From NCBI GenBank assembly GCA_036676395.1, contig JAKFCY010000002.1, forward strand, positions 2,624,001 to 2,688,000: 64,000 nucleotides of DNA. Reading direction: 5' to 3'. Position 1 is the first letter of the stretch; the number at the start of each line of letters is the position of its first letter. Of the stretch, positions 1-64,000 are shown piece by piece. Origin of the DNA: Bdellovibrio sp. (GTDB lineage Bacteria; Bdellovibrionota; Bdellovibrionia; Bdellovibrionales; Bdellovibrionaceae). The position numbers and the translations under genes were made by a program. The notes beneath the pieces are model-generated. The model ran no database searches and had not been told where the DNA came from. It saw nothing but the letters and a program-made list of their open reading frames with translations.

Positions 1-1
1 A

Positions 2-229
2 GAAAAACAGACATCACAAATGATCGCGCTATCTTTTATTTTTGGCGGAGCCATTGGTAATTATTTAGATCGCATTCAGTACCGCTATGTGGTCGATTTT
101 ATTGATTTTCATTTTTATAACCGCCAAACTTGGCCTGCATTCAATATCGCTGATATGGCGATTGTTTGTGGTGTCGGTGCTCTGGTTTATTTGATTATGA
201 CTGAAAAAGAAACGAAACCTGTAGCGTGA
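2..229 (+). CDS. lspA: Lipoprotein signal peptidase II, 3' part (gene starts before window)
   Basis: [17 protein letters not shown] and WPAFNIAD motifs of signal peptidase II; followed by lgt. Confidence 0.93.
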
Positions 230-960
230 AACCCATTTTAGATTTTGGTTTTATTCAGATTCCTACATTCTATTTAGTGATTTCGATGTCAGTGACTTTT
301 ATCTTGTTGCTGATTAACGCTGAACTTAACCAAAATTCTAAAATCGACCGTAAGATCACTTTTGATTTAGCTCTGATCATTATGATCACTGGCTTCATCG
401 GCGGCCGATTGGTGCATGTACTTTATGAAGAGTTTGCTTTTTATCAGGAGTTTCCGTTAGAGATTTTTAAATTTTGGAAAGGCGGCTTTGTTTTTTACGG
501 CGGCTTTATTTTAAGTTTAATTTCAGTGATGGCTTATTTAAAATCTAAAAAACAAAACTTTTACGTATGGGCTGACTTTTTAACCCCCTATTTAGCGTTA
601 AGCTATGCCCTAGGGCGCATGGGTTGTTTTTTTGAAGGCTGTTGTTATGGCAGCCACTGTGAACTGCCCTGGGCTATCGCCAACCGCCACCCGACCCAGC
701 TGTATATGGTTGTGGCCGAATTAATTCTGGTTGCAGCGATTATGCTGATCAACAAAAGAAAAAGCTTACCCACAGGCTTAGTCTTTCTAACTTGGGTTTG
801 TGGCCATGCTATTAATCGTTTTGTTATAGAATTTTTTCGCGAAGATGATCGCGGTGCTTTGATTCTGAATTTAAGTATTTCACAATGGTTAAGTGCGCTG
901 TTATTTGTTAGCGCACTTTATATGATAAAAAGATTATTGAACTTCGCCAGAAATCGTTGA
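226..960 (+). CDS. lgt: Prolipoprotein diacylglyceryl transferase
   Basis: Multi-TM protein with [31 protein letters not shown] and RFVIEFFR motifs. Confidence 0.92.
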
Positions 961-1320
961 AAACACAGTATAACCTGATGGCACGCCACCAACCAATGGT
1001 TGTTGCGCTGTCGCCGGAGTTCCAGAAGCCGAACTACCCTGTTGAAACGTGTCACCCACACTATGAGTTACCGCATACTGTTGTGCACCTGGAGCTTCAC
1101 CATTCGGACATGGGATTTGGCCAACGCCATTACCGCACTGAACAGTCCCGGTCGACGAAGCACTCGAGATTACGCTTGTGCTTGTTTTACCCGGAATAAA
1201 AACCCCGATCTCGTTTGAGATATCTTGAATTAATGATTGATTACCAAACGGCGAACAGGCAGAGACAGCCATCACCGCAAAAACTAACACACCTAAACGA
1301 AAAGTATTTTGTTTTTTCAT
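934..1320 (-). CDS. Hypothetical lipoprotein
   Basis: 128-aa ORF with signal peptide and VSAC lipobox; sigma28-like promoter just upstream. Confidence 0.7.
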   Translation of the reverse strand: MKKQNTFRLGVLVFAVMAVSACSPFGNQSLIQDISNEIGVFIPGKTSTSVISSASSTGTVQCGNGVGQIPCPNGEAPGAQQYAVTHSVGDTFQQGSSASGTPATAQQPLVGGVPSGYTVFSTISGEVQ

Positions 1321-1328
1321 ACAAGACT

Positions 1329-1355
1329 CTATCGGCAGAATCCTGGATTTTATTA
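1329..1355 (-). promoter_or_regulatory. Candidate sigma28 (FliA) promoter
   Basis: Minus strand TAAT-N15-GCCGATAG, ending 8 nt before the ATG at 1320. Confidence 0.6.
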
Positions 1356-1386
1356 AGCCTGCGTCTCAACATGAGACAAACTCTAG

Positions 1387-3222
1387 TTATTCGATCGAGT
1401 AATTTAAGCCAGCGCGAACCACCGGGCCATCTACATAATAACCATAAGTCGTTTGGTATTCTTGACCAAGAATATTCTCGGCCCGGGCAAATAAATTTAA
1501 ATCTGGACGCACTCGATAATTTCCCACGATATGCACCACAGTATAACTTGGGATTGTCGAAGTTAACGTCGCAAACGTAAATGGCGGCGTAAAAGTAAAG
1601 TACTGATCGCGGCGGCTTCCGGTATGAATAATTTCAGTGCCCAATGCAACTTGATCGTTTACATCGTAGTTAGCTTTTAAGGCTGCCGTTCTTAAAGCAC
1701 GGCGCACAAGCCATGTTCCTGTCGAATGATCTTTTGGCTCTTGGTAACCGAATGATAATTGAACTTTTAACGCTTGCTCTTCATTCACATAGTTAAAATA
1801 AGCTTCGGCACCCGTCGTTTCAGTTTTTGCCACGTTTTGGTATTTACTTGGTGATCCTTGCGGGATAATTAAATTTTCATATTCAGAAGAAAATACCGTT
1901 AAAGCACCGCGTGTTTTTTCGGTTAATTGATTTTCAATCGTTGCTGCTGTTGTTGTTACATTTTCTGGTTTTAAATCAGGATTACCGCGTGTTGAGAAAA
2001 ATTGCTGATACAACGAAGGTGATTTAAAGCCTGTTGAGTGTTCAACTTTTAAAGTGTCTGCGTATGAAAAACCCACTTGATAAGTATCAGCAACAGATTT
2101 CATTTTACTAAGTTCTTTGCGAACACCGGCTTCAGTCACAACCTTGTCAGTTACTTTGTAAGCGCCTTTTACAAAAATGCCTTCGTACTCTTGAAAATAA
2201 TCTGCACCGACCACACCCGTTGATTTATAAAATAATTCTTCGTGGTTAAAACTTACACCTGTGTCGATTTTAAACTTTTCAGATTCAAAAGCTTTTACAT
2301 CTAAACGAATAACTTGCAATAAACCTTCATAGACTTCATCTGTTGCTGTGCCGTCACCAGAAATCGCATCTTGTTCGAATTTACGATCAGTCTGTTGTTG
2401 TGAAAATGCCAATGAAAACCTATCTTTTTTACGAACAACTACACCGGCATTTACAGCTTCAGTTTGGGCATCGAAATTTTCAGTATCAAAAGCTACTCCA
2501 GTTGGGCCATCGTAAGTTGAAATTTGGCTTTGATCGTCAGTGTATTGGCCTTTTAATAAAACTTCATATTCAGGCGAAAATAAATCGCGGTGAATATAAG
2601 TTAAATCTACGTTGGTTAAACGTTGCGGGTAAGTTTTCGAAGACCCCTTAGCTGGCGATTTATTATGCGCATCTGAAACTTTGATGTTGCCGGCAAAACC
2701 CTGTACGTCAGTTAATTTCACCTGTTGAGCTAAATTAATTTCGGCAAAACGCTCGCCACCTTGAAGCATAAAATCAGAAGTCGTTTTAATATCTGTCGGA
2801 AAAGTTTCAATTTTAATAACGCCAGCTAGTGCTTGGCCACCGTAAAGCACAGATTGTGAGCCCTTGATAATTTCAATTTTTTTAATCGCGCGTAAATTTA
2901 ATGTCGAAAGATTTACTGTGCGTTGAATTGTTGATGGATCATAAAACGGAATGCCATCGATTAAAAATAACACGTGGCTGGTGTCGCCACCGCGAATATA
3001 AATTGAATTCGGCGTGAAATTTGAACTCGCAACAGCAACGTTAGCCTCAGAAGAAAGCAGAGTTGAAATGTTATTCACATGTGATTTTTTAATTTCTTTT
3101 TCAGTGATAACTACTTTACTTGAAGAGCTAAAGCTTTGATCGGCAACAACCACTTCAATTTCTTGAATGGCTAAGGTTTGAAGGCTAACGAATAAAACTA
3201 ATAATAGACTTGTGATTTTCAT
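1387..3222 (-). CDS. TonB-dependent outer-membrane receptor (BtuB-like)
   Basis: Signal peptide; plug motifs IYIRGG, LFLIDG and IEIIKGSQSVLYGGQALAGVIKI; C-terminal ENILGQEY beta-strand region. Confidence 0.88.
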   Translation of the reverse strand: MKITSLLLVLFVSLQTLAIQEIEVVVADQSFSSSSKVVITEKEIKKSHVNNISTLLSSEANVAVASSNFTPNSIYIRGGDTSHVLFLIDGIPFYDPSTIQRTVNLSTLNLRAIKKIEIIKGSQSVLYGGQALAGVIKIETFPTDIKTTSDFMLQGGERFAEINLAQQVKLTDVQGFAGNIKVSDAHNKSPAKGSSKTYPQRLTNVDLTYIHRDLFSPEYEVLLKGQYTDDQSQISTYDGPTGVAFDTENFDAQTEAVNAGVVVRKKDRFSLAFSQQQTDRKFEQDAISGDGTATDEVYEGLLQVIRLDVKAFESEKFKIDTGVSFNHEELFYKSTGVVGADYFQEYEGIFVKGAYKVTDKVVTEAGVRKELSKMKSVADTYQVGFSYADTLKVEHSTGFKSPSLYQQFFSTRGNPDLKPENVTTTAATIENQLTEKTRGALTVFSSEYENLIIPQGSPSKYQNVAKTETTGAEAYFNYVNEEQALKVQLSFGYQEPKDHSTGTWLVRRALRTAALKANYDVNDQVALGTEIIHTGSRRDQYFTFTPPFTFATLTSTIPSYTVVHIVGNYRVRPDLNLFARAENILGQEYQTTYGYYVDGPVVRAGLNYSIE

Positions 3223-3270
3223 AGAGCGTAGTTTGCACCACGCCCTTAATAAAATGCAATCCTGAAGACG

Positions 3271-5109
3271 CTAGTTCAACTTGTTGGCAACCAATTGATC
3301 AACCACAGATGGATCTAACAAAGTCGATGTGTCACCTAAGCTATCAATTTGATTTTCAGCAATTTTTCTTAAAATACGACGCATGATTTTACCTGAACGA
3401 GTTTTCGGCAATTGTGGTGCCCACTGCAGTTTATCAGGTGTAGCGATCGGCCCGATCAGCTTACGCACATGTTGAACGAGCTCTTGTTTAAGTGTGTCAG
3501 TGCTATCAACGCCATTTTTTAAAGTCACATAAGCATAAATGCCCTGACCTTTGATATCATGCGGGTAACCCACAACTGCAGCTTCGGCTACGCTATGATG
3601 ATCAACCAGTGCTGATTCAATTTCTGCTGTTCCAATACGATGGCCTGACACATTGATCACGTCATCGACACGGCCGGTGATCCAGTAATAGCCATCTTCA
3701 TCGCGCTTACAACCATCACCGGTAAAGTAATATCCCGGATAAGTACTAAAATAAGTTTCTTCAAAACGCTTATGATCTTTATATACCGTACGCATTTGCC
3801 CAGGCCAAGAATCAGCAATCGCCAATACGCCTTCACAAGCTCCCTCTAAAACTTTACCTTCAGGAGATAAAATTATAGCTTCAATACCTGGTAGCGGAAA
3901 AGTCGCTGACCCTGGTTTTGTTTTAGTTTCAGCGGCTAACGGAGAAATTAAAATCCCGCCAGTTTCTGTTTGCCACCAAGTATCTACAACCGGACAGCGA
4001 TTATCGCCGATATTTTCAGAATACCAATGCCAAGCTTCTGGATTAATCGGCTCACCCACCGAACCCAACACGCGTAAAGATTTGCGCGATGTTTTTTTGA
4101 CAGGTTCAGTGCCTTCACGCATCAACGCGCGAATGGCCGTGGGTGCAGTATAAAAAATATTAACCTGATGTTTATCAACCACTTCCCAAAAACGTGATGA
4201 TGTTGGGTAATTTGGAACCCCTTCAAACATCACTGTGGTCGCAGCATTGGCCAGTGGGCCGTAAACGATATAACTATGGCCTGTTACCCAACCCACATCA
4301 GCCGTGCACCAGTAGATTTCATTTTCTTTGTAATCAAAAACTTTTTCATGCGTGTAGCTGACAAAAGCTAAATACCCAGCTGATGTATGCAGTACACCTT
4401 TTGGTTTTCCGGTCGAACCTGAGGTGTACAGAATAAATAACGGGTCTTCAGCATTCATCGTCTCGGGAACACATTCTGCGGATACTGTTTTTAATTCGTC
4501 TTCGTAAGATAAGTCTTTATCTGTGCGCGAAACCGCGCCACCCGTGCGTTTTACGACTAGAACTTTTTCAACAGTTGATACCTTTGTTAAAGCTTCATCG
4601 ACATTTTTTTTCAACGGCACTGTTTTGCCACCGCGATAACCCTCATCAGCTGTAATCACAAATTTAGAATCACAGTCATGAATACGATCTGCTAATGAGC
4701 TCGGCGAAAATCCGCCGAACACCACCGAATGAACGGCTCCGATACGGGCACAGGCAAGCATTACATAAGCAGCTTCTGGAATCATCGGTAAATAAATCGT
4801 GACGAAATCACCTTTTTTTACACCATGCTTTTTTAAGATATTCGCCATACGGCAAACACTAGCGTGTAATTCTTTATACGTGATTTTTTTGGCTTCTTCT
4901 TTAATGTTATCTGGCTCCCAGATAATTGCTACTTTATCAGCATGCTTTGCTAAATGACGATCGATACAATTAGCTGCTACATTTAATTCACCATCGGCGT
5001 ACCATTTGATACTGACTGGCTTTTTAAAAGAGACCTCTTTAAGTTTTGTCCAGGGCTTGATCCAAGTTAAACGCTTCGAAATTTCTGTCCAGTGTTGTTC
5101 GCTATTCAT
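3271..5109 (-). CDS. acs: Acetyl-CoA synthetase
   Basis: [20 protein letters not shown] and [12 protein letters not shown] motifs. Confidence 0.96.
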
Positions 5110-5217
5110 GGGTGATCTCCAGTCGCAAAAATCTTAGCTAAAGCCCTGAGAGGGGTCACTTTTTTTATCACAATGGAGCGCGTCTTTTAAGTGACAATCC
5201 TTGTTGAAATAACAGAC

Positions 5218-5236
5218 CTGTCAAATCTGTTGACAG
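5218..5236. promoter_or_regulatory. Operator-like inverted repeat between divergent acs and lipoprotein genes
   Basis: CTGTCAA-atctg-TTGACAG. Confidence 0.4.
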
Positions 5237-5307
5237 CTCAGATCGTATAAATTGTTTAAAAGCTCGGTACACTAATTGTAACTCTTCTGGTTGTCAGAGG
5301 AGTTTTT

Positions 5308-6069
5308 ATGAAACATGTACTTTATGTATTAGGCTTATTAGTAATGGTTGGTGGCTTATCAAGTTGCAAAGGCAACAGTGATGACGGCCAAACGAACTTG
5401 TCATGCCCAGCGGGTACTACATATTACAACGGAGCTTGTTACACTGGTAACGGTGGCTACGTGCAACCTGCAACTTACAATTATCAAAATGGTTTCTACG
5501 CAGATACATATTCTGGAACTTCTTCATTACGTATTGTTAACGGTGCAAAAATGACTGAGTTTTTTAAATATGGAATGGGCGTTTGTGATCGCGCTGGCGG
5601 ATACAACGGTGGCCAGTCTTCATGCCAATCTTATGTTGGTGGTTCAATGGATATGATTATTCAATTTCCTCCAAATGGCGGAAACTCGGTATTAGCTACT
5701 TTCGTTGCACAGCCTCGTTATAATCCTTATTTTAATTACTCAGCGCAATTACCATCTGGTTGGGGTGCTCTAGGTATCGCTTTAGGTTATGTAACTGGTG
5801 TTTTCTTGCCAGATCCTAAACAATACAACGGTGTTTATCGCAATCCATTACAATTAGAATTAGCGGTATCTGCAATTAATAATTCTGCAGGTTTTTCAGC
5901 AAACGGCTACGGTGACTACTGGTCAGGATTAAACAGAACAAAAATTACTATTGAAGTTGCTCAAGGAAAGATCCAAGACAACACATTGCCATTTATCTTT
6001 AAAATCGGCGATATTCCTGCAGCGCAAGGTAGCTTCACTCGTTGCCAACGTCAAAACTGCGGTCTTTAA
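5308..6069 (+). CDS. Hypothetical Cys/Gly/Tyr-rich lipoprotein
   Basis: GAGGAG RBS, LSSC lipobox, 253-aa ORF. Confidence 0.8.
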
Positions 6070-6076
6070 TATAAGA

Positions 6077-6322
6077 GTGACAGACAATTCAAATTCATCA
6101 AATGTTAGAAAAGTTAAATGCCCGCAATGCGGGCTTTTAGCGTTGTATTCACCTGAAAATCCAGCTCGTCCATTTTGCTCAGACAGATGCAAACTTATTG
6201 ATCTTGGGGAATGGGCCAGCGAAGGCTATAAAGTCCCCGTTCAAGCCCAAGAATATAACGAAAAAGAACTAGAGCAATTATACGAAGCTTTAAACGACGG
6301 CGAACCAGACGATTCGAAATAG
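6077..6322 (+). CDS. yacG: DNA gyrase inhibitor YacG family zinc-binding protein
   Basis: CPQCG...[16 protein letters not shown] motif; GTG start at 6077 inferred, just after the upstream stop. Confidence 0.88.
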
Positions 6323-6357
6323 TTGCAGGTCATAAGCAACAGGAGTAGTCTTTTTTC

Positions 6358-8187
6358 ATGTTTGCTTCGAAAATTCGTAAAATACTGATCGGTGACCCAC
6401 TTCATAACTCTCAACAAGCTCATGAACTTATTCCTAAATGGAAAGCCTTAGCTTTACTTGCATCCGACGCCTTATCATCAATTGCGTACGCGACTGAAGA
6501 GATTATTATTCCGCTGACTTTATCTGGAATCGCTTTTGCGACGACATGGTCTTTACCGATTGCCTTAGGAATTTTAGCGCTGATGACGATCATCACGCTT
6601 TCATACCGCCAAACGATTAAGGCTTATCCAAATGGCGGCGGAGCCTACATCGTTGCCAAAGATAATTTAGGAACTGGTGCCGGCTTAGTCGCAGGTGCGG
6701 CTTTACTGATTGATTACACGTTAACGGTTGCCGTATCGGTTTCTGCAGGTATGGAGAATTTAGTTTCAGCTTTTCCAAGTCTTGCGTCAGTGCAAGTTTT
6801 CGCCGCCGTCTGGATTATTTTATTATTGATGGTTCTAAGTCTTCGTGGCGTTAAAGATTCTGCGACGATATTTGCGATTCCTACTTACTTATTTATTTTT
6901 TCAATTTTCACTTTAATCTTAACGGGCTTAATTAGAGGTCCAGAAGATACAACTATTCACCCGCATGTCGTGGTGATGAATAACATGCCAGAAATCGGAT
7001 TGATTTTACTGTTAAAAGCTTTTTCATCTGGGTGTACGGCTTTAACAGGTATTGAAGCGGTTTCTAACGGGATTCCGCTTTTTCGCCACCCTCAATCTAG
7101 AAATGCCAATCTAACACTAATGATGATGGTTATGATTTTAGGAAGCATGTTCGCCGGAATCACTTATTTAGTAAATTCTTACGACATCGTTAAAATTGAA
7201 GGCGTAACGTTGCTTGCAAGCTTAACTCAGGCTGTTATGGGTAACGGTTTTGGATTTTACTTTATTCAAATTTCAGTTTTCTTAATTTTATTTATGGCGG
7301 CATCAACTGCTTATGCGGATTTTCCACGCTTATCGTCATTACTTGCGATTGATCGATATGCTCCGCGCCAGCTAATCAGCATGGGCGACCGCTTAGTGTT
7401 TTCTAACGGAATCATCGCACTCTCGATGGGAGCAATTGCTTTAGTGATTATCTTTCGTGGACACACACATTCATTAATTCCCCTTTACGCTGTGGGCGTA
7501 TTTTTATCGTTCACTCTTTCTCAGGCCGGCATGGTCGTTCATCACTGGAAACTGCGCGAAAAGGGCTGGAGAGGCTCGATGATCATGAATGTGATCGGAA
7601 CGATTGTTACATTTTGCGTACTGATCGTGATTGGTTCATTCAAATTCACTCATGGCGCCTGGATGGTGATCGTTACGATTCCTGCGATTGTGTATGCGTT
7701 TCACCGCATTCACGTCCATTACGTGATGTTTGCGCGCGAACTTTCACAGTCTCATTACGACATCGTTGACCGCGAAGTGACTGATCACGTGGTCGTGATT
7801 CCTATCTCTGGCCTACATTTGGGCGTTATGAACGCAATCCGTTATGGAAAAAGCATGAGTAAAGATGTGCGCGTTATTTTCGTTAAAACCGATGAAGTTT
7901 CGTTGCAACGCATGAACGAGGCTTGGACAGCGAAATTTCCAGACATGAAGTTACATGTTTTAGATTCTCCGTACCGTTCAATTTCTGCTCCGATTTTAGA
8001 ATTTATTGATCATATTCGTAATGAGAATCCGAGTGAATTTATCACTGTGATTTTTCCTGAATTTGTGACTTACAAATGGTATCACCAACTGCTGCATAAC
8101 CAAACGGCTTGGCTGATCAAGCTTTCATTGATTTACAAAAAAAATGTCATCGTGACGAGCGTGAAATATCATCTTTCAACGACTTAA
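6358..8187 (+). CDS. APC-family permease, KimA/YdaO-like (probable K+ transporter)
   Basis: SDALSSIAYATEE, YPNGGGAY, ALTGIEAVSNG, LIPLYAVGVF and SPYRS/LLHNQ motifs; about 12 TM segments plus a cytosolic tail. Confidence 0.85.
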   Translation: MFASKIRKILIGDPLHNSQQAHELIPKWKALALLASDALSSIAYATEEIIIPLTLSGIAFATTWSLPIALGILALMTIITLSYRQTIKAYPNGGGAYIVAKDNLGTGAGLVAGAALLIDYTLTVAVSVSAGMENLVSAFPSLASVQVFAAVWIILLLMVLSLRGVKDSATIFAIPTYLFIFSIFTLILTGLIRGPEDTTIHPHVVVMNNMPEIGLILLLKAFSSGCTALTGIEAVSNGIPLFRHPQSRNANLTLMMMVMILGSMFAGITYLVNSYDIVKIEGVTLLASLTQAVMGNGFGFYFIQISVFLILFMAASTAYADFPRLSSLLAIDRYAPRQLISMGDRLVFSNGIIALSMGAIALVIIFRGHTHSLIPLYAVGVFLSFTLSQAGMVVHHWKLREKGWRGSMIMNVIGTIVTFCVLIVIGSFKFTHGAWMVIVTIPAIVYAFHRIHVHYVMFARELSQSHYDIVDREVTDHVVVIPISGLHLGVMNAIRYGKSMSKDVRVIFVKTDEVSLQRMNEAWTAKFPDMKLHVLDSPYRSISAPILEFIDHIRNENPSEFITVIFPEFVTYKWYHQLLHNQTAWLIKLSLIYKKNVIVTSVKYHLSTT

Positions 8188-8374
8188 TGGGCGCGCCAAG
8201 CGCGACATAAAAATCGCGCATTAAATTATTGTTAAGAACTAAGTCAAAATTTATTTGTCAAAAATTAATTGACGACAACGACTTTTTGTTTTGTGATGTG
8301 GGCATCACGGAAGATTAACAACAACAGGATGTACTACATCGATCTCAACAAGAGATAACACAACAGGAGTTCAC

Positions 8375-8647
8375 ATGAACAAAGCACAATTAATCGAAAA
8401 AATGGCTACTGAAACTAAAATGTCTAAAGCTCAATGCGAAAACGTAGTAGACTGCTTTATCGCTAACGTTAAAAAAACTGTTAAAAAAGGTGACGACGTT
8501 AAATTAGTTGGTTTCGGTACTTTCACTAAAGCTAAACGTAAAGCTCGCACTGGTCGCAATCCACAAACTGGCAAAGCCATCAAAATTCCTGCTGCTTGGG
8601 CTCCAAAATTCCGCGCTGGCGCTGAATTCAAAGCTTTAGTTAAGTAA
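8375..8647 (+). CDS. hup: HU family nucleoid-associated DNA-binding protein
   Basis: MNKAQLI, GFGTF, RTGRNPQTG and PKFRAG motifs; AGGAG RBS. Confidence 0.95.
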   Translation: MNKAQLIEKMATETKMSKAQCENVVDCFIANVKKTVKKGDDVKLVGFGTFTKAKRKARTGRNPQTGKAIKIPAAWAPKFRAGAEFKALVK

Positions 8648-8680
8648 TTAACTGATCTTTAAATTTCCAAATATAGAATT

Positions 8681-8710
8681 AAGGCTTGGTTGAAAAACCA
8701 AGCCTTTTTT
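8681..8710 (+). terminator. Rho-independent terminator after hup
   Basis: AAGGCTTGGTT-gaaa-AACCAAGCCTT followed by a T run. Confidence 0.85.
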
Positions 8711-8720
8711 ATTTTAAGCA

Positions 8721-9599
8721 CTAAGGTTTAAAACGATCACAAGCAGATACGATATCTGTATCGCTGATGTCCTGACATTGTCCGTTGATTTTAACAGCCC
8801 ACGCTTGAGCCAGGCCTGACAAGCTTTGGCATTGAGTGTAACGATCAACGATCGCAACTAGCGAACCATTACAACTGTCTGATTTATAAATCTCAACGTT
8901 ATTCGATGAAACCGCGCCACGAAGCGAACGACACGCCATTTTCGGAGATGTATCAGCTAAATCTTTACATACTCCACCGATAGTTACTGCCCATGCAGAG
9001 CTATCAGTCGATAAAGATTCACAGTTTGTGTGAGTTGAAATCACCGCAGATAAACTTCCGTTACAACTGTCAGACTTAAATACTCTTAAAGTATTCGGAT
9101 TACCCGCGCCTTTAAAAGTTTCACAAGCTTGCACCGCGTTCATATCTAACGTGTCTGTACATTTACCATTTACTTTAATCGCCCAAACAGCTGCTGCACC
9201 TGAATAAGATTGGCAGTTAGTTCCTGGATTAACGATTCCAACTAGTGAACCGTTACAGCTATCTGATTTAAACATTTCAACCTGGTCACCTGGCTGTGGG
9301 TGTGGTGGTTGGTATGGCGGCGGTTGCGGATGAGTCGGTGGCTGCGCAAGCACTTGGCGCAATAAATTTTCGGCGCGATCAAGACGATCGTTCACATAAC
9401 GAAGTCTTTCTTTTTGATCATTCGTCGTTGCTGTTTGATACAGAATACGAGTTTGTTGGTGAGCTGCTTCAACCTCAGTTAAAGAGTTTTGCACAAGAAT
9501 ATTATCGTTATTTAACATTCCGATATTATGTAATTGTGCTACCGCGAACTGACTGCAAAAAGTACCGATCAAGGCACATGCGATCAACTTAGTTTTCAT
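8721..9599 (-). CDS. Secreted protein with a coiled-coil, a Pro-rich linker and three tandem 4-Cys repeats
   Basis: Signal peptide; KSDSCNGSL...C...WA...G.C.D...AC unit repeated three times. Confidence 0.85.
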   Translation of the reverse strand: MKTKLIACALIGTFCSQFAVAQLHNIGMLNNDNILVQNSLTEVEAAHQQTRILYQTATTNDQKERLRYVNDRLDRAENLLRQVLAQPPTHPQPPPYQPPHPQPGDQVEMFKSDSCNGSLVGIVNPGTNCQSYSGAAAVWAIKVNGKCTDTLDMNAVQACETFKGAGNPNTLRVFKSDSCNGSLSAVISTHTNCESLSTDSSAWAVTIGGVCKDLADTSPKMACRSLRGAVSSNNVEIYKSDSCNGSLVAIVDRYTQCQSLSGLAQAWAVKINGQCQDISDTDIVSACDRFKP

Positions 9600-9769
9600 A
9601 GAATTCCCCCTGGTTTATTTAATCCCCAGCGAAATCTATACCATAATTTATTTAGCTATTATGACACCAGCGATAATTACTGTGTCACAACTCAGTTTCA
9701 CTTGGAATTTTAAGCAGTTAGAGTTCTGGAATTCTTTATCTGTAAACAGAGTAGACAGGCTTTAGGCAT

Positions 9770-9803
9770 AAAAAAAGCCCGGTTATTTCTAACCAGGCTT
9801 TTT
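9770..9803 (-). terminator. Probable (bidirectional) intrinsic terminator downstream of the protease gene
   Basis: AAAAAAGCCcGGTT-atttct-AACCaGGCTTTTT. Confidence 0.7.
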
Positions 9804-9838
9804 GAATATCAATTACTGCGGACTAAAACTCGGCGCGC

Positions 9839-10660
9839 CTACGGCACAACAAAAGATGGAGTTTCAGTTTTTAATAACGCTGCAGTTTCTAAGATGAAAG
9901 TTTCAAACTTAGAAGCATAAGTGTATTCACCGAAGTGATGGCAATCTGGAGCGCCATCATGAGGACCGCGGGTGATACCGTAGACGTATAACACACCATC
10001 TTTTTCTAAGTAAGCTGGGCCACCAGAATCACCGTTACAAGCGCCAGTAGCTTTAGTTTGATCAGTCACTAAGATTGCATCTGCATCTAAGATTTTTGCC
10101 ATTGGCACAGTTACTTTACGTAATGCTTCAGTGTCTTTACCCGTTGTATCGTCAGTTACACCGTAGCCAGCAAGTAACATCGGCATACCTACCGTTAATG
10201 GGTAGTTAGCGCTGATGATAGAAACTGGTTTGTAAGGAGCTGGAGCTGATTTCGCTAATGCGATTAAAGCCACATCGTTAAGTCTGTTCGTTCCGTATTT
10301 TGGGTGAATTTGAAAATCAGCTAATTCGATCATTGTTTCAGGATCTAGCTTGTCGATCACGTTAATTGAAAAAGCCACGCGAATTGAGTTTTTGCTCATA
10401 CCACGCAAACAGTGCGCTGCTGTTAATACTAAATTTGGAGAAATTAAGGTTCCAGTACACATTGCATAGGCGTTGTTACCTTCAATGTATTTTAAAGCTA
10501 CTGTTGAATTAGCAACGATATCACTTGGCTGAACAACTTCGCCGCCAAGAATTTTTGCTGTTTCAGCGTTATTATCGTAAATAGAGCTTACGTTTTTTTG
10601 ACATGCTGTGAAATTTAGAAGTGCAGCTACCGCTAATAATGCAGATATGTTTTTTAACAT
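9839..10660 (-). CDS. Secreted or lipidated trypsin-like S1 serine protease
   Basis: LTAAHC, NDVALI and GDSGGP catalytic triad motifs; FTAC lipobox; ATG at 10660 with GAGGGG RBS. Confidence 0.92.
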   Translation of the reverse strand: MLKNISALLAVAALLNFTACQKNVSSIYDNNAETAKILGGEVVQPSDIVANSTVALKYIEGNNAYAMCTGTLISPNLVLTAAHCLRGMSKNSIRVAFSINVIDKLDPETMIELADFQIHPKYGTNRLNDVALIALAKSAPAPYKPVSIISANYPLTVGMPMLLAGYGVTDDTTGKDTEALRKVTVPMAKILDADAILVTDQTKATGACNGDSGGPAYLEKDGVLYVYGITRGPHDGAPDCHHFGEYTYASKFETFILETAALLKTETPSFVVP

Positions 10661-10735
10661 TGGAATCCCCTCTTGATATTTGAGCCGCAACCTAACAAAA
10701 TCATAGGGTGTCCGTCAGTAAAAAAGAGGTGCCAT

Positions 10736-11704
10736 ATGAAGAAAATAGCTGTTTACACCAGTGGTGGAGATGCTCCAGGAATGAATGCTGCCATTCGCGC
10801 GGTGGTTAGAACTGCCCACAGCAAAAGTGTTGAAATCGTAGGGATTTTAAGTGGTTACGTTGGCATGGTCGAAAATAAAATGGTGACCTTGGCCGCCCGG
10901 GATATGGCCAATATCGTTCAGCGGGGCGGAACCATTTTAAAGACCGGCAGATCAGCCGAATTCATGAAGCCCGAATACCGCGCAATTGCTGCAGAAAATT
11001 TACGAAAAGCCGGCATCGAAGGGTTGATCTGCATTGGTGGTGATGGATCTTTTCGCGGGGCTCAAGCCCTCTTTGCCGAACATAAAATTCCTGTGATCGG
11101 CATTGCCGGAACAATTGATAACGACGTTTACGGTGTTGATGACACGATTGGTTTTGATACTGCAGTCAACACCGCTCTGGATGCCATTGATAAAATCCGT
11201 GATACTGCCGATTCGCATGACCGCATTTTTATTGTTGAAGTGATGGGAAGAAATTCTGGCTTTATCGCATCTGCCGTGGGTTTGGCCGGAGGTGCCGAAG
11301 AAATTTTGACCGCCGAAAATGTTGTCGGTGTTGATAAAATTGTGGAAAAACTGCGCGAATCTCGAGCGAAAGGAAAAACCAGCAGTATCTTAATCACCGC
11401 CGAAGGACAAAAACCCGGGCGTGGTTATGATTTAGCTGAAGCTATTCGCAAAAAATCAAATCTTGATGCCAAAGTTTGCATTTTAGGCCATCAACAGCGC
11501 GGTGGCAGCCCTACGGCTCACGACCGGATTCTGGCTTCCCGCCTGGGTTCTGAAGCGGTCGCTGCTTTACTGAGCGGAAAAACTAATTTGATGATTGGAA
11601 CACTTGGAAATAAATTAGTAGAGCTTCCTTTGGAACAAGTTGCGCAGAATGAAAAACGTGGTGACACCACTCTGATTCAGCTTGCCAGAATACTCTCTGT
11701 TTAG
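10736..11704 (+). CDS. pfkA: ATP-dependent 6-phosphofructokinase
   Basis: TSGGDAPGMN, GGDGS, TIDND, EVMGR and LGHQQRGG motifs; start at 10736 after GAGGT. Confidence 0.95.
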   Translation: MKKIAVYTSGGDAPGMNAAIRAVVRTAHSKSVEIVGILSGYVGMVENKMVTLAARDMANIVQRGGTILKTGRSAEFMKPEYRAIAAENLRKAGIEGLICIGGDGSFRGAQALFAEHKIPVIGIAGTIDNDVYGVDDTIGFDTAVNTALDAIDKIRDTADSHDRIFIVEVMGRNSGFIASAVGLAGGAEEILTAENVVGVDKIVEKLRESRAKGKTSSILITAEGQKPGRGYDLAEAIRKKSNLDAKVCILGHQQRGGSPTAHDRILASRLGSEAVAALLSGKTNLMIGTLGNKLVELPLEQVAQNEKRGDTTLIQLARILSV

Positions 11705-11820
11705 GTTAAATTAAACCGTTAAATAATTAGATTACAGTTAATCGACAAATTAATGAATACAGTTTGTTGAAAACAAATTACTTAAGTTAAACGGTTTAAT
11801 TACCCTAAAGGAAGGTCTCA

Positions 11821-12957
11821 ATGAAAAACATGTTCTCATTACTTTCAATTGCAGCATTGCTTGCATTTGTTGGTTGCACAAAAAAAGAAGAAAACAAAAA
11901 CGAAATTTTATTAGGAAGCTACAGTTCTAACACGGGCGCAACGGCTACTTTTGGCGTTTACCAAATGCGCGGTATCGAAATGGCGATCAATGAAATCAAT
12001 GCTGCTGGCGGCATCAACGGCAAGATGATCAAACACATCAACTACGATAACAAGTCTGATAACTCTGAAACGTTAGCTGTAGTGAATCGTTTAATCTCTC
12101 AGGATAAAGTTGTAGCTATCATCGGTGAAGCAACTTCTGGCCGTTCTAAAATCGGCGCACAAGTCGCTCAGGAAAACAAAATTCCAATGTTAACTTCTTC
12201 TGCAACAAACCCAGAAGTAACTAAAGTTGGAAACTACATCTTCCGCGCTTGTTTTATCGATCCATTCCAGGGTTTAGTTATGGCTAAATTCATGGTTAAT
12301 GATTTAAAAATGAAAAAAGCAGCTATTTTACGTGACGTAAAAAGTGATTACTCTGTGGGTTTATCAGATGTTTTCAAAGCTGAATTAATTAAAGCTGGCG
12401 GCGAAATCGTTGATGATATCGCTTACCAAGAAGGTGACGTAGATTTTAAATCTCAGTTAGCTTCTATTAAGGGTAAAAAGCCAGACGCTATTTTTGTTCC
12501 TGGTTACTACAATGAAGTGGCACTTATCGCTCGCCAAGCTAAAGAGTTAGGTATGAACCAACCTCTATTAGGCGGTGACGGTTGGTCTTCTCCAGATCTT
12601 TTCAAAATTGCTAAAGATGCAATCAACGGATCTTACTTTTCTAACCACTATACAACTGAATCAACTGATCCTAAAACTGTTGAATTCGTAAAAAACTTCA
12701 AAGCTAAGTACAACGAAGATGCTGACGTAATGGCTGCTCTTGCTTACGATGCAACTTACATGATGGCTGAAGCGATGAAAACGGCTAAAGAAATTACACC
12801 AGAAAATATTCGCGCAGGTTTAGCTGGCATTAAAAACTTTCATGGTGTAACTGGAACAATTACTATGAACGAAAGCCGTGATGCGGTTAAAAGTGCTGTT
12901 GTTGTTCGTGTTCAGGGTCCTGAATACAAATTCGTAACAAGCGTAACACCACAGTAA
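11821..12957 (+). CDS. livK: Branched-chain amino acid ABC transporter substrate-binding lipoprotein
   Basis: LivJ/K-type periplasmic binding protein; first gene of the liv operon. Confidence 0.88.
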   Translation: MKNMFSLLSIAALLAFVGCTKKEENKNEILLGSYSSNTGATATFGVYQMRGIEMAINEINAAGGINGKMIKHINYDNKSDNSETLAVVNRLISQDKVVAIIGEATSGRSKIGAQVAQENKIPMLTSSATNPEVTKVGNYIFRACFIDPFQGLVMAKFMVNDLKMKKAAILRDVKSDYSVGLSDVFKAELIKAGGEIVDDIAYQEGDVDFKSQLASIKGKKPDAIFVPGYYNEVALIARQAKELGMNQPLLGGDGWSSPDLFKIAKDAINGSYFSNHYTTESTDPKTVEFVKNFKAKYNEDADVMAALAYDATYMMAEAMKTAKEITPENIRAGLAGIKNFHGVTGTITMNESRDAVKSAVVVRVQGPEYKFVTSVTPQ

Positions 12958-12977
12958 TCTTTCAACAGGAGTTGATA

Positions 12978-13880
12978 ATGCAGGAATTTCTACAACATAC
13001 GTTAAATGGCCTTAGCTTTGGCAGCGTTTACGCCCTCATCGCCCTAGGATATACGATGGTGTATGGAATTCTTGCTATGATTAACTTTGCCCATTCTGAT
13101 ATCTACATGATGGGTGCTTTCGGCACGTTTTATTTTATTAATTTTTTAAAATTAGGTGAAAGCCCAAGCCCAATTACTTTCGCGATTGGTTTACTGGCGG
13201 CGATGTTATTTTCGGGTTTAGTGGGCTTCTTAGTTGAAAAGCTTGCTTATAAGCCTTTACGCAATTCTCCTAAGATGAATGTTTTAATCACGGCGATTGG
13301 CGTAAGTATTCTTTTTGAATTCGGCGGACAAATTGTATTTGGTGTAAACCCAAAATCATTTCCACAATTAATGGTCGATGCCGAGATTTTTAACTTCATG
13401 GATATCTCGGTGCGCTTGTTAGATATCATTATCTATTTGGTGACGATCATCTCTTTAGTTTCGTTAAGTTTTTTAATTGGCAAAACCCAAACTGGCCGCG
13501 CCATGCAAGCCGTGAGTTCACGCCCAGATATGGCGCCTTTAATGGGAATCAACATTAATAAAATTATTTCTTTTACTTTTGTTGTTGGTTCAGTTTTAGC
13601 CGGTGTAGCTGCAGTTCTTGTGGCGATGAAATATCCAAAAATTGATCCGATGATGGGTGTAAAAATCGGAACCAGCGCTTTCGTCGCTGCCGTATTCGGC
13701 GGTATCGGCTCATTACCCGGGGCAGTGCTTGGTGGATATATTTTAGGTCTTGGCGAATACTATCTAATCGGTTACGGGGCTTCGACTTACAAAGAAGCTT
13801 TATCGTTTATGTTATTAATCTTAATTTTATTGGTTAAGCCAACGGGTCTTATGGGCACTAAAGCCAAAGAGAAAATCTAG
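12978..13880 (+). CDS. livH: Branched-chain amino acid ABC permease
   Basis: GSVYALIALGYTMVYG, INFAH and GGIGSLPGA motifs; ATG at 12978 after AGGAG. Confidence 0.93.
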   Translation: MQEFLQHTLNGLSFGSVYALIALGYTMVYGILAMINFAHSDIYMMGAFGTFYFINFLKLGESPSPITFAIGLLAAMLFSGLVGFLVEKLAYKPLRNSPKMNVLITAIGVSILFEFGGQIVFGVNPKSFPQLMVDAEIFNFMDISVRLLDIIIYLVTIISLVSLSFLIGKTQTGRAMQAVSSRPDMAPLMGININKIISFTFVVGSVLAGVAAVLVAMKYPKIDPMMGVKIGTSAFVAAVFGGIGSLPGAVLGGYILGLGEYYLIGYGASTYKEALSFMLLILILLVKPTGLMGTKAKEKI

Positions 13881-13882
13881 TT

Positions 13883-14812
13883 ATGAATTTTATGGCGAAA
13901 AATAAATTAGTTTTATTTGTGATTTCATTCATAGTTATTGGCGTAATTTGCCAATTTGCTTTGAATTCGTATATTCAGGCCTTAGTCATTAGTTTTATGA
14001 TCAATGCGATTATGGCTTTATCATTAAATTTTATCACTGGCGTTGCTAATCAATTCTCGTTAGGCCATGCAGGATTCATGGCCTTAGGCGCTTACACTTC
14101 AGCTGTATTAACCAAAATGTTTTTAGCTGATCAATGGTACTTTATTCCTGTAACAGCACTTGCCGGCGCCATTGTTGCAACGGCTGCAGGTTATTTAGTG
14201 GCGCTTCCGTCATTTAAACTTCGCGGTGATTATTTAGCCATCGTCACTATGGGTTTTGCCGAAATCGTTCGGGTATTATTCTTAAATTGGGATTACGTTG
14301 GCGGGCCGCGTGGCTTTAATGCGATCGTTAAATGGCCTGATTTTTCAATTTCTTACGCAATGACGGGTTTTTTCTTATTCATCACGTTCTTAGTTTTATA
14401 CCATTTAAAAATTTCTTGGTTCGGCAGAAATCTTTGGGCCCTCAATGAAGATGAAATTGCGGCCGAAGTCATGGGTACTCCGATTGCTAAAAATAAACGT
14501 TACGCGTTTTTATTTTCAAGCTTTTTTGCTGGCCTTGGCGGAGCGCTTTTCGGTCACCAGCTTGGTTATATCAGCCCGGCCTCTTTTGGTTTTTTAATGT
14601 CTGTGCAAATTCTAATTTTTGCCGTGCTTGGCGGCCTTGGTTCAATGTCGGGCTCTGTATTAGCTGCCGGAATTTTAACGGCACTGCCTGAAGTTCTTCG
14701 TTCGCTTCCTACGGGGGGCATTGATATTCGTATGATCGTATTTCCGATCTTGCTAATCTTACTTATGATTCTTAGACCACAGGGCTTATTAGGCCGTAAG
14801 GAGTTATTCTAA
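13883..14812 (+). CDS. livM: Branched-chain amino acid ABC permease
   Basis: SLGHAGFMALGAY, LRGDYLAIVT and RPQGLLG motifs. Confidence 0.93.
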   Translation: MNFMAKNKLVLFVISFIVIGVICQFALNSYIQALVISFMINAIMALSLNFITGVANQFSLGHAGFMALGAYTSAVLTKMFLADQWYFIPVTALAGAIVATAAGYLVALPSFKLRGDYLAIVTMGFAEIVRVLFLNWDYVGGPRGFNAIVKWPDFSISYAMTGFFLFITFLVLYHLKISWFGRNLWALNEDEIAAEVMGTPIAKNKRYAFLFSSFFAGLGGALFGHQLGYISPASFGFLMSVQILIFAVLGGLGSMSGSVLAAGILTALPEVLRSLPTGGIDIRMIVFPILLILLMILRPQGLLGRKELF

Positions 14813-15591
14813 TGAGTACTCCCGTTAAAATGTTATCAGTTGAAAATTTAAACTTAAGTTTCGGCGGCATCAAAGCCGTTGATCAAGTCAGTTTTCATAT
14901 TAATGAACATGAATTATTAGGCCTTATCGGCCCGAATGGCGCCGGTAAAACGACAGTGTTCAATATGATCTCGGGCTTTTACCGGGCCGATTCTGGAACC
15001 ATGAAACTTCGCGAAGAAGTTATTAACGAATTTTCTCCGGATAAAGTTAATAAAGCCGGTATTGCCCGTACCTTTCAAAATATCCGCCTGTTTGGCAAAT
15101 TATCTGTTTTAGAAAATGTTTTATTGGCGATGCAACAAACTGAAACACTCGGCTGGTTTGAAAGTTTATTTCGCACCAAAAGTTATTTAGAAAAAGAACA
15201 AATCTTAAAAAACCGTTCTTTAGAACTTTTAAAAATCTTCAGTCTTGATCACTTAGCCGAAGAATTATCGTGCAATCTTCCGTACGGTTTACAACGCAAA
15301 CTTGAAATTGTGCGCGCATTGGCCACGAAACCCACGCTATTAATCTTAGATGAACCTGCAGCAGGCATGAATCACCAGGAAACTGATGATTTGAAAAAAT
15401 TAATTCATTTCGTAAAAGATAAATTCAACTTAACTGTTTTATTAATCGAACATGACATGAAGCTTGTGATGTCAATTTGCGAGCGTATCGTGGTATTAAA
15501 TCGTGGTGTTAAGATTGCCGAAGGTGTTCCTGCCGAAATTAAAGCTAATCCTTCAGTGATTGAAGCCTACTTAGGAAAAAGGTCTCATTAA
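14812..15591 (+). CDS. livG: Branched-chain amino acid ABC ATPase
   Basis: GPNGAGKTT, GIARTFQNIRLF and LDEPAAG motifs. Confidence 0.94.
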   Translation: MSTPVKMLSVENLNLSFGGIKAVDQVSFHINEHELLGLIGPNGAGKTTVFNMISGFYRADSGTMKLREEVINEFSPDKVNKAGIARTFQNIRLFGKLSVLENVLLAMQQTETLGWFESLFRTKSYLEKEQILKNRSLELLKIFSLDHLAEELSCNLPYGLQRKLEIVRALATKPTLLILDEPAAGMNHQETDDLKKLIHFVKDKFNLTVLLIEHDMKLVMSICERIVVLNRGVKIAEGVPAEIKANPSVIEAYLGKRSH

Positions 15592-16313
15592 TGGCTGCTA
15601 AAATTAAAATTGAACATCTAGCTATTAATTACGGAAACATCAAAGCTGTTAAAGAAATTAGTTTTGAATTTAAACGTAGCCAAATCACCACCCTAATCGG
15701 CGCCAATGGCGCTGGTAAAACATCGACCTTAAAATGTATTGCAGGCTTGCTTCCGGCAAAAAACGGTAAAATTACCTTAGATAACGGCAGCATTCATATC
15801 GATATCACGAAAATGACTCCTGCAGATCGTTTACGAGCTAAGCTTGCGTTATGCCCTGAAGGGCGCGGTGTATTTCCGAATCTATCTGTGCGCGATAATT
15901 TAATGTTAGGGGCTTACCTTAATAAAGATTCTAAAAGAATTCTGGAACTTGTTGAACAGCAATATGAATTATTTCCTAAATTAGCCGAGCGCCGTACTCA
16001 GCTGTCTGGAACATTATCTGGCGGCGAACAGCAGATGTTAGCTATTGCCAGAGCGTTAATGAGCGAACCTGAATTTTTAATGTTAGATGAACCATCGTTA
16101 GGTTTAGCACCGGTTATCGTTGAGCAGATCTTTGATAAATTTGTGATGTTAAAAAAACAAGGGCTTGGATTATTAGTTGTCGAACAAAATGCAAGTTTAG
16201 CTTTAGAAGTTTCTGATTATGCCTACGTTCTTGAAACAGGCACTATGACGTTGAATGGAACTGGTGAGGCTTTGTTAAAAGATTCTCGCGTACAGGAAGC
16301 GTATCTTTCATAG
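15591..16313 (+). CDS. livF: Branched-chain amino acid ABC ATPase
   Basis: GANGAGKTS, LSGGEQQMLAIARAL and LDEPSLGLAP motifs. Confidence 0.94.
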   Translation: MAAKIKIEHLAINYGNIKAVKEISFEFKRSQITTLIGANGAGKTSTLKCIAGLLPAKNGKITLDNGSIHIDITKMTPADRLRAKLALCPEGRGVFPNLSVRDNLMLGAYLNKDSKRILELVEQQYELFPKLAERRTQLSGTLSGGEQQMLAIARALMSEPEFLMLDEPSLGLAPVIVEQIFDKFVMLKKQGLGLLVVEQNASLALEVSDYAYVLETGTMTLNGTGEALLKDSRVQEAYLS

Positions 16314-16388
16314 TCATTTGTACAAATAGCTAAAACAGCGAACGTGACTAATCGCTCGCCGTTTTAATGGAGTGTTGGTTCTATTTCT

Positions 16389-16415
16389 AAAAATGAGCGG
16401 TCTTTCAACCGCTCA
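16389..16415 (-). terminator. Probable terminator of the flagellar operon
   Basis: TGAGCGGT-N6-ACCGCTCA with a T5 tail on the minus strand, just after the flgE stop. Confidence 0.65.
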
Positions 16416-16426
16416 CCTTATTTAAA

Positions 16427-17716
16427 TTATCGTTTTAATTGGATCACTTCGTTCAGTAATTCATCTGACGTTGTGATTGTTTTTGAATTGGCTTGGAACG
16501 CTCTTTGATTCGTAATCATGCTTACGAACTCAGAAGCTAAATCCACCGTCGAACGCTCAAGTGATTTTGCCATCACCGAACCACGGCCCGCCATACGAGG
16601 ACCACCGACAGCTGCTGCGCCAGAATCGCGAGATTCTTTGAACATGTTGCCACCGATTTTGAATAACGCTTCAGGAGCTTCGAATTTAGCTAATGCGATT
16701 TGTGCTAAATCTAATACCTGACCATTCGAGTATGAAGCTGTTAATACACCTTCATCATTGAATGATAAACCAGTTACCGTACCTGCAGCGTAACCATCTT
16801 GTGACCATGCAATTACATCTGAATCTTTACCGAACTGTTTTGTTCCGTCGATACCTTTACCACCAGAAGCTAAATCATCACCAAAGTTAAGTTTGATTTG
16901 TTGATCTTGCTTAGCTCCGCCTTTGAAATTTAAAGCAGAATTTGTAACTTCTTGAGATTGTAATTTACCATCTTCAGTAAATTGCAATTTACCTTCAAGA
17001 ACTGTTGCTAAATCTTGGCCTTCTGGAGCGTCAGACACTTCTTTACCATCAACTAAACCTTTGAATGTCCATGTACGGTCTTCGCCTTTGTTAAAGAATA
17101 AATTTAATAAATGTTTATTACCCTGAGAATCGAACATCTCAACCGCTGTAGAGTAGTGAGAAGTCTTATATGGATCTTTTGCATCGAAAGTTTTCGAGTT
17201 AGCAACGTTTCTTGAATCTAAGTTAAGATCCAATTTTAATTCTTTCGTTGCAGAAGCATTAACTAATGCACGAGGGAATTTGATGTCGCTTACTTTATTT
17301 TCGATTTTACCTTTTTCATCAGCTTGGAAACCCTGAACTCTTTGACCAGAGTTATTTACAAGTAAACCAGCTTTATCGAACTTGAAAGATCCATCACGTG
17401 AATACGTTGTTCCTTCAGTTCCTTTTAAAGTAAAAAATCCGTTACCATTTACAGCTAAGTCAGTTGAACGATCTGTGTTATCTAGATTACCTTGAGACAT
17501 AATCGGTGTGATTGATTGAATACGCACACCACGGCCCATCTGATTACCGCCATCGATCCCTTTTAGAGAACGTGACATCACATCAGAAAACTCTGCTCTT
17601 GATGCTTTGAAACCGATTGTGTTTGAATTTGCAATGTTGTCTGCAGTTACGCCCATTGCTTCGCCGTTCGCTTGAAGACCAGTGATACCAGTCCACATTG
17701 ACGATAGAACTCCCAT
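16427..17716 (-). CDS. flgE: Flagellar hook protein
   Basis: ADNIANSNTIGFK N-terminus, DLAVNGNGFF, LERSTVDLASEF C-terminus; start after GGAGG. Confidence 0.95.
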   Translation of the reverse strand: MGVLSSMWTGITGLQANGEAMGVTADNIANSNTIGFKASRAEFSDVMSRSLKGIDGGNQMGRGVRIQSITPIMSQGNLDNTDRSTDLAVNGNGFFTLKGTEGTTYSRDGSFKFDKAGLLVNNSGQRVQGFQADEKGKIENKVSDIKFPRALVNASATKELKLDLNLDSRNVANSKTFDAKDPYKTSHYSTAVEMFDSQGNKHLLNLFFNKGEDRTWTFKGLVDGKEVSDAPEGQDLATVLEGKLQFTEDGKLQSQEVTNSALNFKGGAKQDQQIKLNFGDDLASGGKGIDGTKQFGKDSDVIAWSQDGYAAGTVTGLSFNDEGVLTASYSNGQVLDLAQIALAKFEAPEALFKIGGNMFKESRDSGAAAVGGPRMAGRGSVMAKSLERSTVDLASEFVSMITNQRAFQANSKTITTSDELLNEVIQLKR

Positions 17717-17735
17717 GATAACCTCCATGTTTTTA

Positions 17736-17862
17736 ATCTAAGAAATCATTTCTTAGATCGTTTGTTTTGGTTTGAAGAATATTCGTATTCTTCTCACCGT
17801 TTCAAACTTGCTAGTCGAGCAAGTTTGTTTCTGAAGGGCCCCCTCTAGGAGGACCAGCCCTT
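17736..17862 (-). other. Four consecutive hairpins in the flgE 5' leader
   Basis: Inverted repeats at 17736-17758, 17774-17793, 17803-17827 and 17834-17862. Confidence 0.7.
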
Positions 17863-17874
17863 TAAAATCTTTAC

Positions 17875-18342
17875 TTAGATAACTATTGTGCTGTCGATGT
17901 TGGTAAAAACATTTTCTTTCAAATTGTTTTTATCCATCACTGTCACCACAGTGTTATTTTTAACACTCACGATCGCTGCTGAGTCGTCCATCAGAACTAA
18001 AGTGTCTTTCGATCCTTTAGCTGCGGCCTTCTTCACAGCTTCATCAAGTTTAGCTAATCTTGCCGGATCATAACTGATCCCTCTTGATTGCATACGCTCG
18101 ATCGCGTGATTCGAAAACTTTAGACCACCTGCTGCTTCGCCCTTTGCTAAAGAACCGGCTTTCGGTGTCTCTTGCGCGGGAGTGTTGGCAATCAAGCCTT
18201 CTAACGTCTCCTTGAACGAACCTGACTCTTGCGCACCTTGTGCTCCACCCTGAATGTTTTTATCATTCTTGATTTCGCTGGGCGCCTTTGGAATCAGATT
18301 ATCTATGCGACTTAAACTGTTCGCCAGTTTCATCTTATCCAT
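17875..18342 (-). CDS. Flagellar operon protein (TIGR02530-type)
   Basis: LKFSNHAIERMQSRGI, IVSVKNNTVVT and NVFTNIDS motifs; lies between flgD and flgE. Confidence 0.88.
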   Translation of the reverse strand: MDKMKLANSLSRIDNLIPKAPSEIKNDKNIQGGAQGAQESGSFKETLEGLIANTPAQETPKAGSLAKGEAAGGLKFSNHAIERMQSRGISYDPARLAKLDEAVKKAAAKGSKDTLVLMDDSAAIVSVKNNTVVTVMDKNNLKENVFTNIDSTIVI

Positions 18343-18345
18343 CGT

Positions 18346-19392
18346 CTATAACTCCTTAGCGGCTTCTGCAGGCGGTGCTGCTGTCGCTACTTTTTCTTCT
18401 TCCGATTGATGCTGGTCAAAAAGTTCTTTCGCTGCCGAAAGGCCTTCCCACATTTCCATCGGCGAAGAGTCCATTGCCTTTAGTTGCTCTGGAGTTTTCG
18501 TCTCTGCTGTAACTTTAGTTTGCTTCGTAGCATCACCTTTATTCAAGTCGAGGTTTGTAACATCGCTTAATTTCTGGTCATTGTTCTTAAGACTTGGGTC
18601 TGAGAACTGACGAATGTCCTTAAGACGAACATTCTGTTTTCCCACCTGAAGTATAGGTCCTTCTTGCGAAAAACTCATACCAGTCACTACTCCGGTGAAG
18701 TCAGTTTTGATATTTAACTTCTGACCTGCGCCACCTGTAGCTTCTAATCTTACTTTGTAATCACCAGCTTTAGCTTTGTTGCCTTTGTCATCTTCGCCAT
18801 TCCAAGAAAATTTATTTTCACCTTCTTTTAGCTGCGGAAATTTCATTTTGCGAACAACATCACCCTTCGCATTCACAATTGAAACATTAGTTTCTTTGGC
18901 TTCTTGCGGAAGAGAAAATTTTACTTCGTGATCTTTATCTAAATCTGTACGTGTGATTTTTGCACTGTCGCCAGAAACTTCTTTGCCGATTAAATTCAGC
19001 GCCTGAAATTGTTCAACAGGCTTACTGGCCTGTTTCATTTCTTGCAGTGTAGTGTTGATATTCGACATTTGCTCTAAACCAGAGAACTGCGCTAATTGCG
19101 CGGCCATTTCATGATTCTTTAATGGGTTTGATGGATCTTGATGTTTAAGCTGTGTAATCATCAACTTAAAAAATGCATCTTTATCCATATTGGTATTACC
19201 CACGCCACGAGTCTTTTTCGACGGATCAACATAATTAGGATCAGCAATTTTATTTAAGGCTTCACCGATGTTCTCAGTGCCTAAAGCATCTTTTTCTTGC
19301 TGCGACATCGCACGGTTATTACCCTGAGCTTTTAAATCAGGTTCTGCTAACTGCGGATCTCTCCAAGTTTTTGTTCCTGTTTTTACATCCAT
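18346..19392 (-). CDS. flgD: Flagellar hook capping protein
   Basis: DKDAFFKLMITQLKHQDPSNP and AQLAQFSGLEQ motifs; Ig-like WNGED segment. Confidence 0.93.
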   Translation of the reverse strand: MDVKTGTKTWRDPQLAEPDLKAQGNNRAMSQQEKDALGTENIGEALNKIADPNYVDPSKKTRGVGNTNMDKDAFFKLMITQLKHQDPSNPLKNHEMAAQLAQFSGLEQMSNINTTLQEMKQASKPVEQFQALNLIGKEVSGDSAKITRTDLDKDHEVKFSLPQEAKETNVSIVNAKGDVVRKMKFPQLKEGENKFSWNGEDDKGNKAKAGDYKVRLEATGGAGQKLNIKTDFTGVVTGMSFSQEGPILQVGKQNVRLKDIRQFSDPSLKNNDQKLSDVTNLDLNKGDATKQTKVTAETKTPEQLKAMDSSPMEMWEGLSAAKELFDQHQSEEEKVATAAPPAEAAKEL

Positions 19393-19403
19393 GTTATGCT
19401 CTC

Positions 19404-20960
19404 CTACGCTACCACGTTAACACTAGATCCCTTGTTGGCGGCAACATATGCTGCGCGGCCTTGAGTGGATTTAGCGATCGGTGTTTGTACCGATTGTTGT
19501 TGTGATGTTTGGTAAGACGATCCGTGCTCACGCTGACGGCCAGAATTTGAATTTGCAAAGTTTTGAAAATTCATTTCTTGCTGCTGTCTGTTTTGAAAAC
19601 TCGAATTCGATGAGTTTGCATCAGACTGAAACTGAGCCTGGTTCTGCGTATCTACCGCGACCACATTATTAATCTTAACATGTTCTACGCGCATTTGGTG
19701 AGAGGCTAGACTAGACTTTAGATCAGAAAGGCTTTCTTCTAACATCTTTTTTACAGATTTATCCTGAGCGTTCATCTCAATGTTAATTTTGCCGTTATCC
19801 AGCATCACTTTAAGATTCACTTCGCCCATGCCTTCCGGAGTCATCTTCACCGTCATCTCACCGCCACCTGCAGTCACTAAATACTTCGCTTGGTTCATCA
19901 CTTCGCGAACATTAGAGTCTTTCATGGCATCAGTCTCTGCACCTGGCTTAGCGGCTGCAGCAGCTCCTGCTGCTCCGGCTGCGGCTCCTAAGTGTGACTG
20001 AAAACTGCGTTGGCCGGTGTGAAGTGCTGACACTTGCGCTGCTAAATCGTTTGAACCATCAAACTTTGGCAAAGACGCTTGTTGCCCGCTATCACCCGAT
20101 GAATTTTGCTTTTCTCCCTGGCCTTGTTTTTCGTTTTCAGCTGAAGACTTCGCTAACACAGCACTTGTTTGATTAAGTGCCTGATCTTTTGCCTGAGCTG
20201 CATCCTGCTGCACAAGTTTAAGATCCGCGGGTTTTGCGGCTTCTTTGCTTAGAATGTCAAAAACCTTACTTTCAAGAGTGGGCGCCGCAGATTCTTCAAC
20301 GTTTGCATCCTGCATCGGTTGAATCATTTGCTGTTCAAGTGCTGCACTCTCTCCAGCTGGAGATTTTAATAATTGCTCTAATACCGCAGGCTGCGCTTCG
20401 CCGTTAAGCTCGGCTAATACGGCTTTTTCAGCATTAGTCATATACTGAAATTCCGGAGCAGCTTCTAATGCACCCTGTGGTTGTGCTTCAGCAGATACGG
20501 CTGTGCCTTCTGCTAAAACTTCTGTTTGAATATTTTGAATGTTGGCAAATTGTTGGCCGGTTGCGATTTGTTGCAGATTTTTTTCGGAATCTGCGATTTC
20601 AACTTCACCCTCGTCTGAGACCATGACATTTGAAATCTTTTGATCAATCGCTATTGGCTGAACTACTGCTTCTGCCGTTACATTCGCTTCAGGTTTTTCT
20701 GCATCGGATTCATCATCCTTTGCGCGAGCCATCTTCTTTTTAATTCCCCCAGATGACTTCTTCGAAACCTGATCAGAATCTTTTTTCTGATCGTCCTTTT
20801 TTTCTGCTTTCGGCTGATCTTTTTCTTTATCTCTGCCTGCAGCTTTGAGTTCTTTTTCAAAATCCTTGCGGATATTTTTATCGAACTCTTTTGGAACTTT
20901 CAGATCAAGATCGTCTATCGTTCCCTGCGGGGGGCCGACACGTATCAAGTCTTTTATCAC
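19404..20960 (-). CDS. fliK: Flagellar hook-length control protein
   Basis: Low-complexity N-terminus; C-terminal MTPEGMGEVNLKV domain; position in operon. Confidence 0.85.
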   Translation of the reverse strand: MIKDLIRVGPPQGTIDDLDLKVPKEFDKNIRKDFEKELKAAGRDKEKDQPKAEKKDDQKKDSDQVSKKSSGGIKKKMARAKDDESDAEKPEANVTAEAVVQPIAIDQKISNVMVSDEGEVEIADSEKNLQQIATGQQFANIQNIQTEVLAEGTAVSAEAQPQGALEAAPEFQYMTNAEKAVLAELNGEAQPAVLEQLLKSPAGESAALEQQMIQPMQDANVEESAAPTLESKVFDILSKEAAKPADLKLVQQDAAQAKDQALNQTSAVLAKSSAENEKQGQGEKQNSSGDSGQQASLPKFDGSNDLAAQVSALHTGQRSFQSHLGAAAGAAGAAAAAKPGAETDAMKDSNVREVMNQAKYLVTAGGGEMTVKMTPEGMGEVNLKVMLDNGKINIEMNAQDKSVKKMLEESLSDLKSSLASHQMRVEHVKINNVVAVDTQNQAQFQSDANSSNSSFQNRQQQEMNFQNFANSNSGRQREHGSSYQTSQQQSVQTPIAKSTQGRAAYVAANKGSSVNVVA

Positions 20961-20970
20961 TTTCCTCCTT

Positions 20971-21777
20971 TTATGGTTTTACATTTTCCTCTGGCGCAGC
21001 AGCTTCTTTGTCGGCTTTAGGTAAGCTTGTAGGCAACCTGTAGCCGGCATATTTTTCTGCAAAAGCCTGAGCTTTTTCTGTTTTAATTAAATTAAGAATT
21101 TCAGCTGCGCTTTTCTTTTTCATGCGGCTTAAAATATCTATCACTAAATCTTCATCCATAGTTTCAAAGATTTTTGCGGCTTGGTTTGGTTTCATATTTG
21201 TATAAACCTGAACCAATGTGTCAACTTTACCGTCATCTGATTTAATACGATCTTGCAACATAGATGAAATTTTAGTGCGGTACTCTTCAAGCTCAGATAA
21301 TTTTTTCTCGATAGCTACTTTTTGCGCTTCGATTTCTGCAGCTTTTTTATTTAACTCTTCTTCGCGGGCGTCTAATACACGTTTACGCTCAGTTAATTTA
21401 TAAATGTAATCTGAATCATCTTCAACTTCGGCACGAATCGTACCTGAAGCCGGTGCTACAGCTGCCGCGACAACCGGCGCAGCAGGAGCTGCTGTTGCCG
21501 CTGGAATTGTTTCAGCTTGTGCCACGCCTAAGCCAATTTCAATTTTTTGCAATGTTGATTCAATTTGGTCAAAATTTTCAATTGCTAAAAACAAACCTAA
21601 TCCGCAAAAGATAAAAATGGCAAATTGCACGATTGGAAACTTACGCACAGGCTTTTTATTTTTTTTCGTTTGCATATTTTCACGAAGCTTCGGCATAGAA
21701 ATAGTTTTAGCTGGCGCTTGTGTTTGCGCATTTTTTTTAGCTTCTTTGAAAAATTGATCGTAACCATTTCGTTTCAT
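20971..21777 (-). CDS. MotE/YlxF/FlbB-like flagellar protein (MgtE N-terminal-like domain)
   Basis: TM helix, coiled coil, YTNMKPNQAAKIFETM...ILSRM...AAEIL motif. Confidence 0.8.
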   Translation of the reverse strand: MKRNGYDQFFKEAKKNAQTQAPAKTISMPKLRENMQTKKNKKPVRKFPIVQFAIFIFCGLGLFLAIENFDQIESTLQKIEIGLGVAQAETIPAATAAPAAPVVAAAVAPASGTIRAEVEDDSDYIYKLTERKRVLDAREEELNKKAAEIEAQKVAIEKKLSELEEYRTKISSMLQDRIKSDDGKVDTLVQVYTNMKPNQAAKIFETMDEDLVIDILSRMKKKSAAEILNLIKTEKAQAFAEKYAGYRLPTSLPKADKEAAAPEENVKP

Positions 21778-22223
21778 GCTTTTGTCGTCCTAACAAAACG
21801 AGTTGATGAAATTTCATCTAACTCTTTAGCTTCTTTATCTCTTACATCTTGTAAGAAATCGGCTTTCTTTTTCTCTTTAAGCCTTTCCATTATCTTAACC
21901 TCAATTAGCGCATCTTTCAAAATTTCACGTCTGGACTCGACTACTTTTTCGATTTTTAACAGACGTTCGTTCTGATTAGCTATGCGGAGGTCTTGGCCAA
22001 TAAGAAAACCGTTAATCTGATTAACCTGTTCTTGCCAGCCGCTTGAACTGCCCACCAGGCTTGATCTTTGCGCTAGACTGCGAGTTTTGATATCTAACAT
22101 TTCTTGTAATTTATTTTGTTCTTCAACTAAAAAGGCCTGAGCTTCCAGATAATCTTTGCGTGCCAAATCCATCTTGATATGGCGATGATCTAAAACTTTT
22201 TGCATCGGAAATTTATACTTCAT
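21774..22223 (-). CDS. fliJ: Flagellar export protein
   Basis: KYKFPMQKVLD N-terminus, KIMERLKEK and KELDE motifs; follows fliI. Confidence 0.88.
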   Translation of the reverse strand: MKYKFPMQKVLDHRHIKMDLARKDYLEAQAFLVEEQNKLQEMLDIKTRSLAQRSSLVGSSSGWQEQVNQINGFLIGQDLRIANQNERLLKIEKVVESRREILKDALIEVKIMERLKEKKKADFLQDVRDKEAKELDEISSTRFVRTTKA

Positions 22224-22255
22224 AACCCTAACATCCTGTTAAGTGATTATTTTTA

Positions 22256-23575
22256 TTAAGCGCCAGCAGTGATCTGCTGCATCGTGCGCAGACACTGAGT
22301 CATCGTTGCTGAGTCTTCAGTTTTTTGCTTTAAAAAATCGTTGATCTGATCAATGACTTTTACGGCTTTATCAATTTTTGGATTTGCACCGGTCTTGTAA
22401 GCACCAATATTAATTAAATCTTCAGCTTCTTTATAAGTTGCCATAAGTTCACGAATTTTTAAATTCATGCGCATATGATCTGTGTTCGTGACGGCTTTCA
22501 TCACACGACTTGCACTTTGTAGAATATCAATCGCCGGGTAATGACCACGCTGGGCTAATTGACGTGTTAATACAATGTGGCCATCCACGATTGAACGCAC
22601 ACAATCTCCGATCGGATCATTCATATCATCACCATCAACTAAGGTTGTATAAAATCCGGTGATTGAACCCGCGCCTTCAAAATTACCTGCGCGCTCTAGT
22701 AATTTTGGTAAAGTCGAAAACACACTTGGTGTATAACCGCGTGTTGTTGGCGGCTCGCCAATAGATAAACCAATTTCACGCAAGGCCATTGCAAAACGTG
22801 TTACTGAATCCATCACTAATAAAACATTTTTATTATTCTTTGCAAAATATTCGGCAATCGCTGTAGCGACATACGCCCCGCGCATACGTAATAACGGGCT
22901 TTGATCACTCGTTACACAAACCACAACGGTTTTTTTCATGCCTTGTTCGCCAAGTTCATGCTCGATAAATTCACGAACCTCGCGGCCCCGCTCACCGATA
23001 AGCGCGATCACGTTCACATCAGCTTCGGTATTTTTTGCCATCATACCCATTAACACTGACTTACCAACACCTGAACCGGCCATAATCGCGACACGTTGTC
23101 CGCGACCGGCAGTTAATGTTGCATTAATTGCGCGCACACCTACATCTAAAGGTTCACGAATCGGCTGACGATGAAGTGGATTAACCACCTCTGCGTATAA
23201 TGGAAACTCTTTAAAATTTTCAATCGGTAATTGATCATCAATAGGTAAACCCATGCCATCAACAACACGGCCTAAAAGTTCATCGCTGACCTTAACAGTG
23301 GCGATCGAACGTGAAAGAGTAATTTTACAACCTAACGAAACCCCGCGCATTTCATGCAAAGCCATCATCAAAACCTGACGGTCTTTAAAACCAACAACTT
23401 CTGCTAATAACGGTTTTGATGAATGAGGAGTTTCAATACTGCAGATACTTCCAACAGAAGCCCCCGGAAGAAAGCCTTTAATTAACAGGCCCGTAACTTC
23501 TGTCACCTTACCGCTATCTTCGGTTAAGTGACAGTTTTTGATAATTTCTTCGTATTTCTCAAAGTTTAATTTCAC
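22256..23575 (-). CDS. fliI: Flagellar export ATPase
   Basis: AGSGVGKS, ALIGERGREV and DSVTRFAMA motifs. Confidence 0.96.
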   Translation of the reverse strand: MKLNFEKYEEIIKNCHLTEDSGKVTEVTGLLIKGFLPGASVGSICSIETPHSSKPLLAEVVGFKDRQVLMMALHEMRGVSLGCKITLSRSIATVKVSDELLGRVVDGMGLPIDDQLPIENFKEFPLYAEVVNPLHRQPIREPLDVGVRAINATLTAGRGQRVAIMAGSGVGKSVLMGMMAKNTEADVNVIALIGERGREVREFIEHELGEQGMKKTVVVCVTSDQSPLLRMRGAYVATAIAEYFAKNNKNVLLVMDSVTRFAMALREIGLSIGEPPTTRGYTPSVFSTLPKLLERAGNFEGAGSITGFYTTLVDGDDMNDPIGDCVRSIVDGHIVLTRQLAQRGHYPAIDILQSASRVMKAVTNTDHMRMNLKIRELMATYKEAEDLINIGAYKTGANPKIDKAVKVIDQINDFLKQKTEDSATMTQCLRTMQQITAGA

Positions 23576-23578
23576 TTT

Positions 23579-24379
23579 TTATGTCCCATCATCATCTGAT
23601 GATTCTAAAGAGTCTTTAACTTTAGGAGTTGCTGCTGATAATTCTACCCAAACTTTTTTGAAGCGCTCAGCAATACGTGCATCGATTGCACCATAGTTCG
23701 TTTCAACAATACAACCACCCGGTTGAATTTGATCCGAAGCTTGTAATTTAATATTTTCTAAAAATTCATAATTTTCATTATCGCTATTTTTATATGTCTC
23801 TAAAAACTGCACTTGTTCAGGAGCTACAAGCACTGTCACTTCTTCTTCAGCTTGCGCCGTGTGAATGGCACGACGAACCACTTCTAAAACGATCTCAGGT
23901 TTTTGCTCGATATGATCGTAAGCCAGTTTTTCGGCGATTTGATAAATCAAATTAAGAATATGAGCTTCATTATTTGAAATTAAATCTGGTTTTAGACTTT
24001 GAACAGATTGTAAAACTTCGCTTAAATCCAATAAACCACGATCAATTTCGTTGTTTCTTTTTTCTAAAGCTGCTTTGTAGCCTTCGTCTTTACCTAAAAG
24101 ATAACCTTCGTCATACGCTTGTTTTTGAATAAGCGCGATACGTTCTAATACTTTTTGTTCAATGCGGGCTTCTTCGGATTGTTTTTCGATTTCTTCTACG
24201 CCGGTTGTTGCACGCAAAACATCACTTAATACGAAATCCGAACCATGTTTTTTACGTTCTAAATAATCAAGGGCCGCGCCGGGAGTTCCCAGCACGAATT
24301 CGCGCGGCTGATACTCAAGTACCGTAGTATTTTTCTCAGCTTCGTCAGTCTTAGACTTGATCAGATTAGACCATCGCAT
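23579..24379 (-). CDS. fliH: Flagellar assembly protein
   Basis: AYDEGYLLGKDEGY GxxxG repeats and PGGCIVETNYGAIDAR; start inferred. Confidence 0.9.
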   Translation of the reverse strand: MRWSNLIKSKTDEAEKNTTVLEYQPREFVLGTPGAALDYLERKKHGSDFVLSDVLRATTGVEEIEKQSEEARIEQKVLERIALIQKQAYDEGYLLGKDEGYKAALEKRNNEIDRGLLDLSEVLQSVQSLKPDLISNNEAHILNLIYQIAEKLAYDHIEQKPEIVLEVVRRAIHTAQAEEEVTVLVAPEQVQFLETYKNSDNENYEFLENIKLQASDQIQPGGCIVETNYGAIDARIAERFKKVWVELSAATPKVKDSLESSDDDGT

Positions 24380-25400
24380 CTTCAGAGCTTCCTCTTGCAA
24401 TAATTAATTTACCTTCAGCTTCTAATCTACGCGCAACGTTGACGATCTCTTGCTGTGCACCCTCTACGTCTGATAGACGTGCAGGTCCCATATTTGCCAG
24501 ATCTTCACGTAACATTTCTGCCGCACGAGCTGAAATATTTTTAAATACTTTAGCTTTGATATCTTCATTCGCTGTTTTAAGAGCAAGAAGTAATCTGTCA
24601 TTAGGGCATTCTTTAAGAAGCAATTGAATACCGCGGTCGTCGATTTTCGCAATATCTTCGAATACGAACATAAGTTTGCGAATCTCTTCTGCCAGTAATG
24701 GATCTTTTTCTTCTAATCTAGACATGATCGTTTGTTCAGAAGATTTATCCATAACGTTAAGCATTTCAGCCACTGGTTGTACGCCACCAAGAGAAGATTG
24801 TTCAACTGTTGAAGTCGCAGATAATTGTGCTTTTAACACGCGATCGATTTCGGCAATAAGCTCGGGATCAACGTTATCTAAATGGGCCATACGAAGTACA
24901 ACTTCGGCCTGTAGACCTTCTGGTAAACGGCGTAATACATCACCTTTTTTCTCAGGCTCTAAATGGGCTAAGATTACCGCTACTGTTTGTGGATGCTCAT
25001 TCACTAAGAATGTTGATAATGATTTCGCATCAACCATTTCTAATGATTCAAGCGTTCTACCACCACCCGAGCTGATATTTAAACCACCTAGGATACCACG
25101 GGCACGTTCTTCACCTAAAGCTTCAACGATTGATTCTTTGCTTGAAGTACGGTCAGAGAAAATGAATTCATCAGACTCACTGATGGTTTCATAGAACTCT
25201 TCTAACACGCGTTTAGTCACGTTCACTGGAACAATTTTAAATTTAGTCATTAAATGGATTAATTTTCTGATATCAGCATCATCCATTTTTTTAAATAGAA
25301 TACGAATAGCATCTTGGCCTAAGTAGTTCACCAGGATGGCCGCTTTATCAATACCGCGTAGAGTGTCATAATCTAAATTTTCATATTTCGACATTTTCAT
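24366..25400 (-). CDS. fliG: Flagellar motor switch protein
   Basis: KAAIL, EHPQTVAVIL, MFVFEDI and VEGAQQEI motifs. Confidence 0.96.
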   Translation of the reverse strand: MKMSKYENLDYDTLRGIDKAAILVNYLGQDAIRILFKKMDDADIRKLIHLMTKFKIVPVNVTKRVLEEFYETISESDEFIFSDRTSSKESIVEALGEERARGILGGLNISSGGGRTLESLEMVDAKSLSTFLVNEHPQTVAVILAHLEPEKKGDVLRRLPEGLQAEVVLRMAHLDNVDPELIAEIDRVLKAQLSATSTVEQSSLGGVQPVAEMLNVMDKSSEQTIMSRLEEKDPLLAEEIRKLMFVFEDIAKIDDRGIQLLLKECPNDRLLLALKTANEDIKAKVFKNISARAAEMLREDLANMGPARLSDVEGAQQEIVNVARRLEAEGKLIIARGSSEDAMV

Positions 25401-25403
25401 AGA

Positions 25404-27053
25404 TTATTCCTTTCTAGAGACCCACATGTTGATAGCACTTGCTGCTTTTTCTTCATCTTTGGTCACTAGATTCATAATACGGTCTTTTAATAATTCAGAT
25501 TCAGCTTTATCCGGATCAACCGAGTCTTGTAACATTGGTAAGACTCCACCTAAACCAGGTAATGTATTATCAACGGCTTGTAGTTCTTCTAATTCTTCAA
25601 TCGTGCGCGGTAACATATCTTCAACAGAATCTGTGAATGAATCTGTAACCCATTGCATGAATGGACGAACCACTAAGAAGAAGAAAAGCATTAATGCAAA
25701 ACCTAACAAACCCCATTTAAATAAAGACTGAATAAGTTTTTTCTTTTCTAAGCTAGTAAGCAATGTTTCGCTCTCGTTAAAGTCTTCAACTTGAAATTGA
25801 ATTGATTCAATCTTAACACTGTCTCCGCGGGCTCCGACAAAACCAATCGCACTTTTTACTAATGATTCATATTTTGCGATCTCTTCAGGAGTTCTTGCAT
25901 CCCATTTTGTAACTGGTTTACCATCTGCTCCAACAGTTGTTGTAGCTACACCATCGACTAAAACGGCAACGCTGATTTTTTCAACCGCACCGGCAGCTTC
26001 ACGCACGTTACGAATAGTTTTTGGCACTTCGTAAGTCACAGTTTTCAATTCTTTGCGAACATCTTGTTTAAAACCAACACTGCCTTGGTTGTCTTCAGAT
26101 CCCGGCACATTCGCACGCGATCCCGGAACACCCGTTGGATTTGTGCGTGACCCGTCTAATGACTCTTCATTCGTTGTCATACTGCGAGTGGCTGTTTTAT
26201 CCGGATCAATAATTTCTTCAACCGAAGAAACAACTCTGTGGTTAATTGTCGCATCAACTTTAGTTACGATGCGGCCTGCTCCAACAACTTTTGATAAGAT
26301 AGAATCAATTCTTTCTTCTAAAGCTTTTTCAACTTGCGATTTAAGCTCCATAATTTCATTTGAAGCGCCTAATGCGCCATCAGATTTTTTAGATAACATA
26401 CGACCGTGTTCATCTAACACAGTTACTTTTTCTGGATCCATGCCTTCAACTGCATTCGCGATTAAATAACGAATACCGCGAACTTGTTCAGGTGATAATT
26501 GTTTTCCTGAATTAAGAGCTACAACTACCGAAGCTGACGGCGGAGTTGATTCATCCATCATTGTTTTCTTCTGTGGTAACGCTAAAATCACTTTTGACTG
26601 CTTAACCGCAGTCAACGTGTTAATCGCACGCATTAATTCGCCCTGAAGAGCTCTTTGGTAATTAATTTTTTGCGAATACGTATTAGCTCCGAAATTTTCT
26701 TTTTCAAAAATCTCTAAGCCAATGCTACCCATATTGGTAGAGCCTACTTCAGTTGATAATTGCATTAATGTCGCATGCAAAAATTCTTTAGGTACCGTGA
26801 TTGTAGAACCATCTTCCATTACACGGTACGGAATCTGTTTTGCATTTAATTTTCCAATGATTATGGGAACTTGATCTGCGGCTACGTTTTTAAATAAAAC
26901 TTCGTAGTCTTTTCCTGAAGCCATAAAGAAAACAAAACCAATCGCCATTACAACGATTAATCCTGAAGCAACAAAGGCCATACGCTTGGTTGGCCCAAGC
27001 GACTTATAGAATTCATTCAACTGGGCAATTAGCCCACCAAACAACTTAGTCAC
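25404..27053 (-). CDS. fliF: Flagellar MS-ring protein
   Basis: YQRALQGELMRAI, PSASVVV and PTGVPGSRAN motifs; two TM segments. Confidence 0.95.
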   Translation of the reverse strand: MTKLFGGLIAQLNEFYKSLGPTKRMAFVASGLIVVMAIGFVFFMASGKDYEVLFKNVAADQVPIIIGKLNAKQIPYRVMEDGSTITVPKEFLHATLMQLSTEVGSTNMGSIGLEIFEKENFGANTYSQKINYQRALQGELMRAINTLTAVKQSKVILALPQKKTMMDESTPPSASVVVALNSGKQLSPEQVRGIRYLIANAVEGMDPEKVTVLDEHGRMLSKKSDGALGASNEIMELKSQVEKALEERIDSILSKVVGAGRIVTKVDATINHRVVSSVEEIIDPDKTATRSMTTNEESLDGSRTNPTGVPGSRANVPGSEDNQGSVGFKQDVRKELKTVTYEVPKTIRNVREAAGAVEKISVAVLVDGVATTTVGADGKPVTKWDARTPEEIAKYESLVKSAIGFVGARGDSVKIESIQFQVEDFNESETLLTSLEKKKLIQSLFKWGLLGFALMLFFFLVVRPFMQWVTDSFTDSVEDMLPRTIEELEELQAVDNTLPGLGGVLPMLQDSVDPDKAESELLKDRIMNLVTKDEEKAASAINMWVSRKE

Positions 27054-27054
27054 A

Positions 27055-27381
27055 TTATACCTGCATTCTCATGATTTCTTGGTAAGCATCGATAATTTTA
27101 TTTCTGACTTGAACCATCGTACGTAATGCGATGTCAGCTTTCTCTGCTGATAACATAACGCCAGCGATATCATCTGTTTTGCCAGTCGCAAGCTCTTGCA
27201 TCTTAACATCAGATTCTTTTTGTACTTCATTCACTTTGCCAATGGCTTCAGTCAATGTTTCAGAAAAAGTTTTTCCTGCTTCGTTTGTTTGTGCTGCTTT
27301 ATTTAAATCTGCAAGAGAACCAGCAGTTGTACCGCCAGCTTCAACAAATCTATTCGCATTTGAGATATTTAAACCATCCAT
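27055..27381 (-). CDS. fliE: Flagellar hook-basal body protein
   Basis: VQVRNKIIDAYQEIMRMQV C-terminus; start at 27381 after GGAG. Confidence 0.93.
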   Translation of the reverse strand: MDGLNISNANRFVEAGGTTAGSLADLNKAAQTNEAGKTFSETLTEAIGKVNEVQKESDVKMQELATGKTDDIAGVMLSAEKADIALRTMVQVRNKIIDAYQEIMRMQV

Positions 27382-27463
27382 GGTTACTCCCAATTTCTTA
27401 GGCCTACGCGGCCCGGCCTTGTCGGCCACGTCCCGGCAATAATTGCTGGGCGTGTTACATTAA

Positions 27464-27907
27464 TTATCTACCAATTTCCAATGCACTTAAAGCCATATCT
27501 TTAGTTGCCTGCACAGCCTGTACGTTAGCCTCGTACGACCGTGTAGCTTGTATCATGTTAGTCATTTCTTCCATCAAGTTGATATTCGGGTAAGCGACGA
27601 ATCCATCTTCGTTCGCGTCTGCGTGTCCAGGCTCGTATTTCATGATAGGACCGCGTTTATCGTAGATGACATCAGTCACCTGGACCCGGTTTAAATCTTT
27701 TGTCGGATCATTAACCCCAACGATATCACCAAACGTCTTACCGTCTGGCATTGCCTCGAAAACCACGTCTTTACGGCGGTACGGGCCACCTTCTGGAGTT
27801 TTTGTCGTATTAATGTTGGCAATATTTGAAGAAATAGTATTCATGCGCGTGCGTTGCGCTGCCATACCACTTCCGCTAATTCTAAAGCCCGATAAAAAAT
27901 CTGACAT
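27464..27907 (-). CDS. flgC: Flagellar basal-body rod protein
   Basis: SGMAAQRTRMNTISSNIAN, GGPYRRK and RSYEAN motifs. Confidence 0.96.
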   Translation of the reverse strand: MSDFLSGFRISGSGMAAQRTRMNTISSNIANINTTKTPEGGPYRRKDVVFEAMPDGKTFGDIVGVNDPTKDLNRVQVTDVIYDKRGPIMKYEPGHADANEDGFVAYPNINLMEEMTNMIQATRSYEANVQAVQATKDMALSALEIGR

Positions 27908-27909
27908 AA

Positions 27910-28278
27910 CTATCTACCTTCGCTAATTGCGTATCTTAGCGCCGCCATTTTTTTGTTAATTAATTGTAATGCTGACTTATACAAAATCGAGTTTTCTGCC
28001 AACGCTGACATTTCTTTTTCCATATCGACACTGTTGCCATCGTTGTTCACAGCGGCTTCAGGGTTATCGAAAACTTCTGCATTCACAGGCAAACCACCTT
28101 CAGCCGTACCACCAATTTCTAAAGATCTTGCCAAGGCCTCTTCAAATTCAACTTTTTGCGCTTTGTAACCAGGCGTTTCGTGATTGGCAATATTACTTGC
28201 TGTCACATTGTGCTTGATTTGGCGCATGCGGATCGAAGTTGCAAGAGCATCTGTTGTTTTGTCGAACAAATTACTCAT
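27910..28278 (-). CDS. flgB: Flagellar basal-body rod protein
   Basis: ASNIANHETPGYKA and DGNSVDMEKEM motifs. Confidence 0.95.
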   Translation of the reverse strand: MSNLFDKTTDALATSIRMRQIKHNVTASNIANHETPGYKAQKVEFEEALARSLEIGGTAEGGLPVNAEVFDNPEAAVNNDGNSVDMEKEMSALAENSILYKSALQLINKKMAALRYAISEGR

Positions 28279-28976
28279 AGGTAACCCTCCTGGCGGTATT
28301 GGTTGAGTTTATTTCTTAAGGTACGAATAGAAATTCCAAGAATCTCGGCAGCTTTTGTTCTATTTTGCTGGGCGAAAAATAATGTTTGCAAAATGTACTG
28401 GCGCTCGACGTTTTCTAATTTTAAACCTAATGAAAAAGACAAGTCGCGGTTAGATTCTTCTAATTTAAGATCTTCTGGCTCGATCACATTTTTTTCACAA
28501 ACTTGCACGGCCTGCTCTAAAGCACGCTCTAGTTCAGGAAATTCGCCAGGCCATCTGTAAGCCAGAATTTTTTCTTTAGCTTTTTCAGAAATTAAAATTC
28601 TGCCTGAACCATTCATTAAAGCATGCACTTGAATATGAAATTCAGCTAAAGCAATTAAATCATCTTTTCGTTCAACCAATGACGGCATCTGAATTACAAA
28701 AATGTCGTCATCAGTTTTTACATCATCCATATCAAGGCAAATATAAATTTTGTGATCTTCGATAATTGAAAGCTCGCTTAATTCTACGATTTCAAATTGC
28801 GAAAGCTTAAAATTAAGTTTTTGCAAATGCAGAGCTAAGGTTTTACGTCCAGAGCCTTTAGCTCCTTTGATCACTACGGTTTTATAATCACCGATTGATG
28901 GGTTACCAAGTTTTTGCACTATGTTGACCATGACTTGTGAACTGCAGTTCACTGAATTAAACTCTGCAAAACTCAT
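28275..28976 (-). CDS. Truncated/degenerate sigma54 enhancer-binding-like protein with a Fis-type HTH
   Basis: GAKGSGRKT, PSLVERKDD, YRWPG..ELE and NRTKAAEILGISIRTLRNKL present; no receiver domain and no GAFTGA. Confidence 0.8.
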   Translation of the reverse strand: MSFAEFNSVNCSSQVMVNIVQKLGNPSIGDYKTVVIKGAKGSGRKTLALHLQKLNFKLSQFEIVELSELSIIEDHKIYICLDMDDVKTDDDIFVIQMPSLVERKDDLIALAEFHIQVHALMNGSGRILISEKAKEKILAYRWPGEFPELERALEQAVQVCEKNVIEPEDLKLEESNRDLSFSLGLKLENVERQYILQTLFFAQQNRTKAAEILGISIRTLRNKLNQYRQEGYL

Positions 28977-31816
28977 TTTGCGTCCTCCGCTTTTTCAGAC
29001 TTTGACATTGCCGGTATACGTTTTAAATACTTTTTATTTTCTTCGCTCCAGTTAGAATCACGCATTTTGTTTTGCGCAAGCTGACTCCAGAACGACGCCT
29101 CGTTGCCTTTTAATTCGCTCCATACATTTTCAGCTTTTTTTAATTCACCCTGATTGAAATGCAATTCACCTAATTTATATCTGTAAGATGAAAGACTTTC
29201 TTTGCTTTCAAAATTCGTCAAAAGATTAGAAATAGTTTTAATCGCCAAGTCTGATTTTTTTTCGCTGATAGCTAAGTCAGATAGTTTTTTATAGGCTTCT
29301 AATTTATATTTATCTGAAACTTTGCTTTTTAAAAGTTCAGATAAATTATCGATCGCTAATTCTGGCTGCTTACGTTTGACTTCTAAATCCGCTAAATGAA
29401 GTACGCTTGGTGCTAACAATTCAGCTTTATCTTTCCAAACTTTAGTTAGCTCAGATAAATATCTAACAGCCGCATTAAGCTCGCCTTTTTTCTCGTATAA
29501 TAAAGCCGTGTAATGAACGCGGTTAATCTGATCTTGCTCTGTTAAGACATCAGGATTTTTTATCGATTGCATTTTTTCGTAAGCTTCTTGATAACGGTTT
29601 TCTTCAAACAAACATTGGGCTTGCATTAAATTAATCACATCTTCTGTCGGAATATCCTGATTAGCGCGAATCGCATTTGAAATAGTATCGTCTTTTAGTA
29701 AACTGATTTGTTTACGTAATTTATCGTATTGTTTTAAGGCTGTATTATAAGAACCTGCTGATTGATAAGCTTTCGCTACGTAAAAATTAGTATCAATGCG
29801 CGGTTGCGCTTTTAACCAAGTATCTGCGAAACGTTTATAAGTTTTTAAAACATTTCTAAAGTCATCTTTTGCAGAGTACTCTTTCATCTGGTCGTTAATA
29901 TTACGCATAATGCGTAATGTGACCTGAAATGAATCTGGTTTATTTGGCTCTTTTTGGTAAAAGTGCGTAAGAATTTCAATCGCTTTATCATACTCTTTAC
30001 GACGGGCATAACCATCAGCAATCATCGTTGTCTTAAATTGTTGAATGTCTTCAAGCTGGCTTTGTTCAGCTAACTCATTCATTTTAGCAATGGTTTCTTT
30101 TACTTCCTGAGGTTTCATAACTTTCATGCGTGTACTTAACATATGTAAACGCGGAACAACTGTTTTAGGGTTATCACCGTAACGAAAATGCGTTTCTAAA
30201 TATGCTCCAACAGATTTTGATTGATCAGCACCTAAGATTTCTAATAATTCACCCACGCGAGTTAATGCATACGGAGCATAATCATGCGCAGGATAACGTT
30301 GTACGAATTCTAAAGCTTCTTTGTGAGAAAGCTCAGGCAATTTCAGGCGAAATAAAGCTTCCATGCGATTAAAGTGTGAATTCGGAAATAACTGCGAATG
30401 GTTTGGATACTTTTTAAAAGCGGTATTAAAAGCATCAACAGCTTCTGTGTATTTATTTTGATGAAAGAAAAAATCACCACGACGATATGCCGCTTCGGCG
30501 CGGGTCATTTCATTTTTAGTTGTTTTTTCAACGTCATCTAAAAGATCCAAGCCGTCTTGTAATTTATTGGCACTGAGCATAGCTAAAGCTAATCCAAGTT
30601 TTGCGTACTCTTGTGACGGACGACCTTTATATGCAGGATTTTCAACATGCGTACTTAATTTTCTTACTGCAGTTAAATAATCTTTTTTATCCAGATTTAG
30701 AAAACCTAATAATAAAGAAGTACGTTCATTTAATTTTGATTCCGGAAACCGAGACATTGCTTTTGCATAGAACTGCATTCCATCATCAAAATATTTTGCT
30801 TCGCCCGTTTCACGCCATGTTTGCATGTGTGAATCACCGTTCATGTAATAAATTTGTTCTAAATATTGTGAATTTTTAAATTTCTTTTCAAACCAATCAG
30901 AAGTCTTTTTAAGAACTAGTGTTCTTTTACGCTCATACAGCAATTTTAAAAGTCGAGCTTGTTTATTTTCTTCTGTATCTGCCTGCTGAATTTCATACTG
31001 TGGAGGGTTGTTTTTCATCGCTGTCCAGAAATTCATTTCATGGCTTAACATCGGGAAGCGTAAATAGTAGTTAGCCAAACCTTTAATGATCGCATTTTTC
31101 TTGATTTCGATTTCTTTAATTTTAAAGCGGTGAAACTTTTCATCGCCCCCATCAAATAAGCCTGATTTAAGATCAATCTCTTGCTGGACAAACGTTAAAA
31201 TGCCGTTTTCTTCTTCGATTTTTAAACCATCAACATCGGCCGGGTATCTTGAAGGACTTTGATGTTTTTTATCAGTGGCCACTTTTCCTGTATTACTACG
31301 CGCTTTTTTAGCTTTCGATGATTTTTTAATAGGCTTACCAAAATCATCTAAAGTCGCTTCTTCGCCGTAAGGAACTACCTCGCCGTTACCATTGGCTTGC
31401 GGGGCTTTAACGCGCTCTTCATTTTTATAGAAATCGACAACTAACTTTGAAGGTTGATCAGTTAAGTAGTCAAAGGCATCCATTGAATCATTGGCTAAAA
31501 TAAATTCGATAACCGTAAAACCATCAACGGCTTTCGGCAAAACCTTAATCTCTTTTACAAACGGATTTTGAATTGTTTTTAAATTACGTGTTGAACTTTC
31601 ATCAAGACCTTTGACCTGTAACTGCACTTTCACAGTTTTACCGTCTTGCACGCGCTTCAAATCATAATCCCAATTTTTTTGGCCACTGACTTCAAAATTC
31701 AAAGTATCACCCTGAACTCGAAGGTTAGTTTGCATATTGCCAGCCCAAGACTTAGGTAATGAAATTCCTAAGATGATTATCGTCGCGGTAGTAAGTTTTA
31801 GAAAATGCTTTTTCAT
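28973..31816 (-). CDS. Large exported TPR-repeat protein heading the flagellar operon
   Basis: Signal peptide and many helical TPR-like repeats (e.g. AEAAYRRGDFFF...YTEAVDAF). Confidence 0.85.
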   Translation of the reverse strand: MKKHFLKLTTATIIILGISLPKSWAGNMQTNLRVQGDTLNFEVSGQKNWDYDLKRVQDGKTVKVQLQVKGLDESSTRNLKTIQNPFVKEIKVLPKAVDGFTVIEFILANDSMDAFDYLTDQPSKLVVDFYKNEERVKAPQANGNGEVVPYGEEATLDDFGKPIKKSSKAKKARSNTGKVATDKKHQSPSRYPADVDGLKIEEENGILTFVQQEIDLKSGLFDGGDEKFHRFKIKEIEIKKNAIIKGLANYYLRFPMLSHEMNFWTAMKNNPPQYEIQQADTEENKQARLLKLLYERKRTLVLKKTSDWFEKKFKNSQYLEQIYYMNGDSHMQTWRETGEAKYFDDGMQFYAKAMSRFPESKLNERTSLLLGFLNLDKKDYLTAVRKLSTHVENPAYKGRPSQEYAKLGLALAMLSANKLQDGLDLLDDVEKTTKNEMTRAEAAYRRGDFFFHQNKYTEAVDAFNTAFKKYPNHSQLFPNSHFNRMEALFRLKLPELSHKEALEFVQRYPAHDYAPYALTRVGELLEILGADQSKSVGAYLETHFRYGDNPKTVVPRLHMLSTRMKVMKPQEVKETIAKMNELAEQSQLEDIQQFKTTMIADGYARRKEYDKAIEILTHFYQKEPNKPDSFQVTLRIMRNINDQMKEYSAKDDFRNVLKTYKRFADTWLKAQPRIDTNFYVAKAYQSAGSYNTALKQYDKLRKQISLLKDDTISNAIRANQDIPTEDVINLMQAQCLFEENRYQEAYEKMQSIKNPDVLTEQDQINRVHYTALLYEKKGELNAAVRYLSELTKVWKDKAELLAPSVLHLADLEVKRKQPELAIDNLSELLKSKVSDKYKLEAYKKLSDLAISEKKSDLAIKTISNLLTNFESKESLSSYRYKLGELHFNQGELKKAENVWSELKGNEASFWSQLAQNKMRDSNWSEENKKYLKRIPAMSKSEKAEDAK

Positions 31817-31830
31817 CAACTATTGAACAA

Positions 31831-31846
31831 AGCATTTCAAGTGCCA
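31831..31846 (-). promoter_or_regulatory. sigma54 (-24/-12) promoter of the flagellar operon
   Basis: Minus strand TGGCACTTGAAATGCT with exact GG-N10-GC spacing. Confidence 0.75.
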
Positions 31847-32024
31847 TGCTGTTGCGCCCGCGGTTAGCGGTTTAATTTCAGGCTAGGCAAAAATAACCAT
31901 GTTTTTTGGCGAACACCGACAATTCCATGACGTTCATGTCAACCGATCACTAGCGCTTTCGACTCGGGGCTCGACTAGACCTTCAAGCTAGACGCAGGAG
32001 CTTTTGCTCTTTATAATTTTGTCA

Positions 32025-32519
32025 ATGAACGTCTTTTCTAAATTGTTTTTATCATTCGCTATTTTACTATTAATTCCTGGATGTATATCTAATATTTTTA
32101 AGGAACCAAAACCGACATTTTCCAAAGATGTTGTTATGCCTGAATTTAATTCTGACTTTAACCAGTTACGCGACAATGTGTATCCAGCCTGGAAAAGCAA
32201 AACCACGGGCAATGTGATTTCTATGGTATCTGACTGTAATGACGGTAATTTTAATTTAAAATCAATTCACGGTTTAATGAGTGATTCATTAGATAATGTT
32301 AAAGTGGTCGAAGAAAAAAACGCGACACTAAATGCACGTAAGTCTTATTTTAAAAAAGTGCGTGGCGAAATTGACGGTAAAGCGATCGAGATTCAATCTT
32401 ACTCTGTGCAACATTTAAAATGCACTTACGTTACATCATTAGCCGGAAGCCCGCAAAAAATTGAACAAAATCAGAATGACTTCAAAAGTTTTCTGCAAAA
32501 GATTGATTTTAAAAAATGA
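32025..32519 (+). CDS. Hypothetical lipoprotein, first gene of the mla-like operon
   Basis: IPGC lipobox-like sequence; stop overlaps the mlaE start (ATGA); start inferred. Confidence 0.72.
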   Translation: MNVFSKLFLSFAILLLIPGCISNIFKEPKPTFSKDVVMPEFNSDFNQLRDNVYPAWKSKTTGNVISMVSDCNDGNFNLKSIHGLMSDSLDNVKVVEEKNATLNARKSYFKKVRGEIDGKAIEIQSYSVQHLKCTYVTSLAGSPQKIEQNQNDFKSFLQKIDFKK

Positions 32520-33313
32520 GTGCACCCGTAGATTTTCCTGCAATGATCACCGAAAAAGTTAAAGAACCACTAGAGTTCTTAGGCGGCGTGGCCTTGTTGA
32601 CAAAAGATACGCTCAAAGAACTTCGCACACGCCCGTTTTACGGGTCATTACTGGTCGATCAAATATATTTAGTCGGGGTTAAATCTTTACCGTTAGTTCT
32701 GATCACAGCTCTATCAACAGGCATGGTGATGGCGCTTCAGTACGGGCTTGGTTTAGAAAAATTTGGCGGCAAACCTTACGTTCCCCGTCTGGTGGCTTCG
32801 ACAATTTTACGCGAAATGGGTCCGGTATTTACCAGTCTTATGTTGGCAGCTCGCGTAGGCGCCGGTATGGCCAGTGAAATTGGCTCAATGGTAGTCACCC
32901 AACAAATCGATGCGATTCGCGCTTTAGGCACTTCGCCGATTAAAAAAATCGTAATTCCAAGAGTGCTTGCCTGTTTAATTGTGCTTCCGCTCTTAGTCAG
33001 CATCGCTAATCTAGTTGGTAATTTCGGTGGTTTAGTGGTGGGTTCGACTGAACTTAACCTAGATACACAGTTTTACTTTCGCCGTGTTTTAGAAACTTCA
33101 AATTTAAAAGATTATATCGCGGGCTTTGGTAAGACATTTTTCTTTGCTTTATTTATCGCACTCCCATCTTGTTATTTTGGTCTAAATGTAAAAAATGGAA
33201 CCAAAGAAGTGGGCATCGCGACGACTAAGGCCGTGGTGACAGCTTCACTGTTAATTTTAGTTGGTGATTTTTTTCTGGCAAAAATATTTTGGGTGATTGA
33301 ACAATGGCTTTAA
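32516..33313 (+). CDS. mlaE: MlaE-family ABC permease
   Basis: REMGPVFTSLMLAARVGAGMASEIGSM and QQIDA motifs. Confidence 0.93.
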   Translation: MSAPVDFPAMITEKVKEPLEFLGGVALLTKDTLKELRTRPFYGSLLVDQIYLVGVKSLPLVLITALSTGMVMALQYGLGLEKFGGKPYVPRLVASTILREMGPVFTSLMLAARVGAGMASEIGSMVVTQQIDAIRALGTSPIKKIVIPRVLACLIVLPLLVSIANLVGNFGGLVVGSTELNLDTQFYFRRVLETSNLKDYIAGFGKTFFFALFIALPSCYFGLNVKNGTKEVGIATTKAVVTASLLILVGDFFLAKIFWVIEQWL

Positions 33314-34035
33314 TCGAAATTGTTAATTTTAAAAAAGCATTCGGTACTAAAATCATTCACGAAAATGTCAGTTTTTATGTTAAAAAAGGTGAATGTCTTG
33401 GTTTAGTTGGCGGTTCAGGAGCTGGCAAGTCAGTGATTCTTCGTAGTCTGATCGGCTTAGAAAAACCTGATTCAGGGCAAATCCTAATCAACGGTGTAGA
33501 TATCGTTCCATTAAATGAACAAGAACTTATTCCCGTCAGAAAACAAGTGGCTTACGCCTTTCAGGGCGGAGCACTTTTTGATTCGATGACTGTCTATGAA
33601 AATTTAGCCTATCCGCTGCGAGCCCATACCGAACTGGTCGAAACTGAAATTGCTGAAAAAATTCATCATCAATTGGCTGAATTTGGCTTAGAAAAATCGA
33701 TTCATCTTTATCCAGGTGAACTTTCTGGCGGTATGCAAAAACGTATTGGATTAGCACGTGCCGTGATTATGCAGCCTGAAATTATTCTCTATGATGAACC
33801 AACAGCAGGCTTAGATCCCTATAACACTCGAAAGATCCAGGAGTTAATTCTGCGTTTAAAAGCTACTGGTGTAACGGCCATTTTAGTAACTCATGATATT
33901 CCAACAGCAATGGCAGTTTGTGATAAATTCGCATTTCTAAAAGACAAAGTGATCGCCGAACAAGGCACCATTGATCAATTATTAAGTCGCGACAACAGCC
34001 TGATTCAACAATTTATAGAAGGTAACATCTTATGA
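33304..34035 (+). CDS. mlaF: MlaF-family ABC ATPase
   Basis: GGSGAGKS, FQGGALFDSMTV, LSGGMQKR and YDEPTAGLDP motifs. Confidence 0.93.
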   Translation: MALIEIVNFKKAFGTKIIHENVSFYVKKGECLGLVGGSGAGKSVILRSLIGLEKPDSGQILINGVDIVPLNEQELIPVRKQVAYAFQGGALFDSMTVYENLAYPLRAHTELVETEIAEKIHHQLAEFGLEKSIHLYPGELSGGMQKRIGLARAVIMQPEIILYDEPTAGLDPYNTRKIQELILRLKATGVTAILVTHDIPTAMAVCDKFAFLKDKVIAEQGTIDQLLSRDNSLIQQFIEGNIL

Positions 34036-34796
34036 CAAAACTTAAAGTCGGTCTATTTTTAGCGTTGGGACTAATCGTTTTAGTAATTTCTGTATTCATG
34101 TTGGGTGCTAATAAATCTGTATTTCAAAACTCTTACAGTATTAGTACGTATTTTGACTCTGTTCAGGGATTAAATAACGGCGCGGTCGTTTCATTGGCAG
34201 GTGTAAAAATCGGTAACGTTGAATCGATTGATTACGATGATGAAAAAAACCTGGTGCGCGTGATTTTTCTGATGGATGCGGCCTACGCGAAAAAAACAAA
34301 GTCAGATTCAATCGTTGAAATCAGAACTCAAGGTGCATTAGGTGATAAGTTTTTATATATCAAACCGGGTATTTCAGGAACTCCGCTGGAAAACCGCGGC
34401 GAACTAAAATCAGAATACGGCAATGATCTATTAGCCGTGTTAAATAAGCGCGGCAACGAAAGTGAAAAACTATTTGATACAATTCACAACTTAAACCTGA
34501 TCGTTAAAGGCCTAGCCGATCAAAACAAATTACCAAGCTTGATCAACAAGTTAGATCAAGCTGCCGGAAACTTAAACGACTCATCAGTTAAAATCAAACA
34601 AGCCTTAGCCGGAAACCGCTTAGAACACTCAATGACTAAAATGGATAACATCTTAGAAAAGATCGACAACGGCCAAGGCACATTGGGTGCTTTGATCAAC
34701 GACAGATCTCTACACGATCGCCTAAAATCAATCCTAGGCGCCGGCCAAAAACAACAAGCCGTCAAATCCATCATCAAATCCTCAGTCGACGAATAG
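34032..34796 (+). CDS. mlaD: MlaD/MCE domain protein
   Basis: N-terminal TM, VQGLNNGAVVSLAGVKIGNV, QGALGDKF and GQGTLGALI motifs. Confidence 0.9.
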   Translation: MTKLKVGLFLALGLIVLVISVFMLGANKSVFQNSYSISTYFDSVQGLNNGAVVSLAGVKIGNVESIDYDDEKNLVRVIFLMDAAYAKKTKSDSIVEIRTQGALGDKFLYIKPGISGTPLENRGELKSEYGNDLLAVLNKRGNESEKLFDTIHNLNLIVKGLADQNKLPSLINKLDQAAGNLNDSSVKIKQALAGNRLEHSMTKMDNILEKIDNGQGTLGALINDRSLHDRLKSILGAGQKQQAVKSIIKSSVDE

Positions 34797-34800
34797 CGTT

Positions 34801-34829
34801 TACCCCTCTATCTCAGGGGTATCGGTCAC
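34801..34829 (-). repeat. GTGACCGATACCCC copy 1 (34816-34829, minus) plus overlapping hairpin TACCCCT-ctatctc-AGGGGTA
   Basis: Read directly; contains the TGA stop of the transposase ORF. Confidence 0.85.
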
Positions 34830-35419
34830 GAACTCCACAGCTTCTGCCAGTGTACGACCGAAAGCCCACGTAAACGCATTTTCTGATAGGGAATAACTCC
34901 CGTGGCTTCTTTTTCATTAAGCTGAATATAATTTCTTAATATCACATACCCACGCCACCCATGCACAACCCGGGTAAACGGCCGAAACAACCACAACTTC
35001 ATCACCCGCTTTGCCGTTACTCCACGCTTCTCTGCTGGGGTATCGGTCACTTCGCGCAGTAGATTCTCTTTTTGCAGTTCTTGGGCGATTTGCCCTGCCA
35101 CAACCCGCATAAAATAATGCGACATCGCCCTTCGTGGAACCCTAATGTTGAGATGAATATGATCGAAGTTAATCGAACACTGATCAATTTTGATAAAGAA
35201 CCGTTTTGCATAACGATCAATAATACGCCGAACTATTTTATACGACCGCGGAGATCGAAAATTCAGTTTCAGTGCTTTTTTATCGGCCTTAAAGACGACG
35301 TGATGAGGTTTTCGGGTTGAAAGCGGACGAAACTTTCTGCCTTTACGTAGCTGGCGAAGGCTGCCACCGTGACTGTGTTTTAAGTTATATTTCTTAAGTG
35401 CGTGATTGATGTGACCCAT
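34826..35419 (-). CDS. HUH/Y1 tyrosine transposase (RAYT/IS200-TnpA superfamily), stand-alone
   Basis: Basic N-terminus, HHVVFK strand, HUH motif DHIHL, LW..RPFTRVV, candidate catalytic Tyr in YIQLN; no adjacent tnpB. Confidence 0.82.
   Translation of the reverse strand: MGHINHALKKYNLKHSHGGSLRQLRKGRKFRPLSTRKPHHVVFKADKKALKLNFRSPRSYKIVRRIIDRYAKRFFIKIDQCSINFDHIHLNIRVPRRAMSHYFMRVVAGQIAQELQKENLLREVTDTPAEKRGVTAKRVMKLWLFRPFTRVVHGWRGYVILRNYIQLNEKEATGVIPYQKMRLRGLSVVHWQKLWSS
35037..35050 (-). repeat. GTGACCGATACCCC copy 2, in frame inside the transposase gene (VTDTP)
   Basis: Exact 14-mer; shares the 17-mer GAAGTGACCGATACCCC with copy 5. Confidence 0.85.
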
Positions 35420-35424
35420 ACCCC
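35411..35424 (+). repeat. Motif copy 3, GTGACCCATACCCC (one mismatch), containing the transposase ATG
   Basis: 13/14 match; the mismatch is what makes ATG on the minus strand. Confidence 0.75.
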
Positions 35425-35521
35425 AGGGCGGTGTTCAAGAAGTGGCGCTGGGTGAAAACTGATTCTATGGCAGGTAGAGCGATCGAAGATACGGGTATCG
35501 AATGTGCTGGTCCGAAAAAAC

Positions 35522-35556
35522 AAAAAGCCTACGTTTCGTAAACGTAGGCTTTTTTT
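35522..35556. terminator. Bidirectional intrinsic terminator (15-bp perfect stem)
   Basis: AAAAAGCCTACGTTT-cgt-AAACGTAGGCTTTTT. Confidence 0.88.
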
Positions 35557-35557
35557 G

Positions 35558-35572
35558 GTGACCGATACCCCC
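35558..35572 (+). repeat. Motif copy 4, GTGACCGATACCCCC
   Basis: Exact 15-mer identical to 37760-37774. Confidence 0.85.
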
Positions 35573-35609
35573 AACACAACAACGACGTGGGGCTATGAGT
35601 TCCTTAAAA

Positions 35610-37646
35610 CTATTTTAAGTAAATATCTGTGTACGTCGTGTAAGTCGGACGTACCTTGGCAGAAATGTTTCTTGGGGCTAAACCCGGAAACTTCAACGCC
35701 ATTCTAACCGGAATACCATCGTTTAACTGCGCGCGAGCCTGTTGGTTATTCGAATCTTTTGCCCATGCACGGCCTAAGTAGAACAATCTGATCACACGTG
35801 AATCAGCGTATTCTTTAACGATCGCGTATGAGTTTAACACTTCTCTTGAACGGTTAATTTGATTCGCATAAAGATCACCTGGATTATCCAAACGATTTTC
35901 TAAACGCGCCTTATCGTTACCTGTGTGCTTAGCAGTATTGTAACCGAAAGTAATGTTTTTCAAGATTTTTTCAGGAGATGACAAATCACCCGTGTACGAT
36001 TTTGGTAATCTGATGTTCATCACTAATGCATAAGAACCTAATTCATAACGAAGTTTTTCGTTTTCGTTATAACGATCAGAATCTAATTCTACGTTAAAAT
36101 ACTTATTCACTAAACGTTGGTTACAAGCGATGCGGCCTGCTTCACAGTTCGTTAACGTCTCGATCACATGTTTAAAGTTTGGATGTTTACACGTTTCAGG
36201 AGCAGCGCACTCTTTATTCATGATCACAACATCTACGCCAATTGATTTATCAAAGCTGTTGATCCCTTTTGCTAAAGCATCACCCACCGGAGCTAAAACT
36301 CCTGATAAACCATCGATTGCTGGCAACACTGTCGCATGCATGTTTTCAACAAAGATTTCGCGCGAAGGAATGTTTAAAGTACGTTGTAAATCAGCTGTGT
36401 TTACATAGCTAGTTTCTGCAACTGGTTTAGATTCGTTACCTGGATTTTCTACATAGTATAAGAAATCTGCTGTAGCACCCGGGCTAAATACCGGACCATC
36501 TGTTTCGCGGCGTTTATGGCCAGAAAAAATAGTTACGAATTGTTCGTTAATTTTTCTTAAATTTTCAGATTGAAAACCCGTACAAGTAAGACCCGCATCA
36601 GTTTTACCTAAGCACGGAAAAACACCCACGATGCTTGTCCAACGCGTGCGGTATTTTGTGCGGTATTGATCTAACATCAAATGAGAAATACGGTTTACAC
36701 GCATTTCATTAATCACATCTGAAGTTAAACGCATATGATTCATTTCGCTAGGGTTAATGTTACCCACTGATTTCATCACTTTAGTTAAACCTGTCATCGC
36801 CAAACCAGGAACATTGTTAACATTTTTTACTATGATGTTATTTGCAATCGCATTCACTGAAGCACAAGAAGCGATTAGACCATTTTTAACTGCGCGGTCA
36901 TTCATTTCTTTTTGTGTGTAAACTTTATTTGGATCACCGAATAATTTTTCTTTAGCGCCAGTATATAAGTTAGATAAAAAACCTTTTCCTTCAGTGATGC
37001 TTTCAATCGACGGATCATCACAAAGCGCTTTGGCTTTAGGTAATAATTTATGAATTTCGGCTAAGTTACCTTTTTCAAGAAAAGACCAACCAAGTTCAGC
37101 ATCTATAGAACCCCAGTAAACCGGGCCAAGACCGACTATATTTTCAACGCGGGCTACATAGCTTTGAACTTTTTCTGCATCTTCAGCGTTGTACGCCATC
37201 GACGGATGGAATTTAAAGTTGAACATTGAATCGTAGTACCAAGTCATCACCATTTGCCCACCCATTGAGTAAGCTAAAATAGAGATTTTGTCTTCTGGCC
37301 CTAGTTCAGGAATAAGCGGCTTAGCGCTGCCATTACCTAAAATAAAATCTTTATTGAATTTATCAGCGATTAAATGCGGTTCCCAGTTAATTCCGGTTTT
37401 AGCATCATTAACTGCAGCACCTACCGGATATGTCCAATTGAATAATTCATATTCGTAGGCCGGATCGATCTCTTTCAGAGTTTTTCCGACAAACGTGTGA
37501 AACTCACCGTAAGATTCTGCATTACCACGCACGCCGTGCATTGTGATGATGTAATGTTTTTTAGTCGTAGAACTTGGTGAACGTAATCCCAAGTATGAAC
37601 ACGACGAGATGAATGCAACCAGCATTAGCGATAGCAATAACTTCAT
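35610..37646 (-). CDS. Lipoprotein with an N-terminal alpha/beta-hydrolase-like (lipase/esterase) domain
   Basis: ISSC lipobox, MHGVRG oxyanion-type motif, AYSMGG nucleophile elbow; GGAG RBS. Confidence 0.75.
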   Translation of the reverse strand: MKLLLSLMLVAFISSCSYLGLRSPSSTTKKHYIITMHGVRGNAESYGEFHTFVGKTLKEIDPAYEYELFNWTYPVGAAVNDAKTGINWEPHLIADKFNKDFILGNGSAKPLIPELGPEDKISILAYSMGGQMVMTWYYDSMFNFKFHPSMAYNAEDAEKVQSYVARVENIVGLGPVYWGSIDAELGWSFLEKGNLAEIHKLLPKAKALCDDPSIESITEGKGFLSNLYTGAKEKLFGDPNKVYTQKEMNDRAVKNGLIASCASVNAIANNIIVKNVNNVPGLAMTGLTKVMKSVGNINPSEMNHMRLTSDVINEMRVNRISHLMLDQYRTKYRTRWTSIVGVFPCLGKTDAGLTCTGFQSENLRKINEQFVTIFSGHKRRETDGPVFSPGATADFLYYVENPGNESKPVAETSYVNTADLQRTLNIPSREIFVENMHATVLPAIDGLSGVLAPVGDALAKGINSFDKSIGVDVVIMNKECAAPETCKHPNFKHVIETLTNCEAGRIACNQRLVNKYFNVELDSDRYNENEKLRYELGSYALVMNIRLPKSYTGDLSSPEKILKNITFGYNTAKHTGNDKARLENRLDNPGDLYANQINRSREVLNSYAIVKEYADSRVIRLFYLGRAWAKDSNNQQARAQLNDGIPVRMALKFPGLAPRNISAKVRPTYTTYTDIYLK

Positions 37647-37759
37647 AGTTTCTCCATAGAGTAGAGTGTTTTATTAATAAAAACTTTGCGCGAAAACTAA
37701 TTCACGCGTCCTTATTCAGTATATGTGTTTATGTTTGGATAAAAAGTCCAGAAACGGAA

Positions 37760-37774
37760 GTGACCGATACCCCC
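37760..37774 (+). repeat. Motif copy 5, GTGACCGATACCCCC
   Basis: Exact 15-mer direct repeat of 35558-35572. Confidence 0.85.
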
Positions 37775-37821
37775 GAAAGCGGACTCGACTATGGCCTAGC
37801 TATAGACACAGCTGACACAGG

Positions 37822-38268
37822 CTATTTTTTGATAAATTTTTGTAGATTGGTTTTAAATTCTTCGTTGTCGGCGGCTGGAACGTTTTTGCGGTCCATGGTT
37901 ACGCGAATTTCTTTTACCGCGCCGGCTGAAAATTTTTGATTTACGGTATTTTTTATAGTCTCAGACATAAAATTAATTTGCGTTAACCATGTCGAGTTTT
38001 TAACCCACAAAGTTAATACACCCTGATGAAATGAAACCGGTTCGCAGTGCTGTGCCGTTGTTGGACCGACGATGTCTTTCCAGTTCATCCAAAGCTTCCA
38101 GCGTAAAAACTGATCGGCCATGTGATCAATGCTGAAATCTTGTTTTTTCCATGACGAACCAGTGGCATCTTTTTTAAAACCTAATGAAGTTTTACCTTGC
38201 CCTGAAAGCAAGCTCTGTAGCACTTCTGCGCTGGTTTTGAATTTTGGTTTACGGTCTCGTTCGCTCAC
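37822..38268 (-). CDS. DUF721/DciA-like protein
   Basis: WKDIVGP..AQHCEPV....GVLTLWVKNSTWLTQINF pattern; GTG start inferred. Confidence 0.75.
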   Translation of the reverse strand: MSERDRKPKFKTSAEVLQSLLSGQGKTSLGFKKDATGSSWKKQDFSIDHMADQFLRWKLWMNWKDIVGPTTAQHCEPVSFHQGVLTLWVKNSTWLTQINFMSETIKNTVNQKFSAGAVKEIRVTMDRKNVPAADNEEFKTNLQKFIKK

Positions 38269-38327
38269 ACAAAAACTGTATCCTATCCCCTTGCTTTTTG
38301 CGATGGGAAAGCTTAGTTTTCGCAACT

Positions 38328-39719
38328 ATGCAAAGTGTAGAAAAAAATAGCCTGCTCAACAAAACAATTACCGTGGTCGGTGCTGGCTTAGCGGGCAGCG
38401 AATGTGCCCTACAACTAGCCGATCTTGGATACAAAGTGGATTTAATCGAAATGAGAGGCGTCAAACAAACTCCCGCTCATAAAACTGACCATTTTGCAGA
38501 ACTTGTTTGCTCGAATTCTTTTGGCAGCATGGGAGAAATCTCTGCCCCCGGCCAATTAAAATGGGAAGCCGAAAAATTAAATTCATATATTTTAAAACAC
38601 GCCAAAGCCGCTTTTGTTCCTGCAGGCCAAGCGTTAGGAATTGACCGCGAGCGTTTTGCCCAAGCTATCACCGAAGAAGTGGCTAAAAATCCAAACATCA
38701 CAGTTAAACGTGAAGTTATCACTTCGCTTGATCAAATTCCAAGACCTGCCGTTATTGCCACAGGACCCCTAACTGATGAAGCCTTAGCCCAAAGTTTACA
38801 AAAACATTTCGGCGATGAGTTTTTATATTTCTTCGATGCCATCGCACCGATCATCGACGCCGACAGCATCAACACAGACATTGCCTGGAAAGCTAATCGC
38901 TACGACAAAGTCGCAGAAACTATCGATGCTTCTCAAGGTGATTATTACAACTGCCCGATGGACAAAGAACAATACAATGCGTTCATCCAGGCGATCACCG
39001 ACGCTAAAAAAATTGAACCCAAACATTTTGAAACTACAGATTTTTTCGAAGGCTGCATGCCAATTGAAACAATGGTCGAACGCGGCCCACAAACACCACG
39101 CTTTGGCCCGATGAAACCGGTGGGTTTGGATAATCCTAAAACAGGAAAGTACCCGTACGCTGTCGTACAGCTTCGCCAAGACAACAAAGAAGGCACAGCC
39201 TATAACATCGTAGGATTTCAAACTCGCATGGCTTACGGCGAACAAACGCGCGTATTCAGAATGATTCCCGGTTTAGAAAATGCAGAATTTTTAAAACTAG
39301 GCAGCATTCATAGAAACATGTTTATCAATTCGCCAAAAAGATTAAACAAAGATCTTTCAAGTAAAAATGACCCGTTCTTATTTTTCGCAGGGCAAATCAC
39401 CGGCGTTGAAGGTTATTTCGAATCGACATGCATAGGCTTATTAGTAGCTAAGTTCTTAGATCAAAAATTAATGGATCAACAGTTCTCACCACCTCCACGC
39501 GCATCAGCACTGGGTTCATTAATGGAAGCCATCACAGATAGCTTTCGCATCACTGACTTTCAACCGACGAATATTAATTTTGGCTTACTTCCGCCAATTG
39601 ATCCAGCAACCTTAGACGAAGAAACACGTAAACTAATCAAGACAGACAAAAAATTAAAAAAGACCCTACAAATAAAAAAAGCCCAGGAAGCATTAACCAC
39701 CTGGGCGAATTTTAACTAA
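38328..39719 (+). CDS. trmFO: FAD/folate-dependent tRNA (uracil-5-)-methyltransferase
   Basis: VVGAGLAGSECA, AELVCSNSF, FFDAIAP, GPMKPVGL and AGQITGVEGYFES motifs. Confidence 0.95.
   Translation: MQSVEKNSLLNKTITVVGAGLAGSECALQLADLGYKVDLIEMRGVKQTPAHKTDHFAELVCSNSFGSMGEISAPGQLKWEAEKLNSYILKHAKAAFVPAGQALGIDRERFAQAITEEVAKNPNITVKREVITSLDQIPRPAVIATGPLTDEALAQSLQKHFGDEFLYFFDAIAPIIDADSINTDIAWKANRYDKVAETIDASQGDYYNCPMDKEQYNAFIQAITDAKKIEPKHFETTDFFEGCMPIETMVERGPQTPRFGPMKPVGLDNPKTGKYPYAVVQLRQDNKEGTAYNIVGFQTRMAYGEQTRVFRMIPGLENAEFLKLGSIHRNMFINSPKRLNKDLSSKNDPFLFFAGQITGVEGYFESTCIGLLVAKFLDQKLMDQQFSPPPRASALGSLMEAITDSFRITDFQPTNINFGLLPPIDPATLDEETRKLIKTDKKLKKTLQIKKAQEALTTWANFN
39674..39706 (-). terminator. Possible terminator for the PLD gene embedded in the trmFO 3' end
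   Basis: GCCCAGG-N12-CCTGGGC followed by T7 on the minus strand. Confidence 0.5.
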
Positions 39720-39736
39720 ATTTTCCCATCCCTTGA

Positions 39737-39794
39737 TCTGACGGCACGATGCCGTCAGAAGCATCAGCAGGATGCGAGCTCCGATGAAAGAGCT
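39737..39794. repeat. Three tandem GC-rich hairpins (REP-like) between convergent genes
   Basis: TCTGACGGCA-cga-TGCCGTCAGA; GCATC-agcag-GATGC; AGCTC-N8-GAGCT. Confidence 0.55.
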
Positions 39795-39800
39795 TTGTAA

Positions 39801-42398
39801 TTAAAGAACCTTGAACAAGTCATCGAACGAATTCGATAAACCATTCATTTCACGCTCTAACCATTGCTCTTCTGGATTATTTTGCGCACCATGGCCACCA
39901 CCAACTTGTTCAACTTGGTCGAATTCGCTGCGAAAGTTTACGATACGGTACGTATCAACAGAAACGCGTTGGCCGATATCGTCGATAGTTTTTAACATCT
40001 CAGCGATACGCTCTGGAGTAAAACGAGACTGACGGATTTCAGTCGCATTCATCACACCAGATTTATTAGGATCAGCTGCATTATGACAGCTAGATTTTTT
40101 ATCCCAACGGCAGATCATAGCACCTAAGATCATGTTGTTCTCGGCTTTTAACTGAGCGTTTTGCATGAACGCATATTCACGCGTCATGTTTTTAGTTCTT
40201 TTTGAATCGCCGATTAAACGATCAATAAACTGAACATAGTCACGATTAAGATCATGCGCATTTCTGATGAAAACTGCATTGTTTGTATCCATTGCATAAG
40301 AACGAGTATCTGCATTTGCAGAACCGATAATCATATCATCACCAAGTAATGATAATTTAGTATGTAAAGAAACACCTAAACCAGCACCTTCAGCATTGTA
40401 TTCAAAGTAATCTAAAGTAGGAAAGAAACGACGTTCTTTGTTTTTCTTAACGTACTCTTGCAGACCAGCATAACGGCTAAATAATTGGTTCATTTGGTAA
40501 CGTGAGAAAATGTTGATTACATTTAAATCTGTTGTCGCAAATGAGTTTGTTAATAACGTTACACGTACGCGCGAACAATCACCGTAGTCACCGTTAAGCA
40601 TCTTGGCAATCTTGTGGATTAAACCAGATGGCATAAATAAGTAAGCCGTGTGCAATACAACGCGTACATCTTTATTTTGTTTTTTGCTTGTGTAACATGC
40701 GTTTTCTAAACCACGGTACCACAAGGCATGGATGTTTTTATTATAGAATTTTTCGCCACCGATTCTTGAACCAGCACGACGAACGATATCTTCATCTTTT
40801 TTAGCTTTTACATTAAACGAAGTGTTCTCTACGTAATAAACTTCTGAAGAACGTAAGTCATTTGTAGATAAGTTACCAACGTTTGCAGACCAAGCCGCAC
40901 CTTTAACATTATCACGCATAACTTTTTTACCGTTACGAGCGTAATTATTAGTGTAGTTAGTCACTGATTCTTCTAAAGCCTGTTTTGCTGCAGCTACACG
41001 AGTCGCTGAAGAAACATATTTAGCTGATGAACGCATTGCTGATTTAACACAGTTTTCTACGCTCATAGTTAATTTGCCAGCTTGTGCCTGAGCCATACAG
41101 CCCATTGCGGCTTCACCTAAAGCTTCATTATTCATAATTAGATCAGCAGGGATTACACGTTGAACTTCAGATAATGGAGCAACCATTTCGCGAAAGTTAA
41201 AAGTTCTATCGTATGATTTTTCAATCGCTGCGATTCCGCCCGGAGCCGTTTGCCCGCGGAAGTCAGTATCCATGAAAATATATTTGCCTTTTGCTTTTTC
41301 GCCGGCTTTTGGCGGAACGCGAGATTTCATGTGGTAAGAATCTTCTACGTTACGGCCACCTAATTGAAATTCACGGCCATCGACAGCTACTAACTTATGA
41401 TGTGTGTAATCTGTTAAGTGATCCCACTCTTGCGCGTGAGTTGTTTTTTTACCAGGTAATGTTTCGCGCTCAGAGGCTAACGGAATACGACCAGATAATT
41501 CATTCACGATTGGATTTAATTCTTCACCGTACATGAACATAGCGATTGTTAATTTGATCATCGCGCCGATGTTACCTTTAACTTTAGCTTCGTAGTAAAG
41601 TTTTAAGAATTCCATCATACGGGCCATGTCTTCTTCAGAAGTCTCAGCACCGCTGGCTTTTAACTTAGCCGGGTCAATTTGACCGCCAAGGCCTAAAGCA
41701 ATTTTCATCGCTGTTGCATTTTTGCTGTATAGACCTGCTAAAAATAAACTAGAAAAGAACGTTGGATTGTTCGGATTCAAAGTTTTCATCGTAGCTTCTT
41801 TAGAACGTTTACAAGTGTCTGAATCTGGCTTAGCTACTGCCGGACACGGTAAAGTCATATAGACTGCATCTTGCTGGATGCGGATCGATGGAAAGTTGTA
41901 GAAACGGATGTCGATGTTTCCACGGCCTTCTTGCGCCATCATTTGAAAAAAGTCTACTCTGCCGTAGCTTGTGATAAAATCTACTAATAGGCTAACTTTT
42001 ACGTTTCTTTGAGTAGCCGCTTTAATTAATTCTGAAGTGATGATTGAAGATGAATCATCATCAGCATAAATAAAGTAAGACATACGGATCGAACGCGTCG
42101 CTGATCTGATCATGTTAACTTTAGAATCAAATGAGGCATCGTTATCGATTAAAATTTCGCCTTCAGTTAAAGCTAATTTTCCTGAAGTAGCACGTTTTGC
42201 CACTGTCTCAGAATCAAGCTCACGTGCACGTGTGTTGCCGCTGAAATCTTCAGTTTTAGTTCTGAATAGATCTGCGATGTCACTCCAGAAATCACTGGCA
42301 ACTTCGCGATCAGGTCCTTTTTGTGCTGATATACAAGATACAACACCCAACGAAAGAGCTAGCGATAAACTGGCTAGCACTACAAACTTCTTGTTCAT
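39801..42398 (-). CDS. Phospholipase D superfamily lipoprotein (ClsC/YmdC-like, enlarged)
   Basis: HHKLVAVD...GGRN and HTKLSLLGDD...GSAN HKD motifs; VVSC lipobox. Confidence 0.87.
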   Translation of the reverse strand: MNKKFVVLASLSLALSLGVVSCISAQKGPDREVASDFWSDIADLFRTKTEDFSGNTRARELDSETVAKRATSGKLALTEGEILIDNDASFDSKVNMIRSATRSIRMSYFIYADDDSSSIITSELIKAATQRNVKVSLLVDFITSYGRVDFFQMMAQEGRGNIDIRFYNFPSIRIQQDAVYMTLPCPAVAKPDSDTCKRSKEATMKTLNPNNPTFFSSLFLAGLYSKNATAMKIALGLGGQIDPAKLKASGAETSEEDMARMMEFLKLYYEAKVKGNIGAMIKLTIAMFMYGEELNPIVNELSGRIPLASERETLPGKKTTHAQEWDHLTDYTHHKLVAVDGREFQLGGRNVEDSYHMKSRVPPKAGEKAKGKYIFMDTDFRGQTAPGGIAAIEKSYDRTFNFREMVAPLSEVQRVIPADLIMNNEALGEAAMGCMAQAQAGKLTMSVENCVKSAMRSSAKYVSSATRVAAAKQALEESVTNYTNNYARNGKKVMRDNVKGAAWSANVGNLSTNDLRSSEVYYVENTSFNVKAKKDEDIVRRAGSRIGGEKFYNKNIHALWYRGLENACYTSKKQNKDVRVVLHTAYLFMPSGLIHKIAKMLNGDYGDCSRVRVTLLTNSFATTDLNVINIFSRYQMNQLFSRYAGLQEYVKKNKERRFFPTLDYFEYNAEGAGLGVSLHTKLSLLGDDMIIGSANADTRSYAMDTNNAVFIRNAHDLNRDYVQFIDRLIGDSKRTKNMTREYAFMQNAQLKAENNMILGAMICRWDKKSSCHNAADPNKSGVMNATEIRQSRFTPERIAEMLKTIDDIGQRVSVDTYRIVNFRSEFDQVEQVGGGHGAQNNPEEQWLEREMNGLSNSFDDLFKVL

Positions 42399-42481
42399 AA
42401 TAAAAATCCCCTTGTCTTATAAAATAATAAGCAGACTTTTTTATTCTAGAACAACGTTTGAATGTTTAAAGACAATTTCTT

Positions 42482-43090
42482 TTAACCAAGCCCAATGTCT
42501 GTTCCAAAGCTAGACTTTGGTATGACTACAGTTGTGTCAGCACAGATTAACACTGGACTAAAGTGTTGGCGACAACGCGCCTCGTAGTTATCTTGCGAAC
42601 CAATTTCAATTTGCGAAGAGCTTCCGCGAAGTTTTTGCGTGTATGAAGCAAGGCTTCCGCAAACTGTACAAATTGCTCTTGGCTTAGAGACATCTTCAGC
42701 AATGGCCATAAGAGTTGGAATTGGTTCAAAAGGCTGACCCTTCCAATCCATATCAAGGCCCGCAATAATCACGCGTAAGCCGCGCGCTGCAAGGTCTTTA
42801 GCAATAGCGATGAAATCCTGAGATAAAAATTGGCCCTCGTCGAAACCTACAACTTGCGTATCTGCATGCAGGTGATCCCACACATCGTGAATCGATTTTA
42901 ACGGGATCGCATTCATTTGATTTTGATCATGCGAAGAAACATTGGTTTCATGATAACGGTTATCTAAAGCAGGTTTAAACACTTGAGTTTTTTGTTTGGC
43001 GAATTGCGCGCGACGAACACGTTTAATTAACTCTTCTGTTTTTCCGCTGTACATAGAACCCGCGATAACTTCAATCCAACCTAATTGCAT
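42482..43090 (-). CDS. tdk: Thymidine kinase
   Basis: GSMYSGKTEELI, FDEGQF, AGLD, CTVCG and YEARCR motifs; ATG at 43090 after GAGGGG. Confidence 0.94.
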   Translation of the reverse strand: MQLGWIEVIAGSMYSGKTEELIKRVRRAQFAKQKTQVFKPALDNRYHETNVSSHDQNQMNAIPLKSIHDVWDHLHADTQVVGFDEGQFLSQDFIAIAKDLAARGLRVIIAGLDMDWKGQPFEPIPTLMAIAEDVSKPRAICTVCGSLASYTQKLRGSSSQIEIGSQDNYEARCRQHFSPVLICADTTVVIPKSSFGTDIGLG

Positions 43091-43102
43091 AGTATTCCCC
43101 TC

Positions 43103-43115
43103 GTGACCGATACCC
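43103..43115 (+). repeat. Motif copy 6, GTGACCGATACCC (13 nt), in the tdk leader
   Basis: Shares the 15-mer TCGTGACCGATACCC with copy 1. Confidence 0.55.
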
Positions 43116-43195
43116 AAATTCTCACAGGTAATTTTCGAAGTTTCCAGAAGGAAATTTTTGCACGATGTGTCTGAAAATCGGTGAAAAGGCCTATA

Positions 43196-43211
43196 GGCTA
43201 CTTGAGTGCCA
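43196..43211 (-). promoter_or_regulatory. Candidate sigma54 promoter upstream of tdk
   Basis: Minus strand TGGCACTCAAGTAGCC with GG-N10-GC spacing. Confidence 0.45.
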
Positions 43212-43286
43212 ATATAAGTAACATTTGTATTTTGTAATTTTTCAGCGTGCCTATCGAGACAGAATTGGTCTAAAAACTGCCTATTA

Positions 43287-44624
43287 ATGAAGATTAAATC
43301 ATTGGCCTTCACACTCCTGCTGTTCTTTTTGACACTGGTTATTTTTATAACCAACGGTTGTCATGGGGTTTATTTAAATGAAACAAAAGCAGCCTCTAGC
43401 GTTTCTGCTGCGACTGTAAAAATCGGTCTTCACAGAGACCGTAAAGGCCAAAGCATCGATGAAGCTTTAGTAAAATCATTTATCAAAGACTATGATTTAA
43501 AAGTTGAAATCACATCATACACCTCATTTGAAAGTTTAAATTCTGATTTCGAAAATAAAAAAATCGACATGGTGATTACACGCACATCTTCTCGCCACAC
43601 TCGTTCTTTTTCATTACAAAGCCCGGCGTATGATGATTTACAAATTTCTTTATTTTGTAAAAAATCTGAAAATATCTCGCAGGTTTTTGTGCCGGCAAAG
43701 TTAGAATTTGTTTTAGCAGAACTTATGGTGGCGGCGCCTGAATTGTATGACCGTATTACTTTGGTAGACAACACTTTTGAAGCGATCGCTGAACAATCAT
43801 TTCAGACTAAAAATTCTTGTTTTCTGGCAGAAAGTAAATTTAACAAAACCAGCCAGGTTGAAAATAGAAAATATGCTAAAGCCTGGACCAGCGAAAATAT
43901 TTATCCTCTGGCTTGGCTAATCAATAAAGATGCCGATGATCTTAATAAGTTAGTGCAAATCTGGTTTCAAAAATTAATTCGCGAAAACAAGATGGTGCGC
44001 TTCAAAGACCAATACGATGCTCCGTTTTATAAGATGTCGTTATTAGAATACAAACAGTTCAAAAGCGACGTTAAAACTAAGCTTCCACAGTGGAAAAAAT
44101 ATTTTCAAAAGTATTCTGAAAAGTATCAGGTACCTTGGTTATTGATCGCCGCCGTGGCCTATCAAGAGTCACGCTGGGAGCCCGATGCTACAAGTTACAC
44201 GGGCGTTAAAGGCTTTATGCAGCTGACCTCGGCGACGGCTCAACACTTAGGTGTGACAGATCGCGAAGACCCGATTCAAAGTATTCAAGGTGGATCATTT
44301 TACATGCAGTATTTGTATGACAAAATGCCTGCACGAATCACCCGCTTTGAACGCTGGATTCAAGCTTTGGCTTCTTACAATGCGGGATATGCCCATTTGC
44401 GTGATATTCACCGACTGGCGAAAGTTCGCGGTGTCGACCCGTATCGCTGGAAGAATTTAAAGATTTTATTGCCTGAATTATCGAATGAAGAAAATTTAGA
44501 TATTTTTCTTTATGGTTTAGCTCGTGGTGAAGAAACGGTCGATTTTATCGAAAACGTTCTGACTTACCACGAGGCCTTAACTCATCTTTTTACTCAACCG
44601 TTACCGACTTCGCGAGATTTCTAG
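43287..44624 (+). CDS. mltF: MltF-like membrane-bound lytic murein transglycosylase
   Basis: Substrate-binding-like N-domain; AAVAYQESRW, GFMQL, ASYNAGYAH and ARGEETV motifs. Confidence 0.88.
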   Translation: MKIKSLAFTLLLFFLTLVIFITNGCHGVYLNETKAASSVSAATVKIGLHRDRKGQSIDEALVKSFIKDYDLKVEITSYTSFESLNSDFENKKIDMVITRTSSRHTRSFSLQSPAYDDLQISLFCKKSENISQVFVPAKLEFVLAELMVAAPELYDRITLVDNTFEAIAEQSFQTKNSCFLAESKFNKTSQVENRKYAKAWTSENIYPLAWLINKDADDLNKLVQIWFQKLIRENKMVRFKDQYDAPFYKMSLLEYKQFKSDVKTKLPQWKKYFQKYSEKYQVPWLLIAAVAYQESRWEPDATSYTGVKGFMQLTSATAQHLGVTDREDPIQSIQGGSFYMQYLYDKMPARITRFERWIQALASYNAGYAHLRDIHRLAKVRGVDPYRWKNLKILLPELSNEENLDIFLYGLARGEETVDFIENVLTYHEALTHLFTQPLPTSRDF

Positions 44625-46422
44625 GTTGATCCACATCATAACCCAAATGATCTGCTAAGTGGTAAGCCATCAATTGTAATGGCACGACCGCGATTAATGG
44701 ATTTGTTGTCCATAACGCTTTCGGAAGCGAAAGATAAAACTCACTCATTGATTTTAAACCTTCATTTTCGCCAGTGCCGATAGAAATGATTTTTCCACCG
44801 CGGGCTTTAGCTTCTTGTAAATTACTGATCGTTTTATCAATCAGATCATCACTTGGAGCAACCACCACAATCGCCATGTCTTTATCAATCAATGCTAGCG
44901 GCCCATGCTTCATTTCGCCAGCGGCATAACCTTCAGCGTGCATATAAGCTAATTCTTTAAGTTTCAAAGCGCCTTCTAAAGCAATCGGAAAACTTACGCC
45001 GCGGCCTAAGAATAAAAAGCCTTTAAATTCACGAAGCTTAATGGCAGCTTCGTTAAAGTATTTATCATAAGCCAGTACTGTTTCCATTTGGCTAGGTACG
45101 GCTAATAAACTTTCAACAATCTGTTTTTCAGCTGCAGCCGTGATTCCGCCGCGCGCTTTAGCGATTTGCACCGCTAAAATATTTAACAATGACAATGTGC
45201 TTGAAAAAGCTTTAGTGCTGGCCACACCGACTTCAACGCCCGTGTTCATGTACATATGACCTAAAGCTTCGCGGTCAATTGAAGATTGCGCCACATTCGT
45301 GATGGATAAAGTTTGTGCCCCAAATTCTTTGGCTAATCGCACTGCAGCCAAAGTATCTGCCGTTTCACCACTTTGTGAAATAGTGATCACTAACGTGTTC
45401 GGTGGCAAAATCGGTTTACGGTAGCGAAATTCAGAGGCGATATCTGTTTCAACCGGAATTTTTGCGATTTGTTCGATAAGATATTTACCAACCATGGCTG
45501 CGTAATAACTTGTACCGCAGGCAATAAAAAATACGCGATCGATTTTTTTATACATTTCGGCAGTTTCATAACCGATATTTTTTAAATTGATTGAATGGGT
45601 GTCGGTATCGATAAACGGAGCAATCGCTTGCGCTACGGCACGCGGCTGTTCGTAAATTTCTTTTAACATGAAATGTTTAAAGCCTGCTTTTTCAACTTGG
45701 TCTTCTGACCAGTCGACAGTGACGATCTCTTTTTTGATCTCTTCACCTTGAGCGCTTAAAAATTTAATGTCAGAGCCATTGATGTGCACGATTTCACGGT
45801 CATTTAAATAAACGAATTTTTTTGTGTACTTAATAGCAGCTTGCACATCTGAAACTATGAAATGTTCTTTTTCGCCGATACCCGCAATTAATGGTGGGCC
45901 ATCTTTAAACGCGATTAATTCATTTGGAGATTTCTCCCACATCACTAAAATTGAAAACGCGCCGATGATTTTACCCAACGTATTTTTAACTGACTGAAGT
46001 AAATTCTGAGTTTTTTGAATATCTTCCCAGATTAAGTGAGCTACTAATTCAGAATCAGTGTCAGATTTAATCTCTGTGCCTTTTTTAATAAGCTCGGCTT
46101 TGATTTCTAAATAGTTTTCGATAATACCGTTGTGCACTAGGCTGATTTCACCAGCTTGGTGAGGATGAGCATTACGTTCATTTGGAGCGCCGTGCGTGGC
46201 CCAACGCGTGTGACCGATACCTAAGTGACCGTTAAAAGACTCAGAGATGATTTTTTCTTCTAAATTTTTTAACTTGCCTTGGGCACGTACGCGTTTGGTT
46301 TTGCCGTCATGAATAACTGCAATACCGGCGCTATCGTAACCGCGATATTCAAGTTTTTTTAAGCCATCAATAATAATTTTTTTAGGTTCTTGCGGCCCCA
46401 AGTAACCAACGATTCCACACAT
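44590..46422 (-). CDS. glmS: Glutamine-fructose-6-phosphate transaminase
   Basis: MCGIVG, GHTRWATHG and PRNLAKSVTVE motifs. Confidence 0.97.
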   Translation of the reverse strand: MCGIVGYLGPQEPKKIIIDGLKKLEYRGYDSAGIAVIHDGKTKRVRAQGKLKNLEEKIISESFNGHLGIGHTRWATHGAPNERNAHPHQAGEISLVHNGIIENYLEIKAELIKKGTEIKSDTDSELVAHLIWEDIQKTQNLLQSVKNTLGKIIGAFSILVMWEKSPNELIAFKDGPPLIAGIGEKEHFIVSDVQAAIKYTKKFVYLNDREIVHINGSDIKFLSAQGEEIKKEIVTVDWSEDQVEKAGFKHFMLKEIYEQPRAVAQAIAPFIDTDTHSINLKNIGYETAEMYKKIDRVFFIACGTSYYAAMVGKYLIEQIAKIPVETDIASEFRYRKPILPPNTLVITISQSGETADTLAAVRLAKEFGAQTLSITNVAQSSIDREALGHMYMNTGVEVGVASTKAFSSTLSLLNILAVQIAKARGGITAAAEKQIVESLLAVPSQMETVLAYDKYFNEAAIKLREFKGFLFLGRGVSFPIALEGALKLKELAYMHAEGYAAGEMKHGPLALIDKDMAIVVVAPSDDLIDKTISNLQEAKARGGKIISIGTGENEGLKSMSEFYLSLPKALWTTNPLIAVVPLQLMAYHLADHLGYDVDQPRNLAKSVTVE

Positions 46423-46428
46423 AGCGAA

Positions 46429-47805
46429 TTAATCCTTTTTACTTTTAAATTTTGCGGCGTAGCCTTCTTTGTTCTCTTGCTTGGTGCGACCAATAGCCAG
46501 AGCGCCTTCAGGTACGTTTTTCGTCACCGTCGTGCCAGATGCAATAATCGCATCAGCTCCAACTTCAACTGGAGCCACTAATTGCGAATCGCTTCCCACA
46601 AATACGCGGTCTTTTATAACCGTCTTATATTTTTTCTTATCTGCTGCGTAGTTACAGGTAATTGTCCCGCAACCAATGTTTACATCTTCGCCAATTTCAG
46701 CATCGCCAAGATATGTTAAATGCCCTGCTTTTGAATTTTTGCCGAAGTTTACTTTTTTAAGTTCAACGAAGTTACCGATATGGGCGTGTTCGCCGATTGT
46801 AGAATCGGGGCGAATGCGGGCATAAGGGCCAAGTTTTGCCTGCGACTTAATGACCGCTTGTTCGATGTAAGTTCCAGCCTTAATTTGCACGCCGTCTTGA
46901 ATAATTGCTTCTGAAATAAACGCATTCGGTTCAATCACGCAGAATGGGCCAACAGCTGTTTTACCACGAATAAAAACATTCGGATAAATCACGCTTCCAG
47001 CACCGATCACAACAGTTTCTTCAATGTAAGTTGATTGTGGATCTAAAATAATCACGCCTTCATTCATTAACTGATAACATTTTTGCACGTACACGTATTT
47101 TGTGGCTTCAGCTAATTCAGCTTGATTATTTACTCCGTGGGCTACGTGTTTGTTTTTTGTGACGATAGCGTCTACTTTGCAGTTATTTTCTAAAGCGATT
47201 GATATTAAATCTGTTAAATAAAATTCACCTTTAGAATTATTGTTTTTAATTTGCGGTAAAAACTTTTTAAGCAACGCTGCTTTAACAACGTACATGCCTG
47301 TATTTACTTCTTTGATTTTTAAAGTTTCTGCTGAGGCATCTTTTGCTTCAACGATGGCCTTAAGTTGATTGTTCTGGCGAATGACACGACCAAATGCTTT
47401 AGCATCATCTAATTCAACTGATACTACAGCTAAATCCAGTTGACGTTCGCGAAAATCTGTAATGAAACCTTTAATGTCTGCAGCCGTAATTAAGGGGTGA
47501 TCACCATTTAAAATAACAACATCACCTTCGATCGAATCGACTTGTGCCGATTTCACCGCATCACCTGTGCCTAATTGTTTTTCTTGCACATAAGTGGCTA
47601 CCCCTAAAGGTTCGACTACCGATTTTACTAAAGCTTGGCCATGGCCAACAACAAGGCGCACTTCTTCGATCTCAGCTTTTGCACATTGGGTTAAGATACG
47701 AACGATCATCGGTTGCCCCGAGACTGGATGTAAAGTCTTAGGTAAAGGGCTTTTCATCCGCGTGCCTTGGCCGCCAGCTAAAATAATTGCAGTCGTTTTA
47801 GTCAT
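46429..47805 (-). CDS. glmU: Bifunctional UDP-GlcNAc pyrophosphorylase/acetyltransferase
   Basis: LAGGQGTRMKS, QLGTGDAV and hexapeptide repeats; ATG at 47805 after GAGG. Confidence 0.96.
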   Translation of the reverse strand: MTKTTAIILAGGQGTRMKSPLPKTLHPVSGQPMIVRILTQCAKAEIEEVRLVVGHGQALVKSVVEPLGVATYVQEKQLGTGDAVKSAQVDSIEGDVVILNGDHPLITAADIKGFITDFRERQLDLAVVSVELDDAKAFGRVIRQNNQLKAIVEAKDASAETLKIKEVNTGMYVVKAALLKKFLPQIKNNNSKGEFYLTDLISIALENNCKVDAIVTKNKHVAHGVNNQAELAEATKYVYVQKCYQLMNEGVIILDPQSTYIEETVVIGAGSVIYPNVFIRGKTAVGPFCVIEPNAFISEAIIQDGVQIKAGTYIEQAVIKSQAKLGPYARIRPDSTIGEHAHIGNFVELKKVNFGKNSKAGHLTYLGDAEIGEDVNIGCGTITCNYAADKKKYKTVIKDRVFVGSDSQLVAPVEVGADAIIASGTTVTKNVPEGALAIGRTKQENKEGYAAKFKSKKD

Positions 47806-47926
47806 AGAATCCTCATCAATTAATATCATATTTATTTCGGTGCTATTCGTCAGCCAATTTCTTTTTAGCTCTAGGCAAATAGTGACTTTGCAGGCACAGT
47901 ATTTATAAAGGATTGTGGAACAATAC

Positions 47927-48607
47927 ATGACCATTCGCTCTATAGCTTTTGATTTAGATGACACCTTACTGGACACCACGGGATTACTGGTACCCCAGGC
48001 CTCGCAGGATGCATTTCAGATCCTGATCGATGCAGGACTTCGTCTAGATTTAAAAACCTGCGAAGAACAGCGGCTAGCTTTAATTCGGACAATTTCGCAT
48101 AAAGATGTCTTTAAAAAATTAGCGCATGAACATGGCACAGCCGCTACACAAGCCGCTGTTGAACTTGCTAACCGGGCTTTCTATCATCCGCGCCTTCCTG
48201 AAAAGTTAGATCTTTTACCAGGAGCCTTAGCTAACCTTGATGTTTTAAGCAAAAAATATAATCTGTATTTAGTCACAGCAGGTTTTCAAGATGCCCAAAC
48301 GGCAAAAATAAAAAGTCTAGGCATTGCCAATTATTTTAAAAAAATCTTTGTGGTTAATAGTTTAATTGCAGAAAAAAAGTTTACCGCTTTTAAAATGATT
48401 TTAAATGATGAAAATATTAAACCCGATGAATTACTTTGTATTGGCAACTCACTGGCTTCAGAAATAAAAGATGCCCGCCAAATTGGCGCTTGGGCTTGTT
48501 ATTTTGAATTTGGCGAAGACCGCGGAGCGGTTCCTAAAGAGCCCGAATTTCAACCGCACTTTCATGTTAAAACTCATCAGGAGCTTATCGCCGCATGCCA
48601 ACTTTAG
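47927..48607 (+). CDS. HAD-family hydrolase
   Basis: FDLDDTLLD motif I; IGNSLASEI motif IV variant. Confidence 0.88.
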   Translation: MTIRSIAFDLDDTLLDTTGLLVPQASQDAFQILIDAGLRLDLKTCEEQRLALIRTISHKDVFKKLAHEHGTAATQAAVELANRAFYHPRLPEKLDLLPGALANLDVLSKKYNLYLVTAGFQDAQTAKIKSLGIANYFKKIFVVNSLIAEKKFTAFKMILNDENIKPDELLCIGNSLASEIKDARQIGAWACYFEFGEDRGAVPKEPEFQPHFHVKTHQELIAACQL

Positions 48608-50403
48608 AGTGTCGTGTTGCAGTCGCATCGCCGAATCACACACTCGATGGTTTAATCCAAGATGGCTTCGCTTACTCATTGTTAGATTCGCCTTATTTAA
48701 AATCGGCCGATCACAAAGTCTTTACTGATATTTTAATTGTGGGCCATAACCAGTTGCCAGAACTTGCAAAAATGCGCGCACAAATTCAATTTAATTATTG
48801 TTATCTTACTTTTGATGATGCGGAAAATGAAATTCCTGCTGATTTATATAATCTGTTTAAACCTGATCAAATTTTACTAGCCGTCGATCTGACCGAAAAA
48901 GTTGTTTTTAACCAATTAGAAAATCTTGATCAAAAAAGACAAGACGAAGCCAAAAAACGTTTAACGTCTGAATTAATCGACCAAGATCAACAGACTAAGG
49001 CCACTTTGCGCCAACAAATTTTTCAGGATCAACAAGAGCTGATTGATCGCCGGCAAAAGATCTTAGAAGTGAACAACCGTATCGAATCGTTGCGTAAAAT
49101 TTTATTCAGCTTATCTGAAGAAAATGATGTCACTCGTATCGAAACACTTTTAAACGAGCTGTTACCACAGGCGACAGCCGCGACATGGATTAAAATTATT
49201 CCTGATTACCTAGCCGAAAACTTTGAAAAAGACTTACAAGCTCAGTTGCCAAACTTTTTCGCTAAAAAACAGTGTTCGAATTATTTTATTTATTTCATGA
49301 AGGGCAATAACCGCCCGTTTCGCAGTTCTGATAATGAAATGTTTGGCAAAGTTTCAGATGCCTTGCATTTTAATTTGTTAAAGGCAGCTTCGTTAAGCCA
49401 ACAACAGCACTTAGAAAAAATTGTCTCTACGGCCTTTAACTCTACGGCTTACCCGCTATTAGTTGTTGATAAAGAATATAATGTTTTAGAATCAAATAAA
49501 GCCTTTCATAGATATCCTGCAGCCACTGACAATCCTAAGTGCTATCAGGTGATGTTTAACCGCGAATCACCGTGTGTGGACTGCAAATTTGGCACTAATT
49601 TTCAGGTGCAGAATCAAAATGAAAACAGCACTACCTATCATAATGTGCAATCACAGCGCCTAGCAGGCTATGAAGACCGCAACAGCCACTGGGTGCATTT
49701 CTATGTTGATATCACCGAAGATAAAATGCTTGAACAGCGTCTAAGCCAGACGGCTAAAATGAAAGAACTTGGATTAATTTCAAGCTCTATCGCCCATGAA
49801 TTAAATAACCCACTGGGTGGAATTATTTCATATATTCAGATCCTGCAAATGGAACTGGCTAAAGACCACTATCTGCACGGCGAATTAAAAGATATGAATA
49901 TGGCTGCCCAGCGCATGAAGCAGATTATCGAAAACCTATTAATCTTTTCGCGCAGACCGGGCACGCAGGAAAAAGAAACAATTTTATTAAAAGATTTATT
50001 AACCGAATCGCTAAAGATGAATGAATTGTCTTTTAAAATCGAAAATATCAAAGTTGTTCAGCAGTTAGAACAGCTGGTTGATGCCATCACTGTCACCCGT
50101 TCGAACTTTCGTGATTCGCTCAATTTAATTTTTAACTTTTTTATTGAAGGCCTAAGACGGGTGCGTTTACAGAAGAATACGCAGACAGGTCTGATCGAGG
50201 TCAAATTTTCCCAAGACCAAATCAACTTCTATTTAGACCTGCAATCCAATATAGGCCCGCTTAACGATGAACAAAAAAACAAGAATATTTACTTCTTAGT
50301 GATTCATAAGTCCTTAATAGATCAAGGTTTTCAAGTTGAATTAACCGAACCCAATGCCTCGTGGGTCGCCATGCGCATGACTTTACCGAAGGCTAGCTCT
50401 TAA
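48595..50403 (+). CDS. PAS-containing sensor histidine kinase-like protein with a degenerate ATPase domain
   Basis: H-box IAHELNNPLGGI; PAS-like region with CY...C..C; no recognisable N/G1/G2 boxes. Confidence 0.78.
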   Translation: MPTLECRVAVASPNHTLDGLIQDGFAYSLLDSPYLKSADHKVFTDILIVGHNQLPELAKMRAQIQFNYCYLTFDDAENEIPADLYNLFKPDQILLAVDLTEKVVFNQLENLDQKRQDEAKKRLTSELIDQDQQTKATLRQQIFQDQQELIDRRQKILEVNNRIESLRKILFSLSEENDVTRIETLLNELLPQATAATWIKIIPDYLAENFEKDLQAQLPNFFAKKQCSNYFIYFMKGNNRPFRSSDNEMFGKVSDALHFNLLKAASLSQQQHLEKIVSTAFNSTAYPLLVVDKEYNVLESNKAFHRYPAATDNPKCYQVMFNRESPCVDCKFGTNFQVQNQNENSTTYHNVQSQRLAGYEDRNSHWVHFYVDITEDKMLEQRLSQTAKMKELGLISSSIAHELNNPLGGIISYIQILQMELAKDHYLHGELKDMNMAAQRMKQIIENLLIFSRRPGTQEKETILLKDLLTESLKMNELSFKIENIKVVQQLEQLVDAITVTRSNFRDSLNLIFNFFIEGLRRVRLQKNTQTGLIEVKFSQDQINFYLDLQSNIGPLNDEQKNKNIYFLVIHKSLIDQGFQVELTEPNASWVAMRMTLPKASS

Positions 50404-50473
50404 TAAATTTGCACAAAATTTAGCATCAAGACTCGGCCATCCAAAGTCCTGAAATGCAGTCTGGGCCTACGTT

Positions 50474-50495
50474 TTTTTGACACCTCCGTCAAAAA
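50474..50495. promoter_or_regulatory. Operator-like inverted repeat upstream of the sigma54 regulator
   Basis: TTTTTGAC-acctcc-GTCAAAAA. Confidence 0.55.
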
Positions 50496-50561
50496 TTAGA
50501 TTAGGATAATTTAGTAGATCAAGATGATCTTACCCCTGAGAACCTCCACGGAAGGAAGTTT

Positions 50562-51977
50562 ATGAAGAATAGCCGAGTATTGATCTTAGATGATGAATCA
50601 ACACTAAGAACCGCTCTATTCCGCTTACTTGATCGCAAAGGTCACAACGTAGTGACTGCCCATCGTATCGATGAAGCGAAAAACTTCTGTGCTCCCGATA
50701 AAAAATTCGACCTAGCTATCGTAGATATGAATTTACCGGATGGCGATGGTATGGAATTCATGACTTTCTTAAAACAATTATATCCTGAAATTCAAGTGAT
50801 CATCTTAACGGGCTTTGGAACTATTGATACGGCTATTAAAGCCACGCAACAAGGGGCTTATCACTTTTTAACCAAGCCTTTCAATGTTGAAGAACTTATC
50901 AGCCTTGTGGATAAAGCTTTAGATCATAAGACTCTTCAGACTGAAAACATCCAGTTACGCCAAGAATTAACTTCTAAATACAAATTCAGCCAAATCATCG
51001 GTGAAAGCGAAAGCATTAAATCTTGTCTTTCACTAGTTGAACGCGTTGCTGATTCTGATTCTACGGTTTTAGTTCAAGGTGAGTCTGGAACTGGTAAAGA
51101 ATTAATCGCCCGTGCGATTCATTACAATTCTCCAAGAGCAAAAGGCCCATTCATCGCGATTAACTGCGGCGCTATCCCTTCCGAATTATTAGAATCTGAA
51201 TTATTTGGCCACGTAAAAGGAGCTTTTACCGGCGCTATCGCCAATCGCGCAGGGCGATTTGAATTAGCTGACGATGGCACTTTATTTTTAGATGAAATTG
51301 GTGATCTTGAACCTAGCTTACAAGTTAAAATCTTACGCGCTTTACAAGAAAAGAAATTTGAACCAGTTGGTTCAACAAAAACGATCTCGGTAAATGTGCG
51401 TGTTATCACCGCGACCAACGTTGATTTAGAACGCGCGGTTGAAGAAGGTAAGTTCAGAGAAGATCTTTATTACCGTTTAAATGTTATTCCGATTCAAATT
51501 CCTGCATTAAGAGAACGTAAAACAGATATCCCGTTACTTTTAAATCACTTTTTAACTTCATTTAATAAAAATAAAGCCAAATCAATCTCTGGATTTTCTC
51601 CTGAAGCGATGACCTGCTTAGTGAATTACGCTTGGCCTGGTAATATTCGTGAATTAGAAAACTTAGTTGAACGTTTAAGTATTTTAAAAGGCACTGGCGA
51701 AGTTGCTCCGCAAGACTTACCTGCAAAGTATAAATCAGCTGCTGCTTGTTATGCTGAAACCGGATCAATTGATATTCCTGAAGAAGGATTAGATTTTAAC
51801 AATGCTGTTGATCAGTTTGAAAATGCTTTAATCATTAAAGCATTAGAAAAAACTGGCTGGAATAAAAACCAGGCGGCGATGTTACTAAGATTAAATCGCA
51901 CGACGCTGGTTGAAAAAATGAAGAAAAAAGGCCTACGCTCATCAAATGATACCAGCGAACTTGAGATCAATGCTTAA
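50562..51977 (+). CDS. sigma54-dependent response regulator (NtrC family, FleQ/FlrA-like HTH)
   Basis: REC domain, GESGTGKE, GAFTGA, WPGNIRELEN and HTH LRLNRTTLVEKMKK. Confidence 0.93.
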   Translation: MKNSRVLILDDESTLRTALFRLLDRKGHNVVTAHRIDEAKNFCAPDKKFDLAIVDMNLPDGDGMEFMTFLKQLYPEIQVIILTGFGTIDTAIKATQQGAYHFLTKPFNVEELISLVDKALDHKTLQTENIQLRQELTSKYKFSQIIGESESIKSCLSLVERVADSDSTVLVQGESGTGKELIARAIHYNSPRAKGPFIAINCGAIPSELLESELFGHVKGAFTGAIANRAGRFELADDGTLFLDEIGDLEPSLQVKILRALQEKKFEPVGSTKTISVNVRVITATNVDLERAVEEGKFREDLYYRLNVIPIQIPALRERKTDIPLLLNHFLTSFNKNKAKSISGFSPEAMTCLVNYAWPGNIRELENLVERLSILKGTGEVAPQDLPAKYKSAAACYAETGSIDIPEEGLDFNNAVDQFENALIIKALEKTGWNKNQAAMLLRLNRTTLVEKMKKKGLRSSNDTSELEINA

Positions 51978-51983
51978 TTAGCA

Positions 51984-53729
51984 ATGGTTTATCAAAGTAA
52001 ATTTATCATTACCACAAAGCTTCCGTTAGACCGTCTATGGGCGGTTTTATCTGATACTTCACGCATGAATAAAGCTATGGGATTACAGCCTCGCGAAGAC
52101 GTTGAGGTGAATGGTTCGCGCATCGTGCGCGCCAAAATGCTTGGCCAAGAGCAAGAATGGCTAGAACTTCCGTGGATTTGGATTATCAATAAAGAAATCA
52201 TCCATGAACGCCACTACAAAAAAGGTTTGATGCACAAACAGATTGGCGTGTTTCGAATTTTGCCAGAAAAAACTTCTGCAGGCTTAACCCAGGTTGAAAT
52301 TAATTTTACGTGGTACGGAAATTTTATTCTGCGGTTTATTATCGGGCCCGGGGCTTCTAATTTTTTTAAAAAAGAAATGCCCGCTTACCTGCAAGCCCAA
52401 GAAAATATATTTTTTGCGAATGCCCAGGCGATCAATACATCACTGACTCCTCTGCGCAGGCTAAGTGACGGTGATAAAAACTTTAAGACGCAAATACTGG
52501 CTGAAGTAAATTCATCGCAACCGGCAAAGCTAAAGCTCGTTTTACAAAACTTAATTGCCAGTGATTCTTTAGATATTCATAAGATCAATCCTAAAAAAAT
52601 CGCGACCCAAACTGGCTTAAGCTTAAATGATGTTGTCGAACAACTTACCCTTTTAACCCATAAAGGCTATCTGGCTTTAACCTGGGATGTCGTCTGCCCA
52701 CACTGTCGTGGCCCACAAGTTGAAAGTTCACAACTGCGGGCTATTAAAAACAGCGCGAAATGCGGGCCTTGTGATCTTGAATTTTCAGTTCAAGATGAAC
52801 GTTCACTTGAAGTAAGCTTTAAACCTCAATCTAAATTTCGTGAAGTCGGAAGCGTTAATTATTGTGCCGCAGAGCCCGCAAAGAAAACGCATATTCTGAT
52901 CAACTGGCTAGTAGCTAAAAACGAAACTTTTACGACAAGCCTAAATTTAAAACCGGGCACTTACCGCGCCCGCACTCTGCATGGCAAAAAATCATGTGAA
53001 GTTACCGTGAACGCCAGCCAATTGCCTTCGCAAAATGTCAGTGTTGATTTTAGCAAATCTCAGATTCAAATAGCTTCAGGAGATATTTCTTTATCATATA
53101 AGGCCGAAGCCGAAGATTATTTCGTTTTTGAAAGTTTACCCTGGAGTGCAGAAAAATTTTTAGCCGGTGAAGCTTTAAGTAATACGCATATTCGTACGCT
53201 ATTAAACGATGACTTACTTCGTAGCGGTGTAAAATTAGAAATCGGCGAACAAATTATTTTATTTACTGACATTGTTGGCTCTACGCCCATGTATCGTAAG
53301 CTTGGTGATAGCAAAGCGTTCGTAGCGGTTCAAGATCACTACGCCATTATCGAAACCATTATTAAAAATAATTCAGGTGTGGTGGTTAAGTTTATCGGTG
53401 ATGCGGTTATGGCGGCATTTACTGATGCAGGGTTAGCTTTTAAAGCTAATGATGAGATTCATCAGGCTTTTAAAAATAATAAAGACGCTTTAGTGCTACG
53501 AACATCATTTCATATTGGCCAAATTTTATGTGTAAATTTAAATGTCGGTCTTGATTACTTTGGGCAGACCGTAAACACAGCGGCTAAACTTCAGGGATGG
53601 GCAGATGGCTTCGAAACCGCTGTGTCTGAACAAACGTTATCTCGAGTACCGAAAAATCAACGTTTGCAGCTTTCAATCAAACGAACTGGCTTTGATGAGA
53701 AGCTTCAAGAAACTGTTCACGTCTACTAA
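51984..53729 (+). CDS. Class III adenylate/guanylate cyclase with SRPBCC-like and Cys-rich (DUF5939-like) N-terminal domains
   Basis: FTDIVGST, KFIGDAVMA and DYFGQTVNTAAKL motifs; WDVVCPHCRG...CGPC. Confidence 0.85.
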   Translation: MVYQSKFIITTKLPLDRLWAVLSDTSRMNKAMGLQPREDVEVNGSRIVRAKMLGQEQEWLELPWIWIINKEIIHERHYKKGLMHKQIGVFRILPEKTSAGLTQVEINFTWYGNFILRFIIGPGASNFFKKEMPAYLQAQENIFFANAQAINTSLTPLRRLSDGDKNFKTQILAEVNSSQPAKLKLVLQNLIASDSLDIHKINPKKIATQTGLSLNDVVEQLTLLTHKGYLALTWDVVCPHCRGPQVESSQLRAIKNSAKCGPCDLEFSVQDERSLEVSFKPQSKFREVGSVNYCAAEPAKKTHILINWLVAKNETFTTSLNLKPGTYRARTLHGKKSCEVTVNASQLPSQNVSVDFSKSQIQIASGDISLSYKAEAEDYFVFESLPWSAEKFLAGEALSNTHIRTLLNDDLLRSGVKLEIGEQIILFTDIVGSTPMYRKLGDSKAFVAVQDHYAIIETIIKNNSGVVVKFIGDAVMAAFTDAGLAFKANDEIHQAFKNNKDALVLRTSFHIGQILCVNLNVGLDYFGQTVNTAAKLQGWADGFETAVSEQTLSRVPKNQRLQLSIKRTGFDEKLQETVHVY

Positions 53730-53824
53730 TTCAGAAGAAAGACTACACTTAACATGAGCTGTGTGAACCAAATGGCGATATTTAATTTCTGTGCGAAGCT
53801 TATTGTATCTTGACGTAGACCCAT
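53726..53824 (-). CDS. Unannotated 32-aa small hydrophobic protein MGLRQDTISFAQKLNIAIWFTQLMLSVVFLLN
   Basis: Translated by hand; GAGGGAG RBS 8 nt upstream; stop overlaps the convergent cyclase stop. Confidence 0.55.
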   Translation of the reverse strand: MGLRQDTISFAQKLNIAIWFTQLMLSVVFLLN

Positions 53825-53878
53825 AGTGTTTTCTCCCTCTTATTTACATATTACTTACATATATAAATAACGTGTAAG

Positions 53879-53907
53879 TTATCCACATGTCCACAGGCTT
53901 TTGCACA
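53879..53907 (+). promoter_or_regulatory. DnaA-box cluster
   Basis: TTATCCACA (53879), ATGTCCACA (53887) and TTTTGCACA (53899); also TGTTCCACA (54016); adjacent AT-rich tract 53840-53870. Confidence 0.6.
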
Positions 53908-54029
53908 AAGTTTCAGTTCTAGCTCTTTGACTAGACAGTTTTTTGCAACTTAGAAAAATTTGTTTGTTATCGCTCAAAATTTCTACAAAATTCGTGTTTT
54001 TCAGAGAGAATAAAGTGTTCCACACACCT

Positions 54030-54056
54030 TAAGTCCTGCGTCAATCCCGACGATAG
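54030..54056 (+). promoter_or_regulatory. Candidate sigma28 promoter of the vWA gene
   Basis: TAAG-N15-GACGATAG. Confidence 0.5.
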
Positions 54057-54089
54057 TTTAGTGCTTCGACTCTAACCTTTGGGGGAATT

Positions 54090-55625
54090 ATGAAAAAGAA
54101 TCATCAACATTATGTTACAAAAATTGTAGCAGCGATGATTTTACTAACATTTACTGCCTGTAAATCTCAGATGAGTTTTATTCCTGCAGCTTCTGCTGAT
54201 CCAACAGCACAAGATGATATGGGCGCCGTCACCGAGTTCTTTAAATTATCTGAATCAGAACAAACGATCACGCAAGAATCATTAGAAGAAAATCAAACCG
54301 CGATTTCTTTTCAAGTGCGTAAGCCTGATGGTTCATTAGCTCAGTCTTTAAATGCAAATGATCTATTGTTAATTGAAAGTCTGATTCCGGTAAATAAATT
54401 CAACTTAACTAAAAACAGTATGGAAACAAAAGAAACCGTAGATATCGCTTTTGTTGTCGATGTAACGGGTTCGATGTCAGCAACTATTGAATCTGCCAAG
54501 ATTCGTTTAATTAACTTCGTTAGACGTTCACGCGAAGCTGGTTACCATACGCGTATGTGTCTTGTGACGTTTGGTGATTACACCATTCGCCGTTGTGATA
54601 AATTCTATGATAATAACCCTGCTGACCCGTCAACAAATACACAAGTGGATGAATTGATTTCTGAAATCACTAAACTTAAAGCTTTAAAAGGTTCAAGTGA
54701 TCCAGGTGGTAAAGATTTAAATGAAAACCCAATGCGCGCTCTTATTGATACAGCGGCGGCTCCGTGGGCTACGAACAATCAACGTTTTGCGATTTTAATT
54801 ACTGATGATGGCTTTTTATATTCACCAGGCAATAGTGGCGCTGTCGGTAGCGGAGCTCCGAAATACACTGATGTCAAAACAGCTCTTGCTAGCTCAAAAG
54901 TAAAAGTGTTCGCAGCAACACCTTCGTTAGCCGGTTATAATAAAAATTTCGGCTCTGAAGCTGGTATCGTGGCATTAAGCCAAGGCGAATGGTTTAACTT
55001 TAACGATTTAATCTCAGGCGCGATCACTTTAGATACGATTTTAAATCGTATCTTAACTAACGTGAATACCACGTTTACGATTTCTTATGTGGCTGATAAA
55101 ATTCCGGGATTGAATCCGGCCTTATCGTTAGCATTGCGCGAATTTCAATTACAATTGCTTAATCCATTATTAGGTACGATTCAGTCATTACAATTTCAAA
55201 GTAATCTACCAAATGGCCGTGCTGATTATAAATCTGAATTTGGTCTATCTGGTAAAAAAATTAAAAAAGATTCTTTAAGAGTCATCGTCAATGGCTTAAC
55301 TGTCGTAAAAGGCTTTAAATTAACTAACGATGGTAAAATCAAATTTGATCAAGCCCCGCTGGCAGGTTCGGTAATAAAGGTTTCTTATATTTACGAAAAC
55401 TTAAAAGATGTGATCTCGTTAAAACCGATTGTATTAGGTCAGATCAACCCAACATCGGTTGTTATCTTATTAAACGGCGTTAAAGCGCGTGCTAAAGATT
55501 ACACCATCGAGAAAACCATTGAAGGCCGCTATGTGGTTAATCTGCAAGACAGTGCCTTAGATGACACAGACCCGTACAAAATTTTTGCCAACAATGGGTT
55601 ACACTTTGATATAAAATTCAAGTAA
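54090..55625 (+). CDS. von Willebrand factor A domain lipoprotein
   Basis: FTAC lipobox; DIAFVVDVTGSM MIDAS motif; AILITD. Confidence 0.87.
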   Translation: MKKNHQHYVTKIVAAMILLTFTACKSQMSFIPAASADPTAQDDMGAVTEFFKLSESEQTITQESLEENQTAISFQVRKPDGSLAQSLNANDLLLIESLIPVNKFNLTKNSMETKETVDIAFVVDVTGSMSATIESAKIRLINFVRRSREAGYHTRMCLVTFGDYTIRRCDKFYDNNPADPSTNTQVDELISEITKLKALKGSSDPGGKDLNENPMRALIDTAAAPWATNNQRFAILITDDGFLYSPGNSGAVGSGAPKYTDVKTALASSKVKVFAATPSLAGYNKNFGSEAGIVALSQGEWFNFNDLISGAITLDTILNRILTNVNTTFTISYVADKIPGLNPALSLALREFQLQLLNPLLGTIQSLQFQSNLPNGRADYKSEFGLSGKKIKKDSLRVIVNGLTVVKGFKLTNDGKIKFDQAPLAGSVIKVSYIYENLKDVISLKPIVLGQINPTSVVILLNGVKARAKDYTIEKTIEGRYVVNLQDSALDDTDPYKIFANNGLHFDIKFK

Positions 55626-55634
55626 TATGGTCCG

Positions 55635-56177
55635 GTGTTAAAAGCCGTACTCGTTGATCATCACGATTCATTTACCTTCAATATTAAAGCCTGGCTTAAG
55701 CCGCGCTTTAATATTTCTGTCGTCGATTGCAGCGAGGTTGATAAAATTAATGCCCTTGATTTCGATCTGGTGATTTTTTCTCCGGGGCCTAAAACTCCAA
55801 GCGATTATCCACTAAGTAAAAACTTTTTAAAAAGCTTACCTGCGAACAAACCTGTTTTAGGAATTTGTCTCGGCATGCAGATGATGAATGAAATTGAAAA
55901 CGGAACTGTGCAGGCCTATTACCCGCCTGTGCACGGTAAAACCAGCGCGCTGATGTCAGATAATAACAAGTTCAATAATATTCAGGTTGCCAGATATCAT
56001 TCGCTAAAATGCGACATGACTAACGCCTTTGATATTTTAGCCAGCAGTGAAACGATTCCAATGATCGTACGCCATAAAAATAAAAACTGGCTGGGTTTGC
56101 AGTTTCACCCAGAATCATTCTTAACTGAACAACCTGAACTCTTTTTGCAATCGGTGGTTGAACTATGCAACCGCTGA
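55635..56177 (+). CDS. pabA: Glutamine amidotransferase, PabA/TrpG family
   Basis: DHHDSFTFN, SPGP, LGICLGMQ, RYHSL and QFHPES motifs. Confidence 0.88.
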   Translation: MLKAVLVDHHDSFTFNIKAWLKPRFNISVVDCSEVDKINALDFDLVIFSPGPKTPSDYPLSKNFLKSLPANKPVLGICLGMQMMNEIENGTVQAYYPPVHGKTSALMSDNNKFNNIQVARYHSLKCDMTNAFDILASSETIPMIVRHKNKNWLGLQFHPESFLTEQPELFLQSVVELCNR

Positions 56178-57898
56178 TTTGTTTTCACGAAGACAGAAAA
56201 TTTATTCACAGCACTGATTACCAGTTAATTTCTTGTAGCGACGATCAAGACACGAAAAGTTTTTTACAAGCTATCGAAAAAAATTACGCTGAAAAAATGA
56301 AAGTGGTGAAACTTAATTTTGCAGCACTTGAAAAACCAAGCGTTCATGATACCCGTCGCTTTTATGCAAAAACCCCAAAAGCCCAGGTCTTTGTTTTGAA
56401 TACGTTTGCATTACTTGAGCAGACTCAGTTAGAAAATCTATACCCTGAAAAACCTACCTCGCGCCCCACCTATTACCCGACTGTTCAAGAATCCTTATTC
56501 TTAGAAAATGTGCAATCAATCAAAGAAGATATCTGTAGTGGGCGTTTTTACCAAATGAACTACACCGCAGCTCTTGAAGCCAAAGCGCCAAAACATTATT
56601 CGCAGTTAGATGGTTTTGTGCATATTTCAAAAACTGTTGGCAGTGATTACCGTGCGTATTTGCCACTAGGGCCCGATGAAAGCATTCACTGTCTTTCGCC
56701 AGAAATGTTTTTATACAAAAAAGGATCTCGTCTTACGACCCAACCGATTAAAGGCACTTTGCTTTCGGGTTCAAATATTTCTGAATTACAAAATAGCAGC
56801 AAAGAAAACGCCGAACTTTCAATGATCGTGGATTTACTGCGCAATGATTTAAATACTTTATCTTGTGATAAATATAACGACAGTTCGCGCGTCAACTTTC
56901 ACAGAAAGATTATTGATTTAAAATACACGTCGCACACTTATTCTGAAATCGAAATTAATACGTCAAAAAGTTTCAGCGAAATTATCGCTAATACTTTTCC
57001 GGGGGGCTCAATTTCTGGCTGTCCAAAAATTGAAAGCCTTAAAAAAATCGCCGAAGTTGAAAATTATCACCGTGACTTCTACACCGGCTCTATCGGTTGG
57101 TGGCAAGGTGAAGACTTTTGCTTAAACGTGGCGATTCGCAGCAGCTACCAAAAAAACAACCAGCTTTTTTATTTTACCGGTTGCGGGATTGTTTTTGATT
57201 CAGAACCGCGCAAAGAGTGGCATGAATTTTTAACTAAATGCAGTTTTTTAAATCTGTATCTTGAATACACCTCGGTGGTAGACACTTTAGAATTTAACGA
57301 TGGATTTACTTACCTGCCTGAACATATTCAACGCACGTATTTAGCTTTGCGTGACCAGATGGTTCAAACTGATCTGCAGCAGATTCAAAGTCTTTATCAA
57401 AAAATTGAAGCGACAAAGCGAACTAAACTAAAAACACCGCATAAAGTGCGCTTAGTTTTTGCCAAAGATTTAACTTACACCGCAGAATCGACCCCGCTTG
57501 CAGCAACCAGCCAGCCAGTGATACTGCAATTGATACCGTTTAAACAGTTCCTGCCGCGCTATAAGACGATCGACCGTAATGTTTGGAACTTGATACTACA
57601 AAATAAAAAAGAAGCCGCTCACGACGTTCTTATCGTGAATAAACAAGGCAACATCGTAGAGACTTCGATTTACAGCGTGTTTTATAAAAAAGGTGACGAG
57701 TTTTTCACTCCGCCCAGCAGTGATGGCGGAATGTATAGCGTGTTTCAGGCGCATCACATAAAAAAAGGTTCTATCACCGTCGATGATAGAACCTATAAGT
57801 TATCTGAAAGATCACTACCGGCTTCAGAATTACCAACTGTAGAACTTTATGTTGGCAACTCTGTACGCGGTCTTTTAAAAGCTAGCCTACTTTTCTAA
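56165..57898 (+). CDS. pabB: Aminodeoxychorismate synthase component I fused to a PabC/class IV aminotransferase-like domain
   Basis: SPEMFL, PIKGT, ENAELSMIVDLLRND and FPGGSISGCPK motifs; C-terminal HIQR, YKT, VETS, FTPP and GNSVRG motifs. Confidence 0.85.
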   Translation: MQPLICFHEDRKFIHSTDYQLISCSDDQDTKSFLQAIEKNYAEKMKVVKLNFAALEKPSVHDTRRFYAKTPKAQVFVLNTFALLEQTQLENLYPEKPTSRPTYYPTVQESLFLENVQSIKEDICSGRFYQMNYTAALEAKAPKHYSQLDGFVHISKTVGSDYRAYLPLGPDESIHCLSPEMFLYKKGSRLTTQPIKGTLLSGSNISELQNSSKENAELSMIVDLLRNDLNTLSCDKYNDSSRVNFHRKIIDLKYTSHTYSEIEINTSKSFSEIIANTFPGGSISGCPKIESLKKIAEVENYHRDFYTGSIGWWQGEDFCLNVAIRSSYQKNNQLFYFTGCGIVFDSEPRKEWHEFLTKCSFLNLYLEYTSVVDTLEFNDGFTYLPEHIQRTYLALRDQMVQTDLQQIQSLYQKIEATKRTKLKTPHKVRLVFAKDLTYTAESTPLAATSQPVILQLIPFKQFLPRYKTIDRNVWNLILQNKKEAAHDVLIVNKQGNIVETSIYSVFYKKGDEFFTPPSSDGGMYSVFQAHHIKKGSITVDDRTYKLSERSLPASELPTVELYVGNSVRGLLKASLLF

Positions 57899-58295
57899 AG
57901 TGCGGTGACTTTTGTGTTGGCTTTTCGTGCATAGGATTATGCTTAAATTTTAAAAACTGTTTATAGTCTTTATTGTAAGCTGAAGTAAATGCAGCTTCAT
58001 GTTTATTAAAAACTTTATCTAACCAAGTGTAATACGTTTTATACATGTGGTTATTCATAAAGTTACAGTACCACATAAATGGCATTGCATTAGAAACCCA
58101 ATATTTTTTTGAAAAGCTTGTGATCTCTTTATTAAAAAAGCCCCACCACTTAGTTGCTTCAGTTTTATTCACAAAGTTAGAAGTAAAATAATTTCTACCT
58201 TTAAATGTAAAACCAATTTCATAGCCTTTGCCTACAGGTTTGAAATATGTTTTGAACAAATTTTTGCCAAGCTTATAATTTTTTGATTTAGTCAT
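57882..58295 (-). CDS. Hypothetical basic, aromatic-rich protein
   Basis: 137-aa ORF with GGAG RBS; ACCGATAG sigma28-like -10 at 58336-58343. Confidence 0.75.
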   Translation of the reverse strand: MTKSKNYKLGKNLFKTYFKPVGKGYEIGFTFKGRNYFTSNFVNKTEATKWWGFFNKEITSFSKKYWVSNAMPFMWYCNFMNNHMYKTYYTWLDKVFNKHEAAFTSAYNKDYKQFLKFKHNPMHEKPTQKSPHFRKVG

Positions 58296-58369
58296 CGAAT
58301 CTCCGAGAAGAGTTAAGGCCTAATTGCCAAGACTTCTATCGGTAAACTGACGTACAAAAATGAGTTTAA

Positions 58370-59176
58370 TTATATTGATTTCGTGTCAGACTTTGCCGGG
58401 TCTACAAATGGAACGTATTTTTCTGACACCATGGCATGCAGCTTTGCCGCGATTTCACTTCTGTGATCTTCAGGTGTCACATGCAACAAGGGTAAAAACT
58501 CTATTTCACAAACTAGTGTTTCAAGTTGCAACGCTCCCCAGATTGATTGAAAGAACGAAATATCACCGTGCCAGCATAAAGCATCACGATGTTCAAACTT
58601 CACTGGAGCACCATTAACTAAGCGATAATTAAAAACAAAGGGTCTGATTGGCACACCAGCTAATCCTGCTGCCATCAACAGTGTTTTTTTAAACGGCAGT
58701 ACCTGTTCACCATTTGAGGCCACAGATTCTGCATATAGCACAACATGAAAGCGTTTTTTTAAAACTTCGATGATATCTTTTAACTCATCCTGAATTTTCA
58801 TGCGGTTTACGCGGTCAACATAAGTACAACCGGCAACCTCTGTGATTTTTCCAAGGCCCGGAGCTTTTTGCATTTCACGTGATGTGATAAACACAGTTGG
58901 CACAAGCGAAGTTAAAGCCAAAATATCAATGAAGCCAACATGATTGCCGATTAATAGCGAAGCTTCATTATGAGCGATTGGATTTTTACAGATCACTTGC
59001 ACGTGAAAAGCGTTAACAAGGCGGATTCCGTATTGATGCGCATTTTCAGTTAAACGTCGGCGACGCAATACAGGTTCTTTGGTCGTTAAATAAATAAACG
59101 TACCCTGAATAAGATATGCTGAAATAATAGTTACAAACTTTATAAAACGATAAGCAGCGCGAATTTTTTGATACAT
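58370..59176 (-). CDS. Lysophospholipid acyltransferase (PlsC family)
   Basis: NHVGFID (HxxxxD), YVDR, YAES and LPFK motifs. Confidence 0.88.
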   Translation of the reverse strand: MYQKIRAAYRFIKFVTIISAYLIQGTFIYLTTKEPVLRRRRLTENAHQYGIRLVNAFHVQVICKNPIAHNEASLLIGNHVGFIDILALTSLVPTVFITSREMQKAPGLGKITEVAGCTYVDRVNRMKIQDELKDIIEVLKKRFHVVLYAESVASNGEQVLPFKKTLLMAAGLAGVPIRPFVFNYRLVNGAPVKFEHRDALCWHGDISFFQSIWGALQLETLVCEIEFLPLLHVTPEDHRSEIAAKLHAMVSEKYVPFVDPAKSDTKSI

Positions 59177-59204
59177 GCAAAGCTGATCATAGCCCCAAAC
59201 AAAT

Positions 59205-59233
59205 AAAAAAAGCCAGCTTTACGCTGGCTTTTT
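59205..59233 (-). terminator. Bidirectional intrinsic terminator
   Basis: AAAAAGCCAGC-tttac-GCTGGCTTTTT. Confidence 0.85.
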
Positions 59234-59260
59234 CGTGATAACACTTTGTTTAGTACTTAA

Positions 59261-61279
59261 TTAGTTTACTTTATTTAAGTAGAAATAAAGTTTCATAGGT
59301 TCAAGCATCCAAGATAAGTTATTGTCGTCGCTTGGATGTGCAACAGCTTCATTAGCAGCAGCGACACAAGCAGCATCAGTACTTGCCATGCGCCCGTTTT
59401 CTTTTAATTCAACTAACATTTTTGTTGCTGTAATTGATTTAAAAGAAATTACTGTCTTACGCGAAACTTGACAGAACGTACTACTATTTGCCGAAGTCTG
59501 AATCGTAACGCCTTCTGACTCTTCATCCTCAAGAATAGCCGATTTACCATCAGCCGCATAATTTAAGATATTCGTAATGAAAGCATTTTTTGGACGACCT
59601 TTAAAGTCATCTTTACTGATGAAATCAGCGGGGCTGATAGCTTGCCAGTTAAAGTTGTACTCACGACCACAAGAACCATCTTGTGTTTGGCCGCCACCAC
59701 CTTGCCAGTAAGCATTCGCGTAACAACGATAAGCCGCCAAAGTTGCAGCAACTGTTCCGCTGGCAGAGTGACATAAATCAGTACTGCCAATAATTGTTTC
59801 TGGTTTACCCAAGTATCTTCCGCCTGATTTATCCATCGGCGTTGCTGAAGGCGCTCCGTCTACATCAGTAAACTCACCGCCTGTATGCGTACAGTAGAAA
59901 CTAACTGCTGCAGTTGATGAAACGCCATCATGGTCAGCATTCGAATAAGTACATGAATTACTGTAGAAACCTGTACCGATCGCCGTAGCACTTGTCGGTT
60001 GAGGCGGACAGCTTCCTTGATTAAGATTTTGCCAGTTAGTTACGTTAATTGGTTTTTCAGTAGCCAAATCTTTACAACCGCTTCCTTGAATTCCGACTTG
60101 CCAACCAATTGTAGTGCCGGTTGAAACTGGTACGCCAGGCCACGCGCCTGTATAAACTTTTGAACGACAAGCCCATGCATTATACATTTTTGTAGTTCCA
60201 GAAACTAACCAAGCACGGCAATCAGCTTCTTCGTGATTCGATTGCGCGCCCGTTTTCATCCACGGTTCATTGTATGGAGCCGGATCTCCTCCAAAACCAG
60301 ATGCTGTAGTAAATCCGTATGGACCAAACTGCATTGCACCAGCTGTAGCACTAACTGTTGGAAGACCCGCTGGTAAAAGGTGGATACGACCGTAACCACG
60401 AGCTTCGTCAGCAGAAAAACCTGTTGTATCATTACAAGCACCAATTGAATTTCCGTAGTTACCGCCCCAAATTGAAAGAGCGTAACGATCATTAGTACCT
60501 ACTGTACCACTTGTTACCGGGCATGATGTTACTGTACCACTTGCATTCTTTTCGCAGTTACCTGGTGCAGGAGTAAAGTCTTTACCTGTAAAACGAGCCA
60601 ACGTAAGTTTAAATCCAACATGTGGCATACCCGGATCACCTGGATTGTACGCACCAACTGTAAATGATGCGCCCACCTTTTCATAGGCATCCATTGTCCA
60701 TTCACCTGTAGGATTAAACGCTGATGCTGCGGCAACAGCAATTTCTTGTTGCACATTTGCAACGTTAGCTTTTGGAACTTCAACAGTACCATCAGAAGCT
60801 AAAGTAATTGCACCTAATGGTAAACTACCTGTAGCTACAACTGTTGAATCCGCTACTGCGTTACCATTTAAATCTGTTTTAGTACTATCAGTAAATTTAA
60901 CTTCACCAACTACAACATCAGTTTCTTTATTAACAAAAGCTACAGTGATTGCAGTACCAGCTGCGTCTTCACCAAGATCAACAGAAAATGTACCATCACC
61001 ATTAATATCTGCCGTAACTTCAGTAGGAGGGTCAGTTTGTGCAGTTGCAACAACTTCTAAATCATCATATTCAACTGCGCTGGCGTTAACATTATAAGAT
61101 TGCACGTCACCAGTTTTTTGATTGATAGCCATTGATGCAGCACCTAAATCTAAATCACCGCTGATCACTAATCCATCAGAACCAATTGCGCGTGAGACAT
61201 CAGAACCCGAACATGCAGCTAAAGCGATGATTGATGATAACAATCCAGCTTGCGCTACGTTTTTAAAACATAACTTCAT
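59261..61279 (-). CDS. Large Gly/Thr/Cys-rich surface lipoprotein, function unknown
   Basis: LAAC lipobox, GGAGG RBS, 672 aa. Confidence 0.8.
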   Translation of the reverse strand: MKLCFKNVAQAGLLSSIIALAACSGSDVSRAIGSDGLVISGDLDLGAASMAINQKTGDVQSYNVNASAVEYDDLEVVATAQTDPPTEVTADINGDGTFSVDLGEDAAGTAITVAFVNKETDVVVGEVKFTDSTKTDLNGNAVADSTVVATGSLPLGAITLASDGTVEVPKANVANVQQEIAVAAASAFNPTGEWTMDAYEKVGASFTVGAYNPGDPGMPHVGFKLTLARFTGKDFTPAPGNCEKNASGTVTSCPVTSGTVGTNDRYALSIWGGNYGNSIGACNDTTGFSADEARGYGRIHLLPAGLPTVSATAGAMQFGPYGFTTASGFGGDPAPYNEPWMKTGAQSNHEEADCRAWLVSGTTKMYNAWACRSKVYTGAWPGVPVSTGTTIGWQVGIQGSGCKDLATEKPINVTNWQNLNQGSCPPQPTSATAIGTGFYSNSCTYSNADHDGVSSTAAVSFYCTHTGGEFTDVDGAPSATPMDKSGGRYLGKPETIIGSTDLCHSASGTVAATLAAYRCYANAYWQGGGGQTQDGSCGREYNFNWQAISPADFISKDDFKGRPKNAFITNILNYAADGKSAILEDEESEGVTIQTSANSSTFCQVSRKTVISFKSITATKMLVELKENGRMASTDAACVAAANEAVAHPSDDNNLSWMLEPMKLYFYLNKVN

Positions 61280-61491
61280 TATTCCTCCGTGTGTGTTTTT
61301 ATGACGACCAATTTAGTCTGAAGAAAATAATGACAATTTCATATGCAAATATTTTTTTCGCCGACAAACGTCTGGGAATGGTTCAACTTGTGTTTCAATG
61401 TGCTATAACCAGAGTCATAACGCTGGATCGTTAGTAACAATTTCTTAACAGAAATTTCACAACACCAGAAATTTTTAGAAGGAGTTTTGTT

Positions 61492-61854
61492 TTGAAAAAA
61501 AATGTTATTTTATTTATGTGTGCGTGTTTACTATCTTCTTTTTCATTCGCAAAAAGTAAAATCGATGTGAATGAAAAATATAAAAAACCGATCATCAGAT
61601 TTTTACCAATGATGAAATCTTGCCGTGATGCCGGAACAAAACAAACGATGCAAGCTTCAGGAAAAATTGTTGTCGATTACGAAATCAATGACAAAGCTGA
61701 ATTACACAAAATCAGAATCAACGACGAACAAACTACACTGACTGATTTGAATTTACAAAAGTGTGTTGTTGATGCGTTTAAAAAAATTAAATTTCCAAAA
61801 ACGCCAAAAGGTAAGATTGTTAAAATCACTTACCCCGTTGAATTTAGTCGATAA
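61492..61854 (+). CDS. Small exported protein with a TonB-C/AgmX-PglI C-terminal-like domain
   Basis: Signal peptide; C...GKIVVDYEI...CVVDAFKKIKFP.....ITYP pattern; AAGGAG RBS. Confidence 0.72.
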   Translation: MKKNVILFMCACLLSSFSFAKSKIDVNEKYKKPIIRFLPMMKSCRDAGTKQTMQASGKIVVDYEINDKAELHKIRINDEQTTLTDLNLQKCVVDAFKKIKFPKTPKGKIVKITYPVEFSR

Positions 61855-62875
61855 TTAATGAAGCCGCTTTGTACATGCGGTCAAAGATGCTCTCCCACAT
61901 TTCAGTATTGTGGTAGGGCATTTGAATAAAGCATAAAACATCGGGCTTACGTGCACTGACTGCGCGAAGCTGTGAATACAATTCGCGCGCAGCTTGGCCC
62001 GGATCTTTGGGTAAAAGCAAAAATTCAATCTTTTCGACTCGACCCTTTGGTTTCACAATTTTAACTTGTTCAACTTCGTCAGGAAGTTCTTTTAACTTCG
62101 CATTTAGAATTTCAGAAATTTGGCTGACTTTCATACTTGGATCTTTGCAAATCACAAATGGAACTTCGGGCATGTAATGATGTTTCATATGCCCCGGTGA
62201 TTCTTTTTTATCAACGGCCGCAAGCCATTTGTATTTTAACTGCGTTTTTTGTAATGACGTATCTAATTCAGATTTTAAAACAGCACCCTTACGTAAAATT
62301 GCTAATTCATAAGTATTATGTTGCGGACCCACAAAAGACACTCTGACTAATAAGACTGTAGATTCAATTCCGATTTGGCTTTGCCCTTGATCTAACACCA
62401 GAACGCTATCACCGAATTCTTTTTTAACATGCTCAGCTTTTGTAGGACTCGTTTTGCCAAATTTATTCGCGCTTGGTGCGGCTATTGGTACGCCAACAGC
62501 ATTAATTAATTGCTGCGCTAACGGATGGCTGGGTAAACGTACGCCAACACTATCTAAACCTGAAGTGATCATATCAGAAATTAATTCTGATTTTGGCATT
62601 ACTAAAGTTAAAGCTCCCGGCCAAAAATCTTTAGCCAGATGATCTGCCAGCGCATGCCATTGTTTAAAACAAGTCTTAGCCTGTTCAACTGAGGCCACAT
62701 GCACAATCAACGGATCAAAAAATGGACGCTGTTTCGTCGAGAATATTTTTTTTAAACCTTCGGGGCGATCAATACGCGCACCAAGGCCATAAACCGTCTC
62801 GGTCGGAAAAGCCACGACATCACCTTGTTCAAGTAATTCAACCGCGCGTGTGAAGTCACTACTTGCTGTCAACAA
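61844..62875 (-). CDS. sua5: L-threonylcarbamoyladenylate synthase (Sua5/TsaC)
   Basis: VAFPTETVYGLGA, KQRP..DPLIVH, AAPSANKFG and SPG..KHHY motifs. Confidence 0.93.
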   Translation of the reverse strand: MLTASSDFTRAVELLEQGDVVAFPTETVYGLGARIDRPEGLKKIFSTKQRPFFDPLIVHVASVEQAKTCFKQWHALADHLAKDFWPGALTLVMPKSELISDMITSGLDSVGVRLPSHPLAQQLINAVGVPIAAPSANKFGKTSPTKAEHVKKEFGDSVLVLDQGQSQIGIESTVLLVRVSFVGPQHNTYELAILRKGAVLKSELDTSLQKTQLKYKWLAAVDKKESPGHMKHHYMPEVPFVICKDPSMKVSQISEILNAKLKELPDEVEQVKIVKPKGRVEKIEFLLLPKDPGQAARELYSQLRAVSARKPDVLCFIQMPYHNTEMWESIFDRMYKAASLIID

Positions 62876-64000
62876 GACCTCCCTCGTTTTTAAGCAAGGC
62901 TAGTGGTTGTAATGATCTTAATGGTCGCATCGACACTTTTAAAACTCCAAAGGTAAGTGAAACTAAAACTACAATTAAAGATAACATCGACACATAGTCA
63001 AAATAAATCCCCAATTTAAACATCACACCCATAATCACATAGGCAATCAATGACCCTAAACCTAATCCGACCAATAAACTTAAAAACGCAATTAAGCTAA
63101 ATTGCGTAATCATAATGCGGTAAAGCTGCTCTTGGGTCGAACCCAGCACTTGCAGTAAGTTCATTTCATTAATACGCTCACCCACTTGGGTGTTGATCAG
63201 AATAATAAAGATAAAAAATCCAACCACTAGTGCAAGGGTTGCCATAATTTGTAAAGCCAAAGCCATTTGATCAATAAACACTAAAGACTTTTCTACACTT
63301 TGTTTCACATTAATAATTGAAATATTAGCAAAACGATCAACCACTGCATTTTGAAGAGCGCGCACTTGTTCTTGGTTAATTTGTTTCACTGCACTTAAAT
63401 ACACTTGCGGAGCTTCTTCTAAAACACCCGGTTGAAAAGTAATAAAAAAGTTTGGCTGAAAGCTTGTCCAGCGCACTCGGCGAAGTGAGGTGACTTTACC
63501 CTTGATTTCTAAACCCTGAACATCAAAAGTCATGATATCGCCAAGTTTAGCACCGATACGTTCAGCGTATTTTTCTTCTAAGCTGATTTCTGGAATTTCG
63601 CCCACAGTTGACGAAAACCATTTTCCATCTAACAAACTTTCTGAATCCTGCAGATCAGCCTTATAAGTTAAATTCACACCGCGGTTTCTAAAACGAGCTT
63701 CATTTTCAGATTCGCGGGTTTTGAAAAAACCCTGTTCTTCAACGCGCTCATAACTTAAATCATTAATTTTTAAAATGCGCGAACGCACAAGCGGAGTCAT
63801 ATCCAGATCTTGTCCGGTTTTATCTTTAACGATCTTAATCAGTTCGTCTTTTTGATCCATCTGAATATCAAACATAAACACTGATGGAATTTTAGAACTG
63901 ACTTCAGGTCTAACTTCTTCAACGATCGATTTTTTAATATGCGGCAGTAACGTTAATACCACGACCGATAAGGTCATAGTCATAAAAATTAAATCAGTAG
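62859..64000 (-). CDS. FtsX-like ABC permease (YbbP-like), 3' part
   Basis: FMFDIQ and VRWTSFQPNFF motifs plus C-terminal TM helices; gene begins beyond the window end. Confidence 0.82.
   Translation of the reverse strand, partial: TDLIFMTMTLSVVVLTLLPHIKKSIVEEVRPEVSSKIPSVFMFDIQMDQKDELIKIVKDKTGQDLDMTPLVRSRILKINDLSYERVEEQGFFKTRESENEARFRNRGVNLTYKADLQDSESLLDGKWFSSTVGEIPEISLEEKYAERIGAKLGDIMTFDVQGLEIKGKVTSLRRVRWTSFQPNFFITFQPGVLEEAPQVYLSAVKQINQEQVRALQNAVVDRFANISIINVKQSVEKSLVFIDQMALALQIMATLALVVGFFIFIILINTQVGERINEMNLLQVLGSTQEQLYRIMITQFSLIAFLSLLVGLGLGSLIAYVIMGVMFKLGIYFDYVSMLSLIVVLVSLTFGVLKVSMRPLRSLQPLALLKNEGGLVDSK

Follow-up and report, generated by a model that had tools for sequence, protein, structure and literature searches.

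At the convergent junction of mlaD and dciA in a Bdellovibrio genome, third codon positions are strongly skewed beside copies of a short motif, GTGACCGATACCCC. The original prediction held that this synonymous skew runs 3' from the motif along the motif strand, regardless of gene direction, and that it reflects repeated nicking and strand-biased repair or resynthesis. Here we ask what the motif is, how far the skew follows it, and what might cause it. Positions are those of the window, the whole 64,000-nt stretch of DNA analysed.

The mlaD–dciA locus

The gene mlaD (34032..34796, + strand; MCE/MlaD family; PF02470 MlaD, E 7e-19) closes an mlaE-mlaF-mlaD row. It scores 86 bits against TIGR04430, under the cut-off of that model, and has 48 orthologs across 51 genomes of the genus. 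Facing it is dciA (37822..38325, - strand; start codon uncertain), a DUF721 gene of the helicase-operator family DciA (PF05258 DciA, E 2.6e-20). Between the two lies a rayT-like gene of 197 aa (34826..35419, - strand) encoding a REP-associated (RAYT) transposase of the Y1 HUH type. It matches PF01797 Y1_Tnp at 24.0 bits (cut-off 23), its homologs carry the name 'REP element-mobilizing transposase RayT', and D86-H87-x-H89 and Y164-x-x-L-N are invariant in 12 aligned sequences. The remaining gene encodes a predicted lipoprotein of 678 aa (35610..37646, - strand), for which Pfam and NCBIfam profile searches returned no match.

The locus holds four exact copies of the motif and one with 1 mismatch, where chance predicts none; the entire source genome has only 9 exact copies, and those elsewhere occur as solo copies and inverted doublets. 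Copy 1 (34816..34829, - strand, exact) contains the TGA stop of rayT and points 3' towards mlaD, with a 7-bp hairpin directly 3' of its tag (DNA fold -7.8 kcal/mol, z -2.8). Copy 2 (35037..35050, - strand, exact) lies in frame within rayT and encodes V-T-D-T-P. VTDT(P) is near-invariant across the rayT family and adjoins an insert of variable length, and the rayT paralog at C2:2070987 also has this internal copy. Copy 3 (35411..35424, + strand), a REP-like sequence with the 1 mismatch, overlaps the rayT start codon; in many relatives an exact motif adjoins the rayT ATG. Copy 4 (35558..35571, + strand, exact), inverted relative to copy 1 and with a weak hairpin, points into the 3' end of the lipoprotein gene, while copy 5 (37760..37773, + strand, exact) points into that of dciA. 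A putative terminator-like hairpin with A and T runs, as read from the sequence, is located between rayT and the lipoprotein gene (35522..35556, unstranded), and an equivalent hairpin lies 3' of mlaD in G067, a genome whose locus has no rayT.

We identify the motif as the REP of a domesticated RAYT transposase of the Y1/HUH class (PF01797). The locus is a REPtron-like unit inserted between convergent mlaD and dciA: rayT is bracketed by inverted REPs, a third REP sits in frame inside it, and a fourth lies past the neighbouring lipoprotein gene. The lipoprotein gene had been proposed as cargo of the element, which it is not, because G067 carries it adjoining mlaD without any RAYT or motif.

The unit resembles the REPtron/REP-RAYT systems of E. 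coli (rayT/yafM TnpA-REP with REP/BIME) and Pseudomonas (REPIN-RAYT). As in those systems, a Y1 HUH gene is bracketed by inverted cognate repeats, each repeat has a hairpin behind a conserved 5' tag, the genome carries further solo copies and inverted doublets, and the enzyme family cuts ssDNA, leaving a 3'-OH (PMC3333891, in the part available to us). It differs in its very low copy number (9 exact here, and 1-15 in carrier genomes of the genus), in the seven Y1 genes of the source genome and in the REP copy in frame inside a gene. With IS200/IS605 (TnpA Y1, peel-and-paste on the lagging-strand template) it shares the enzyme superfamily, strand-specific chemistry and subterminal hairpins with a 5' guide. 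Here, however, tnpB is absent, copies are not near-identical (even in G081, where relatives are multi-copy, identity among them is only 85-93%), and rayT is syntenic across a genus, which suggests that it is inherited vertically.

Third-position skew in the source genome

All codon counts of the original prediction were exactly reproduced. The terminal 25 sense codons of mlaD all end in A or C, as do 80 of the last 98 (34500..34793, + strand; third positions C41 A39 T11 G7); the first 156 codons give 82/156. In frame 3' of internal copy 2, 22 of 23 rayT codons (34943..35011, - strand) end in G or T, and 28 of the final 35 sense codons of dciA (37825..37929, - strand) end in A or C. The lipoprotein gene is unskewed overall (T245 A199 C122 G112). 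REP copies 1 and 2 point into mlaD and copy 5 into dciA; the sense-strand tails of these two genes are therefore A/C-ending and the tail of rayT is G/T-ending.

To gauge rarity we used 3005 ORF-based gene calls from the whole source genome (third-position A/C 0.485). The tail of mlaD ranks first among all gene ends in this set. No other gene has 25 of 25 in its last codons or at least 80 in its last 98 (mean 48.0, sd 6.7), and its run of 25 A/C-ending codons is the longest in the genome (runner-up 21). At least 28 A/C endings in the last 35 codons, the dciA threshold, are found in 11 of the 3005 genes, and a 23-codon window with at least 22 G/T endings, the rayT threshold, in 14. What is anomalous in the last 98 codons of mlaD is the base chosen at two-fold pyrimidine codons, where C outnumbers T by 24 to 4 (genome 34% C); the four-fold sites read C17 A13 T7 G0.

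Chance, or ordinary variation in codon usage between genes with the repeat unrelated, is a very improbable explanation. Between-gene spread in third-position A/C does exceed the binomial (sd 0.052), and sliding 98-codon windows placed anywhere in genes recover one further gene at 80 and one at 77, neither of which adjoins the REP motif. Against chance stand the rank of mlaD (1/3005), null gene-end controls and replication in two independent locus sets (both below), and an association with RAYT genes. The source genome has 7 Y1_Tnp ORFs, and only 9 genes end within 250 nt of one. Nine genes have at least 45 A/C endings in their last 60 codons, 4 of which adjoin a Y1_Tnp ORF; for the top 12 gene ends (at least 44/60) against RAYT adjacency, Fisher p = 2e-8.

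The effect is nevertheless uneven, and the skew rule is not universal. Of the 9 genes that end beside a RAYT ORF, five have unremarkable tails (28-38/60). Nor is there skew 3' of the copies at C2:105346, 1600646 and 2057590, or 3' of copy 4 at the lipoprotein gene (third-position keto 10/20, 12/33 and 20/34); beyond C2:1600646, the 3' gene even has an A/C-rich motif strand.

With increasing distance from copy 1 on the mlaD side, the - strand carries keto third positions at 25/26, 24/34, 27/33 and 33/50, then 24/50. A caveat is that - strand skew flanks copy 1 on both sides: the 3' part of rayT beside it gives 22/33 and 26/33, and the skewed tract is continuous from the rayT interior into mlaD. 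Counting third positions in the last 60 codons gives G27 for rayT and G20-23 for three other RAYT ORFs of the source genome. Both the unbroken tract and these G-rich ends would suit transcription-associated asymmetry, in which transcripts running outward from rayT or REP expose the non-template REP strand to A->G change and keto bias. We consider this quite unlikely, since there is no known outward promoter and the neighbours' own transcription, opposite in direction, is expected to counteract it.

Within rayT, between the copies that point left and those that point right, the GC skew of the + strand changes sign, from -0.31 to +0.19. A sign switch at the element, with the strand leading 5'->3' away from the centre G-/keto-rich on both sides, recalls the GC/keto skew of chromosomal origins. 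Unlike that skew, the present one extends over hundreds of bases rather than megabases, has a repeat/transposase unit at its centre, and overlies the chromosome's own (the + strand is lagging at the locus). Its third-position amplitude is also far larger, at 0.82 A/C locally versus 0.51 in regional + strand genes.

REP flanks and orthologs across genomes

From 30 other genomes we sampled 122 fragments that surround a motif copy, taken from among the matches listed, and compared each flanking gene, called from ORFs, with its own distal part; related genomes in this sample are not independent. The flanking genes are real, because 63 of 92 ORFs have Pfam matches. In the genus set (76 fragments, 20 other genomes of the genus), sense-strand third-position A/C within 300 nt 3' of the motif, relative to the rest of the gene, changed by +0.063 in opposite-strand genes (30/35 positive) and by -0.033 in same-strand genes (5/15 positive); the 5' side gave +0.033 (13/18) and +0.011 (5/10). 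A replication set (46 fragments; 10 further genomes, of which 8 belong to other genera and families) gave +0.085 (25/33 positive).

Resolved by base on the 3' side, motif-strand G rose by 0.062 in 62 opposite-strand genes (47 positive) and by 0.053 in 25 same-strand genes (22 positive), while A fell by 0.080 in the opposite-strand genes (8 of 62 positive); C changed by -0.005 and T by +0.022. No effect on G was seen on the 5' side (+0.003 and -0.009). With homologous genes clustered, G within 300 nt 3' rose by 0.069 on the opposite strand (40/51 clusters positive, p 4e-6) and by 0.049 on the same strand (18/21, p 0.0012), again with no effect on the 5' side (10/24 and 6/14). By genome, 21/25 were positive on the 3' side and 9/20 on the 5' side. 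The 3' signal decays smoothly with distance (+0.08, +0.07, +0.11, +0.07, +0.06, +0.04) to about zero by roughly 450 nt (+0.006 and +0.001 beyond). In a source-genome control comparing the last or first 100 codons with the rest of each gene, differences were at most 0.01 for every base, with 51% of genes positive. A/C runs at gene ends, which the original prediction had named as a possible objection if common genome-wide, are uncommon.

These data show that the strand bearing REP in the GTGACCGAT-hairpin orientation is enriched in G at synonymous sites, chiefly at the cost of A, which therefore produces a keto excess. The enrichment spans about 300-450 nt 3' of REP in either gene direction, and the 5' side is null, so that the predicted dependence on motif orientation rather than gene direction holds in both strand classes. 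The same-strand shift is the smaller one; the near parts of same-strand genes are N-terminal regions with a differing amino-acid make-up (first-position G -0.070). In non-coding flanks, composition analysis is confounded by conserved element sequence.

The skew is not a gene-end effect, as it appears at REPs without a RAYT within 1.5 kb (26/31 opposite-strand genes) and in the upstream part of genes spanning the motif (19/23). Outward transcription gains from the strength of the effect just past RAYT 3' ends, where it is greatest (dG +0.148, n=7, 6/7; and +0.088, 5/5), and loses from the RAYT-less REPs and from REPs at RAYT 5' ends, whose effect is directed away from the gene (+0.074, 6/10).

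We also compared the same genes with and without REP. For dciA, counts with an adjacent REP are 46, 41, 38 and 35 of 60, versus 27.0±4.8 without (n=27); over the last 35 codons, G000 has 28/35 and REP-less G067 15/35. For mlaD, the 8 orthologs with a REP within 100 nt have 63-80/98, versus mostly 44-68/98 without, and orthologs with an adjacent RAYT and no outer REP have 51-61/98. The expectation that motif-less orthologs lack the skew was upheld only in part: G044 (78/98, with a different palindromic insert downstream) and G067 (71/98) are skewed. The PLD-gene orthologs L185/L186 reach 64-67/100 with no insert whatever, and L198-L202 reach 65-75 beside other GC-rich palindromes. The tail of mlaD did not arrive together with the element: between L016 and L001, identity is 0.56 for the N-part and 0.54 for the C-part. 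Within the clade that bears REP, mlaD tails agree at only 55-60% of third positions, yet every one is skewed, which indicates that the bias is being maintained.

These comparisons bear on a preference of REPs to insert or survive beside DNA already skewed, the skew then being older than the repeat. REP-less mlaD tails average about 0.57 A/C against 0.49 genome-wide, skew is present in G044, in L185/L186 and in some further orthologs without REP, and the mlaD-dciA and PLD-arginase junctions have been colonised repeatedly by different RAYT families. We nonetheless judge such a preference improbable. The skew of REP-bearing relatives is missing from REP-less orthologs of dciA, the low PLD group (42-56/100) and the Na/Pi transporter (dC -0.10 to +0.08), the diverged mlaD tails are all skewed, and nothing known about ssDNA transposition would account for a one-sided target preference over 450 nt.

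Possible causes: mutation or RNA-level selection

A REP/RAYT-linked, strand-asymmetric mutation process fits these observations best, and Rho-type selection is its main rival. Under the latter, the coding tail before the REP hairpin would be held C-rich, G/U-poor and unstructured by selection on the RNA, so that tail and REP could together form a Rho-dependent terminator or 3'-end processing signal now that the insertion keeps the convergent genes apart; we regard this as possible but unlikely. Several features speak for it. Effects are largest where the stop codon abuts REP (dG +0.082 in non-spanning opposite-strand genes, 33/44), the mlaD tail has a C/G of 1.49 and zero G at 37 four-fold sites, C-rich tails also precede other palindromes or other RAYT families, and the ancestral mlaD/dciA junction (L015) has hardly any spacer and no evident terminator. 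As in E. coli, where REPs are linked to Rho-dependent termination and mRNA stabilisation, REP sits directly behind a stop codon where convergent genes meet, and the tail upstream is C-rich. The available part of a preprint describes E. coli REPs as partial Rho-dependent terminators, about half of them within 300 bp of a Rho-dependent 3' end, and deals with REP itself rather than recoding of the upstream gene (10.64898/2026.03.23.713779). Here, in contrast, the effect depends on REP orientation and extends to same-strand genes, whose 5' ends face REP and which gain sense-strand G in 18/21 clusters. Selection on the RNA is further disfavoured by the effect in the upstream part of motif-spanning genes, by the null result in genes entering REP from the 5' side (5/10 positive; 6/14 clusters), and by the main mRNA change across loci, which is loss of U and not of G. 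Moreover, a rut site in a translated region is covered by ribosomes.

We therefore hold, with moderate confidence, that the REPtron-like unit and the 3' skew of the REP strand are linked by a strand-asymmetric mutation process tied to REP processing. TnpA-REP binds REP with its conserved 5' tag and cuts through a 5'-phosphotyrosine, leaving a free 3'-OH (PMC3333891, in the part available). In the version that we consider most probable, RAYT would cut the REP strand and stay 5'-linked to the downstream DNA, and the 3'-OH left behind could prime repeatedly, such that the REP strand is resynthesised or displaced over a few hundred bases. Uncorrected misincorporation of the T:dGTP type in the new strand would then yield A->G; alternatively, deamination may accumulate on the displaced single strand. 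The outcome would be like a miniature replication origin with an outward, leading-strand-like skew. As judged from base composition, nicking with strand-biased resynthesis would be consistent with both the polarity and the prevailing A->G change on the motif strand. Resynthesis and deamination should both also produce some C->T on that strand, and against this cause, such change is barely seen (C -0.005, T +0.022).

In the REP/RAYT literature searched, as far as it was available to us, we found no description of a polar compositional footprint in REP-flanking genes. Silent sites downstream of REP are shifted in a strand-specific manner, and this shift looks like a local mutational footprint of the repeat.

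Third-position skew at the mlaD-rayT-dciA locus

The original prediction described a synonymous skew running 3' from copies of a short motif, the REP 14-mer GTGACCGATACCCC, and each of its codon counts in mlaD, the transposase gene (rayT) and the DUF721 gene was reproduced exactly. In mlaD (34032-34796, + strand), A or C is the third base of each of the last 25 sense codons and of 80 among the last 98 (C41, A39, T11, G7); for the first 156 codons the figure is 82. Of the 23 in-frame rayT codons in 35011-34943, 22 are G/T-ending, and in the DUF721 gene, which encodes DciA (PF05258), 28 of the last 35 codons are A/C-ending. Third positions are ordinary in the lipoprotein gene that lies between rayT and dciA. 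Within the last 98 codons of mlaD, two-fold pyrimidine codons are split 24 C to 4 T (34% C in the genome) and four-fold sites comprise C17, A13, T7 and G0. The last 297 nt of the gene have a C/G ratio of 1.49 and a GC skew of -0.21 to -0.31.

This composition was set against 3005 ORF-based gene calls, which cover 91% of the 3.40 Mb genome (39.8% G+C) and have a third-position A/C fraction of 0.485. Only mlaD reaches 25 of 25 in the last 25 codons, or 80 of 98 in the last 98 (mean 48.0, sd 6.7), and it holds the longest A/C-ending run of the genome, at 25 codons, the runner-up being 21. At least 28 of 35 at the gene end is found in 11 of the 3005 genes, and 14 of 3005 contain some 23-codon window with 22 G/T endings. 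Sliding 98-codon windows placed anywhere in genes of this genome returned one other gene at 80 and another at 77, both away from the motif. The state of the mlaD tail is thus rare, not unique.

Several general causes were considered. Common A/C runs at gene ends would have counted against the original prediction, but such runs are not common (mlaD is one gene in 3005, and gene-end controls give at most 0.01). A general codon effect at gene ends or gene starts was rejected, with differences from the rest of the gene of at most 0.01 for each base in this genome. Replication strand was rejected because, although the + strand is lagging here, the baseline of + genes is only 0.49-0.52, and because REPs of both orientations at a single locus each show outward skew. 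Translational optimisation is not supported, since the genes highest in third-position A/C in this genome are not obviously highly expressed.

The rayT gene and its repeats

The rayT ORF (34826-35419, - strand) encodes 197 aa and matches the Y1_Tnp profile (PF01797) at 24.0 bits (E 4.5e-5), above the curated cut-off of 23 but marginal; against the NCBIfam IS200 model it scores 22.3 bits, under the cut-off of 55. It has hundreds of homologs, many of them with PF01797 and named REP element-mobilizing transposase RayT, and the closest named ones are Bdellovibrio and Pseudobdellovibrio records. A sequence search of the PDB gave no significant match to the product. Among 12 aligned RAYT sequences, D86-H87-x-H89, Y158 and Y164-x-x-L167-N168 are invariant; one of the conserved tyrosines is presumably catalytic.

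The locus holds four exact copies of GTGACCGATACCCC and one with a single mismatch, where chance would give none. Copy 1 (34816, - strand) contains the rayT stop codon, and copy 4 (35558, + strand) lies upstream of the rayT start, past a terminator-like hairpin; these two exact, mutually inverted copies bracket rayT, and relatives share the layout. Copy 2 (35037-35050, - strand) lies in frame within rayT and encodes VTDTP, a peptide that hardly varies among 12 family members and adjoins a linker varying by up to ~90 residues. A rayT paralog on another part of the genome (C2:2070794-2071456) has the same internal copy. Copy 3, with one mismatch, overlaps the rayT start codon. Folding identified a clear hairpin only at copy 1 among the five (7 bp, z -2.8); copy 2 folds weakly, and copies 3, 4 and 5 do not exceed shuffled sequences. 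By eye, CCCC...GGGG arms are seen at many motif copies in relatives.

Judged from this arrangement, rayT and its REP copies probably form a REP/RAYT (REPtron-like) unit. IS200/IS605 elements usually carry tnpB and occur as near-identical mobile copies. In contrast, no second ORF was found inside the REP-bounded unit at this locus, and the two rayT genes of this family in the genome are diverged paralogs. A profile search of the genome found seven Y1_Tnp ORFs, with at least three different flanking repeats; two of the seven belong to the subfamily of rayT, which differs from the single-copy state of a domesticated RAYT.

REP sequences are dispersed, extragenic and high in copy number, typically >100 per genome. 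The GTGACCGATACCCC motif differs from such classical REPs in that its copy number is far lower and several copies lie within genes. The genome has 9 exact copies, or 22 allowing up to two mismatches; the window itself contains further motif-like copies at 43103-43116 (one mismatch, just upstream of a gene start) and 46210-46223 (two mismatches). The exact 14-mer is present in 32 of the 52 genomes examined in the genus, mostly at 1-15 copies each, and across the order in 6 of 69 sampled genera. In a neighbouring genus, one genome (G081; loci L131-L141) has 51 exact copies and no fewer than six RAYT paralogs that are 85-93% identical to one another, each with the same triple-REP layout, and the GTGACCGATACCCC-type family can therefore be multi-copy. 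Exact 14-mers are also present inside giant repeat-protein genes, one in this genome (C2:2057590) and four in a second genome (G016; L070-L072 and L074), where ~0.02 per genome would be expected by chance. These copies share the same local protein context, with a weak YadA-head match in one gene; G excess is also seen 3' of them, and C2:2057590 lacks keto (G+T) skew.

In the genus, the ancestral gene order runs from mlaD to a directly convergent dciA and then to trmFO. The site downstream of mlaD is occupied in two clades of the genus, which fits either old residence or repeated insertion. The 678-aa predicted lipoprotein (35610-37646, - strand) has no Pfam or NCBIfam match and is 80-97% identical within the clade. 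The proposal that its gene is cargo of the element was not borne out: in a related genome, G067, the gene lies beside mlaD with neither RAYT nor motif, and it is therefore a resident gene.

Skew beside other motif copies and RAYT genes

On the 3' side of other motif copies in the same genome, three showed no skew and one a moderate keto excess; the gene 3' of C2:1600646 leans the opposite way. To the listed matches from 30 other genomes we applied a paired comparison, using 122 fragments (±1.5 kb around motif copies). The mlaD loci, the near-relatives G018, G041 and G052, and most copies within ~700 nt of a contig end were left out. ORFs of at least 90 codons, RAYT genes excluded, were scored for third positions near a motif (up to 300 nt, one mismatch allowed) and far from it (>450 nt) in the same gene, with at least 30 near and 60 far sites.

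Among the matches listed in the genus set, opposite-strand genes on the 3' side had a near-minus-far change in sense A/C of +0.063 (30 of 35 positive, p 8e-5) and same-strand genes one of -0.033 (5 of 15 positive); on the 5' side the values were +0.033 (13 of 18) and +0.011 (5 of 10), respectively. A replication set, mostly from other genera, gave, again among the matches listed, +0.085 (25 of 33, p 2e-4) and -0.040 (5 of 12) on the 3' side, and -0.004 (7 of 14) for 5' opposite-strand genes. Read on the motif strand, the change 3' of REPs is chiefly a rise in G and a fall in A. The 62 opposite-strand genes among the matches listed gained G by +0.062 (47 positive) and lost A by -0.080 (8 positive), and the 25 same-strand genes gained G by +0.053 (22 positive). 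The 5' side of the listed matches showed no effect on motif-strand G (+0.003 and -0.009).

Clustering homologous genes among the matches listed left 40 of 51 positive on the opposite strand (p 4e-6) and 18 of 21 on the same strand (p 0.0012) on the 3' side, while the 5' side was not significant (10 of 24 and 6 of 14). Counted per genome over the same matches, the 3' side was positive in 21 of 25 and the 5' side in 9 of 20. With increasing distance the excess in the listed matches was +0.08, +0.07, +0.11, +0.07, +0.06 and +0.04, falling to ~0 beyond 450 nt. Also among the matches listed, the effect was positive in 26 of 31 opposite-strand genes at REPs with no RAYT in the fragment and in 19 of 23 genes spanning the motif, and it was largest just beyond RAYT 3' ends (+0.148, n=7). 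The proposal that the skew tracks motif orientation is thus upheld by the 3' clusters and the null 5' side, but not by every copy, as several in the studied genome are unaffected.

Spurious ORFs on a stop-poor strand were considered as a source; 63 of 92 flanking ORFs, the strongest cases included, have Pfam hits and are therefore real genes. In non-coding flanks on the 3' side, G exceeds C in 76 of 105 segments, a count confounded by conserved sequence upstream of rayT that is common to the loci. The G081 insertions were unsuitable for examining recent insertion; their copies, at 85-93% identity, are not recent.

A rut region is richer in C than G, unstructured, ~80 nt long and located upstream of the termination zone. 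The main rival explanation is that C-rich gene tails are selected to work with the REP as a Rho-dependent terminator, and a 2026 preprint describes E. coli REPs with such activity (10.64898/2026.03.23.713779). Selection of this kind accounts for the strongest cases of skew, but it does not account for the same-strand genes, the motif-spanning genes or the silent 5' side.

Orthologs with and without a REP were compared next to three genes. For mlaD we scored A/C endings in the last 98 codons of 49 genes, the studied genome's own and 48 orthologs of the genus. Where a REP lies no more than 100 nt from the stop (eight genes), the scores were 80, 79, 76, 73, 73, 72, 65 and 63; orthologs with a downstream RAYT and no outer REP scored 51-61, and most others 44-68. 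Two motif-less orthologs run against a simple rule, G044 (L054) at 78 and G067 at 71. G044 has no copy of the 14-mer in its genome and a divergent mlaD C-terminus, and between its mlaD and dciA lies another kind of palindromic insert (~120 nt, long inverted arms); G067 has neither RAYT nor motif and is near REP-bearing sisters (third-position identity ~0.8). In G012 (L016), mlaD scores 73, with 23 of 25 at the end, and is only 55% identical in protein to the mlaD of the window (L001). Co-transfer of the tail with the element was rejected here, because the tail is no closer to the window's mlaD than the head is (identity 0.54 in the C-part, 0.56 in the N-part). Sub-lineages of the REP-bearing clade share only 55-60% of the third positions in the mlaD tail and yet all are skewed, so the bias is maintained and not an inherited relic.

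The cleanest contrast is that of dciA. In the four orthologs that have a REP no further than 200 nt from the stop, the scores are 46, 41, 38 and 35 of 60, and the 27 without one score 27.0±4.8, with a maximum of 39 at a locus whose REP is ~209 nt away. Over the last 35 codons, the window's gene has 28 A/C endings versus 15 in REP-less G067. A small contrast, from one clade, was seen for the Na/Pi transporter, with the highest near-minus-far C changes (+0.12 and +0.14) in two REP-adjacent genes and -0.10 to +0.08 in those lacking a REP.

In eight genomes of another genus of the family, a GTGACCGATACCCC-type REP/RAYT follows a PLD-type gene, whose last 100 codons include 62-78 A/C endings, with C at 47-59; in the rest of the gene C is only 0.22-0.29. 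Motif-less orthologs score 42-56 of 100 in 13 of 20 cases. In G204 (L187), the same PLD-arginase intergenic site holds a RAYT from a separate family (by eye, HFHLL and YVYRNPV motifs), and the tail scores 80 of 100, strongly C-ending. Tails beside other GC-rich palindromic repeats reach 65-75, and those of two sister genomes without any insert a weaker 64-67. Because similar tails lie beside another RAYT family and other palindromes, the skew is linked to RAYT/REP-type elements generally and not to GTGACCGATACCCC alone; nor is it strictly dependent on an element's current presence.

Outside the window, the regions C2:2435132-2437631, C3:33362-35301 and C2:2152436-2153536 of the studied genome gave related observations: other RAYT genes have different flanking repeats, of the TTAGGTAGGCCGTCCC and GGTGCCAGGCC types, their neighbours have the same tail skew, and a solo GGTGCCAGGCC-type repeat follows one top-skew gene. 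Nine genes end within 250 nt of a Y1_Tnp ORF. Four of these have 45-49 A/C endings among the final 60 codons, a level (at least 45 of 60) that only nine genes in the whole genome reach, and RAYT adjacency among the top 12 genes is significant (Fisher p = 2e-8); the five other adjacent gene ends are ordinary, at 28-38. Around C2:2435987-2436637 the neighbours on both sides are skewed as mirror images, at 47 of 60 each. Among top-skew genes that are not adjacent to a RAYT, one has a solo REP from another RAYT family downstream, and several have other palindromes there.

Origin and meaning of the skew

Together, the data show that G is enriched on the REP strand in a polar, one-sided way that depends on distance, is independent of gene orientation and is maintained over long divergence. 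These properties argue for a DNA-strand process over a translational or mRNA one. Transcription-linked asymmetry and a site preference of REPs are possible minor contributors.

According to a study of the TnpA-REP enzyme family, the enzyme becomes joined to the DNA downstream through a 5'-phosphotyrosine, and a free 3'-OH is left on the REP side (PMC3333891). A RAYT cut at the REP strand would likewise leave the 3'-OH on the REP side and the protein on the downstream DNA. DNA synthesis starting at this 3'-OH would renew or displace the REP strand in exactly the direction that the skew takes, and dGTP placed opposite T in the new strand would yield A-to-G changes on the REP strand. Incorporation of dGTP opposite T is the commonest polymerase error. 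Such priming and misincorporation are the source that we infer for the skew. We consider it conceivable, though rather unlikely, that RAYT is an in vivo REP nickase and that repeated 3'-OH-primed, rolling-circle-like displacement synthesis makes the REP a one-sided mini-origin, with leading-strand-like G/keto skew over 300-450 nt. The priming model does not explain why C-to-T changes are nearly absent, why the same-strand effect is weaker, or why many REPs are unaffected.

REP/RAYT systems are well known, and the literature searched, part of it in partial text, yielded no description of a compositional or mutational skew, or halo, beside REP/RAYT or IS200/IS605 elements. The present analysis contributes the observation that the skew depends on REP orientation whichever way the gene runs, along with its base signature and decay length, its replication in other genera, and the comparisons of mlaD, dciA and the PLD gene with and without the element.

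The role of RAYTs and REPs in living cells is debated, with mobility, termination, mRNA stability and chromosome structure all proposed. A polar, distance-dependent footprint would provide a genome-wide readout of REP processing, showing which way it runs, how far it reaches and which bases it favours. When the last 50-100 codons of a gene are locally recoded, the result can look like horizontal transfer or codon adaptation, and dS estimates and codon-usage statistics can be biased by it. Should selection for termination prove to be the cause, a newly arrived repeat would force recoding of the gene upstream of it. If the nickase and mini-origin reading is true, the skew would be the first readable in-genome trace of RAYT activity, and these elements would act as a built-in, directional local mutator of neighbouring genes, including where REPs lie inside giant surface-protein genes.

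Follow-up and report, generated by a model that had tools for sequence, protein, structure and literature searches.

The window, that is, the whole 64,000-nucleotide stretch of DNA that was analysed, comes from a Bdellovibrio genome labelled G000 here. As the original prediction had stated, mlaD (34032-34796, plus strand) and the gene for DciA, the former DUF721 protein (37822-38325, minus strand), flank a block that contains a Y1/HUH gene of the RAYT-like, TnpA-Y1 type (34826-35419, minus strand) with no tnpB beside it, and a second gene (35610-37646, minus strand) for a predicted lipoprotein of 678 amino acids. The latter is lipase/esterase-like (alpha/beta hydrolase, PGAP1/DUF676-like): no Pfam or NCBIfam match was found for it, a feature search pointed to PGAP1/DUF676/LCAT clusters as a lead only (score 0.90, 171/256 shared), and a signal peptide with its Cys and an AYSMGG elbow are read in the translation. 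An intrinsic-terminator-like hairpin (35522-35554, minus strand) lies downstream of the 678-aa gene, between the outer 5' motif copy described below and the Y1 gene; it is kept, with changes in both arms, in four relatives (G016, G062, G052 and G041) and also in G067, which has no Y1 gene.

The second component of the locus is a 14-nt motif, GTGACCGATACCCC, matches to which were counted by mismatches on both strands. A scan of the window recovered all five copies that had been listed before. The terminal (3') copy (34816-34829, minus strand) reads GTGACCGATACCCC on the gene strand, holds the stop codon TGA of the Y1 gene and points its CCCC-3' end outward to mlaD, and the internal copy (35037-35050, minus strand) is in frame and encodes VTDTP. 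The start-codon copy (35411-35424, plus strand), GTGACCCATACCCC, is inverted relative to the gene and reads GGGGT-ATG-GGT-CAC on the gene strand; its single mismatch creates the ATG of the open reading frame, which is thus overlapped by three copies of the motif, at its start, internally and at its stop. The outer 5' copy (35558-35571, plus strand) has the orientation of the start-codon copy and lies in the 3' UTR of the 678-aa gene, and a distal solo copy (37760-37773, plus strand) points its CCCC-3' end outward to dciA; all but the start-codon copy are exact. Two weaker matches, not listed earlier, were found at 43103 (plus strand, one mismatch) and 46210 (plus strand, two mismatches), so that the window holds seven matches at up to two mismatches versus 0.06 expected, a number reached in 0/100 shuffles. 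The whole 3.4-Mb genome contains nine exact copies, including the four at the locus, and the reversed pattern used as a control gave one genomic match at up to one mismatch. The motif is not a classical REP, as had been proposed, since the GTAG foot is absent, but it is also not the weak palindrome that had been suggested: it is not self-complementary and begins GTGA. Nothing is conserved in the flanks beyond the 14 nt, and the outer end, GGGGTATC, matches the GGGGWSAS core of TIRYT repeats in GGGGW only. The overlap of motif and stop codon is found in five further genomes (G018, G016, G052, G041 and G062), and the stop TGA of another homolog, on contig C19 of G006, also lies inside the motif, as read from the sequence. 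Seven close relatives have an outer 5' copy, and G067 lacks it; the distal copy is present in G000, G018, G052 and G041 and absent from G016, G062 and G067.

The 197-residue protein has the fold and the catalytic residues of Y1/HUH enzymes. The DHIHL and YIQLN motifs claimed for this lone reading frame are both read in its translation, where they place the HUH motif at D86-H87-I88-H89, the catalytic tyrosine at Y164 and an asparagine four residues further on (N168); D86, H87, H89, Y164 and N168 are invariant in an alignment of 58 homologs. In the AF2 model (pLDDT 82.8), which predicts a Y1/HUH fold, the HUH residues sit on strand 87-93, and Y164 and N168 in helix 154-173. The Pfam family Y1_Tnp (PF01797) is matched marginally (24.0 bits versus a cut-off of 23), a PDB profile search led to ISHp608 with an E value of 0.056, and homologs carry the JGI label 'REP element-mobilizing transposase RayT'. 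With Foldseek, 29 PDB structures matched at E<=0.001; the top 20 of these 29 are all Y1 transposases and include IS200 (2f4f), ISHp608 (2a6m) and TnpA-REP (4er8), the last of which has the top query TM-score among these 20 (0.51). The NCBIfam IS200 equivalog scored 22.3 bits, below its cut-off of 55, and no HTH family was found in the protein with Pfam at E<=0.1. The tyrosine motif is YIQLNE in subfamily A, to which the protein belongs, and YIERNI or YIVQNT in paralogs, and thus departs from the Y---NP signature. The internal motif copy encodes part of a variable loop (residues about 121-147) between the post-HUH helix and the last strand, and the model is of low confidence there (pLDDT 53-57).

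Motif and protein belong together throughout the genus. The exact motif is present in 14/24 congeneric genomes and in 0/16 genomes of other genera, and a genome-wide check placed it mostly in or beside homologs of the Y1 gene, as expected from the original prediction. Among 19 distinct homolog loci, with proteins 44-58% identical, an inverted copy lies at the start codon in 17, a direct internal copy in frame (up to two mismatches) likewise in 17, and an extra direct copy at or just past the stop in seven. In every locus of subfamily A the motif contains the ATG or immediately precedes it, with ...GGTCAC right before the ATG in four of them (L012, L014, L015 and L016). When 20 genes are aligned by codon, none of the other 482 14-nt windows scored is as conserved as that of the internal 14-mer, which ranks first among the 482 (0.964 versus a median of 0.68), and conservation at its third codon positions is at least 0.9 versus a mean of 0.52 (sd 0.17). 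The stop copy and the internal copy are read in different frames, and in paralog D one motif occurs in three reading frames. Sequence comparison across these genomes shows that the in-frame copy is under selection at the nucleotide level and that the motif and the protein subfamily are co-inherited. The claim of a distinct HUH site was therefore borne out insofar as the motif is dedicated and co-inherited, but the kind of arrangement has already been described, in TIRYT/TIRtrons and TnpA-Y1 subclass 2.4.

Other paralog subfamilies repeat the layout with different motifs. Paralogs C, D and E each have a motif of their own, inverted at the 5' side and direct in the open reading frame and/or near the stop, and paralogs F and G are each surrounded by their own inverted repeats of 21-29 bp, the 3' copy of which overlaps the stop codon. 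The 12-mer of the D/E-type motif has only seven sites in the genome, and genes D and E hold eight copies of at least 10 nt (five in D, three in E), so that this motif is largely confined to the two genes. Elsewhere the motif of the present locus also forms hairpin dimers with a 14-bp stem and a 28-39-nt loop (L044 and L045).

A further feature of the locus, which is new, is found in the neighbouring genes: those with 3' ends facing an outward terminal copy, mlaD and dciA, are shifted at silent sites from T to C and from G to A over about 80-140 codons. The 3' part of mlaD (34380-34796, plus strand) has a strand-polar skew so strong that the last 20 codons contain no T or G at third positions; the third-position C+A content of the last 60 codons (0.82) ranks 1-2 of 2220 open reading frames of at least 200 amino acids (mean 0.489, sd 0.08), the keto skew of the tail over all positions is -0.267 (z = -3.3), and the skew is graded with distance. 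The mlaD tail was compared across 22 genomes. In the seven with an intact Y1 gene and a facing copy, C and T occupy 17-28 and 3-11 of the 60 third positions, respectively, and in the 11 without a Y1 gene and without a TIR-like hairpin at the site, 7-15 and 15-23. The strongest effect on mlaD occurs in an independent lineage, G012, and in G011 no copy faces mlaD and no skew is present there, while a copy faces dciA and the skew is found in that gene. The last 40 codons of dciA (37825-37944, minus strand) have a milder skew of the same form: C/T is 13/7 in G000 and 5-6/15-16 in the three closest of the relatives that lack the distal copy. With that copy, three of four close relatives have 13-14 C among the 40 positions, and the fourth, G052, is skewed weakly (C/T 8/14); in the 19 genomes without a facing copy, C amounts to 2-10. 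Relatives without the facing copy thus do not have the skew in mlaD or dciA. The tail of the 678-aa gene faces the copy at 35558 in a dciA-like geometry and is skewed in 0/6 genomes, including G016 and G062, in which this copy is the outermost one; in a survey of 94 copies, strong downstream skew was seen in only 18%, and solo copies had virtually none.

The region is probably a TIRtron/REPtron-like unit, composed of a lineage-specific RAYT-like gene for a Y1 single-strand DNA endonuclease and its cognate 14-nt site. The site would serve as terminal inverted repeat, so that the open reading frame spans from repeat to repeat, with inverted copies at and upstream of the start codon and direct copies within the reading frame and at the stop, and a few bare copies would have been sown close by (35558, 37760) and in other parts of the genome. 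An element end at the CCCC side of the motif is supported by contig ends of G006, described below, and by six orthologous loci, among which a spacer of 9-29 nt outside the CCCC end cannot be aligned and the inner sequence is conserved. Against such an end, the repeated unit reaches 36-39 nt past the start-codon copy on the 5' side, and a structural polymorphism in G024 breaks at the inner (GTCAC) edge of a copy and not at the CCCC edge. The motif may be recognised by the predicted enzyme in single-stranded form, perhaps as a 14-bp stem made by two annealed inverted copies. The enzyme would cut directly 3' of ...CCCC and, as is usual for Y1 enzymes, remain attached to the 5' end of the outer flank; if the nick were then extended, or the DNA unwound from it, the motif-bearing strand of the flank would stay single-stranded over a few hundred bases, and the exposed strand would gather A-to-G and C-to-T changes, that is, the T-to-C and G-to-A shift at the silent sites of mlaD and dciA. 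The skew fits a nick after ...CCCC-3' and a single-stranded flank, and it may also have another cause that merely accompanies such elements. That the enzyme is active in vivo, nicks after ...CCCC-3', primes or permits outward strand displacement into host DNA in the manner of rolling-circle initiation and so rewrites the silent sites of neighbouring housekeeping genes over 250-420 nt is a tentative proposal that we regard as unlikely. If it were true, TIRYT/RAYT-type genes would be local, strand-specific mutators, the ends of such elements could be mapped from the genome sequence alone, and outward displacement starting at the outermost copies could occasionally carry adjacent genes, for example the lipase-like gene.

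Three other explanations have to be weighed against the TIRtron/REPtron-like unit. The locus could be an ordinary IS200/IS605-type insertion sequence that is active at present, moves as a unit and has the motifs as its ends, which we consider rather unlikely. Many relatives have several copies per genome, with up to 12 matches in G005 and 10 in each of G013, G015 and G019, and Y1 genes of different subfamilies occupy the interval between mlaD and dciA in G000-type genomes, G011, G012 and G009, while in G008 a distant Y1 gene adjoins dciA (mlaD being outside the DNA examined). Four contig ends of G006 show 100% identity as far as the ...CCCC end of the motif, beyond which there are three different flanks, two of the four ends agreeing past it. 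However, an inverted-repeat scan of the gene and 400 nt on either side gave only motif pairs and the terminator that follows the 678-aa gene, and thus no subterminal hairpins; the IS200 equivalog score is below its cut-off, and the inverted-repeat geometry is unlike that of IS200/IS605. Furthermore, the locus is orthologous in at least seven genomes, with proteins 78-95% identical, and is vertically inherited in these relatives. The paralog nearest to the Y1 protein in G000 is 49.5% identical, and with no paralog above 50% there is no sign of recent transposition in this genome; in G024 the copies are 83-92% identical in DNA. Whether such elements transpose at present or act in place, like domesticated RAYTs, varies between genomes.

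The motif might, alternatively, be mainly a translational brake, with the start-codon copy pairing with the internal copy in the RNA and hiding the start, and the outer copy pairing with the stop copy in read-through transcripts. The predicted pairing probability is high (0.90 for start and internal copies, 0.998 for outer and stop copies), and both the position of the start codon, which every subfamily A locus has within the motif or just behind it, and the near confinement of the D/E-type 12-mer to its two genes would agree with self-regulation. Nevertheless, we hold this to be very unlikely, because it leaves unexplained the copies beyond the stop, the solo copies and the hairpin dimers, the element that ends exactly at the motif in G006 and the DNA-strand-specific skew of the neighbouring genes; in addition, the C-to-G change that creates the ATG is uncompensated in the internal copy, and a terminator lies between the outer copy and the Y1 gene. 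RNA-level pairing may be a secondary effect. The third alternative is a composite unit of transposase and cargo, with the outermost inverted copies (34816, 37773) as working ends between which the 678-aa gene is mobilised or exchanged, in keeping with the gene-cassette system originally predicted. The inverted copies indeed bracket the whole insert between mlaD and dciA, leaving only 19 and 48 nt; eight relatives have empty sites with gaps of 12-273 nt (12-69 nt in six), and in G000, G018 and G041 the skew radiates from both outermost copies and not from the inner one at 35558. In G024, alternative contigs share a flank and a copy and then continue with a 39-nt spacer and an inverted copy or with a gene for a 591-aa lipoprotein, but these alleles, which belong to a metagenome-assembled genome, may be chimeric. 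The synteny comparison decides against the cassette: in G067 the 678-aa gene is at the same place without the Y1 gene and without a motif copy at up to three mismatches, and in G016 and G062 the distal copy is lacking, and the tail of the gene is unskewed even so. Neither motif nor Y1 gene was found in the DNA examined around homologs of the gene in G009, G023 and G004 (44-48% identity), contigs of three metagenome runs (X4, X5 and X6) contain no joint that skips any part of the block, and no cassette arrays were found. A composite unit is therefore highly improbable, and the 678-aa gene is resident in the chromosome and either older than the element or independent of it. An integron-like cassette was also rejected, since the cargo is not consistently bracketed by sites, arrays are lacking and homologs occur without sites.

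The TIRtron/REPtron-like unit proposed here bears on the cellular role of RAYT- and TIRYT-type 'domesticated transposases'. It is a very compact test system, composed of a predicted enzyme of 197 amino acids and a non-palindromic site of 14 nt that frames its own gene. The DNA-level conservation of an in-frame copy is clear, and the several paralogs in one genome, each with a private site, form a natural specificity panel. The silent-site change that goes with the presence or absence of a facing copy across relatives provides a read-out of activity from sequence only. If this link is causal, the skew would reveal the cut side and the polarity of the enzyme, and such elements would locally mutate essential neighbouring genes. 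A false lead has also been removed, as the lipase-like neighbour is not a mobile cassette.

Among known systems, TIRYTs and the little-studied TIRtrons have a RAYT-like gene between terminal inverted repeats that are not palindromes and can overlap either end of the gene (Di Nocera, De Gregorio & Rocco 2013, PMC3733652); they largely correspond to subclass 2.1 of TnpA-Y1, or Group 1 of Bertels (Quentin et al. 2018, PMC6006769). The available parts of these two papers and of two supplement files do not mention Bdellovibrio-like hosts, and the literature that was found on TIRYTs is descriptive, with no biochemistry. As in the published descriptions, the Y1 gene is flanked by non-REP terminal inverted repeats that overlap its ends, the repeats begin with GGGG, copy number is low to moderate, with single, dimeric or grouped copies elsewhere, and there are several genes per genome, each with its own repeat. 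In contrast to the TIRYTs as described, the repeat is only 14 nt long and matches the majority type GGGGWSAS in GGGGT alone, the repeats contain the start and stop codons, extra in-frame copies occur within the gene, and the tyrosine motif is YIQLNE instead of the Y---NP reported as the signature of RAYT/TnpA-Y1 class 2 (PMC6006769). The traits given for subclass 2.1 (NH[VYF]H, YI(E/H)LNP, an HTH and about 238 amino acids) are likewise replaced, on comparison with the published description, by DHIH, YIQLNE, no C-terminal HTH and 197 amino acids versus a median of 238. Cognate REP copies in frame within the transposase gene are reported for subclass 2.4 (PMC6006769).

The REPtrons considered were RAYT/TnpA-REP with REP/BIME or REPIN, that is, E. 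coli yafM (PDB 4ER8) and Pseudomonas REPIN-RAYT. The Y1 fold is shared, 4er8 having the highest query TM-score among the best 20 of 29 matches, inverted, paralog-specific cognate repeats lie on both sides of the gene, and the hairpin dimers resemble REPINs. However, the unit lacks both self-complementarity and a 5' GT[AG]G foot, nine exact copies stand against tens to hundreds per genome, there are multiple paralogs per genome, and some genomes have several near-identical ends. IS200/IS605 TnpA (IS608, ISDra2) has the same fold with HUH and a single tyrosine on the last helix, and the ends are similarly asymmetric, the site being terminal at the 3' and subterminal at the 5' side; the 5'-phosphotyrosine and single-strand chemistry of these enzymes is the basis of the mechanism proposed. 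The differences are the lack of subterminal hairpins and of tnpB, Y---N instead of Y---Q, and ends that are inverted repeats on opposite strands instead of two hairpins on one strand. A parallel to the skew is known from strand-displacement replication of mitochondrial DNA, in which A-to-G and C-to-T changes gather on the single-stranded heavy strand (PMC3269015); in the available part of that account, too, third codon positions are affected most and the effect is graded by distance, whereas here it extends over about 250-420 nt only, from a 14-nt site by a Y1 gene in a bacterial chromosome. Thus, the locus matches the known TIRYT/TIRtron and REPtron pattern and is best described as a variant of TIRtron elements, not as a distinct kind of system.

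All five copies of the 14-mer claimed in the original prediction were recovered: GTGACCGATACCCC is present exactly at 34816-34829(-), 35037-35050(-), 35558-35571(+) and 37760-37773(+), and with one mismatch at 35411-35424(+). At up to two mismatches, the window contains seven occurrences against 0.06 expected (none of 100 shuffles gave seven), and four of the nine exact copies in the 3.4-Mb source genome (G000, with contigs C2 and C3) are at this locus. They surround an ORF at 34826-35419(-), here called the Y1 gene, which encodes 197 aa with DHIHL and YIQLN and is bordered by mlaEFD (+) on one side and by a 678-aa ORF (-), dciA (formerly DUF721, -) and trmFO (+) on the other. The start codon lies within an inverted copy (gene strand GGGGT-ATG-GGT-CAC), a direct copy inside the gene encodes VTDTP, and the stop codon is the TGA of another direct copy, so that the stop copy is read in a different frame from the internal one. 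A second inverted copy follows 147 nt farther upstream, past the terminator-like hairpin of the 678-aa gene. No sigma-70-like promoter for the Y1 gene was found in 35425-35520.

No longer repeat was found around the 14-mer: the contexts of all copies in the genome have nothing in common outside the motif; the 139-nt stretch around a solo copy at C2:1600646 has no other matches except via the motif. A hairpin formed by the motif with its own flank was considered and rejected, since partial complements of 6-7 bp occur near some copies (for example in comparison genome G016 and at the stop copy here) but inconsistently. A replication-strand bias was likewise dismissed: of the six Y1 genes on C2, four are transcribed in the direction of replication (terminus at about 1.47 Mb on C2), a sample too small to mean anything. 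A near-copy at 43103-43116(+), with one mismatch, lies 12 nt upstream of a minus-strand ATG and is also found in G018; another at 46210-46223(+), with two mismatches, recurs in G018, G010 and G020 at a similar distance from trmFO/dciA and is probably conserved coding sequence; and an exact copy at C2:259336-259349 is located at a possible GTG start of an ORF that is TsaA/TrmO-like by translation, where it would again read VTDTP.

The Y1 fold on which the original prediction depended is present according to Pfam, a structural model and Foldseek. The Pfam Y1_Tnp score of 24.0 bits is barely above the cut-off of 23, and the NCBIfam IS200 equivalog is matched with 22 bits, well under its cut-off of 55. 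In an alignment of 58 homologs, D86, H87, H89, Y164 and N168 are invariant, and the AlphaFold model built from this alignment (pLDDT 82.8) puts the HUH motif on a strand, with Y164 in the last long helix. Foldseek returned 29 PDB matches at E<=0.001, the best 20 of which are all Y1 transposases (IS200, ISHp608, ISDra2 and TnpA-REP 4er8); among these best 20 of 29, TnpA-REP 4er8 has the top query TM-score, 0.51. Relatives in the databases belong to Bdellovibrio-like bacteria; among those with a name, 'Bdellovibrio sp. qaytius' is the closest (87% identity), and several relatives carry the JGI label 'REP element-mobilizing transposase RayT'.

The motif follows the protein across genomes in a fixed layout. 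Of 24 other genomes of the same genus, 14 have exact copies, as against none of 16 genomes from 14 other genera of the order. At 17 of 19 distinct homolog loci (44-58% identity), an inverted copy is located at the start of the gene, with the ATG inside or right after ...GGTCAC, and 17 of 19 also have a direct internal copy at up to two mismatches; the two copy-less loci are one truncated and one partial gene. An extra copy at or shortly past the stop occurs at 7 of the 19. The internal copy resides in a variable, indel-rich linker between the post-HUH helix and the last strand. In a codon alignment of 20 genes it ranks first in conservation among 482 windows (0.964, median 0.68), and conservation at its third positions is at least 0.9, the gene mean being 0.52 (sd 0.17); selection thus acts on the nucleotides rather than on VTDTP. 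The proposal of a dedicated HUH site is supported.

The locus gene is one of seven PF01797 genes in G000 (paralogs A to G, A being the locus gene), each with a repeat of its own, paralog B using the same motif as A. The other six are located at C2:2070794-2071492(-), 1774687-1775304(+), 375403-376017(+), 676600-677352(+) and 2435933-2436637(+), and at C3:34663-35337(-). The repeat of paralog C is GGGGCAATGCC; in paralogs D and E it is GGGGCGGTGCC, found once or twice in inverted orientation on the 5' side and as two or three direct copies downstream, which in paralog D occupy all three reading frames. Paralogs F and G have terminal inverted repeats of 21-29 bp, the 3' copy overlapping the stop. 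In four other genera, a crude scan (GC of at least 0.5, exact matches) of 19 loci with homologs of 25-35% identity from G029, G040, G034 and G036 revealed no GC-rich inverted repeat of at least 10 nt linking the 5' region to the gene interior.

The ends of the element can be read from repeated and orthologous copies. In G006, the Y1 gene is repeated and the assembly breaks there; four contig ends are 100% identical through ...GTGACCGATACCCC and then continue into three different flanks, because the ends L062 and L066 agree for 42 nt more. At six orthologous loci, no alignment is possible for the 9-29 nt that separate the mlaD stop from the CCCC end, whereas everything from the motif inward is conserved. 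On the 5' side, copies stay similar for 36-39 nt beyond the start-codon copy. At its 3' end, then, the element terminates in the site, whereas at its 5' end the site is subterminal. In G024, a metagenome-assembled genome, the contigs L044:1841-2205 (the end of G024:C21) and L081:1-2171 (G024:C136) share a flank and one copy, diverge exactly at the inner motif edge into either 39 nt, an inverted copy and 86 nt, or 1945 nt with a gene for a 591-aa transglutaminase-like lipoprotein, and then rejoin; this single case could reflect strain variation or an assembly artefact. Elsewhere, inverted pairs 28 and 39 nt apart would give hairpins with 14-bp stems.

The original prediction also regarded the 678-aa gene (35610-37646, -) as cargo of a gene-cassette system; this claim found no support and looks unlikely. 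The gene separates the Y1 gene from dciA in G000, G018, G052, G041, G016 and G062, but in G067 it occupies the same place, together with its terminator, without a Y1 gene and without the motif at up to three mismatches. The distal copy (37760) is patchy, being present in G000, G018, G052 and G041 and absent from G016, G062 and G067, and the homology of G016 to G000 and G018 stops at its position. Neither the motif nor a Y1 gene is found close to more distant homologs of the 678-aa gene (44-48% identity) in G009, G023 and G004. Excision or rearrangement was looked for in the soil metagenome runs X4, X5 and X6, whose contigs span the block in unchanged order, with no joint and no part skipped; in X6, one contig of low depth either ends loosely at 35423, the edge of the start-codon copy, or joins back from there to 35342. 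Dispersed copies were considered as cassette boundaries elsewhere, and this was rejected, as they belong to the coding sequence of a gene family: on G016:C17 (L046 positions 2173, 8150 and 13076), three direct copies lie in three paralogous 1600-aa genes with conserved flanks, C2:2057590-2057603 is of the same kind, and the copies consist of the exact 14-mer plus TTGGATA within surface-protein-like genes of 1600-2100 aa.

The 678-aa product is a predicted lipoprotein by its signal and contains AYSMGG, an alpha/beta-hydrolase nucleophile elbow; it has no Pfam or NCBIfam match and four weaker matches in G000; look-alike features offer a lead towards a PGAP1/DUF676/LCAT-type lipase. The intergenic stretch aligns poorly with G052, G016, G062 and G067, and no clean insertion is visible. 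The 678-aa gene is a resident, and the Y1 core arrived beside it by insertion or, in the case of G067, was lost; at 35558 and 37760, the extra copies are bare 14-mers that were seeded nearby. In eight congeneric genomes, mlaD and dciA are directly adjacent (12-69 nt apart in six of these; G017 has 157 nt between them, G007 has 273 nt), Y1 genes of differing subfamilies occupy the gap in G011, G012 and G009, and a distant Y1 gene lies beside dciA in G008 (mlaD being outside the DNA examined). Hairpins or fragments of other repeat families (GGTGCCAGG, GGTACGGCCTACC), similar to those of paralogs G and F, are found in the gap at L023 (G006), L029 (G017) and L113:1400-1470 (G067). This makes the gap a hotspot for elements of this type.

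The most interesting point of the locus is a strand-polar footprint in the neighbouring genes. In the last 60 codons of mlaD, C+A at third positions reaches 0.82, rank 1-2 of 2220 G000 ORFs of at least 200 aa (mean 0.489, sd 0.08), and in the last 20 codons the third position is never T or G; the shift decays over about 100-140 codons in G000 and about 80 codons in G012. The top ten of the 2220 also include both neighbours of paralog F and the left neighbour of paralog G, that is, genes ending beside these paralogs with the same halo as mlaD (C2:2435132-2435839(+), C2:2436654-2437631(-) and C3:33362-34642(+)). Genomes were compared by third-position C/T counts in the tails of mlaD (60 codons) and dciA (40 codons). 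For mlaD, the counts are 27/6 in G000, 27/7 in G018, 24/6 in G041, 21/9 in G062, 20/11 in G052, 17/11 in G016 and 28/3 in G012, an independent lineage, against 7-15/15-23 in 11 genomes without a Y1 gene or TIR-like hairpin at the site. G011, in which the gene appears broken and no copy faces mlaD, has 13/13; G067 (16/13) and G017 (17/9) are intermediate. For dciA, the counts are 13/7 in G000, 14/7 in G018, 13/8 in G041, 23/3 in G012 and 15/9 in G011, against 5-6/15-16 in G016, G062 and G067, which have no distal copy; C is 2-10 in all 19 genomes without a facing copy, and G052 has 8/14 with the distal copy present. Counting against a general rule, among 94 distinct copies keto skew exceeds +2 sd in 18% within 300 nt downstream on the motif strand versus 2% upstream, 1% lie below -2 sd, and solo copies have about zero skew.

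Read on the motif-bearing strand, the footprint corresponds to A->G and C->T changes downstream of the motif, a pattern of DNA that spends time single-stranded, comparable to mitochondrial strand-displacement gradients (PMC3269015). Convergent transcription cannot account for the dciA side, because dciA runs in the same direction as the 678-aa gene and the Y1 gene. However, the 678-aa gene ends towards the 35558 copy in an equivalent arrangement, yet its tail is unshifted in all six genomes that have this copy, and it looks no different in G067, which lacks it. Across related genomes, the footprint follows whether or not a facing copy is present, with unexplained exceptions. A limited literature search found nothing linking RAYT or TnpA-REP to mutation bias in flanking DNA.

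At the level of sequence, the unit comprises a Y1 enzyme gene and a private 14-nt site, kept as DNA within the gene and at both of its ends; the element ends at ...CCCC-3'. The enzyme would recognise the motif on single-stranded DNA, perhaps as a stem of two inverted copies; nested pairing is predicted between the outer and the stop copy (probability 0.84 as DNA, 0.998 as RNA) and between the start and the internal copy (0.47 and 0.90, respectively). Cleavage would occur after CCCC and, following the established chemistry of IS608 and TnpA-REP, would leave the enzyme on the 5' end of the flank, and extension or unwinding from the 3'-OH would expose the flank strand. The same pairing in the mRNA could damp translation as a side effect. 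Vertical inheritance of the locus (78-95% protein identity in seven genomes) and the low identity of the G000 paralogs (at most 50%) argue for a domesticated state here, and the identical ends in G006 together with the many copies in G005, G013, G015 and G019 argue for mobility elsewhere.

RAYT-like genes flanked by terminal inverted repeats that are not REPs have been named TIRYT genes, or TIRtrons (Di Nocera et al. 2013, PMC3733652). According to that study, their repeats sometimes overlap the 5' or 3' end of the gene, often begin with GGGGWSAS, and occur elsewhere in low or moderate numbers, as single, dimeric or grouped copies (PMC3733652). Most TIRYTs were later equated with subclass 2.1 (Quentin et al. 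2018, PMC6006769), and about 12 copies of a flanking 16-mer were described for Group 1 (Bertels et al. 2017, PMC5581495). The terms TIRYT and TIRtron were met only in PMC3733652 and PMC6006769 within the literature searched; Bdellovibrio-like hosts are not mentioned in the available text of these two papers or in two text supplement files, and the word Bdellovibrio was not met in the related RAYT/TIRYT literature searched. Judging from the published descriptions, the present unit works like a TIRtron or REPtron, and its predicted 14-bp-stem hairpins resemble REPINs. Of the original prediction, the dedicated HUH site stands, but the kind of system had already been described. The same text descriptions also set the unit apart: it has YIQLNE instead of the RAYT/REPtron signature Y---NP, its 197-aa protein lacks the HTH tail of subclass 2.1, and its motif agrees with the TIRYT consensus only in GGGGT and has neither the palindrome nor the GT[AG]G foot of REP elements. 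What appears to be new is the variant: a TnpA-Y1 clade of Bdellovibrio type, whose minimal repeat is not a palindrome and provides the start codon, the stop codon and an in-frame internal copy.
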